Notes: generated by a model not told the origin, from the letters alone. Positions 1-33,361 are shown, counted from the stretch's first letter. The stretch: DNA of 33,361 nt from an archaeon RBG_16_50_20 (GCA_001768965.1 MEMY01000095.1:1-33361); one strand, 5' to 3'. Translations and numbers: made by a program.

Positions 1-56
1 TACGGCGGCTCGTGTAACGTCGGCGGCATCGCGGCACTTGGCCCGTAGGTCGTTAT

Positions 57-284
57 TTAAGGATTCATTAGCTCGCGCTGCCAAGCTCCACAGAAAGCGC
101 ACTTCCGAACACCTTCAGGAATCATCGAACCACAAGCCCTGCAATGCACCAGCTTCTCAAGTTCGATGATTGGTTCCGCGGACAAAGCTCGGCGTCTTCG
201 CAGAAACCAACGAATGACCAAGAACAAAGCGAGTATTGCAATTAGGATGGCAGTTGCATCTAGGATTTCGAGCATGGGTGTCAA
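57..284 (-). CDS. Small membrane-anchored zinc-ribbon protein
   Basis: N-terminal hydrophobic helix (ILIAILALFLVI) followed by RRRR, then CRAC-x10-CAFC zinc ribbon. Confidence 0.7.
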   Translation of the reverse strand: MTPMLEILDATAILIAILALFLVIRWFLRRRRALSAEPIIELEKLVHCRACGSMIPEGVRKCAFCGAWQRELMNP

Positions 285-349
285 ATGATAAGGCCAACAG
301 GTGTATTACAGTTAGGCCCGTGTCATAACTGCATCGAGTTGCTGAAGAA

Positions 350-1900
350 ATGGATCACCTTCACAGTGAAGGGTTTCAAAAGGTAACCAGAGTTGACGAC
401 GCCCTTCGAATTTTCCTCGCAGCGATGCGTAGGCCTCCGCCAAAAACAGAGTCAGTTATTCTCTCTGAGGCTCTCGGAAGAGTGTTGGGCGATGACATTG
501 TATCTCGACAATTCATCCCAGCTGTCGATCGATCGGTCATGGACGGCTATGCTGTTCGTTCTGCGGATATCGCAAATGCCTCCGAGGAGCACCCTATTGC
601 TCTGGAAGTGGCGGGAGAGAGTAGAATTGGTGAGGTATGCCGAATCGTCGTGAAAGCTAGACAGGCAGTAACGGTCGCGACCGGGAGCATGATTCCTCCT
701 GAAGCAGATGCAGTGGTAATGGTCGAGATAACTCGGATTCTTCCGGACCGTAAGGTCGTTGTCCATGCTCCGACCACTCCGGGCCAAAACATTTCCAAAA
801 GGGGTGAAGATGTCTCGCCGGGGACACTTGTTCTGAGGAAAGGCCAACGCCTTCGCGCCCAGGACTTGGCTATACTGAGAGCAATGGGCTCTGCGAAAGT
901 CAGGGTCGTCAGGCGAATTCGAATAGGTATCATATCGACCGGTAACGAACTTGTGAACTTACCGGGAAAGAGAGATGTCGGCAAGGTTGTTGACCTCAAT
1001 AGGCAAATCCTATCAGCGATGTCAGAGGAATTGGGAGCCCAACCCATGGACCTGGGAATCGCCCGGGACGATGAATCAGGGATTATTCGAATTCTACGGA
1101 AAGCCTTGCGATCCTGCGACGTTATCCTGATTACTGCTGGATCCTCGGTGGGGAGGAAAGATCTCGTCCCAGAATGCATCAACAGGCTTGGCAAGCCGGG
1201 GATGCTGGTCCATGGTGTTGCAATGCGACCATCTCTACCAACAGGGTTGGCAGTTGTGAGTGGGAAACCGATACTATCACTCCCGGGCTTTCCTGTATCA
1301 GCGATGATTGCGGAATTGGGAGCCCAACCCATGGACCTGGGAATCGCCCGGGACGATGAATCAGGGATTATTCGAATTCTACGGAAAGCCTTGCGATCCT
1401 GCGACGTTATCCTGATTACTGCTGGATCCTCGGTGGGGAGGAAAGATCTCGTCCCAGAATGCATCAACAGGCTTGGCAAGCCGGGGATGCTGGTCCATGG
1501 TGTTGCAATGCGACCATCTCTACCAACAGGGTTGGCAGTTGTGAGTGGGAAACCGATAGTATCACTCCCGGGCTTTCCTGTATCGGCGATGATTGCCTTT
1601 CGCGTCTTCGGCCGGCCTCTAATCGGTCGACTCATGGGCACCGGGGAGCCCTCAGAGCCGGTTGTCAAGGCGGTTCTGAAAGAGCGGATCAGCGGACCGA
1701 AAGGTTATCGGACATTCGTCAGGGTGATGTTGAGAAAGACCCTCGATGGGTTGGTTGCGGAGCCCCTGAAGCTTCAGCGAGCTTCGGTCCTAATGAGCAT
1801 GGTTGCCGCAAATGGAATAATCATTATCCCAGAACATGTTGAAGCCTTTGATGCGGGGCAAGAAGTTGACGTGGCGGTTATCGGCGAAATCGCATCCTAG
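350..1900 (+). CDS. moeA: Molybdopterin molybdenumtransferase MoeA with an internal 95-aa duplication
   Basis: Motifs SVMDGYAV, TGSMIP..ADAVVMVE, STGNEL, SSVG and LPGFPVS. About 95 aa longer than typical because of the tandem repeat. Confidence 0.92.
   Translation: MDHLHSEGFQKVTRVDDALRIFLAAMRRPPPKTESVILSEALGRVLGDDIVSRQFIPAVDRSVMDGYAVRSADIANASEEHPIALEVAGESRIGEVCRIVVKARQAVTVATGSMIPPEADAVVMVEITRILPDRKVVVHAPTTPGQNISKRGEDVSPGTLVLRKGQRLRAQDLAILRAMGSAKVRVVRRIRIGIISTGNELVNLPGKRDVGKVVDLNRQILSAMSEELGAQPMDLGIARDDESGIIRILRKALRSCDVILITAGSSVGRKDLVPECINRLGKPGMLVHGVAMRPSLPTGLAVVSGKPILSLPGFPVSAMIAELGAQPMDLGIARDDESGIIRILRKALRSCDVILITAGSSVGRKDLVPECINRLGKPGMLVHGVAMRPSLPTGLAVVSGKPIVSLPGFPVSAMIAFRVFGRPLIGRLMGTGEPSEPVVKAVLKERISGPKGYRTFVRVMLRKTLDGLVAEPLKLQRASVLMSMVAANGIIIIPEHVEAFDAGQEVDVAVIGEIAS
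1027..1596 (+). repeat. 285-bp direct tandem duplication (1027-1311 and 1312-1596), in frame within moeA
   Basis: Both copies start ggaattgggagccc and end gatgattgc. I see only two differences (atacta/atagta; tatcagcg/tatcggcg). Confidence 0.95.
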
Positions 1901-1911
1901 AGCCGCATCGG

Positions 1912-2235
1912 CTACTTGCGGGTTTTCTCTTGACTTGATTTCGCCGCTCTGATCTTCTTGATCTCACTTGCCAATGAACGCAACATGGTAGTCCTTGCGT
2001 CATTCTTGGGCAAGATAACGTATCCACCCTTCTCCCACCAAGAGCGGGGACGGGACTTACCAGCAGCAACCTCAGCTTCCAGCGATAGTCGTGTTGCAGC
2101 TTCGTTAATCTCCTCCAGCCTCGGAGCTTGAACCGCTAAACCCTTGGCCAGTTTCCGACCTTCTTCTCGAGATTTCGTGGAATCTAAGTTAGCGGGCCAG
2201 ATTACCCGCTTTCCCGGCTGTTTCAACCGGTCCAA
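1912..2235 (-). CDS. srp19: Signal recognition particle 19 kDa protein
   Basis: VIWPANLDSTKSREEGRK, AVQAP.LEEI and RPRSWWE..G match SRP19/Sec65; lies directly after rps8e, the usual archaeal order. Confidence 0.93.
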   Translation of the reverse strand: MDRLKQPGKRVIWPANLDSTKSREEGRKLAKGLAVQAPRLEEINEAATRLSLEAEVAAGKSRPRSWWEKGGYVILPKNDARTTMLRSLASEIKKIRAAKSSQEKTRK

Positions 2236-2260
2236 CCACTAAGAAAGAAAGCGGTTATTG

Positions 2261-2656
2261 CTACTTCTCGGATCCCTGAACGAGGACTGCGTTCACGGCC
2301 CCATGTTGACCAGGCCTGGATGTGACAATTGCCTGTCCCAGTGGGGTGTCCAGGATCGCGCCCTTTGTTATGACGCCTCGGCGTTGGTAGTCTACGTTGG
2401 CGGGGTTCTTCAGGACTCCGCGAATTTCAGTCTTCTGACTTTTTCCAGTTGCAGGGTCGGTTACGTTGACTGTATTCACTGCCAAAGATCTGAGCTTGTC
2501 CTTCCCACCGCGTCCGCGCTTCTTTGTAATGCGCGTCTCACCAACGATGGTCTCCGCGGGGTCGCTTCCCATTTCGAAAGCGCGTTTGCCGCGGAAGATG
2601 TGCCTCTTCCCACCTGTCTTCTTGCGTTTGCGTTGATTTCCGTGCCATTGGGGCAT
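2261..2656 (-). CDS. rps8e: 30S ribosomal protein S8e
   Basis: RKKTGGK, RGRGG, NPAN..YQRRGVITKGAI, TSRPGQHGAVNAVL. Confidence 0.97.
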   Translation of the reverse strand: MPQWHGNQRKRKKTGGKRHIFRGKRAFEMGSDPAETIVGETRITKKRGRGGKDKLRSLAVNTVNVTDPATGKSQKTEIRGVLKNPANVDYQRRGVITKGAILDTPLGQAIVTSRPGQHGAVNAVLVQGSEK

Positions 2657-2730
2657 TTTGCAATGCTACTCCAGTTGGGATTTTACTGAGAGGCAAGTCG
2701 CCGTTCATTTAAGGGTTGTTGTATGCACAA

Positions 2731-2901
2731 CTAGGATGGAAGTTGATCATTCTCGCTCAAGACTTTGTGCAATAGTTGATAGAGCTGCTTTGCTTTCTCG
2801 ACAGTCATCGTCAGCGTGATTGATGCTCCTTCAGTGGTTCTTGGGATGAAGATGTCTACTGTTTCTTTCAGCTTGTTAAACTCGACCATGACCAAATGCA
2901 A
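2731..2901 (-). CDS. Small hypothetical protein, 56 aa (not in ORF track): MHLVMVEFNKLKETVDIFIPRTTEGASITLTMTVEKAKQLYQLLHKVLSENDQLPS
   Basis: Fills the scpB-rps8e gap on the same strand. TTG start preceded by GAGGT; alternative ATG at 2889. Beta-strand then amphipathic-helix pattern. Confidence 0.65.
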   Translation of the reverse strand: MHLVMVEFNKLKETVDIFIPRTTEGASITLTMTVEKAKQLYQLLHKVLSENDQLPS

Positions 2902-2959
2902 TTCAACCTCAATGCAAACGACTAGGAATCGACCCTCCGATTACATTCGATTGCTGACC

Positions 2960-3625
2960 CTAGGGACTTAAGCTCTTGCCTTCCAAACGAGCAGTTAACG
3001 CATTCTTCACTTGATCAGCATTCATGGGCGTCTTCTTGGACATCTTGCTCGCCTTGATGGATTGAAACATCTTCTCCAACTGCTTTTTCATCGTCGGCAG
3101 ATCATGGCTGAGATTGAAATAATCCGCAAAATTGGGCGTAGTCCGCAAAATCTTCGTGCGTCCCAACCTCTCTTCCGCGATTAACCCCATCTCTCGAAGC
3201 TGTTTGACATGTGAGTACGCCAGGTTGCCCCTCACTTTGGCGAGGTAGGACTGTGGTATAGGTTGTCGATATGCGATGAAGGAGAGCGTCTTCATCGGGC
3301 CGGCTGTCAACAACTGCCTCGATGCGAGCTTCTTAACATGCTTCACATATTGTGGTTTCAGTTGCATTACGAACCTACCATCGCTCAACTCCAGAATCTC
3401 GAGACAGGTTCCATCACTTCCGTACTTCTCCTTGACCAGCCTAGCGAGTTCTCGTGTTTTATCCTCAGATCGAAAACCCACTACAGAACCTAACGTTTTG
3501 AGATCGATTGGTCGTCCCGTCACGTACAACGCAGCCTCTATCAGTGCCATCTTGCCCTTTGATCTCAGTGGCGAAAATGCGGGTTGCTTCTGTGGGAGCG
3601 TGGGTTGCTTTACTGTTTCAAGCAA
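2960..3625 (-). CDS. scpB: SMC-Scp complex subunit ScpB (kite)
   Basis: IEAALY, TLSFIAYRQPI, VRG, L..MGLI, TTPNFADYFNL; overlaps the scpA stop. Confidence 0.95.
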   Translation of the reverse strand: MLETVKQPTLPQKQPAFSPLRSKGKMALIEAALYVTGRPIDLKTLGSVVGFRSEDKTRELARLVKEKYGSDGTCLEILELSDGRFVMQLKPQYVKHVKKLASRQLLTAGPMKTLSFIAYRQPIPQSYLAKVRGNLAYSHVKQLREMGLIAEERLGRTKILRTTPNFADYFNLSHDLPTMKKQLEKMFQSIKASKMSKKTPMNADQVKNALTARLEGKSLSP

Positions 3626-4289
3626 TTGGCGGTGACACCTCGCCTAGACGTATGAGAATGTCTGTACCCTGCTCCTCTTGTGCTATAATGACCTTCTTTT
3701 GATGGGCCAAGAACAGCAGCATAATGAATACTCGAACGATCTGTATGAACGGTTCTCCCTTCACCATTTTCCTGAAAGAGATCGGCACGCCACGGATGCT
3801 CAACTTGATCAGCTCGGCGTAGAAGTCCTGTATGTTCTCTTCTATGTTCGCTAGGAATTCATCTAACTGCTCAAAGACGGAGGGCGGACTCAAAACGAAA
3901 GGTTTCTTCGCAAGAAGCGCCTTCTCGTTTGTCAAAACCTCCTGAAGCGTACGAAGAATCTCCACAACCGATGTTGAAGTATATTCGAATCTCAACGGGA
4001 AAGGCAGCGGAGGAGGTATATCCTCTATTGGTTTCGGAACTGGTGGTTTGGGCGGTTCCTCCATCTTCAATACAAGCTCTGACTTCATGCGATGGACTAT
4101 TGAAGACGAGAGCAGAGCGGTCCCAGAAGCGGAGAAGTCGATGTAACCATTGTCCTTCATCTCGGCAAGGAAAGAATTCAACAGGGAAGCTATGTCAACG
4201 TCCCATGGCTTGATTCTGTGAAGCCTCAGCAAGTCGAAGAGGATGAGGTATGGAGGTCTCAGCCAGAAGGGCTTACTTAGCTCTTCCAA
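3618..4289 (-). CDS. scpA: Kleisin ScpA
   Basis: IKPWDVDI, SGTALL..S..HRMKSE.L and C-terminal FIMLLFLA winged helix; sits between smc and scpB with overlaps. Confidence 0.9.
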   Translation of the reverse strand: MEELSKPFWLRPPYLILFDLLRLHRIKPWDVDIASLLNSFLAEMKDNGYIDFSASGTALLSSSIVHRMKSELVLKMEEPPKPPVPKPIEDIPPPLPFPLRFEYTSTSVVEILRTLQEVLTNEKALLAKKPFVLSPPSVFEQLDEFLANIEENIQDFYAELIKLSIRGVPISFRKMVKGEPFIQIVRVFIMLLFLAHQKKVIIAQEEQGTDILIRLGEVSPPIA

Positions 4290-7200
4290 CGGCCTTCACC
4301 TCCTGCATCGGTAAGCCGACCACTTGAGACGTCCCCTCTTGAATGAAAACTCCATAGACACTGTCGGCTCTTGCGATCGTCACGTCCTTCAATGATACTA
4401 CGATGAACTGAGAACCCTTGGATTTCGACTTGAGAAGCTCTGCGAGTCGTTGAGAGTTGACAACATCCAAGTGGGCATCCATCTCGTCCATCATGTAGAA
4501 GGGCATTGGATGGATCGCCTGCAAAGCTAGGATGAAGCACACTGTCCCGACGGATTTCTCGCCCCCGCTCGCGCTACCAATCGTCATCTCAGTCTTGCCG
4601 GGGAACTGTAGGCGTATGTCTGCTCCAGCTTCAAATGGGTTTTCGGGTTTCTCTAAGAACAGACGTCCCGCGCCTCCAGTGACCGTGGAGAAGATCTCGT
4701 TGAACGATTGGCTTACTTGGTTGAAGGCTTTCATGAAAGCTTCAAGCTTCTGTCGATCGACCTCGTTCATGAACTGGACAATCGACAGCTTCTCCTTTTC
4801 GAGATCATAGATCCTTGAAGCAAGGTGCTTGTAATTCTCCTTCACCTCTTCGTACTGCGACGCTGCAAGCTCGTTTACCCCGCCGATCGCCGCGATTTCC
4901 TTCTTCAGAATTGGTAGAGTCTTCTCTACGCCTTCTATCTCCTCATCAGCAACTTCTACTAGGTCTGAGTAGCCGAGTTCTCTTAGCTCGTTCATGTGGA
5001 ACTCGATTTGCATCCGTTGGTGCTTGGATGAGGCGGTAAGATCTGCCAGTTCCGTGTTTATGGGATCAAGCTCGTCTAGGAGTTTGGTTATCTCGGTCTC
5101 GATCTTCTTAGATTGGCCATCATATTCGTTCCGTTTTGCTTTAACCCCAGAGAGTTCCTCCGACAGTTGTTCTCGGCTTGCCTGTAACGTCTTTAGCTGG
5201 TCTTCGAATTTCGACATTTCAGCCTGCGTTAATGTCAGGTCAGAAGCCAGTTTCTGCAGTTGTTTATCGATGCTTGAGGTTTGGGTCTTGGTTTGTTCGA
5301 CAGAGGGTTCGATGACCGCGACAGTTGAGGATACGGATTCGATTCGACTGTCAGTCTCAATCTTCTGTCTTACTAGATCATTCAATTCAGTTGTAAGCTT
5401 AGCGTGGTCATTCTCCTTTTCTAGAAGTGTAGCGGAGCGAGAGCGTAGCTTCAGCGCGCCCCTATTCCGCTCGTACTCTGACAATCGTTGCTGTATCGGC
5501 TCTTTGTGCGCCACACTTGCCTCCAGGATGGCCTGTTCCGTTCCAATCTCGTGGACAATCTGTTCGATTCGAGTCTCTGTGTCTACGATGCTTCTGCGGG
5601 CCCGGTCCAAGCTCTCGATGAAGGATGCGATTTCTCTTTCAGTTGATCGTATGAGGTTCTGACTTTGTGCCTTTCTCTTACTCTGATCGAGGATCTCTTG
5701 GTCCACTCTATCAATATCCTCACGGGATTTCGCTGCCAGCCGCTCCAAAGAGGATAGCGTGTTTTTCAACTGCTCAACGGTTTGACCATTCAAGAGGAGC
5801 TTGGAGAGGTCGAAGGGCTGTCTGAAATATCCAGTCTCCATGGCGCCGCCCGGTTCATAGAGGTCCCCGGTTGCGGCAACCGCTCTGGTGCCCCTCAGAG
5901 AGGCAAGAAACGCGGATTTCTGGTTAGACGTCAGAATCGTGTCGCCGAACACAAAGTCGACCGCAGCTTTGAAAGGTTCGTCGAAAACGAGCTGGTCTGT
6001 CAAAGGACCGATTATGTTCCGAAGGCCTCTGGGATAATTCACCTTCTTCTGGAACGTAAGGTCTCCGAGTGGGATCAGCTTTACCCGGCCGACCTTCGCC
6101 TTCTTTAGGGCTTCAATGCATGAAACCGCGGTTCCTATGTTCTTCACAACGAGAGCTTTCATCCATCCTGCTGAGGCGGCCTCGACCGCCTTAGAATACC
6201 CATCCTTGACCTTGACGAGTGATAGTAGTCGTCCGTAGACGCCTTGAACTGCACCCGCCTTTGCCATCTCCTCAATTAGGTTTAGCGCTTTGTCCTCAGA
6301 AGCCATGTTCTCCGCTAGGTTCTTCTGAGTCTCAATTTCTACCAGCGCAGAGTTTGCTCGTTTGGCAACCTCGTTAGCGTGCTCTATCTCCTTAGTCCGT
6401 TGCTTCTTAAGCTCCGAATACTCTGCGACCTTCTTGTCAAAGTCCCCTAGCGTCGATTCCTCATCTCGCTTAACGGTCGCTAAGTCCTCAAGACGCTTGG
6501 TGACGGTCTGCAGTAACATTTCGTACTCTTCTTTCCTGGACCTGAGCGTTCGAAGGTGATTCTGAAGAAGGTCGATCTTGGTCGCGCTGGCTTTGATTTG
6601 AGCGTTGAACTTGATGATTCTGTGAGTTTGTGCACTTATCGAACGCTCAAGGTCTTCGGCATCCTTGCTGTTCTCGCCCAGCTTATTCCTAAGTTCGGTC
6701 AGCGTTTTGCTGGACTCGTCAACTTTCACTTGAGTCGCTTCGATTGCTCTGAGAACTTTCGTTTTTTGAATTCTGAGTTGTCGGAGCTCGTTTTTGGAAT
6801 TGCTTATCTTCTGGAGGATCTCTCCAGAGTTCTGTTCGAGATCGGTCTTTTGTTTTTCGAGGGATTTGATGTTTGCTTGTATTGCATTTGCCTGTGCCTT
6901 TAGACTCGCGATGGTTGCGCTGGCGTCACCCATCGCGCCTTGTACTTCGAGCAGTTTGCTGCTGCCCTTTTCGGCTACTGAGTCCTCGTATTCTCGTTTT
7001 TCGGATTCGACCTTTGATTTCTGCCGTATGAGCTCGTCTCTCTTTGCCTTAAGTTCTTGGAGTCTTTGCTGATGTTGGGTGATCTCGCCTTCTAGTTGGC
7101 TTGCTTGCTCCTGAGCTTTCTTGATTTTGTGTGAGAGAGTTTTTGCTTGAAGTTGGGAGATCTCCTTCCTGACTTGGAGGTATTTCAGGTAGTCATTGCG

Positions 7201-7824
7201 CTCTCGTTCCAGTGACTCGACGCGGAGTCGGACTTCCTCGATCTTGGCTGAGGCGACCTTGAGGTTGAGGTCGGCTTGCTGGAGCTCAGCTTGTGATGAG
7301 GCCTTCTTAACATCGTAGACGGCTATTCCTATCATGTCCTCAATTATTCGGCGGCGCTCTTCCGCGGTAACCTCCGCTAGTCTCGTTATGGCATGTTGTG
7401 GGACGATGTTGTAGCCTGAGACTTGGATATCAGCTGAGGAGAGGATGTCTGTGAGTTGCTTCCTGGAGATTCGCTTCCCGTTGAGTCGGTAAATGCCCTC
7501 TCCGCCGCGCCTGAATTCCCTAGAAATTGTCACAGCTTCAGAATCAATCGGGATCCTTCTGTCGTGATTATCGAACTGCACTGCAACATACGCGGAGTGT
7601 AGAGAAGTCGTTTGGGAGCTCTTGTGGATCAAGTCTCCGATTGTTTCGCCCCTAAGCTCTTTGGGGCTCAATTCGCCAAGAGCGAATTTAACTGCGTCAA
7701 GAATGTTCGATTTGCCGGACCCGTTCGGGCCGGTTATGATGGTGAGACCGCGGTCGAGATGGACTGTTGCTTTTTTCCCGAAGGTCTTGAAACCTCTCAG
7801 GTCAACTCTTTTGATATACACCAT
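4273..7824 (-). CDS. smc: Chromosome segregation protein SMC
   Basis: Walker A GPNGSGKSN, long coiled coils, hinge (GVYG..., G.LYEPGGAMETG), signature ASGGEKS, Walker B/D-loop MMDEMDAHLD; 1183 aa. Confidence 0.97.
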   Translation of the reverse strand: MVYIKRVDLRGFKTFGKKATVHLDRGLTIITGPNGSGKSNILDAVKFALGELSPKELRGETIGDLIHKSSQTTSLHSAYVAVQFDNHDRRIPIDSEAVTISREFRRGGEGIYRLNGKRISRKQLTDILSSADIQVSGYNIVPQHAITRLAEVTAEERRRIIEDMIGIAVYDVKKASSQAELQQADLNLKVASAKIEEVRLRVESLERERNDYLKYLQVRKEISQLQAKTLSHKIKKAQEQASQLEGEITQHQQRLQELKAKRDELIRQKSKVESEKREYEDSVAEKGSSKLLEVQGAMGDASATIASLKAQANAIQANIKSLEKQKTDLEQNSGEILQKISNSKNELRQLRIQKTKVLRAIEATQVKVDESSKTLTELRNKLGENSKDAEDLERSISAQTHRIIKFNAQIKASATKIDLLQNHLRTLRSRKEEYEMLLQTVTKRLEDLATVKRDEESTLGDFDKKVAEYSELKKQRTKEIEHANEVAKRANSALVEIETQKNLAENMASEDKALNLIEEMAKAGAVQGVYGRLLSLVKVKDGYSKAVEAASAGWMKALVVKNIGTAVSCIEALKKAKVGRVKLIPLGDLTFQKKVNYPRGLRNIIGPLTDQLVFDEPFKAAVDFVFGDTILTSNQKSAFLASLRGTRAVAATGDLYEPGGAMETGYFRQPFDLSKLLLNGQTVEQLKNTLSSLERLAAKSREDIDRVDQEILDQSKRKAQSQNLIRSTEREIASFIESLDRARRSIVDTETRIEQIVHEIGTEQAILEASVAHKEPIQQRLSEYERNRGALKLRSRSATLLEKENDHAKLTTELNDLVRQKIETDSRIESVSSTVAVIEPSVEQTKTQTSSIDKQLQKLASDLTLTQAEMSKFEDQLKTLQASREQLSEELSGVKAKRNEYDGQSKKIETEITKLLDELDPINTELADLTASSKHQRMQIEFHMNELRELGYSDLVEVADEEIEGVEKTLPILKKEIAAIGGVNELAASQYEEVKENYKHLASRIYDLEKEKLSIVQFMNEVDRQKLEAFMKAFNQVSQSFNEIFSTVTGGAGRLFLEKPENPFEAGADIRLQFPGKTEMTIGSASGGEKSVGTVCFILALQAIHPMPFYMMDEMDAHLDVVNSQRLAELLKSKSKGSQFIVVSLKDVTIARADSVYGVFIQEGTSQVVGLPMQEVKAVGRAK

Positions 7825-8102
7825 TTGGAATCCATGCTCGCTGCGGTAGTTTCGCGGGATTTTGTAACTTTAGCAACTCACGTGGTAGACCGGATGCTGC
7901 GAAAGTGCGAAGATAAGGCTTGGTTACATTTTCATGATGATTTGTATGGATAAGCTCATGTCAAATTTGGCATAGTGCTGCCTTTTCATCCTCGGACAAC
8001 TAAGACAAGTTCAGCTAAACCCGGGGGCGGCAACGTGTCATCGTATAGGGGGAGGAACCATGCGAAAGGCTATATGCAATTGACCGAAGGCGTGAGGCTT
8101 GC

Positions 8103-8885
8103 TTATCTCCCGAAACGACGTTTACGACGTTGATAGGTCCTTACAGCTCGTAATAGATCTATCCTTCGAAACTCCGGCCAGTAGACATCAAGAAAAACGA
8201 ACTCGCTATACGCCGCCTGCCAGATCAGAAACCCGCTAAGCCTCTCTTCTCCAGAAGTGCGTATGATTAATTCAGGATAGGGATTGGGCAAGTGCGATGT
8301 GTACAAGTATTTTGTGAAGACGTCTTCGTCAACTGAATCTGCGTTCAAGGTGCCGCTTTGAACTTCGTCGATCATGCGTTTTGCAGCGTCAACGATTTCT
8401 GCGCGGCCACCGTAGGCGACGGCGATGTTCAGGTAGTGTTGGTCATAGGCTTCGGTGACCTTCTCAACCTCAGCAAGGACCAATCTTAGCGATTCAGGGA
8501 GAAGTTCGAGACGGCCAATCGCCTTTACGTGAACCTTATTTTCGTGTATGCGGCGGTCTGTTGTGAGTTTCCTAGCTTCGTTCTCAATGATCCTTAGAAT
8601 AGTTGCGACTTCATCCTTTGGCCTCAGGAAGTTCTCCGTCGAGAACACGTAAAGCGTGACAGTCTTGATACCTAACTCAAGGCACCATTCTAGGAAATTC
8701 TCTCCTGTTTGTGCACCGTAAAGGTGGCCGTTCAATTGGTCTCCGTGCTTCTCGAACCCCCACCTCCGGTTTCCATCAAGTATGATGCCCACATGTTCTG
8801 GCATCTCGTCTCCCGTGAGACTTCCTTCAAGCCATTTCTCATAGAGCTTGTAGGCGCCAATTGTTCGGAGTACTGTGGGTAACAT
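8103..8885 (-). CDS. uppS: cis-prenyltransferase (polyprenyl diphosphate synthase, UppS family)
   Basis: HVGIILDGNRRW, YVFSTENF.RP, AYGGRAEI, IIRTSGEERLSGFLIWQ, RRFGR. Confidence 0.96.
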   Translation of the reverse strand: MLPTVLRTIGAYKLYEKWLEGSLTGDEMPEHVGIILDGNRRWGFEKHGDQLNGHLYGAQTGENFLEWCLELGIKTVTLYVFSTENFLRPKDEVATILRIIENEARKLTTDRRIHENKVHVKAIGRLELLPESLRLVLAEVEKVTEAYDQHYLNIAVAYGGRAEIVDAAKRMIDEVQSGTLNADSVDEDVFTKYLYTSHLPNPYPELIIRTSGEERLSGFLIWQAAYSEFVFLDVYWPEFRRIDLLRAVRTYQRRKRRFGR

Positions 8886-8889
8886 CGTT

Positions 8890-9663
8890 TCACACTTGGG
8901 CCTCGTGGGTTGCTCGGCCGCAGTTACAGGTTCTTTTTACTGGAATGCTTTCAGCGGTCTTGCGTATAATAGCAACTATCTCGGGCATGAGTCTCTTCCC
9001 GATGTCCATGACTTCCACCGCAGACAGTTTAGCTTGCTTGCCAGCTGCGCGGTTTGAAATGAAGCAGAGCGTCGCGTAGCACATTTCAAGTTCCCTTGCG
9101 AGGAAGGTTTCAGGTGCTCCAGTCATCCCGACCAGGTCGCCTCCGAGCTTCTCAAGCATCCGGATTTCGGCTGGGGTCTCATATCGTGGCCCCTCTGTCG
9201 CGGCGAGGACCGAGGTGTTCCACATCTTCACTTTACTCCCCTTCGAAGAATCAAGCAAAGCTTTCCTCAATTCCGGGCAGTAGGGTTGTGAAAAGTCGAT
9301 GTGTGTGACCGGAGAGCTGTCGAAGAATGTGGTGGTTCTGGATTTCGTCATGTCGATTATGTCGTCGGGGATGGAGAGGTCTCCGGGATTGTACTCTGAG
9401 TTGATGCCGCCCACTGCGTTCGTAGCTATGATTCTCTCGACACCAATCTGTTTGAGCGCATGGATATTGGCTCTATAGTTGACCTTGTGTGGTGGAAGGT
9501 CATGTTTTGGGCCATGTCTGGGTAGAAAGGCAACCTCCTCTTTGCCAACGGATCCAACAGAGATCCAAGGAGCAGGGCCATATGGTGTTCCAACTCGAAC
9601 TATTCTCGTCCCTTTAAGGAGGGCTTCGAGCCCGCTGCCGCCGATTATGCCAATCCTGGTCAT
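8890..9663 (-). CDS. mtnP: MTAP-family purine nucleoside phosphorylase (probably 6-oxopurine/methylthioinosine-preferring)
   Basis: IGIIGGSG, TPYG, LPRHG, NYRANI, EGPRYETPAE, VGMT; ISNRAAG where adenine-specific MTAPs have TDYD. Confidence 0.88.
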   Translation of the reverse strand: MTRIGIIGGSGLEALLKGTRIVRVGTPYGPAPWISVGSVGKEEVAFLPRHGPKHDLPPHKVNYRANIHALKQIGVERIIATNAVGGINSEYNPGDLSIPDDIIDMTKSRTTTFFDSSPVTHIDFSQPYCPELRKALLDSSKGSKVKMWNTSVLAATEGPRYETPAEIRMLEKLGGDLVGMTGAPETFLARELEMCYATLCFISNRAAGKQAKLSAVEVMDIGKRLMPEIVAIIRKTAESIPVKRTCNCGRATHEAQV

Positions 9664-9681
9664 GATTCAGAATTCCTGCCC

Positions 9682-10581
9682 CTACTCTTCCTCACTGTCC
9701 GAGAGGGAATCGCCCATGAGTGCTTGGAATTCCTCAAAGGACAATTTGCCGCCCGAGCGCACCTTCTCGTTTGCAGCCTCCTTGTACTTCGATTTGAGCT
9801 TCTCGGCTTTCTCAACTTTCGATGAAACCTTAACCTCGCCTATCTGAGTTCGAATCTCGTCAATCCTTTGAAGATTGCTCCTCAGGGTCGCAATGGCTTC
9901 ATGGCGCTCTTTACTCTGTTCAACGTACTTCGCATGTCTCTGATCCGCTTCTTTCTTCTTCTCCGCGAGAACCTTCACAAGTTCATACATGGCTGTATGG
10001 ACGTGTTCGCTTTCGTCAGCGATCTTCGTCAGCTCCTCGTGGGTAGATTGTGCTTGGATTCGAAGAGCCCCCACCTCGACCTTCAGGCGTAGGAGTTTTT
10101 CCCTGACGTTCCTGAGCCCCTTGTGCTTAGCGAGGTTGGTTTCTAACGCACCAATCTTGGCGACTAAGCTCCGTTCGGCCTGTGTGGACAGAGGGTTAGT
10201 CTGAATATACCACTCAAAGCGCTTGATCTGTGTCAGGACCTCAGACATACTGCCATGCAACTGCTCGGAGATCTGACGCGCCTGTTCAAGGAGCTTGGAT
10301 AACGTCTCACGCTTCTTCGACGCCTCGTTCCGAAGCTCATCGCGCTTCGTCTTCAGATCCTTGACTTTGCCGTTCAGTGAATCTCTTTTTTCTTTCAGTT
10401 TCTTGGCTTCAGTCGAGATTCGTTTGACCTCTGCGTTGAGTTCATCGCGCTGCTTCAGGGTTTCATCGATCTGCGTTCTTAGAAGTCTAATTTCGGTCTT
10501 CTTGTTAGCGCTGCTTGCTTTGAGCTGTTCGAGTTCACGATAAAGGTGCTCGACGGGTGTCTGGATTGTTTTTGAATCCAT
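9682..10581 (-). CDS. Archaeal coiled-coil protein (COG1340-like)
   Basis: Heptad-rich throughout, central EWYIQTNPLS..AE..LV hinge, C-terminal GGKLSFEEFQAL. Confidence 0.8.
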   Translation of the reverse strand: MDSKTIQTPVEHLYRELEQLKASSANKKTEIRLLRTQIDETLKQRDELNAEVKRISTEAKKLKEKRDSLNGKVKDLKTKRDELRNEASKKRETLSKLLEQARQISEQLHGSMSEVLTQIKRFEWYIQTNPLSTQAERSLVAKIGALETNLAKHKGLRNVREKLLRLKVEVGALRIQAQSTHEELTKIADESEHVHTAMYELVKVLAEKKKEADQRHAKYVEQSKERHEAIATLRSNLQRIDEIRTQIGEVKVSSKVEKAEKLKSKYKEAANEKVRSGGKLSFEEFQALMGDSLSDSEEE

Positions 10582-10604
10582 GAGAGCACCTCTCTCGCTG
10601 TGGT

Positions 10605-12476
10605 CTACCTTCTTTGGGCAGTTTTCTCGTCATACTTTCTTAGAGCCATGAAGATGAGGACTGAGCCGACTACGATTCCCAGAATGAGTGCAGCCAACAC
10701 CATAACCACCCAGCTCGGTGTTGCCAGGGCGAGAGTCAAGGCGTTTGAGGCTGTTTGAGCTGCTCTCACAGCGATCTCAACTGCCAATGTGTACTGCATT
10801 GAACCATATTTCCCGAGTGCCTTGTCAACTAGTGTTTTTGCGGAGGCCATCTGGTCTCCCACCGATCCCAAGGCCATTCGGCTGTTGAGAACATCTTGAG
10901 CTTCCGCAAGTGTGGTTGTCGCTGAGTTGATCAATTGATCTGCATGTGCTCTGTTGATTGCGTCTTTGTCGAACTGACTGAACTTATACTCCCAAGCCCA
11001 GTAGCTCATGGCCGATGATACGAAATCCTCAAGGTAACCGAACTGGTGGGGGTGCATTAAGCCGAGTGAATGGCCTGCCTCATGGATAATGGCCTGCGTG
11101 AAACCTATTCCTTTGCCTGGTTGAGGTGGGCTCACGTTATCCCCTCTTTTGAAATCGATCTGGCTCATTCCGATTAGCGCCAGATCTCCCAGGGAAATTC
11201 CAAGGAAATTGTTCTCATCAAGTTTGAGGGTCGCAACGTACCACTTGTAAGTGTATCCGAAGTAAATTCCGGCTGAGAAGGCGAATGCAAAGACTGGAAG
11301 CGTCACCTCATTCGAATCTCTTTTGACGGTGCCCGCGAATTCGGATAAGTGCTCCTGAAGGTACCTATAGATCGGACGTGTATCCACATACCTGCCGAGC
11401 GCGAGATCTGACGGGGGTGTAACTGTGTTCTCTATGATCACGCTTTGGAGATCTGGCTTCGCGCTTGCTTCTATGAAGTGGGTTTCCACTTGGATTTCTG
11501 AGTATGGCAGTATGTCTGTGTACGCCTCTTTGATGAGTTCTGGGTGGATTGTGCTTTCTATTGCAACAGCTGTTCTCTCCTTTTCTGTGCGGTTATCAAT
11601 GATGTTAACAACAATTCTGTAGGTCCGACTGTAGACAGGTTGGTACACGAAGACGGGAACCGCCAAGTTCAGAACAGCGTCATAGATATAGTCTGAAAGG
11701 AATTGCGTCAGCCATTGCTTCCCGTAGAGCGAGTGAAGGTTGAACCGATAGAGGTCTATGGCAATCTGCATCGGGATGTGTGGAACAGCCTCGGGGCTTG
11801 TCCAAGTCCAGAATTCGGGACCTGCTGCCATGTCCAGGTACCACAGCCTGTTTCGGCCACCCCATCCCACCGAGAAATCGCGATACCGGATCTGGTAGTC
11901 CAAGTCCTTGTCTACGTATTTTGTTGCGTAGTAATGGGGTGTGGCGCTAGACGGATTCTCGCTTTCCAATTGCTGTTCGGTAACGGAGGGTAAGCTCGTC
12001 AGATTTGCGAAGACGAATGTGTAACCGCTGGTCGGAAAGCCTCCGTAGCTTGCGTTGTTAGCTGCGAACCAGCTTTCAACTTTCTCTGCATCGTAGAAGT
12101 AGTTGCTTGTTATCGATTTGAACCAGGGATTATACATGAGCTTCTTCTGCTCGATTGACTTCAGGTAATTGACTAGACTGTCTTGGAACTCGGCCTTTGT
12201 GTAGACAAAATCGTAGGTTAGATCGTAAGAGACGCCCGTTATGTTGCCTGTCGAGAGCACGTTGTTGACCGAGTTCTGCACGGCATTTCCTCGCCACGTC
12301 AAGTAGTCTTGGTCGATTGTCTGTGCGTCGAACCCGATCAGCACGATCTTTATTGTCAATGGGACGGTTCGAACTGTGATCGTTTGAGTAGTAGCTGCCT
12401 CGTTTGATGAGAATCCTGCTGGCAACGAGGCGATGACTATGAGAAATACCAAAAGCATGGCGTTTGTAGTTTTCAA
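10605..12476 (-). CDS. Secreted, C-terminally membrane-anchored zinc metalloprotease (metzincin motif)
   Basis: Signal-peptide-like start MKTTNAMLLVFLIVIASLPAG (TTG 12476 preferred over GTG 12509), HEAGHSLGLMH plus Met-turn-like SAMSY, C-terminal TM helix then RKY. Confidence 0.75.
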   Translation of the reverse strand: MKTTNAMLLVFLIVIASLPAGFSSNEAATTQTITVRTVPLTIKIVLIGFDAQTIDQDYLTWRGNAVQNSVNNVLSTGNITGVSYDLTYDFVYTKAEFQDSLVNYLKSIEQKKLMYNPWFKSITSNYFYDAEKVESWFAANNASYGGFPTSGYTFVFANLTSLPSVTEQQLESENPSSATPHYYATKYVDKDLDYQIRYRDFSVGWGGRNRLWYLDMAAGPEFWTWTSPEAVPHIPMQIAIDLYRFNLHSLYGKQWLTQFLSDYIYDAVLNLAVPVFVYQPVYSRTYRIVVNIIDNRTEKERTAVAIESTIHPELIKEAYTDILPYSEIQVETHFIEASAKPDLQSVIIENTVTPPSDLALGRYVDTRPIYRYLQEHLSEFAGTVKRDSNEVTLPVFAFAFSAGIYFGYTYKWYVATLKLDENNFLGISLGDLALIGMSQIDFKRGDNVSPPQPGKGIGFTQAIIHEAGHSLGLMHPHQFGYLEDFVSSAMSYWAWEYKFSQFDKDAINRAHADQLINSATTTLAEAQDVLNSRMALGSVGDQMASAKTLVDKALGKYGSMQYTLAVEIAVRAAQTASNALTLALATPSWVVMVLAALILGIVVGSVLIFMALRKYDEKTAQRR

Positions 12477-12560
12477 AGCGAACCCGCGATTGCACAGATG
12501 GCCCAACACATTCAGCCGTCCCTAATTAATCCCTTACCCACATTTCCTCAAGATTGAGTC

Positions 12561-13298
12561 TTACTCGTCACCTAGAATCATTCTTGCGTCAACTATGCTT
12601 GCACCGGTCCCATACACCATGATAGGGTTTAGGTCCAATTGTTCAATTGACGAGTTCTCCAACATGATTTGAGAAGTGCCCTCAAGTATGCTGATTATGG
12701 CGTTTTCATCGCTTGGGCCCTGCCCCCTAATCCCTCTCAGCACAGGGTATGCGTGAATCTCTCTAATCATTTCCTGAGAATCCAAATCAGTCAATGGCGC
12801 GACTCTGAACGTCACGTCCTTGAGTACCTCGACAAAGATTCCTCCAAGACCAAACAACACCGTCGGTCCAAACTGGCTGTCCCGAAGACCACCCACTATG
12901 ACTTCCACGCCCTTCGGTGCCAAGTGTTGAACAAGCACACCTTCGAGACGAGCGCTCGTGTTGTACGATTTGGCGTTGTCAACGATTCGCTGATATCCAC
13001 GCTCAACTTCCTCCTTCGACTTCAAGTCGAGTAAGACAGCGTCCGCCTCAGTCTTGTGGAGGATATCTTGGGAGATGATCTTCAACACAATTGGGTAGCC
13101 TACTTTCTCAGCCAGCGCGATGGCCTCTGGCGCACTTTTGGCGACGCCGAATTCCGGGGTCGGCATTCTGTAAGCTCGACAGATCTCTTTTGCCTCAGGC
13201 TCTAGGAGAGCCTTCCTATTCTCGCTGAGAGCTCGGTGAATGATTTGCTCGACGATGAGCGGTGGCATTGAGGGCGCTTTCCTTGGGTCGACGTTCAA
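12561..13298 (-). CDS. acdB: ADP-forming acyl/acetyl-CoA synthetase beta subunit (ATP-grasp)
   Basis: LLEPEAK, GYPIVLKI.S..ILHKTE, EVIVG..RDSQFGP..LFGLGGIFVEVLKD, LDLNP, VDAR. No alpha subunit in the window. Confidence 0.88.
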   Translation of the reverse strand: MNVDPRKAPSMPPLIVEQIIHRALSENRKALLEPEAKEICRAYRMPTPEFGVAKSAPEAIALAEKVGYPIVLKIISQDILHKTEADAVLLDLKSKEEVERGYQRIVDNAKSYNTSARLEGVLVQHLAPKGVEVIVGGLRDSQFGPTVLFGLGGIFVEVLKDVTFRVAPLTDLDSQEMIREIHAYPVLRGIRGQGPSDENAIISILEGTSQIMLENSSIEQLDLNPIMVYGTGASIVDARMILGDE

Positions 13299-13386
13299 CG
13301 CAGCTCGGACCGCGTATTATACGATTACCTCGGGCAATGAGTTATGGGATGAATCTTGATCGTGCAAGACACGCTCACCTGGCTGC

Positions 13387-14151
13387 CTATGCTGAAGCTT
13401 CTTCTCCTCGGTTGAGTACTCGAGTTACCGCAGCGTTCAACTCCATGAGGCCTGTGGTCTCCTTAGCGGAGACTGGAATTGGTTCAGATAACAGTCCGGT
13501 CCTGAAAACAGCGTTCGCGAGATCTTTCACAAGAAGCGACAAATTCAGCTCCTTTGCCCTGCCAAGCGCGATGTCGAAGGATTCAGGTTCAGTTGCCCAA
13601 GTAACGATCTCATCTATCTCTTGCTCCGTAACGAGATCGATCTTGGAGAGGGCATAAATCTGGGGTTGCGTTATCCTGCTCTCAATGGCTGCAGCGAGAA
13701 ATACGTTGGAAATGAAGTTCAGCGGAGAGCGCGAAAAAGGCGCGTCCATCAGGTAGATCAATGCTTGACTATCCTCTGTTAGATGTCTCGCAATGAATCG
13801 GCCTCCTTCTCTGAAGGCGAAAAGTTCTATCTGACCAGGCGTGTCCACTAGGACAACGTCCGGGTTGGCCGCATCAATTTCCTCGCGCATTTCCTCCATG
13901 TGATCGGCGAGCAGGTCAGACGCCATGATGAGCGCGCCGTTCGGCCCGAGTTGATAATCCAGCATTAACTTCTGTACGTCCACGTATTGGCGGGCGTCGA
14001 TGTCGGGATTGTAGGGGAGCGCAGTGGCGCCGGGATCCATGTTGGCAACGATCACATCCTGTTCTCCTGCCTTGAGCCATTCTAGGTAAGCGGCAGTGAG
14101 TGTTGATTTTCCAGATCCTGCCATCCCCACAATGAACACGGAATATGCCAT
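13387..14151 (-). CDS. GPN-loop GTPase
   Basis: GMAGSGKST, NMDP, LGPNG, DTPGQIELF, SKID, VSA. Confidence 0.93.
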   Translation of the reverse strand: MAYSVFIVGMAGSGKSTLTAAYLEWLKAGEQDVIVANMDPGATALPYNPDIDARQYVDVQKLMLDYQLGPNGALIMASDLLADHMEEMREEIDAANPDVVLVDTPGQIELFAFREGGRFIARHLTEDSQALIYLMDAPFSRSPLNFISNVFLAAAIESRITQPQIYALSKIDLVTEQEIDEIVTWATEPESFDIALGRAKELNLSLLVKDLANAVFRTGLLSEPIPVSAKETTGLMELNAAVTRVLNRGEEASA

Positions 14152-14342
14152 GTGAGATTCCCCCGCGATAGTGCGCTAGCTCCTATCAAGTCTGCTGGAT
14201 TTCACTGGGAGGGAATTCTTTTCCGCACAACAAGTCATACTGTTCAGCGCTGCGATGATGAGCAAGCTAGAACAGGACTAGGTGACTGTGAACCCGGGCG
14301 CCAGAGCAGCAATTCGACTTCTCAGCAACTAGTCAGCCAGGT

Positions 14343-14393
14343 ATTCGGTAAAGGTTTCTTTACTGAATTCATTTCCACTTAGCTGTTTAAGTG
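14343..14393. promoter_or_regulatory. Two inverted repeats at the ArsR-gene promoter (candidate operators)
   Basis: ATTCGGTAAAG-gttt-CTTTACTGAAT (14343-14368, one mismatch) and CACTTA-n6-TAAGTG (14376-14393), which overlaps TATA-like TTTAAG. Confidence 0.45.
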
Positions 14394-14429
14394 ATGGGCG
14401 CGTTTCCTTCTGTTCGGCTGGGTGGGGTG

Positions 14430-14876
14430 ATGGAGGAACCGTCAGATTTGGGACTGGAAGACCAAGTCTTCAAGTCGCTCTCGCATCAGATCAGGCGTGA
14501 CATCATTCGTTATGTGGGTGAGAGATCGAAGGCGTCCTTCACGGAGATTCGAAACTCGTTGCGGATCGAAGACAGTTCTATGTTTTCCTATCACTTGAAC
14601 GGGTTGCGACCGCTATTGCAGCAGCATGACTCTAACTACCTTCTCAGTGATTTAGGAAGGCATGCATACAGGTTGATACTGGGAACGACCGCACTTGGGA
14701 CTGAAAGCAGACTAAAGATGAGAATCCGGTATGCGATTGTCGCAAACGCGTTGCTGTGGGCCAGAGTCATTTTCAGCATCTCAAATTGGCAGGGACACCT
14801 GCAGTCACAGACGATGATGTCACTGGCGGCCTTGTGGTTCATCAGCAATCTGATTCTATATCGCCTGAGCCTCTAG
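14430..14876 (+). CDS. ArsR-like winged-helix regulator with two C-terminal hydrophobic segments
   Basis: VFKSLSHQIRRDII, SFTEI, SYHL..L, Y.LS..G; C-terminus hydrophobic. ATG 14430 follows GGTGGGG and is preferred over 14391. Confidence 0.78.
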   Translation: MEEPSDLGLEDQVFKSLSHQIRRDIIRYVGERSKASFTEIRNSLRIEDSSMFSYHLNGLRPLLQQHDSNYLLSDLGRHAYRLILGTTALGTESRLKMRIRYAIVANALLWARVIFSISNWQGHLQSQTMMSLAALWFISNLILYRLSL

Positions 14877-14877
14877 G

Positions 14878-15102
14878 GGAACCGGCAACGCAGGAGTTCC
14901 GAGCGACTGTCTGACAGTTGATCCTTGCTCTGGCAGCGTCAAAATGACCGTACTTCGCGAGGTTTTCTCGAAATGTGATTGAGGGCCATATGGCCCACGG
15001 TTTCCATGGCGCACTAGTTTTCTGGTGCGTTTGCCGCAGAGTAACATGTTGTATGCAAGAAGTTGCATACACCCCCCTCCTCCCGGTCCAAGAAACTGGA
15101 GG
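14878..15102 (+). other. Intergenic array of hairpins/palindromes (possible structured RNA)
   Basis: At least seven stem-loops, including GGGCCATATGGCCC, GCGCACTAG-TTTT-CTGGTGCGT and TGTATGCAA-GAAG-TTGCATACA. Confidence 0.4.
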
Positions 15103-15113
15103 CGCAAAGGCGA

Positions 15114-15932
15114 CTATGCCTTAAGGGAGATTCTTGCTCCGACGTTTCGGATTTGGCGCGCCAAATCGCGTGATGCTCCAAGAACAGCCCGTTCCGCCCC
15201 TTCCGAATTTTGGGCTCTAGTTGAGAAGTGGAGGTCGATGTGAGGGCGTCCTCCAGCCTCAACGCCCCTCGGGTGGGACTTGATGTAAACCTTAGGCCAT
15301 TTCGCCATGATCTGGTCGATGATTGGCGCTAGCGACGATTCCATAATCCCCTGAACTCTCAGCCATTTCTCGGCGAATATCATCCCGCCCGTTTTAGCAA
15401 GAATGGCCTTCGAGGCTGATTCTCGGAAGATTGCTTTTGCTTCCTTTGGAACACCCGGCAAACAGAACACCTGAGTCTCCTTTACGGTTACTCGCACGGC
15501 GGGTGCGGTGCCAACAGGATTTCGAACAGGCTTGGCGCGAGCAGGAATTCGGGCCATTTTGAGGCGTGGCTGGGTCAATGAGATTCTTCGATTAGGGAAT
15601 CTTCGGGCATAATGCTCCCGAACCATCGCTAGAGCGATCCTGTCAACTCTGAGAGGCACCTTGAGCGCTCTGGCAACGGCCTTGAGCGTCATATCATCAA
15701 AGGTCGGTCCGATTCCCCCAGTCGTTATGAGGAAGTCGGGCTTTCTTCTTAGTGATTCTCTGATTGCGTGCGAAATCTCTTTGAGATTGTCCGGGACAGT
15801 AGTGATTCTGGAAACCGCGGCTCCCAACGAAGTTACGCGTGCCGCGATCCAAGAGGCATTCGTGTTAACCGTATTCCCGAGCAGAAGCTCATTTCCCACC
15901 GATAAAATCTCAACTATGCAGGGCATCCTCAA
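15114..15932 (-). CDS. CinA-like molybdopterin-binding-domain protein (competence/damage-inducible family)
   Basis: SVGNELLLG.TVNTNASW, TTGGIGPTFDDMT, NPVGTAP, LPGVPKE, ESSLAP, YIKSHP. Confidence 0.9.
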   Translation of the reverse strand: MRMPCIVEILSVGNELLLGNTVNTNASWIAARVTSLGAAVSRITTVPDNLKEISHAIRESLRRKPDFLITTGGIGPTFDDMTLKAVARALKVPLRVDRIALAMVREHYARRFPNRRISLTQPRLKMARIPARAKPVRNPVGTAPAVRVTVKETQVFCLPGVPKEAKAIFRESASKAILAKTGGMIFAEKWLRVQGIMESSLAPIIDQIMAKWPKVYIKSHPRGVEAGGRPHIDLHFSTRAQNSEGAERAVLGASRDLARQIRNVGARISLKA

Positions 15933-16022
15933 ACCCTCAATGAGAATGAGCGCAACGAGAACTAAACAGTATTTGTTCTAAGAGAAGCCGCGTTCGCGGT
16001 CTCTCACCGAGATGAGAGATCA

Positions 16023-16232
16023 CTAAGGCTTTTTCGAAAGCCACCATTTCAGGTAGTCATTCTGGCGGCGTCTGCGCTGCTCCTCGGGACTTTCAATATC
16101 ACGCAATTTGTTTCTGCCCTCCATGAGCTGCTGGGCACTTACAGTGAGCCCACAACTCTTGCATGTGTAAAATTTCTGTGCGCTGTCGTAGCTCAGTATG
16201 CCGCCACATTCAAGGCAGTAGTTCGTTGTCAC
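16023..16232 (-). CDS. Small zinc-ribbon protein
   Basis: CLECGG-x12-CKSCG followed by a charged helix and YLKWWLSKK. Confidence 0.8.
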   Translation of the reverse strand: MTTNYCLECGGILSYDSAQKFYTCKSCGLTVSAQQLMEGRNKLRDIESPEEQRRRRQNDYLKWWLSKKP

Positions 16233-16291
16233 TTGAAATTTGGTCTCCGCGTGTGTAAGGCAAAGTCGCGCTAGTTAAACCTGTAGCACGC

Positions 16292-18070
16292 TCAACCTGC
16301 CGCGGAAACGTAGTAAAATTCGCCAGAGCTTTTTTGCTCCTTGTCCAATTTGCTGTCCTGTTTGTTTATCCGCGGTCGCTTGGTATCTGGGTCCCTTCTG
16401 AATGTAACGCCCATGTCGGAGAGGAAGAGGTTCATTCCCTCGCGCAAAGGCAGCGGGTTGGATGCCTTTCCATCTCTGCTTCGGACGCCCTTGAAGACCA
16501 TGAGGCGGTCTGCGAGAAAATCCTGAGCGAGGATGTCATGCTCTACAACAAACGCAAACGCCTGTCGTGAGTCGACGAGATGCCGTAAAGCCTTCGCAAC
16601 GTTCAATCTTTCCTCAACATCCAAGAACGCACTTGGCTCGTCGAGCAAATACAGTTGCGCTTTTCGTCCAAGGGATGCAGCTATGGCGACACGCTGCAGT
16701 TCTCCGCCACTGAGCCCATCTATCTTTCGCTCGAGGAGCCTGTTAATGGAAAGAGGTCGTATGACCTCGTCGGTAAACAAAGATGAAGAGTAGTCGTCTG
16801 CAGCACTTGTAAGCAACTGTTCAACCGTGCCATCAAAGTCTGAGGAAATGTACTGCGGCTTGTAACTGACTTGAAGTTCGTTCTGGCTTGACTTCGTATA
16901 GAAATCGAGTAGCTCCTTTAAGAACGTCGTTTTTCCAATGCCGTTGGGGCCGATTATGCCAACGATCTCACCGGCATTCAGATGTCCAGCTTCAACTTCC
17001 AAGTGGAAGTTACCAACGATCTTGGTGATCTTCGGCCACTCGAGTTTAGCTTCCACCTCAAAGTCGATCTGCCTCGGCGGTCTGACATGAAAGCGGATGG
17101 GCTCATCTCTGAATCGCATGTTCTCATCGGGCAGAAACCCGATCAAATAGTCATTGATCCCACCCCTCGTCGGGTGCACATGTGACACGATTCCATAGGA
17201 CCCAGGCTGACCATAGACAAGGTAAACTTCATCGGAGAGGTAATCCAATACCGCCAAATCGTGCTCTGCCACAAGGACAGACTTGCCCTCGTCAACTAGC
17301 TTCCTGATGCTCCGTGCGGCTTGAACTCTCTGATACACATCCAAGTGACTCGATGGTTCATCGAACATGTACACGTCGGCATTCCTTGAAATCGCGGCCG
17401 CAATAGCAACTCTCTGAAGCTCTCCGCCGCTAAGCACCTTTGGCTCTCTGTCGAGGAGAGGTTCCAGCTCAAGCTCATGCACTAGTTCAGCTAGCTTTCC
17501 GCGCTCATCTGCCTTCTTCAGCAACTGACCCGTCTTTCCTTCGAGCAACGACCCAATCTTGTCAATATGCTGGGGCTTATGCACTACTTTCATCTTCTTG
17601 CCTGCGATCTGCTGGAAGTACTCGAAGAGGAGTGTTCCACGGTAACGTGAGAGCACTGTATCCCACTTGCTCTCAGTTTCGAGGGCTCCAAAATTGGGTG
17701 TAAGTTCCCCGGCCAAAATCCGTAAAGCCGTGCTCTTTCCTGTCCCATTTCTGCCGATGAGGCCTATGACCGTTCCAGGTTGTGGAACGGGCAATCGGAA
17801 GAGTTTGAATTCATTGACGCCGTAACTGTGAATGCACTCCCCATCCAGTTCCTGCGGCAGCTTCACGATGCTTATGGCATCAAAGGGGCATTTCTTGATG
17901 CAAATCCCACAACCTGTGCACAGGTCTTCATCGATTATCGGTTTCTTCTGTCCGGCAATGAATTTGATCGCGTACCTCCGGTTCAGAACTTCGGGGCAGA
18001 ACCGGTAACATGGAATGCCGCAATCATCAGGTTTGCAATGCTCCTTGTCCAGCGTAGCCACACGTAACAA
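16292..18070 (-). CDS. rli: Ribosome recycling ATPase ABCE1/RLI
   Basis: N-terminal Fe-S domain (CKPDDC..PC..FCP, CTGCGICIKKCPF), two ABC domains (GRNGTGKST, GPNGIGKTT, LSGGELQR twice), RPRINK..S..D. Confidence 0.97.
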   Translation of the reverse strand: MLRVATLDKEHCKPDDCGIPCYRFCPEVLNRRYAIKFIAGQKKPIIDEDLCTGCGICIKKCPFDAISIVKLPQELDGECIHSYGVNEFKLFRLPVPQPGTVIGLIGRNGTGKSTALRILAGELTPNFGALETESKWDTVLSRYRGTLLFEYFQQIAGKKMKVVHKPQHIDKIGSLLEGKTGQLLKKADERGKLAELVHELELEPLLDREPKVLSGGELQRVAIAAAISRNADVYMFDEPSSHLDVYQRVQAARSIRKLVDEGKSVLVAEHDLAVLDYLSDEVYLVYGQPGSYGIVSHVHPTRGGINDYLIGFLPDENMRFRDEPIRFHVRPPRQIDFEVEAKLEWPKITKIVGNFHLEVEAGHLNAGEIVGIIGPNGIGKTTFLKELLDFYTKSSQNELQVSYKPQYISSDFDGTVEQLLTSAADDYSSSLFTDEVIRPLSINRLLERKIDGLSGGELQRVAIAASLGRKAQLYLLDEPSAFLDVEERLNVAKALRHLVDSRQAFAFVVEHDILAQDFLADRLMVFKGVRSRDGKASNPLPLREGMNLFLSDMGVTFRRDPDTKRPRINKQDSKLDKEQKSSGEFYYVSAAG

Positions 18071-18153
18071 TCAGACACACCTCAATGAGAGAAAGAGATT
18101 GAAAGTTAGTTAGTGAATTGAGCAAAGAGATGAAAAACGGAGGCTGAACTTAG

Positions 18154-18255
18154 TCACCACTCCTCTTCTTCTCCCCAACCTTCGTCTTCGCCCCATTCAT
18201 CATCAGTCCAGTCGTCTTCTTCTCCGTCATTGTCCCAGTTTTCCTCTTCACTCAA
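18154..18255 (-). CDS. Acidic Trp-repeat micropeptide, 33 aa (not in ORF track): MSEEENWDNDGEEDDWTDDEWGEDEGWGEEEEW
   Basis: TTG start with GGAG upstream, BRE/TATA-like AAAAGGTTTAAA about 50 nt upstream (18304-18315) and T-rich tract downstream. 19 D/E, 5 W, no K/R, encoded with varied codons. Confidence 0.72.
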   Translation of the reverse strand: MSEEENWDNDGEEDDWTDDEWGEDEGWGEEEEW

Positions 18256-18382
18256 GAGAAGAATCTCCAAAACAGGAATCGCGTTACCCCCTAGATGTGA
18301 GAGTTTAAACCTTTTGGCTGAATTTGGAGCATTTCAGAATGTTCGTAAAGAGTCTGGACGATTCTAACCTGCCATACGGATG

Positions 18383-19369
18383 TTAAGCCGTTTTTCTGAC
18401 GAGGGCGACTATCTCGCCATTCGGCCTAGCTTTCGGCTTGGGTGCCCGGGTGTTTGATGTCGCCCAAGGCATACAGGGCGTATTGTGCACTGAGGAAATG
18501 CGACCGGTTTTGTCGATCGCTATGACACCCGCTTCACCTTTCAAGCGATTAGAAGCCAATCTGACTGCTCGTATGGCTGCCATTCTTGCCGTTAGGCCCA
18601 TTTCCATTTGGGAGCAGACTGCCTTCGATAGAGCCAGCTTGATGGCGACCTCTCCTAGGCCAGTCACTGTTGCTGCGCCAACCTGGTTGTCAGCGTAGAG
18701 GCCAGACCCTATTTGTGGACTGTCACCTATCCTGCCAGGTAGCTTCATAGTCGGTCCCCCTGTGGACGCAGCTGCCGCGAAATTTCCCTCCTTGTCCAAT
18801 GCCACAGCTCCAACAGTGTCAAACCTGAGGGTCTCTGGATGCCCCTCGATCAATTCCCGGTTCTTCCTGACCCAGCTGACTCGCTCGTCCGTTCCCCCTT
18901 TCTTGACTTTCATGAGCAATCTTCGCCGGTGCTGTGTTATGGGGTTGGCTTCGGGGAGTGAGAAGATCTTGGCGAGTTCTTCCGCTCTATCCCCAGCCAG
19001 CAGGACGTGATCGGTCTTCTCCATGACTATTCGCGCTAATCGAATCGGATTCCTGACTCTTCGGATCAACGCTACGGCGCCTGCTGACAGATCTCGACCA
19101 TCCATTATGCCAGCGTCCATTTCGATCGTCCCAGCCACGGTCAACGAGGAGCCTTTCCCTGCATTGAAAACCGGATTATCCTCCATTACCATGATGGAGG
19201 CCTCGACTGCATCTAACGCTGAGCCGCCGCGTCGGAGTATATCCACACCTTCGGACGCGGCTGCGGTAACACCCGCTAACCCTCGTGAGATCTCCTTCTT
19301 CCAAAATCCCGCGCCACCATGAACCACAATCTTGCCAAGCAAATCCTTCAGTCTCCTCAGATTCCCCAA
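18383..19369 (-). CDS. iaaA: Isoaspartyl peptidase/L-asparaginase (Ntn hydrolase)
   Basis: VVHGGAG, EDNPVFNAG.GS, EMDAGIMDG, D-TVGAVA (Thr nucleophile), STGG, PGRIGDSP, TGLGE. True start may be TTG 19342. Confidence 0.93.
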   Translation of the reverse strand: MGNLRRLKDLLGKIVVHGGAGFWKKEISRGLAGVTAAASEGVDILRRGGSALDAVEASIMVMEDNPVFNAGKGSSLTVAGTIEMDAGIMDGRDLSAGAVALIRRVRNPIRLARIVMEKTDHVLLAGDRAEELAKIFSLPEANPITQHRRRLLMKVKKGGTDERVSWVRKNRELIEGHPETLRFDTVGAVALDKEGNFAAAASTGGPTMKLPGRIGDSPQIGSGLYADNQVGAATVTGLGEVAIKLALSKAVCSQMEMGLTARMAAIRAVRLASNRLKGEAGVIAIDKTGRISSVHNTPCMPWATSNTRAPKPKARPNGEIVALVRKTA

Positions 19370-19460
19370 AGTCTTGACGCGTTGAATTGGCTGCGAATGA
19401 GGGATGCGTGTCTAGCAAACCAGTCTTTAAGCAGTTTGCGCTTGAGGTAGTGAACCTTGT

Positions 19461-20090
19461 TTGGCGATTTCCTTGGTGCGCGTTGTCAAAGCCGATCTCG
19501 ACGGACTGAGTATCGCTGCGAACACCGTAGCGAAGGGCGGCATCATCTGCTATCCCACAGACACCGTCTACGGATTGGGATGTGATCCATTCAACCTATC
19601 TGCGGTCGAGAAGGCAATGATGGCGAAAGGCAGAGGTACAAAAGCGATGCCAGTCCTAGTTCATTGTATCGAGGACGCAGAACGACTCGTTTTCTTCTCG
19701 GAAGCAGCGAAAAGAATCGCTAAGAGGTTTTGGCCTGGCCCGCTCTCAATTGTACTTCCAGCCAGAGAAAGTGTCCCATCCATCCTCGCCCCCGAACGAA
19801 CAGTAGCGGTGCGTTCTCCGAATCATGCAATCTGTCATCAGCTCCTGGTTTTGTGTTCTGGAATGCTTGTTGGCACAAGCGCAAACAGGGCTGGAAGCCA
19901 ACCTGCCACATCCGCAGACGACGTCGTGGAGCAACTTGATGATTGTGTTGATGTTGTCTTGGATGGTGGAAAATCCCCGATGAGAGTCGCCTCGACCGTC
20001 ATCGATCTGACCAAGCAGCAGCTAGTAGTTCTGCGAGAAGGTCCAATTGGCAAAACAGAAATTCTCAGAACTCTCCGGAATTCTAGATAG
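19461..20090 (+). CDS. sua5: L-threonylcarbamoyladenylate synthase (YrdC domain only)
   Basis: YPTDTVYGLGCD, KGR, FWPGPL, TSAN, STVIDL, LREG; 209 aa, no C-terminal SUA5 domain. Confidence 0.93.
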   Translation: MAISLVRVVKADLDGLSIAANTVAKGGIICYPTDTVYGLGCDPFNLSAVEKAMMAKGRGTKAMPVLVHCIEDAERLVFFSEAAKRIAKRFWPGPLSIVLPARESVPSILAPERTVAVRSPNHAICHQLLVLCSGMLVGTSANRAGSQPATSADDVVEQLDDCVDVVLDGGKSPMRVASTVIDLTKQQLVVLREGPIGKTEILRTLRNSR

Positions 20091-20137
20091 CTATTATAGT
20101 ATCGAACCTACATCTCGCCATTCTCTGGTGTGTTCCT

Positions 20138-20665
20138 TTGCTGAATGACTTCAATCTCGTTGTCTCCACGAGTAGAGGCAACGAAAGGAACACGTGCAGC
20201 GAAATGTGGTACCTTCTCGGAGAAGTCGGCGACCGTGGTTCCACCATTGAAACCACTTCCGTTATCGGATTAGTCGTTGCCAAGACTAAGCTCGACCCCA
20301 TCAAAGCTATCCGGGATCTTAGGGCTCTACTCAAAGAAAGGCCTTGGGAATTCAAATACACTCTCAAGCTGGTCCCTGTCCAGAAAGTAGTCGAAGCCCG
20401 ATTGCCCGAAATCGAGCAGGCAGCCGTAGGACTTGCAGCTGGCATCGGAGACAAAGAGAAATTCAGAATCACAGTGGAGAAGCGTCATACAGATCTATCC
20501 AGTAAGACAATCATTGACACAGTTGCAAAGAGGATCGAAAGAACCGTTGACCTCGACACTCCAGACAGAATAGTTCTCGTGGAGGTCATTGGGGAACTTG
20601 CGGGAGTGGCTCTGATCAAACCGGAGGATGTTCTTTCCGTTGAGCGAGAGAAGCGTGTCAGTTAG
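20138..20665 (+). CDS. Stand-alone THUMP-domain RNA-binding protein
   Basis: FNLVVST.RG.E, LKLVPV, FRITVEKR, VDL.TPD.IVLVEVIG. Confidence 0.88.
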   Translation: MLNDFNLVVSTSRGNERNTCSEMWYLLGEVGDRGSTIETTSVIGLVVAKTKLDPIKAIRDLRALLKERPWEFKYTLKLVPVQKVVEARLPEIEQAAVGLAAGIGDKEKFRITVEKRHTDLSSKTIIDTVAKRIERTVDLDTPDRIVLVEVIGELAGVALIKPEDVLSVEREKRVS

Positions 20666-20669
20666 AGTG

Positions 20670-21236
20670 CTATTTTCTTACTGTCAGCAATGCTGATCTC
20701 TCTGTAGCCAGACGCTCGATAGCCTTCGTCTTAGCCTCACCTGCTCTGAGCGTGGCTTTGAGTTCCATGTCACGAATTTCGAAAATCGATTGCACGTTTC
20801 GTATCCTATCTGGTGACCAGTTGTCGATGAGATCGTCATCGCTTTTCTGATTGAGAATCCGAGCAAGTGACTTTGTCGCGTGCAACAGTTCGTCTCTCGT
20901 GGTTCCTACTAGTATTCCCACGATTTTCTCAGTGCTGGAACTAATTCCGACGCGCTGTATCGCTTCGCCAATCTGCCTGCTAGCCGCAATGTAAAGCAGA
21001 ATTTCCATGCCGAGGCTTCGGGCGATTGGCTGTTTCGAATGAAAGGATTTCAAGGCGTTCAATACAGCCAGTAACATGTACCTTGAACCAGGCACTCGAC
21101 CCAAGTCAACGAGTTGAGCAGTGACGTCTGGGGACTTTTCTTGAATCGAGCGAAGGGTGGCGTCTACGTTGTCAGGTCTATTCTTGAATCCAGAAATCCA
21201 CACCTGGACGGGGAACTCGGTCAACTGAAAGAACAA
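20670..21236 (-). CDS. cgi121: KEOPS complex subunit Cgi121
   Basis: IARSLGMEILLYIAASRQIGEAI..VGI and C-terminal ERSALL. Confidence 0.88.
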   Translation of the reverse strand: MFFQLTEFPVQVWISGFKNRPDNVDATLRSIQEKSPDVTAQLVDLGRVPGSRYMLLAVLNALKSFHSKQPIARSLGMEILLYIAASRQIGEAIQRVGISSSTEKIVGILVGTTRDELLHATKSLARILNQKSDDDLIDNWSPDRIRNVQSIFEIRDMELKATLRAGEAKTKAIERLATERSALLTVRK

Positions 21237-21239
21237 GAA

Positions 21240-21836
21240 CTACGTTCCACCGTTCGCGAGCTGAAAGAGGAATTCAACAATCCCATCTGGAATGCTGCAT
21301 TTTTTCAATATCTCGCGAACGGAATTGAGGTCGCGTCCCGCTGATCGTGCCTCTTCGAGCAACAGCTTGGTAGCTTCCAGTCTCTCCCAAGGGAAGATGA
21401 TCCAGTCGCTCGTCGAGTCGGCGAAGAAATCTGGTTTGAAGGTACTGTGAGGCTTGTAATACACCGTAACTGTCTTGACGCCTGTCGTTCCGTTTTCCAG
21501 CATATGCTCTAGGGCGACCTTCAGGCTCTCCCCTGTGTCGGAAACGTCATCAACCACCAGAACTCTTTTGCCTCTGATGTCTTGAGAAAGAGGTTGAGTG
21601 ACCACCGGTTTCCGTGTTGTTTTTGCAAGCCCCACATAGAACTCTATTTTGATGTTTACTGTGTGCGTGTTTTCTAGTAGATCTGAGAGTATTCTTCCCG
21701 GCGCCCATCCTCCCCTTGACACTCCCACAATGAGGTCTGGTTTGAATCCTGAACGGCGGATTCTGATGGCAAGGTCAACCAGCATTTCATAGATCCTGTC
21801 CCAGCTTGGGGCGACGTACCTTCGCGAGTCGGACAT
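21240..21836 (-). CDS. Type I phosphoribosyltransferase (purine PRTase-like)
   Basis: PDLIVGVSRGG, PRPP loop VLVVDDVSDTGESL, WIIFPWE. ATG 21836 preferred over the track's start at 21953. Confidence 0.9.
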   Translation of the reverse strand: MSDSRRYVAPSWDRIYEMLVDLAIRIRRSGFKPDLIVGVSRGGWAPGRILSDLLENTHTVNIKIEFYVGLAKTTRKPVVTQPLSQDIRGKRVLVVDDVSDTGESLKVALEHMLENGTTGVKTVTVYYKPHSTFKPDFFADSTSDWIIFPWERLEATKLLLEEARSAGRDLNSVREILKKCSIPDGIVEFLFQLANGGT

Positions 21837-22014
21837 TCGAGCACCGTTTGTTACGGCAAGGGTTCCGCTTTCACTATAAGCGTTATTGCGGTCAGCGGAG
21901 ATGCATCTCCTCATCTGGCGTGAGGCGCCTCGGTGCAGGTCAATCCACGTCATACCGCTACAGAGACTTCTCTTCAGCAGCTTAACTACTCTTCGTCAAC
22001 TGAGCCGCGAAGGA

Positions 22015-23292
22015 CTAACTTGCAGAAATTGCGCCCGGAGATTTGCTTCTGAGAATGTTGATCAAATAGCCGGCGTTTAGAGCTGTGAAAACTGAGCCCG
22101 AAAGGAAATTCAACGCGAGTCTTGCGGGACCTATGACCTGAGACAATCCATTTTCGATCTGCCCATAGTCGAGATACACTGGCGACAGGAACCGAATAAG
22201 GAAGAAATTGTTCATTACGAGATATAACAGAGCAACACCCGCAGTCGCCAAGAACATTGGCTTACGCTTGCGATTCCACAAGGCGAAATCAACAGTAGAA
22301 AGGGCGAGCAAGTAAATCGCGTATTGCTCGGTTACTCGACTCTTGAAAACTAGAAATGAAAGGGTCACGACAAGTAGCGATTGTATGAGTCCGTAGTCTG
22401 AATCGAATCCGAATTTCCTATACGCAATCAAGGTGAAGATAATTACTGCGGGGATCCATAACACGCCAAGCAAGTCAGACACAAATGGGTCAAGCGTCGG
22501 AATGATTCCCTGGTAATTGAAGTAGAAGAACAGGTCCCACACGGACATTGATTCGCCAGATCTCGTAACCGTATAGCTTAGTGCGCTCGTGACAGTGGTA
22601 AGGGACCATCCCATTACGGCGAAAGTCGCGGCGGAAAATCCGATTGGTAACGCAATAGCTACCAGAAATGACTGCCAGTTCCGTCTACTTTTGAGGGATA
22701 GAGGGATGGCGTAAATGACGGGTATCGATTTAGCGAATGTGCCCAAACCGGCCCAGAATGCTCTTTTCAAGTGGCGAGTTGTCATAATGGAAATCATAAC
22801 GAACGCCATGGCAAGGGAGTCGAACATTCCCCAGATTCCCGACAGGATTATGGTGAATGGGCAGAGCATCCAGAAACGCAAGACCCAGACAGAAGTATTC
22901 AGGTTCCGCAAGCGCACATAGGAGTAGAGCAGGTAGCCAAGAGCCACATCGCCCAAAATAGTTGGCTGCTTGAGTAACAAGTAGTACAGGAACCTATCAT
23001 TCAAACCAATCGTCAAGTAGAGCATGTACAGCACACCGGTGATAAGGGGCCAGAATGGTAGGTACGCTATTGTCGCACTGTCTCGTAATGTGTAGAGGTT
23101 TGCAAAACTAAGGCCGGGTGCAGGTCCCAGAAATCCGTATGGGTTTCCACCATGTATCATCGCATAGCCCAGTCGCACCCAGAGCTCGAAATCGTACGGA
23201 TGCCCGGTCCAAAACGAGAAGACTTCTCTGATTGTCAAGCCTAAGAGCAATAGCAAGGTGGTTTGCTGCAGGCTCTTCTTAGTGAATTGCAA
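22015..23292 (-). CDS. Polytopic membrane glycosyltransferase, GT-C fold (GT87/DUF2029-like)
   Basis: About 10 hydrophobic segments; first loop GHPYD, YLPFWP, LKQP.ILGD, P..I..S.IWG.FD, K..P, EQY. Confidence 0.7.
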   Translation of the reverse strand: MQFTKKSLQQTTLLLLLGLTIREVFSFWTGHPYDFELWVRLGYAMIHGGNPYGFLGPAPGLSFANLYTLRDSATIAYLPFWPLITGVLYMLYLTIGLNDRFLYYLLLKQPTILGDVALGYLLYSYVRLRNLNTSVWVLRFWMLCPFTIILSGIWGMFDSLAMAFVMISIMTTRHLKRAFWAGLGTFAKSIPVIYAIPLSLKSRRNWQSFLVAIALPIGFSAATFAVMGWSLTTVTSALSYTVTRSGESMSVWDLFFYFNYQGIIPTLDPFVSDLLGVLWIPAVIIFTLIAYRKFGFDSDYGLIQSLLVVTLSFLVFKSRVTEQYAIYLLALSTVDFALWNRKRKPMFLATAGVALLYLVMNNFFLIRFLSPVYLDYGQIENGLSQVIGPARLALNFLSGSVFTALNAGYLINILRSKSPGAISAS

Positions 23293-23326
23293 TTGAGGTC
23301 TACCTGTCAGTTGAATATGTCCATAC

Positions 23327-23382
23327 TTACTACGATTGTAGTAACTTTTTTATATGTTCTCCTCAAACCCAACATTATAACC
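23327..23382. promoter_or_regulatory. Divergent promoter region with inverted repeat
   Basis: TTACTAC-gatt-GTAGTAA (23327-23344) next to AT-rich TATA-like boxes (TTTTATAT near 23347, TTATAA near 23375) between divergent genes. Confidence 0.4.
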
Positions 23383-23413
23383 TGCGTCATACACACATGG
23401 GAAGGCTCTCCAG

Positions 23414-24376
23414 ATGCAAACAACAATTTTAACAAAAGATGCAGATTTAGCGGACATTCGAAGCAATCTGGAGAAAGTTTACGAAGTCTCTGCTTACTTG
23501 GACTTTCCTTTCAGCTTAGATGAAGTAGCCAACTACTTTCTCCCTAATCGAAATATCACCTCCGAAAAGTTACGATTCATGATTTCCAATGGGGATTTCG
23601 CTAATATCCCATTTCAGATCAAAGATGGCTACATTCTGACTCGTGCATCACAGTCGGAGACTCTGCGTTTTGAGAGAGAGCAGATCTCGGGTGAAAAACT
23701 GCAATCAGCGGCGCGGTTCGCTAGAATCCTTACCAAAATAGTTCCCTTCATTCGGACTGTAGCTGTGACCGGTAGTGTTGCGTATGGAAGTGCAGGGAGG
23801 TGGGATGATATCGATCTCTTTGTGGTCACCGAGGGAAAGAGGCTGTGGCTGTCGGTCCTGATGGCTTTGGTAATGGTAAGAGTCGAGAAACTGTTGGGAT
23901 TGGCTCCTTCTCATCTTCTTCCTTTCTGTTTGAGCTACGTTCATGATGAGCAAGGATTCGCAGAAGATGCTTCACGGAACCGAGTCAATCCACTCTTTGC
24001 TCGAGAACTCCTCAAGGCGAAGCCTGTTGCTGGTCCAGAGCAGTACCGACTCATTTTGCAGGAAAATGACTGGGTTGGAGAACTATATTCGGCCCCCTAT
24101 GCAGCTGCATTGAAGGCACTAGATCAGGGACCATTGAACGGAGTTCAACCAAGAGTTGACCAGCCGGGACTGTTTGCGTTATTCTTTGATTGGGCCGAAG
24201 GTATTGTGTATGTCTTTCTGAGTCGCTACCTCAAATTGCGGGCATACTTAACCAACTTGAAGCTCAAGTCACAGAGACAGAAGCTGCGGGTCTTTGAATC
24301 AAGAATTACTCCGAACTCATGCGTATACACATCCAACTTCTACAGATGGCTACATTCACTGTGGGGTGAAAGATAG
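23414..24376 (+). CDS. Uncharacterised Pol-beta-superfamily nucleotidyltransferase-domain protein
   Basis: VAVTGSVAYGSAGRWDDIDLFVV fits hG[GS]-x-DxD; extra N- and C-terminal regions; 320 aa. Confidence 0.75.
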   Translation: MQTTILTKDADLADIRSNLEKVYEVSAYLDFPFSLDEVANYFLPNRNITSEKLRFMISNGDFANIPFQIKDGYILTRASQSETLRFEREQISGEKLQSAARFARILTKIVPFIRTVAVTGSVAYGSAGRWDDIDLFVVTEGKRLWLSVLMALVMVRVEKLLGLAPSHLLPFCLSYVHDEQGFAEDASRNRVNPLFARELLKAKPVAGPEQYRLILQENDWVGELYSAPYAAALKALDQGPLNGVQPRVDQPGLFALFFDWAEGIVYVFLSRYLKLRAYLTNLKLKSQRQKLRVFESRITPNSCVYTSNFYRWLHSLWGER

Positions 24377-25827
24377 TGCCACTGGACTGTTTACTGGTAT
24401 TCCCGTACATGCTAAGTGACGATCCCACACAGAAACGGAAGAGAAGTCCCTTCCCACCTCTTGGCCTGATGTATGTTGCCGCCTCGCTCAGACAAGCAGG
24501 TTACAAAGTGGAAATTCTCGATTGCACATTCATGCAGAGCATCGAGCAAGCCGAACAGATCGTACGGAAGACAGAGGCGCGTTACATCGGCATTCATTCA
24601 ATGATTACCCTAACGCGAAACGCCGTAGCCTTAGCGGAGGCCGCGAAATCAGCGGGAAAGACGGTTATCTACGGCGGACCTGACCCATCTACAGCTCCTG
24701 ACAAGTATCTCAAGAAAGGTTTCGGAGACTACGTCGTCATGGGTGAAGGCGAAAGAACAGCGGTCGAACTCATTAGAGCTCTAGATCGGGGCGAGATTCC
24801 TTTGGACGTGAAGGGCCTTGTCTTTCTGACCGGTGAGGGCTCGATAGTTACCACACCCGCACGGGAGCTCGAACGGGACTTGGATTCCATCTTGTCTCCT
24901 GCCCGTGATCTGATCGACAATGAACACTACAAGGAAGTATGGCGTGCGGATCATGGCTACGCCTTGACCTCAGTGATGACGACTCGCGGCTGTCCCTATG
25001 GTTGTTTCTTCTGCAGCGAGAAGCTGGTCTTCGGGCGCCGTTACACTGTTCGAAGCGCGAACAACGTAGTCGCTGAGCTAGAAGACATCATCCGGAAATA
25101 CGGATACGACAGAGTCTGGTTCGCAGACGACATATTCCCACTGCGCAAAGAACGAACACTCCAGATCTGCAAAGAGATAATCAATCGAGCCCTAGATTTC
25201 ACCTGGTCTTGCTTGGCAAGGGCCGATCTCGTTGACGAAGAAGCACTTGCTTCAATGAAGCAGGCTGGCTGCGACATCGTATTCTTCGGAGTAGAATCAG
25301 GTTCCCAAAGAATGCTCGATGCAATGAACCGGATGATGACAATCGAGCAGATAGCGTCAGGAGTTTCTGCAGCCAAGCGAGTTGGCTTGAAGGTGCATGC
25401 GTTCATGATGGTTGGCTTCCCAGGCGAGAACTACGAATCACTGAAGCAAACGATCGAATTCCTCAAGGAACTGAGCCCTGACGAATTCAGCTTCACAGTG
25501 GCTTATCCACTGCCTGGGACAGAATTATTCCACATGATCGAGCCGATCGATGAGCAGCTTGAATGGCGCGACCCAAGCGAGAACAGGCTCCTGTTCGAAA
25601 GCAACATTCCAGAATGGGGGTTAAAATTCGCTGTCTGGAAGGCCAAGTACGAGTTCTACCTCTACCGTCGCATAAAGCGTGGTCAGACCATTTTCCGCGT
25701 GGCGTTCATACTCTTCAAGAAACCAACCGACATCGTCCTCCGCCTTTCGGTGCCCAAGGAGGCTATGGCTCCGAAACTCAGCAAATGCGCGATCATGTCC
25801 GAAGTGCTCGCGAGGCTCCCGCGGTAG
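24376..25827 (+). CDS. Cobalamin-binding (class B) radical SAM protein
   Basis: N-terminal B12 domain (PPLGLMYVAA, GGP, GEGE), TRGCPYGCFFC, FADD.F, GVESGSQ.ML, MVGFPGE, YPLPGT. Confidence 0.92.
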   Translation: MPLDCLLVFPYMLSDDPTQKRKRSPFPPLGLMYVAASLRQAGYKVEILDCTFMQSIEQAEQIVRKTEARYIGIHSMITLTRNAVALAEAAKSAGKTVIYGGPDPSTAPDKYLKKGFGDYVVMGEGERTAVELIRALDRGEIPLDVKGLVFLTGEGSIVTTPARELERDLDSILSPARDLIDNEHYKEVWRADHGYALTSVMTTRGCPYGCFFCSEKLVFGRRYTVRSANNVVAELEDIIRKYGYDRVWFADDIFPLRKERTLQICKEIINRALDFTWSCLARADLVDEEALASMKQAGCDIVFFGVESGSQRMLDAMNRMMTIEQIASGVSAAKRVGLKVHAFMMVGFPGENYESLKQTIEFLKELSPDEFSFTVAYPLPGTELFHMIEPIDEQLEWRDPSENRLLFESNIPEWGLKFAVWKAKYEFYLYRRIKRGQTIFRVAFILFKKPTDIVLRLSVPKEAMAPKLSKCAIMSEVLARLPR

Positions 25828-25835
25828 GAATACCA

Positions 25836-26753
25836 TTGATCCCTCTCACAATCGGCATCTGTGCGTACAATGAAGAGTGGAACATAGGTGAGCTTCTAAC
25901 AAACATACTTAGCATCCAAGGGATTCCCAAGGATGCGGAAGTAATCGCCGTTTGCTCCGGATGCCAAGACGGGACGGCAGAGGTTGTCCGGGAATTTGCT
26001 CGCAGAGACCGTCGTGTGAAACTGATAGAAGAGCCAAGAAGACTGGGAAAGGCTGCGGCCGTGAACAAGATTCTATCTAAGGCTAAAGGCGAACAGATAG
26101 TGTTTGTTTCTGCCGACGTCATTCCGAGGCAAGACTGCATAATGAGTCTCGTAAGGACAATGGCAGATGAGAATGTCGGGATAGCCTGCGGAAGACCCGA
26201 ACCAATTCCCCGTGGAAGGAAGCTTGTGAAAGGGCTCGTAGAGACGCTGTGGGGATTTCATAACTGGCAGTTGGAGAAGCTGAACCACGCAGGAGTCCTA
26301 ATGCACGCCAGCGAAGTTTTCTGTGTCAGGAATGGGATTGTAAAGCAGATTCCCCGGGGGTTGGTGAACGATGACGCTTTCCTTGCTGTTGCTGCGAAGG
26401 GTAGAGGATATCGAATCAAATACGTTCCGCAATCTGAGGTTAAGGTCTTCGGACCCCAGACTATCTCCGATTACCTGACACAGCGGCGTCGCATTATTGC
26501 CGGGCACTATCAAGTTCGCTCGGCAACTGGCCATTTCTCTCAGTACCTCTTCTACTCCCTTCTTGCGAGGCCGAAGCTAACTTTGGAGACTTTGGCTGGA
26601 TATTTCGCCAAGAAACGAAAAATCGCGGGTGGGTTGGTTGCTGGGTTGGTTGAAGTGATGGCAAACTTGCTCGCGTTATCTGACATTGTCAGAGGGAGAT
26701 CTCATGCGGTATGGAGTATCTCCTCTACTGCGAAGACAGCGACTGAACTTTGA
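25836..26753 (+). CDS. Glycosyltransferase family 2
   Basis: IGICAYNEE, DGT, GKAAAVN, SADV, NDD, QRRRI. TTG 25836 just after the radical SAM stop is preferred over 25563. Confidence 0.88.
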   Translation: MIPLTIGICAYNEEWNIGELLTNILSIQGIPKDAEVIAVCSGCQDGTAEVVREFARRDRRVKLIEEPRRLGKAAAVNKILSKAKGEQIVFVSADVIPRQDCIMSLVRTMADENVGIACGRPEPIPRGRKLVKGLVETLWGFHNWQLEKLNHAGVLMHASEVFCVRNGIVKQIPRGLVNDDAFLAVAAKGRGYRIKYVPQSEVKVFGPQTISDYLTQRRRIIAGHYQVRSATGHFSQYLFYSLLARPKLTLETLAGYFAKKRKIAGGLVAGLVEVMANLLALSDIVRGRSHAVWSISSTAKTATEL

Positions 26754-27199
26754 ATCACCCAAGCTCTACTCGTTTATTCAACCGGATTCATCGGCTCGTA
26801 TTCCTATACCTCTTCAGGGACTTCGACAAGGGCACTTTGGACACTGGTATCGAGTTCACGACTCTGCTCCCCCTGAGGAAGGACAGAGTGATATGCCGGG
26901 CGATGACGTTCAACATCAAAGGACTCAAACGAGACTCATTCGTCGTCGACGGATCAAATCGTAGAATAGTCAATCTGCCGGGACGCTACGTTTGCTATTG
27001 GATCAACGGGAAGCAAGATTCCGCAACGATATACAACCGACCATATCGAAGAAGCTCGGACGGCTCTTATGTTCACAGCTCAAGAAATGCAAAAAGCGAA
27101 GTTGCCTTTGATGGTGAAGGGTTAGAGAAGAGAGCTGAGAATCTAGTTTCCGGGCCTAGACGGTATCACGAGATATTCGTGCGACTCTTTCGATTCTGA
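26750..27199 (+). CDS. Hypothetical protein
   Basis: TTGA start/stop overlap with GT2; fills the gap up to the convergent gene; no family recognised. Confidence 0.6.
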   Translation: MNHPSSTRLFNRIHRLVFLYLFRDFDKGTLDTGIEFTTLLPLRKDRVICRAMTFNIKGLKRDSFVVDGSNRRIVNLPGRYVCYWINGKQDSATIYNRPYRRSSDGSYVHSSRNAKSEVAFDGEGLEKRAENLVSGPRRYHEIFVRLFRF

Positions 27200-27206
27200 C
27201 TCGCGT

Positions 27207-27845
27207 TCAGCGGACGCTGTGGAAGGCCAGTGTGGCGCACGTGACTAGCAGAGAAAGGCTGGAAAAGATTGCGTATGCAGAGTAGATTTGAGTCAGTAGA
27301 TCGGGCTCGTAGTAGAGGAAGCCCTGAGTAGCTGTTAACAGAAGGGGAGGAACCCAAAGCAACAGCCACAGTCTTGTCCACTTGGTTCGGGGCAGTTGCA
27401 TCTTCCAATCGCCAGAACTGATGAAGAGCATCAGGAAAAGCAGGAATCCAATTATCTCCAGCGCAATCTCAACTGTAGGATTATTTTCGGACAGGTTGAG
27501 GCCGGTTTCTGATAGCGTCAGTGGAAACAGAAGAGGAATGTGGTTTGCCACTAGGTCGCCGAACATTGGGTGCTGCAACACTCCGACGAAGTAAGGAAGA
27601 GTCCGCGCGCCGAAAACGTAGAAAAATGGCAACGAAATCAGGACGATCACGACCCACGAGTGCGAAATTCCGTGATGCCCAAACAATGTCCCATACGGTT
27701 GGCTGGTGAAAAGGTCGAAATCTGGAAGAGCTCCGACTAGAATCAGCAACGCTAGATTGGGCTTAGTTGTTTGAAAACGTGCCGTCGCTTTCCCGAACAC
27801 GTAACCCCAAACCATGTGACTTGATATAATCATCCTAGAAACCAA
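27207..27845 (-). CDS. Membrane-bound metal-dependent hydrolase (YdjM/DUF457-like)
   Basis: N-terminal SH, GALPDFD, HHGISHS, H...D, LLFP; several TM segments. Confidence 0.75.
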   Translation of the reverse strand: MVSRMIISSHMVWGYVFGKATARFQTTKPNLALLILVGALPDFDLFTSQPYGTLFGHHGISHSWVVIVLISLPFFYVFGARTLPYFVGVLQHPMFGDLVANHIPLLFPLTLSETGLNLSENNPTVEIALEIIGFLLFLMLFISSGDWKMQLPRTKWTRLWLLLWVPPLLLTATQGFLYYEPDLLTQIYSAYAIFSSLSLLVTCATLAFHSVR

Positions 27846-27871
27846 AACCTAGATTCGATAAGTCACAGGCC

Positions 27872-28723
27872 TTATGCAGGTTTGATGAACAATAGTACCT
27901 GGGATGTCGCGTACATGAAAACTAAGCCGAGGATTATGGCAAAAGGTAGCCCTGGAAACATGTCGCGGCCTTCGAGCATTTTGAAGCCCAGATAGGCTCC
28001 GACTACGAGTCCGATGGACGCGGCAACAAAGGGTAGTGGACCGAAATTCATCATTGAGTTACTTGCGAGCATAGAGTAGAACACCATGTCACCCATGCCG
28101 ACCGTCAAATCCCCGTACGTGAAGACGGCTCCCGTGAATTCCTCAAGATCAGTCGACTGCGCCATCTTCCCAATCGGCCCTTTGTATACGGCGAAAATGT
28201 CGTAGGCCGCCAGAGCAAGCAAAAGTGCAGCTGCGGTTAGTGTCGGGATTGAGACGCCCAGAAAGGTTCCGGTCATTCCTCCGATTAGGATTATGGCAGC
28301 AAAGTGGACCCCGCCTTTCGATTTGTGAAGTGCCAACCCGAGTGTGACTGAAACAAGCAGGCTAATGATCAGCCAAATCCAGCTGTCCGAAGCCAAGAAG
28401 GATGGAAAGTAGTCGGCGTAGAGTGTGCCGTACCATGTGAAGAGGAAGAAGACGAGGGCGAGAACTGCGAGGTTGATCAGGTACCTTACGATGCGTTTCA
28501 GCCCGAATTTTATGAAGAGGTACATCATGGTCCCAGTAGCAGCCATCAAGATTACGAAGATGCTCGCATTCAGTGTAATGCCCCCAGTTGTTTCGGGAAA
28601 GATTGTGATTGTTTCTATTGGGGCGTTGGAGGCTCGAAGACTGTAGGTTAACGCGCCTGCTAACGCTATGGCGAGTATCTCGGGGAGCAGAAGTGTTGGT
28701 TTTGCTTTGAATTCGTTACTCAA
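27872..28723 (-). CDS. Presenilin/SPP-like GxGD intramembrane aspartyl protease (A22)
   Basis: About 9 TM segments; YD (AYDIFAVY), GxGD (VGMGDMVFY), PAL-equivalent PGLP. Confidence 0.88.
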   Translation of the reverse strand: MSNEFKAKPTLLLPEILAIALAGALTYSLRASNAPIETITIFPETTGGITLNASIFVILMAATGTMMYLFIKFGLKRIVRYLINLAVLALVFFLFTWYGTLYADYFPSFLASDSWIWLIISLLVSVTLGLALHKSKGGVHFAAIILIGGMTGTFLGVSIPTLTAAALLLALAAYDIFAVYKGPIGKMAQSTDLEEFTGAVFTYGDLTVGMGDMVFYSMLASNSMMNFGPLPFVAASIGLVVGAYLGFKMLEGRDMFPGLPFAIILGLVFMYATSQVLLFIKPA

Positions 28724-29249
28724 TCTGTATCCTCACCTGTGAACGGCATTTGCCGCAAAAATCTGGACCTTTATAGTCAGTGTCAGCGAGCGTGTTAGAA
28801 AAGTACATCACACATGACGTGTCAGAGCAGTGCTCTAAACCCACCATATGACCAATTTCGTGGATAGCTTCTTTGACGACCCGTTCCACGAACAGACCAG
28901 CTTTGCTGCGAGAAGAGGCTTTCAATCTGTAGGTTGAGATGATTCCCACGCGGCCTGGCAGCCTAGCTTCCCCGAATACGAAATTCAATCCCGGAACAAA
29001 CAGATCAAAATGTGTAACGCCCAAAAGTCTGTTGACTTGCAGATTTTGGATTTCCTGCTCAAGAAGTATAAGGATCCGGGTTGAGTGATATTGGTTTCTA
29101 AGTGAATCGTAGGCCTCTGCTGGTTCAGCGAGTGTACTGGTGATGCTTGCATCAATCCAGGGAAATCTTGTGGTGATTGGATCTCGCAAAGTGTCAAGTG
29201 GATAGTCTAGGGTGGTACCGACCTGGATGAGCCCTAAGGTCTCAGACGT
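28716..29249 (-). CDS. amzA: Archaemetzincin zinc metalloprotease (M54)
   Basis: RNQY, DLF..GLNFVFGEA, KEAIHEIGH..GLEHC....CVMYFSN, FCGKC. Start uncertain: ACG 29249 proposed, track gives ATG 29342. Confidence 0.9.
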   Translation of the reverse strand, partial: TSETLGLIQVGTTLDYPLDTLRDPITTRFPWIDASITSTLAEPAEAYDSLRNQYHSTRILILLEQEIQNLQVNRLLGVTHFDLFVPGLNFVFGEARLPGRVGIISTYRLKASSRSKAGLFVERVVKEAIHEIGHMVGLEHCSDTSCVMYFSNTLADTDYKGPDFCGKCRSQVRIQIE

Positions 29250-30501
29250 CGCAGATCTCTCCGGGTCGCGGTGTCGTCGCCTGCAGTCCCAATTCCTGTG
29301 ATGCCCAGTCCGCCAAGTGCCTGCAGTTTGCTTCTTCTCCATGAATCACGAAAACTTTCGTTCGCTTGTCAAGATCCCTGAGCGTCTCTTGAAGTTGTGT
29401 TTTTCCGCCGTGTGATGAGAAGTCGAATTTCTCAACGCGCGCTCCGACCTTGCGTGCCTTTCCATGAAGTATGAAGCGTCCTTCGTCAAGTAATATTCTT
29501 CCGGGGGAACCTTGCACCTGATAGCTCACTAGGAAGATTCCGTTGTCTTTGTTGTTTGCGATGTTCTCCATGTAGAAAACGGATGCTCCTCCTTTCAGCA
29601 TTCCTGCGGGGGAAACTATGACTCCTGCAGTTCGGGCCGCGCGACGTCGACCGTTCCAATTCGATATCTGGTCAGCCTGCCTCATTGCCTGCTTGAACTG
29701 TTCCTGGTTTCTCAGGGAGTCTGGATGCTCCTCAAGCATTCTGATCGCATCCAAAGCCATACCATCTACGAAGACCGGGTAGGAGAAGTTGTGGTCGGCG
29801 AGCATGCAGATAATTTCCTGGGAGCGACCCACTCCGAAGGCCGGGACTAGCACGGTGCCTCCTGCTTCCACAACCTCTTTGCATGCGAGGACGAAGTTTC
29901 GCTCGGACTCAACTCGATCTGGGTGATCCTCTGCAGCGTATGTGCTCTCTATGACGATCGCATCCAGATCGTTGTAAGCTCGGTCTGCACCGGGTACGAG
30001 ATGCGTTGGAATCAGATTGAAATCTCCAGTGTAGAGAACCCGTTTTCCCTCAGCCGCCACGATTACCTGTGCGCTTCCAGGTATGTGCCCTGCGTTGACC
30101 AGGGTGATTTCAGCATCGCCCACTGTAAATTTGGAGCGATAATTTACTGGGAGGACATGGTTCAGCATATTTTCGAGGTCTATGTATTCGAAGGGAAGAT
30201 AGTAGCCGCTGAGTTTGATCATGTCGCGCACGAGGACTTTCGTCAGCTTGAATGTCGGCTCAATGCCGTAAACGGGCAACCTGGACGCATGAGCATAGAA
30301 TAGAGGTATCAGCCCACTGTGATCGAGGTGAGCATGAGTCAGGACGACTGCATCAAGATCCCTCGGAGAGATGTGAACTGGAAAGCCCAGGTCATGGTTT
30401 ATCATAACTCCATAATCCATGAGTATCTGGCTACGGGCGGTTTTGACAGCCACACCGGATCTTCCAACTTCCTGACAAGCGCCTAGGAATCGCAGTTGCA
30501 T
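29242..30501 (-). CDS. beta-CASP metallo-beta-lactamase ribonuclease (aCPSF2-like, no KH domain)
   Basis: LGACQEVGRS, THAHLDHSG, AGHIPGS, YTGDFN, ESTY, PAFGVGRSQE, GML.GG, FSSH, HGE. Confidence 0.9.
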   Translation of the reverse strand: MQLRFLGACQEVGRSGVAVKTARSQILMDYGVMINHDLGFPVHISPRDLDAVVLTHAHLDHSGLIPLFYAHASRLPVYGIEPTFKLTKVLVRDMIKLSGYYLPFEYIDLENMLNHVLPVNYRSKFTVGDAEITLVNAGHIPGSAQVIVAAEGKRVLYTGDFNLIPTHLVPGADRAYNDLDAIVIESTYAAEDHPDRVESERNFVLACKEVVEAGGTVLVPAFGVGRSQEIICMLADHNFSYPVFVDGMALDAIRMLEEHPDSLRNQEQFKQAMRQADQISNWNGRRRAARTAGVIVSPAGMLKGGASVFYMENIANNKDNGIFLVSYQVQGSPGRILLDEGRFILHGKARKVGARVEKFDFSSHGGKTQLQETLRDLDKRTKVFVIHGEEANCRHLADWASQELGLQATTPRPGEICDV

Positions 30502-30574
30502 TCGTAATCAGCTAGTTTCCTTGTATCTCGAATTGCCGGAGCTAACTTGTATTCGTCCTTGTAAGAATGTCGGA

Positions 30575-31276
30575 TTACCCGTACATTCCCCGCAGCGACC
30601 GAGCGGTTTGCTGCAGCCGCTTGTCTATCTCTTCCTCAATGCCCTTTGCGTCGTATTCTAGATCCTTCACATCCACTTTCAGGCCATAGGCCTTCGAGAT
30701 TGATTTGATAGCCGTGGCCGCTGCTTTCGGATCGGCATGATCAGCGGACGCGTATGGAAGAATCGCAACGGCTGGAAAGCTTCGCTTCTCGAATTCACCT
30801 AACATGACCGCCAGAGGTCCGTAGACGAAGAGGCCTGCCTCTAGCGAGGGGTGCTTCATCTTTCTAGATTTGAGTGGGTAGGTCCGCGTGGGGACTATTC
30901 GCACTCCATCGGGGCCCGATTGGAGGGTCCCATCTAATCCTCCGATGAGAACGGCGTCCCGGAACTTGCTATTCATAGCCCAGTTGGCGAGAGTCTTGGC
31001 GAATTCAGCCTCCTCACTTCGGTGTGGGGAAAACTCGAGTTTGACCAGTATGATCTTCCCAGCTTTGTAGACTTCGAAGGGTGTTACTAGTCCGTCGTCC
31101 GATGTTGCGATGAATGGAGGTGGATGTGCTACATCCACGAACCCTATCCGTTCCGCCTTCAAGGTGTGAACGAGGTATGAGACAGATATGTAGCCCGTCT
31201 CGCCTACTCCATGGAATCCTGTTATGAGCGTACAGTTGCGAAGGTTTGATGTTCGCACCAACAGGTTGACGGGCAA
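30575..31276 (-). CDS. PAC2-family proteasome assembly chaperone
   Basis: ITGFHGVGETG, P.EVY, IGGL, GP.AVML, DPKAA, C-terminal HbYX-like MYG. Confidence 0.85.
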   Translation of the reverse strand: MPVNLLVRTSNLRNCTLITGFHGVGETGYISVSYLVHTLKAERIGFVDVAHPPPFIATSDDGLVTPFEVYKAGKIILVKLEFSPHRSEEAEFAKTLANWAMNSKFRDAVLIGGLDGTLQSGPDGVRIVPTRTYPLKSRKMKHPSLEAGLFVYGPLAVMLGEFEKRSFPAVAILPYASADHADPKAAATAIKSISKAYGLKVDVKDLEYDAKGIEEEIDKRLQQTARSLRGMYG

Positions 31277-31543
31277 ATGGGTCTCCTCAAAATCCTACTG
31301 AAGAGGTTCGAAAACCTACTTCTCGCACGAATGGCTGGACCGATATAATAAGTTCGCTGGATTCTTGCACCGTTTTTTGGCTGCAACTTCTCAACGCACT
31401 CGATCGTACGCGATTCCAAAATCGGAATAGTGAAGATGCAGACTCTCTTGAGAATCAGCGGTATATCATCTCTTATCGGTGGGCTGAGAAAATCCTTATA
31501 ACCGCCAGTTTTCATGCAGAGAAGTCACCTGAGGTAACAAAAA

Positions 31544-33169
31544 GTGTCGTATTTAGCTGGTCAACCTGTTCTCATATTGAAAGAAGGTTCGAGTCGCAAT
31601 CGCGGACGAGACGCTCAACGAAGCAACATCACTGCAGCAATCATCGTATCCGAGGTTGTCAAGAGCACCCTTGGACCGCGCGGCATGGACAAGATGCTTG
31701 TCGACAGCTTGGGCGACGTGACTGTAACTAACGACGGCGCCACGATCCTTGACGAAATAGATGTCCAGAACCCCGCCGCCAAAATGATGGTTGAAGTTGC
31801 CAAGACACAAGACGATGAGGTCGGCGACGGGACAACCACGGCCGTTGTCCTTGCAGGCGAATTATTGAAACGAGCACAAAACTTGCTGGACGACAACGTT
31901 CACCCCACGACCATCGTAGCGGGTTACAAGAAGGCCGCTGATCGTGCGGTCCAGATCCTCGATTCATTGGGCGAACCGATCAAACTGGAAGACAAAGCTG
32001 CGCTGAAGAAAGTTGCTATGACTTCGATGCACAGTAAAGGTCTTGGTGGTGTCCGTGAACATTTCGCGGACATTGCGGTCACTGCTATTTTGCAGGTGAT
32101 GGAGAAGCGAGGCGATTCCTGGAACGCTGACATTGACAACATACAGCTCGTCAAGAAGGAAGGCAAGAGCATGCTGGACACGGAGCTGGTGAAGGGCGTA
32201 ATCGTGGACAAGGAAGTGGTTCACCCGGGGATGCCCAAACAAGTCAAGAATGCAAAGGTCGCGCTGCTTGACGCGGCATTGGAGATTGAGAAAACTGAGA
32301 CTTCGGCGGAGATACGTATCAACGATCCAACTCAGATGAAGGCCTTCTTAGACGAGGAAACTCACATGATGAAGGAAATGGTGGACAAGATCAAGGCGTC
32401 CGGGGCTAACGTTGTGCTCTGCCAGAAAGGGATCGACGACACAACACAACATTTCCTGGCGAAAGAAGGAGTCCTCGCAGTGAGGAGAATCAAGAAGTCC
32501 GACATGGAGAAGCTGGCTAGAGCGACCGGAGGCAAAATCGTAACCAACCTAGACGACCTGAAGGCTCCAGACCTTGGCAAGGCAGGCCTCGTTGAGGAGA
32601 AAAAGGTCGGCGACGATAAGATGGTCTTCATTCAAGAGTGCAAAGATCCCAGATCGGTCAGCATCCTAATCAGAGCCGGCCTTGAGCGGTTAGTCGACGA
32701 AGCTGAAAGAGCGCTCAAGGACGCGCTTTCCGTCGTGGCCGATGTCGTACACAAACCCAAAGTTGTGACTGGTGCAGGTGCGATCGAGGCTGAACTGTCA
32801 AAGAAGTTGATAGATTACGCGATCAAGGTCGGCGGGCGCGAGCAACTTGCAATAGAGGCCTTCGCCGAAACGCTTGATACGATTCCGAAGACTCTGGCCG
32901 ACAATGCAGGTTTGGATCCGATCGATATCATGGTGTCACTGCGTTCGGCACACCAGAAGAAAGATGGTCTGACATACGGAGTGGACGTCTTCGAGGGCAA
33001 GATCAGGGACATGAGGAAGCAGGGTGTCCTGGAGCCTGTTCGCGTTAAAGAGCAGGCAATTAAGTCCGCAGCCGAAGCTGCATCAATGATCTTGCGGGTC
33101 GATGACGTGATCGCCGCAGCCAAACCGCCCCCAAGTCCACCTCCAAGAGGCGGAGAACCCGACTACTAG
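31544..33169 (+). CDS. ths: Thermosome (group II chaperonin) subunit
   Basis: [40 protein letters not shown]; TATA-like CTTATAA near 31496. Confidence 0.97.
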
Positions 33170-33186
33170 ACTGAACAACGCCCCCG

Positions 33187-33208
33187 TTTCTCTTTCTCTT
33201 CCTTTTCC
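33187..33208 (+). terminator. Pyrimidine/T-rich archaeal terminator after thermosome
   Basis: tttctctttctcttccttttcc, 18 nt after the stop codon. Confidence 0.5.
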
Positions 33209-33272
33209 GCAGCTTGCGCACTGTTAAAATACCGTTTGACCGCGTTAATCGGTTTGTTCCGGGCAACTTGGG

Positions 33273-33361
33273 GCTCCGGTAGTATAGCCCGGTCAAGGCG
33301 CGTGACGCCGAGAGTATGCTGGCCTCTCGACATTGTGGAGAGAGTCAGCGACGCGGGTTCG
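33273..33361 (+). tRNA. tRNA-Glu(CTC) with two introns; 3' end beyond the window
   Basis: Removing about 33296-33312 and 33330-33342 gives GCTCCGG TA GTAT AGCCCGGTCAA GTAT G CTGGC CTCTCGA GTCAG CGAC GCGGG TTCG, with D stem, anticodon stem and start of the T arm. Confidence 0.9.

Follow-up and report, generated by a model that had tools for sequence, protein, structure and literature searches.

A candidate surface glycoconjugate-tailoring module, with a cobalamin-type radical SAM enzyme, in a variable glycosylation island of a soil Bathyarchaeia archaeon

The DNA analysed here (the window, 33,361 nt) belongs to a contig of a Bathyarchaeia archaeon from soil. It carries a block of genes coding for a GT-C-like protein, a nucleotidyltransferase-like protein (NTase), a B12 radical SAM enzyme, a GT2 glycosyltransferase, an orphan protein and a YdjM-like protein, arranged as follows.

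22015-23292, minus strand: GT-C-like gene, 425 aa
23293-23413: divergent spacer and promoter region, 121 nt
23414-24376, plus strand: NTase gene, 320 aa
24376-25827, plus strand: B12 radical SAM gene, 483 aa
25836-26753, plus strand: GT2 gene, TTG start, 305 aa
26750-27199, plus strand: orphan gene, 149 aa
27207-27845, minus strand: YdjM-like gene, 212 aa, convergent with the operon

Base 24376 is common to the TAG of the NTase gene and the GTG of the radical SAM gene, an 8-nt gap (25828-25835, the gaatacca region) precedes the TTG of the GT2 gene, and the GT2 and orphan genes overlap in TTGA at 26750-26753. These overlaps and the short gap indicate translational coupling from NTase through to orphan. 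Profile matches placed housekeeping genes on both sides, namely Sua5, THUMP, Cgi121 and a phosphoribosyltransferase (PRT) on the left and a presenilin-like protease, an archaemetzincin and aCPSF on the right. The ORFs, junctions and flanks were all confirmed, and the block is as the original prediction had described it, with four coupled plus-strand genes, a divergent GT-C gene and housekeeping genes at either end. Contigs from other public runs, possibly including the source sample, span both PRT to NTase, through GT-C, and radical SAM to presenilin without a joint. The source assembly (G000) comprises 1.34 Mb and is 67.5% complete; a close relative used for comparison (G020) is 88% complete.

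The NTase consists of an N-terminal winged helix and a Pol-beta-fold nucleotidyltransferase-like core, matched by PF01909 with 26.1 bits against a cut-off of 21. The hG[GS] motif, the DxD pair and the third acidic residue of this fold are all present on the core. G120/S121 (TGS), D132-I-D134 and D178/E179 do not vary among 17 close relatives, and for G120, D132 and D134 this extends to 15 distant relatives of 18–25% identity. An AF2 model was obtained at pLDDT 84. In structure comparison, residues 1-80 resembled winged-helix DNA-binding domains (Z up to 7.6), and residues 90-220 resembled DrrA and, as best fold matches (Z 5.8–7.8), ANT(4'), AAD(9), LinB and MNT antitoxins. ANT and LinB enzymes transfer nucleotidyl groups to the hydroxyls of sugars. 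The likeness extends to the minimal core only, at 11–18% identity; in contrast to those proteins, the NTase has a winged-helix head and a C-terminal region (255-320) that are unmatched, and it has no HEPN partner. A LicD/FKRP relationship was not detected, either as a PF04991 match at E ≤0.01 or as a chain among the Foldseek/VIA matches listed for the NTase.

The radical SAM enzyme matched PF02310 over residues 26-132 (75.5 bits against a cut-off of 32.1), which places a B12-binding domain at its N-terminus, and PF04055 with 99.5 bits, likewise above the Pfam cut-off. Its CX3CX2C motif, C206-x3-C210-x2-C213, is invariant in 24 orthologues. The highest NCBIfam scores were those of PhpK (165.2 bits against 600), HpnJ (161 against 577.6) and BchE (150 against 481), followed by the ladderane and Mmp10-type models (149 each, both against 360) and the Sden_1168 P-methyltransferase model (141). 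Every NCBIfam equivalog cut-off was missed, including those of AprD4, HpnR, BzaD, TsrM-type and other models, a result in favour of the original prediction. Among PDB sequences the closest was AprD4 (6fd2, E 1.3e-31), an enzyme reported to lack a cobalamin cofactor. HpnJ, BchE, AprD4 and OxsB are class B enzymes that do not methylate, and the window's protein scored about as well with models of methylases as with those of non-methylases. By its domains and motif, it is predicted to be a cobalamin-binding class B enzyme of an uncharacterized subfamily. The source assembly contains no other strong B12 radical SAM match, and when 22 further genomes from the genus were searched, just one had an orthologue.

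The GT-C protein matched no Pfam family at E ≤0.01 and falls below the Pfam gathering score for GT87/PIG-M. When 47 relatives were aligned, however, 22 of them matched PF09594 (GT87), two each PIG-U, PIG-M and ALG6/8, and one ALG3, and a search with the family profile reached chains of GPI mannosyltransferase 1 (E 3.7e-23). An AF2 model (pLDDT 93, 19 helices) gave as best Foldseek match a GPI mannosyltransferase I with Dol-P-Man (9wno_A, E 7.6e-6, TM 0.66/0.69), followed by PIG-U and then by PimE (9dm5, TM 0.57/0.62). D34, in the motif HPYDFE, comes right behind helix 1 and hardly varies among the 47 sequences; GT-C enzymes have their catalytic Asp, a conserved residue, in the first extracytoplasmic loop. 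Profile and model thus point to a polytopic membrane protein with a predicted GT-C fold of the PIG-M/PimE (GT87) branch, outside formal Pfam membership. PIG-U, which stands among the top structural matches, is a non-catalytic relative.

The GT2 protein (PF00535, 86 bits; PF13641, 79 bits; both above the Pfam cut-offs) has a single C-terminal hydrophobic helix by hydropathy, at about residues 263-285. Its closest PDB sequence match was a GT2-family chain, 6yv7 (E 6e-13, N-terminal 120 aa only), and weaker matches were the GtrB-type 5ekp (3.4e-6) and the Dol-P-Man synthase (DPMS) 5mlz (1e-3). The NCBIfam scores were 64.7 bits for PgaC/IcaA (cut-off 422), 21 for ArnC (529) and 15 for HpnI (310). 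A role in loading a lipid carrier is uncertain, since the scores lie nearer to PgaC/NodC-type enzymes and 6yv7 than to GtrB or Dol-P-Man synthases.

The orphan is a basic, soluble protein of 149 aa, coupled to GT2 and restricted to the lineage, with no match in Pfam or NCBIfam and no usable match in the Atlas. Comparison with the copy in G020 (60% identity) gave pS 0.81 against pN 0.26. Its family forms 20 clusters (54–96% identity) among 5.8 billion proteins, and four of these clusters lie on contigs equal in size to contigs that carry radical SAM orthologues. The YdjM-like membrane protein passes the Pfam cut-off for PF04307 (41.9 bits) and adjoins the orphan elsewhere only at the G020 locus, L021 (61% identity); tblastn found none in the other loci searched. 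Neither gene was found near the distant copies of the cluster in G346 and G429. The suggestion that the YdjM-like hydrolase closes the system found no support, because that gene, like the orphan, is shared solely with the close relative that carries the radical SAM variant; it is a neighbour outside the conserved set.

Across genomes, the NTase adjoins the GT2 in all 19 testable loci, on the same strand in 18 of them; a twentieth (L032), in which the contig ends inside the NTase, was left out of this count. The radical SAM gene lies between the two in four loci only, namely the window, L021, L069 and L070. Two of these four loci, with the order NTase, radical SAM, GT2, belong to genomes of another archaeal class, G346 and G429, with identities to the window of 51% (radical SAM), 25–27% (NTase) and 27–29% (GT2). 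G429 has in addition a divergent GT-C gene, as in the window, at 32% identity, and the flanks (OsmC, DHODH, HTH) are unrelated to the window's. The expectation that the genes would be found together elsewhere was thus borne out. A homologue of the window's GT-C is present in 8 of the 20 NTase loci; none was found within 7 kb in L021, the closest radical SAM-bearing relative, so this gene is not obligatory.

A class I methyltransferase of about 400 aa occurs in 17 of the 19 NTase-GT2 loci without a radical SAM gene, the misses being L034 and the truncated L032, and in none of the four radical SAM-bearing loci. This alternation suggests that the radical SAM enzyme is a substitute methylase, and it lends indirect support to the radical methylation that had been proposed. 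Within the genus, the interval bounded by the PRT and presenilin-like genes is syntenic in position and varies in gene content; islands elsewhere in the genus contain other GT2s, GT4s, PIG-L and methyltransferases, with a PIG-L-type deacetylase in L026 and L028. Many of the loci counted come from this one genus and are not independent. Overall, the block forms a variable glycosylation island built around a core of NTase and membrane-anchored GT2, in which the radical SAM gene is an accessory insert and not a fixed partner.

The pairing of NTase and radical SAM extends to metagenomes. Among 80 metagenome loci with radical SAM paralogues of 31–42% identity, an NTase-family ORF was present in 32 and lay directly upstream on the same strand in 26; where at least 900 nt of upstream sequence was available, the upstream same-strand arrangement was found in 24 of 50 loci. 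These loci were chosen through the radical SAM gene, and the frequencies are not population estimates for the NTase. Three of five annotated loci have GT4, Wzy_C and Wzx-type genes around an NTase-radical SAM-methyltransferase set, and the presence of Wzx/Wzy, GT4 and OMP beta-barrel genes gives the loci of these relatives a bacterial appearance. The NTase is fused to a GT4 in L108, L117 and L145, and a single ORF in L077 joins an NTase to a B12 radical SAM enzyme. The NTase had been proposed to activate the substrate in a first step, a view that was not upheld, as the GT4 fusions fit a transferase acting on glycans at least as well.

The inverted repeat noted earlier in the 121-nt divergent region, TTACTAC-GATT-GTAGTAA (23327-23344), lies immediately 5' of a TATA-like TTTTTTATAT box and recurs upstream of the NTase in relatives. 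It is unremarkable as a single-sequence fold (z 0.80). Its core, TACTAC-N3-7-GTAGTA, occurs once in the window and in none of 100 shuffles, and that single occurrence is the only one in the whole G000 assembly; G020 likewise has one. In eight aligned NTase upstream regions, 55% identical elsewhere, the palindrome and TATA box are invariant columns. Of 15 Bathyarchaeia-type loci, 11 have an exact match to the pattern ahead of the NTase gene, and in each of the 11 it is the sole match. A pattern search of the distant NTase loci L035-L039, L069 and L070 did not find it. The palindrome is a predicted conserved operator at the TATA box, and because the operon and the GT-C gene have this promoter region in common, joint regulation of the whole set is probable.

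The association of palindrome and NTase raises a different explanation, that the NTase is mainly a regulator, the winged helix binding the palindrome and the NTase domain sensing or modifying a ligand, with GT2, a class I or radical SAM methylase and GT-C as the enzymes. The likeness of the first 80 residues to DNA-binding domains would fit this, as would the tie of the palindrome to NTase genes, with sole matches in G000 and G020 and, in G014, one copy at the NTase promoter and one at a second promoter of the same island. Yet the catalytic G-S/DxD residues are invariant even among homologues of 18–25% identity, the seven distant loci have the NTase without the palindrome, and both fusion to GT4 or radical SAM proteins and translational coupling to the radical SAM gene are typical of pathway enzymes. 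A mainly regulatory NTase is accordingly judged unlikely.

On balance, the cluster probably represents an uncharacterized surface glycoconjugate-tailoring module in a hypervariable glycosylation island of a soil Bathyarchaeia archaeon. Most likely this conserved and so far unstudied gene set assembles a sugar on a lipid carrier in the membrane and modifies it chemically, for subsequent attachment at the cell surface. On the cytoplasmic side, the tail-anchored GT2 would use a nucleotide sugar to glycosylate an acceptor in the membrane, either a lipid-linked glycan or a carrier of the polyprenyl/dolichyl phosphate type. This sugar would then be tailored by the NTase, as a winged-helix/Pol-beta-fold transferase, and by the cobalamin radical SAM enzyme. 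The radical SAM enzyme would most probably methylate an unactivated carbon, filling the slot that a class I SAM methyltransferase occupies in sister islands. After flipping, the PIG-M/PimE-like GT-C would transfer the lipid-phosphate-linked sugar to a glycolipid or glycoprotein glycan at the outer face. Families, folds, conserved linkage and conserved operator are what the analysis shows, and it is the substrates, the step order and the chemistry that we infer. Of the original prediction, the recurrence of the genes and, indirectly, the methylating role were retained; the tetraether link, the closing hydrolase and the opening nucleotidyl transfer were not.

Extracytoplasmic glycosylation by three components, a GT2 polyprenyl-phosphate sugar synthase, a flippase and a GT-C, is known from DPM1/PIG-M (GPI), Ppm1/PimE (mycobacterial PIMs), GtrB/GtrA/GtrC and ArnC/ArnT. 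The window resembles these systems in its membrane-anchored GT2 and its linked, divergent GT-C best matching PIG-M/PimE, and sister islands have in addition members of GT4 and PIG-L, the families that carry out steps one and two of GPI assembly. Unlike them, the window's cluster lacks a flippase gene (no GtrA or Wzx in a Pfam search), its GT2 is no recognizable DPM/GtrB orthologue, and a Pol-beta-fold NTase and a B12 radical SAM enzyme stand between promoter and GT2; to our knowledge, these two have no counterpart there.

A GT2 with a cobalamin-type radical SAM enzyme is also found in the HpnI/HpnK/HpnJ and Cds systems, where they act on a lipid-bound sugar. By analogy with the bacteriohopanetetrol cyclitol ether pathway or the Sulfolobus calditol synthase, the GT2 could add a hexose to an archaeal membrane lipid whose ring the radical SAM enzyme contracts to a cyclitol. 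HpnJ ranked second among the NCBIfam models for the window's enzyme and first for its paralogues (171 and 140 bits), and the PIG-L-type deacetylases of L026 and L028 belong to the HpnK fold family. According to PMC13459092, Cds belongs to the radical SAM enzymes and converts a glucose-derived precursor into the calditol head group. The scores for HpnJ and HpnI nevertheless lie far below their cut-offs, the enzyme alternates with a methyltransferase and not with a deacetylase, and the known cyclitol pathways have no role for an NTase or a GT-C. Such a head-group carbocycle therefore seems improbable.

Class B radical SAM enzymes also act on nucleotide-handled substrates, as in Fom1/Fom3 (fosfomycin) and OxsB (deoxyadenosine phosphates), and the NTase gene coupled to the radical SAM gene, a pairing repeated in the 26 metagenome loci, is reminiscent of these. 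It could be supposed that the NTase is LicD/FKRP- or Fom1-like and handles a nucleotide-activated phospho-compound, and that a Fom3/PhpK-like radical SAM enzyme methylates a nucleotide-linked phosphonate destined for a glycan. The substrate of Fom3 is cytidylylated, and the PhpK-family P-methyltransferase model scored highest, with Sden_1168 also represented. That score is, however, far below the cut-off, Fom1 has a cytidylyltransferase fold other than the Pol-beta/MNT/ANT-like fold with a winged-helix head seen here, PF13714 (PEP-mutase superfamily) was not found in G000 or G020, and the annotated loci show a glycosyltransferase context with neither phosphonate genes nor nucleoside antibiotic genes. 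A phosphonate or phospho-ester pathway is thus very improbable.

Least probable of all is the tetraether reading, also part of the original prediction, in which the radical SAM enzyme methylates or cross-links an isoprenoid core and glycosyltransferases decorate the product: GDGT cores are among the substrates of class B enzymes (GrsA/B and GMGT methylase, as described in PMC13459092) and this is the sole strong match in an incomplete assembly, but its rarity in the genus would be odd for a core-lipid trait, it sits between two glycan-type genes, it swaps with a soluble class I methyltransferase, and its relatives pair with an NTase in bacterial-looking polysaccharide loci. The PIG-M/PimE-like GT-C and the Wzx/Wzy context of the pair point instead to a glycan or glycolipid head group.

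Beyond the tailoring module favoured for this island, a wider interpretation can be offered tentatively. The winged-helix NTase and the B12 radical SAM enzyme may constitute a widespread, undescribed glycan-tailoring cassette of bacteria and archaea, with a C-methyl group on a lipid-linked sugar as its likeliest product. In Bathyarchaeia, this cassette might have displaced the ordinary SAM methyltransferase of a conserved NTase-GT2-methylase-GT-C (PIG-M-like) pathway that would lead, under a dedicated palindromic operator, to a GPI/PIM-like surface glycolipid.

The genes, junctions and protein families of the original prediction were borne out by a reading of the sequence together with Pfam matches. 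The block comprises the following features:

22015-23292, minus strand: GT-C-like glycosyltransferase gene (open reading frame)
23293-23413: 121-nt spacer between the GT-C-like gene and the NTase gene
23414-24376, plus strand: NTase (Pfam NTP_transf_2)
24376-25827, plus strand: B12-binding (class B) radical SAM protein, rSAM (Pfam B12-binding and Radical_SAM)
25836-26753, plus strand: GT2 glycosyltransferase with a TTG start (Pfam Glycos_transf_2)
26750-27199, plus strand: 149-aa orphan (open reading frame)
27207-27845, minus strand: YdjM-family membrane protein, convergent to the operon (Pfam YdjM)

NTase and rSAM overlap by one base (TAG/GTG), rSAM and GT2 are separated by 8 nt, and GT2 and the orphan share a TTGA overlap. 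Archaeal housekeeping genes flank the block on the left (Sua5, THUMP, KEOPS Cgi121 and a phosphoribosyltransferase, PRT) and on the right (a presenilin-like protease, archaemetzincin and aCPSF). Every junction of the block is bridged by contigs from other public soil and sediment runs, some of which possibly derive from the source sample. No Rfam family matched in the window at gathering thresholds, and a search of RNA runs found none that contains the stretch.

Relatives of the NTase are encoded in 20 genome loci, of which 19 are testable for an adjoining GT2, since one (L032) is cut; GT2 adjoins the NTase in all 19. In Bathyarchaeia, the chromosomal location of these pairs matches that in the window, flanked by the PRT on one side and by the presenilin-like gene on the other. 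The rest of this island varies by genome and includes extra GT2s, a GT4, a PIG-L-type deacetylase, methyltransferases and membrane proteins without known identity. Homologues of the window's GT-C are present in seven Bathyarchaeia loci at 52–66% identity and in L035 at 38%. The island has been rearranged, since these homologues mostly lie at its opposite end and on the opposite strand compared with the window. Two loci belong to MAGs titled as bacterial, Acidiferrales (L028, DATIYC010000138.1) and Methylomirabilota (L031, DATKOK010000131.1). Both carry archaeal Sua5, THUMP, KEOPS Cgi121 and PRT at 51–77% identity in the window's synteny and are probably mis-binned archaeal contigs; thus, they give no evidence of transfer of the island to bacteria.

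Several details of single islands were also recorded. A 518-aa membrane protein at the divergent position of GT-C in L021, the locus of the close relative G020, showed no similarity to the GT-C family and no Pfam match. The same locus encodes a 445-aa protein (L021:11403-12740), probably a surface protein, in which Lamin-tail and Big_3_5 domains were recognised; its gene separates YdjM from the presenilin-like gene, and the window has no counterpart there. In L016 (G017:C3), from a relative in the genus, the PRT appears to be in two pieces 3.9 kb apart: codons 1–34 lie beside GT-C (5969-6070) and codons 40–237 on the other strand (9952-10545), with a set of a 280-aa protein and rSAM in between. 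The arrangement points to an inversion that broke the PRT gene. L033 contains a stray N-terminal fragment of PRT.

Although it recurs, the rSAM gene is an accessory insert. Within the genus, 22 further genomes yielded a single orthologue, in G020 (80% identity), where the gene order is that of the window, with NTase, rSAM, GT2 and orphan followed by YdjM. The protein database holds about 40 rSAM clusters at 48–99% identity, followed by a drop to 42% or less. A phylum-wide sample of 401 genomes added two orthologues, 51% identical and from another class, both in the order NTase-rSAM-GT2; orphan and YdjM are absent from these distant copies. In one of them, G429, the NTase has a divergently oriented GT-C neighbour (32% identity), as in the window, and the surrounding genes are unrelated. 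Thus, the four-gene architecture is conserved across classes at 25–51% protein identity, and the co-occurrence elsewhere on which the original prediction had staked itself was found. The gene after GT2 in L069, although its product is likewise 149 aa long, encodes OsmC and bears no relation to the orphan.

Of 19 NTase-GT2 loci without rSAM, 17, including four Thermoplasmata loci (34–41% identity), also encode a class I SAM methyltransferase of about 400 aa; none of the four rSAM-bearing loci does. These loci are partly close kin, so the mutual exclusion is to be taken as a pattern and not as a statistic; it looks like the replacement of one methylase by another, non-orthologous one. The sister-island methyltransferase itself had generic matches only.

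The NTase-rSAM pair is far wider in distribution than the Bathyarchaeia island. Searching metagenomes with the alignment of rSAM orthologues retrieved paralogues only (31–42% identity). Among 80 metagenome loci with such paralogues, 32 encode an NTase-family protein, the gene lying immediately upstream of rSAM on the same strand in 26. In three of five annotated loci, NTase, rSAM and a class I methyltransferase stand among genes for GT4, Wzy_C, a 517-aa GT2, a Wzx-type flippase, a nucleoside phosphorylase-family protein and an epimerase. GT4 and NTase appear to form single open frames in L108:3166-5445, L117:3091-5190 and L145:9062-11938, and the apparent single frame L077:1536-5552 joins an N-terminal part without known identity to an NTase domain and a B12 rSAM. 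This distribution suggests that the chemistry of NTase and B12 rSAM is not limited to archaea. In the Wzx/Wzy-type loci L097, L100 and L139 (e.g. L100:9306-10082), the genes downstream of NTase-rSAM regularly include a PNP_UDP_1 gene, of the nucleoside phosphorylase/nucleosidase family, and two for class I methyltransferases; in L087 a ribose-phosphate pyrophosphokinase takes up this position. These genes may serve 5'-deoxyadenosine clearance or nucleoside-derived chemistry.

In a tree of 127 rSAM sequences (FastTree, SH-like support, midpoint root for drawing only), the window's clade of four rows, all NTase-linked, is sister to an archaeal clade with support of 94. The metagenome NTase-linked rSAMs form a separate large clade, which implies that linkage to the NTase is old or came about twice. 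Members of the sister archaeal clade are preceded by a different protein of about 280 aa and often followed by GT87-like genes. The 280-aa protein is related neither to the NTase (hhalign probability 0.3) nor to the orphan (0.1). Archaeal paralogues of about 40% identity occur in this conserved set in L014-L017 and L072-L074 (e.g. L015:6574-10064), in the order soluble 280-aa protein (no Pfam or NCBIfam match), B12 rSAM and often a GT87-like membrane protein. The set looks like a second uncharacterised module of rSAM and GT-C.

GT-C belongs to a small family, with 222 representatives at E ≤1e-3 among 1.84 billion. Pfam GT87 matched 22 of 47 aligned relatives, and a few matched PIG-U, PIG-M, ALG6/8 or ALG3. 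The GT-C profile matched GPI mannosyltransferase 1 chains at E 3.7e-23, and the structural model (pLDDT 93) matched GPI mannosyltransferase I with Dol-P-Man, then PIG-U, PimE and ALG6. Enzymes of the PIG-M/PimE branch of GT-C glycosylate inositol glycolipids from polyprenyl-phosphate sugars. One hydrophobic helix at the C-terminus is common to GT2 and its counterparts at other loci; GT2 matched solved GT2 enzymes only weakly. Judged from sequence, the orphan is a real gene; compared with the G020 copy, pS is 0.81 (synonymous sites saturated) and pN 0.26. Its relatives amount to 20 clusters, four of which share contigs with rSAM orthologues on the circumstantial evidence of contigs of equal size. 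Comparison of the orphan with the Atlas gave no usable match.

The NTase model (pLDDT 84) consists of a winged-helix head (residues 1–80) and a Pol-beta core (residues 90–220). The core is nearest to ANT(4'), MNT, LinB, AAD(9) and DrrA at modest scores (Z ≤7.8), and the NTase profile had no match among PDB sequences. Its G-S and DxD residues are unchanged even in homologues of 18–25% identity. In the spacer upstream of the gene lies a short palindrome (23327-23344) with 7-nt arms, which folds no better than shuffles. It is the best-conserved element of the promoter, with invariant columns TACTAC, GTA and an adjoining TTTTAT box in eight NTase upstream regions of 55% mean identity. Of 15 Bathyarchaeia-type loci, 11 have the exact pattern upstream of their NTase, as the sole match in each of those 11. 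The whole assemblies of the window (G000) and of G020 have one match each, and none was found in two searched genomes of the genus or in the distant loci searched. In G014 the palindrome is present at the NTase promoter and at a second promoter of the same island. The usual site of archaeal repressors is a palindrome abutting the TATA box, and the winged-helix head is a candidate to bind this one. In run X18, one contig agrees with the window downstream of 23335 and has 231 unrelated letters upstream. The break lies inside the palindrome and hints at a strain variant with a different island from that point.

With somewhat better than even confidence, we favour a pathway in which GT2, the NTase-fold transferase and a methylase would build and tailor a membrane-bound sugar on the cytoplasmic side, after which the PIG-M/PimE-like GT-C would transfer the tailored sugar on the outer side. 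This reading is weakest as to what the NTase does: it may activate the substrate, nucleotidylate a sugar hydroxyl, carry out LicD-like phospho-transfer or act as a regulator. In rSAM the CX3CX2C motif is accompanied by a B12-binding domain; the protein lies below all curated subfamily cut-offs, at best 141–165 bits (PhpK, HpnJ, BchE, ladderane, Mmp10-type and AprD4) versus 360–600. Ring contraction of the HpnJ or Cds type is a reasonable competing reading, unlikely as we judge it. Phosphonate decoration is less probable still; the PEP mutase (PF13714) that it leads one to expect was not found in G000 or G020, both incomplete genomes. Modification of the tetraether core lipid by rSAM, proposed in the original prediction, finds little support and is the most improbable of the three.

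Glycosylation on a lipid carrier with GT2 and GT-C is already known; on sequence grounds, the NTase and B12 radical SAM tailoring pair inside it would be new. Searches of an open-access library yielded no paper on a class B radical SAM enzyme in polysaccharide or glycan clusters and no description of the NTase-rSAM-GT2-GT-C cassette. In soils and sediments, Bathyarchaeia are an abundant, uncultured group, and we know of no account of their envelopes. The island supplies four or five definite genes with which to study that envelope by expression and assay. If rSAM does methylate or rearrange a lipid-linked sugar, the substrate range of class B radical SAM enzymes would extend to surface glycans. 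Together with the GT4 and PIG-L of sister islands, the PIG-M-like GT-C also bears on the question whether GPI/PIM-like glycolipids are made in archaea at all by a eukaryote-related route.
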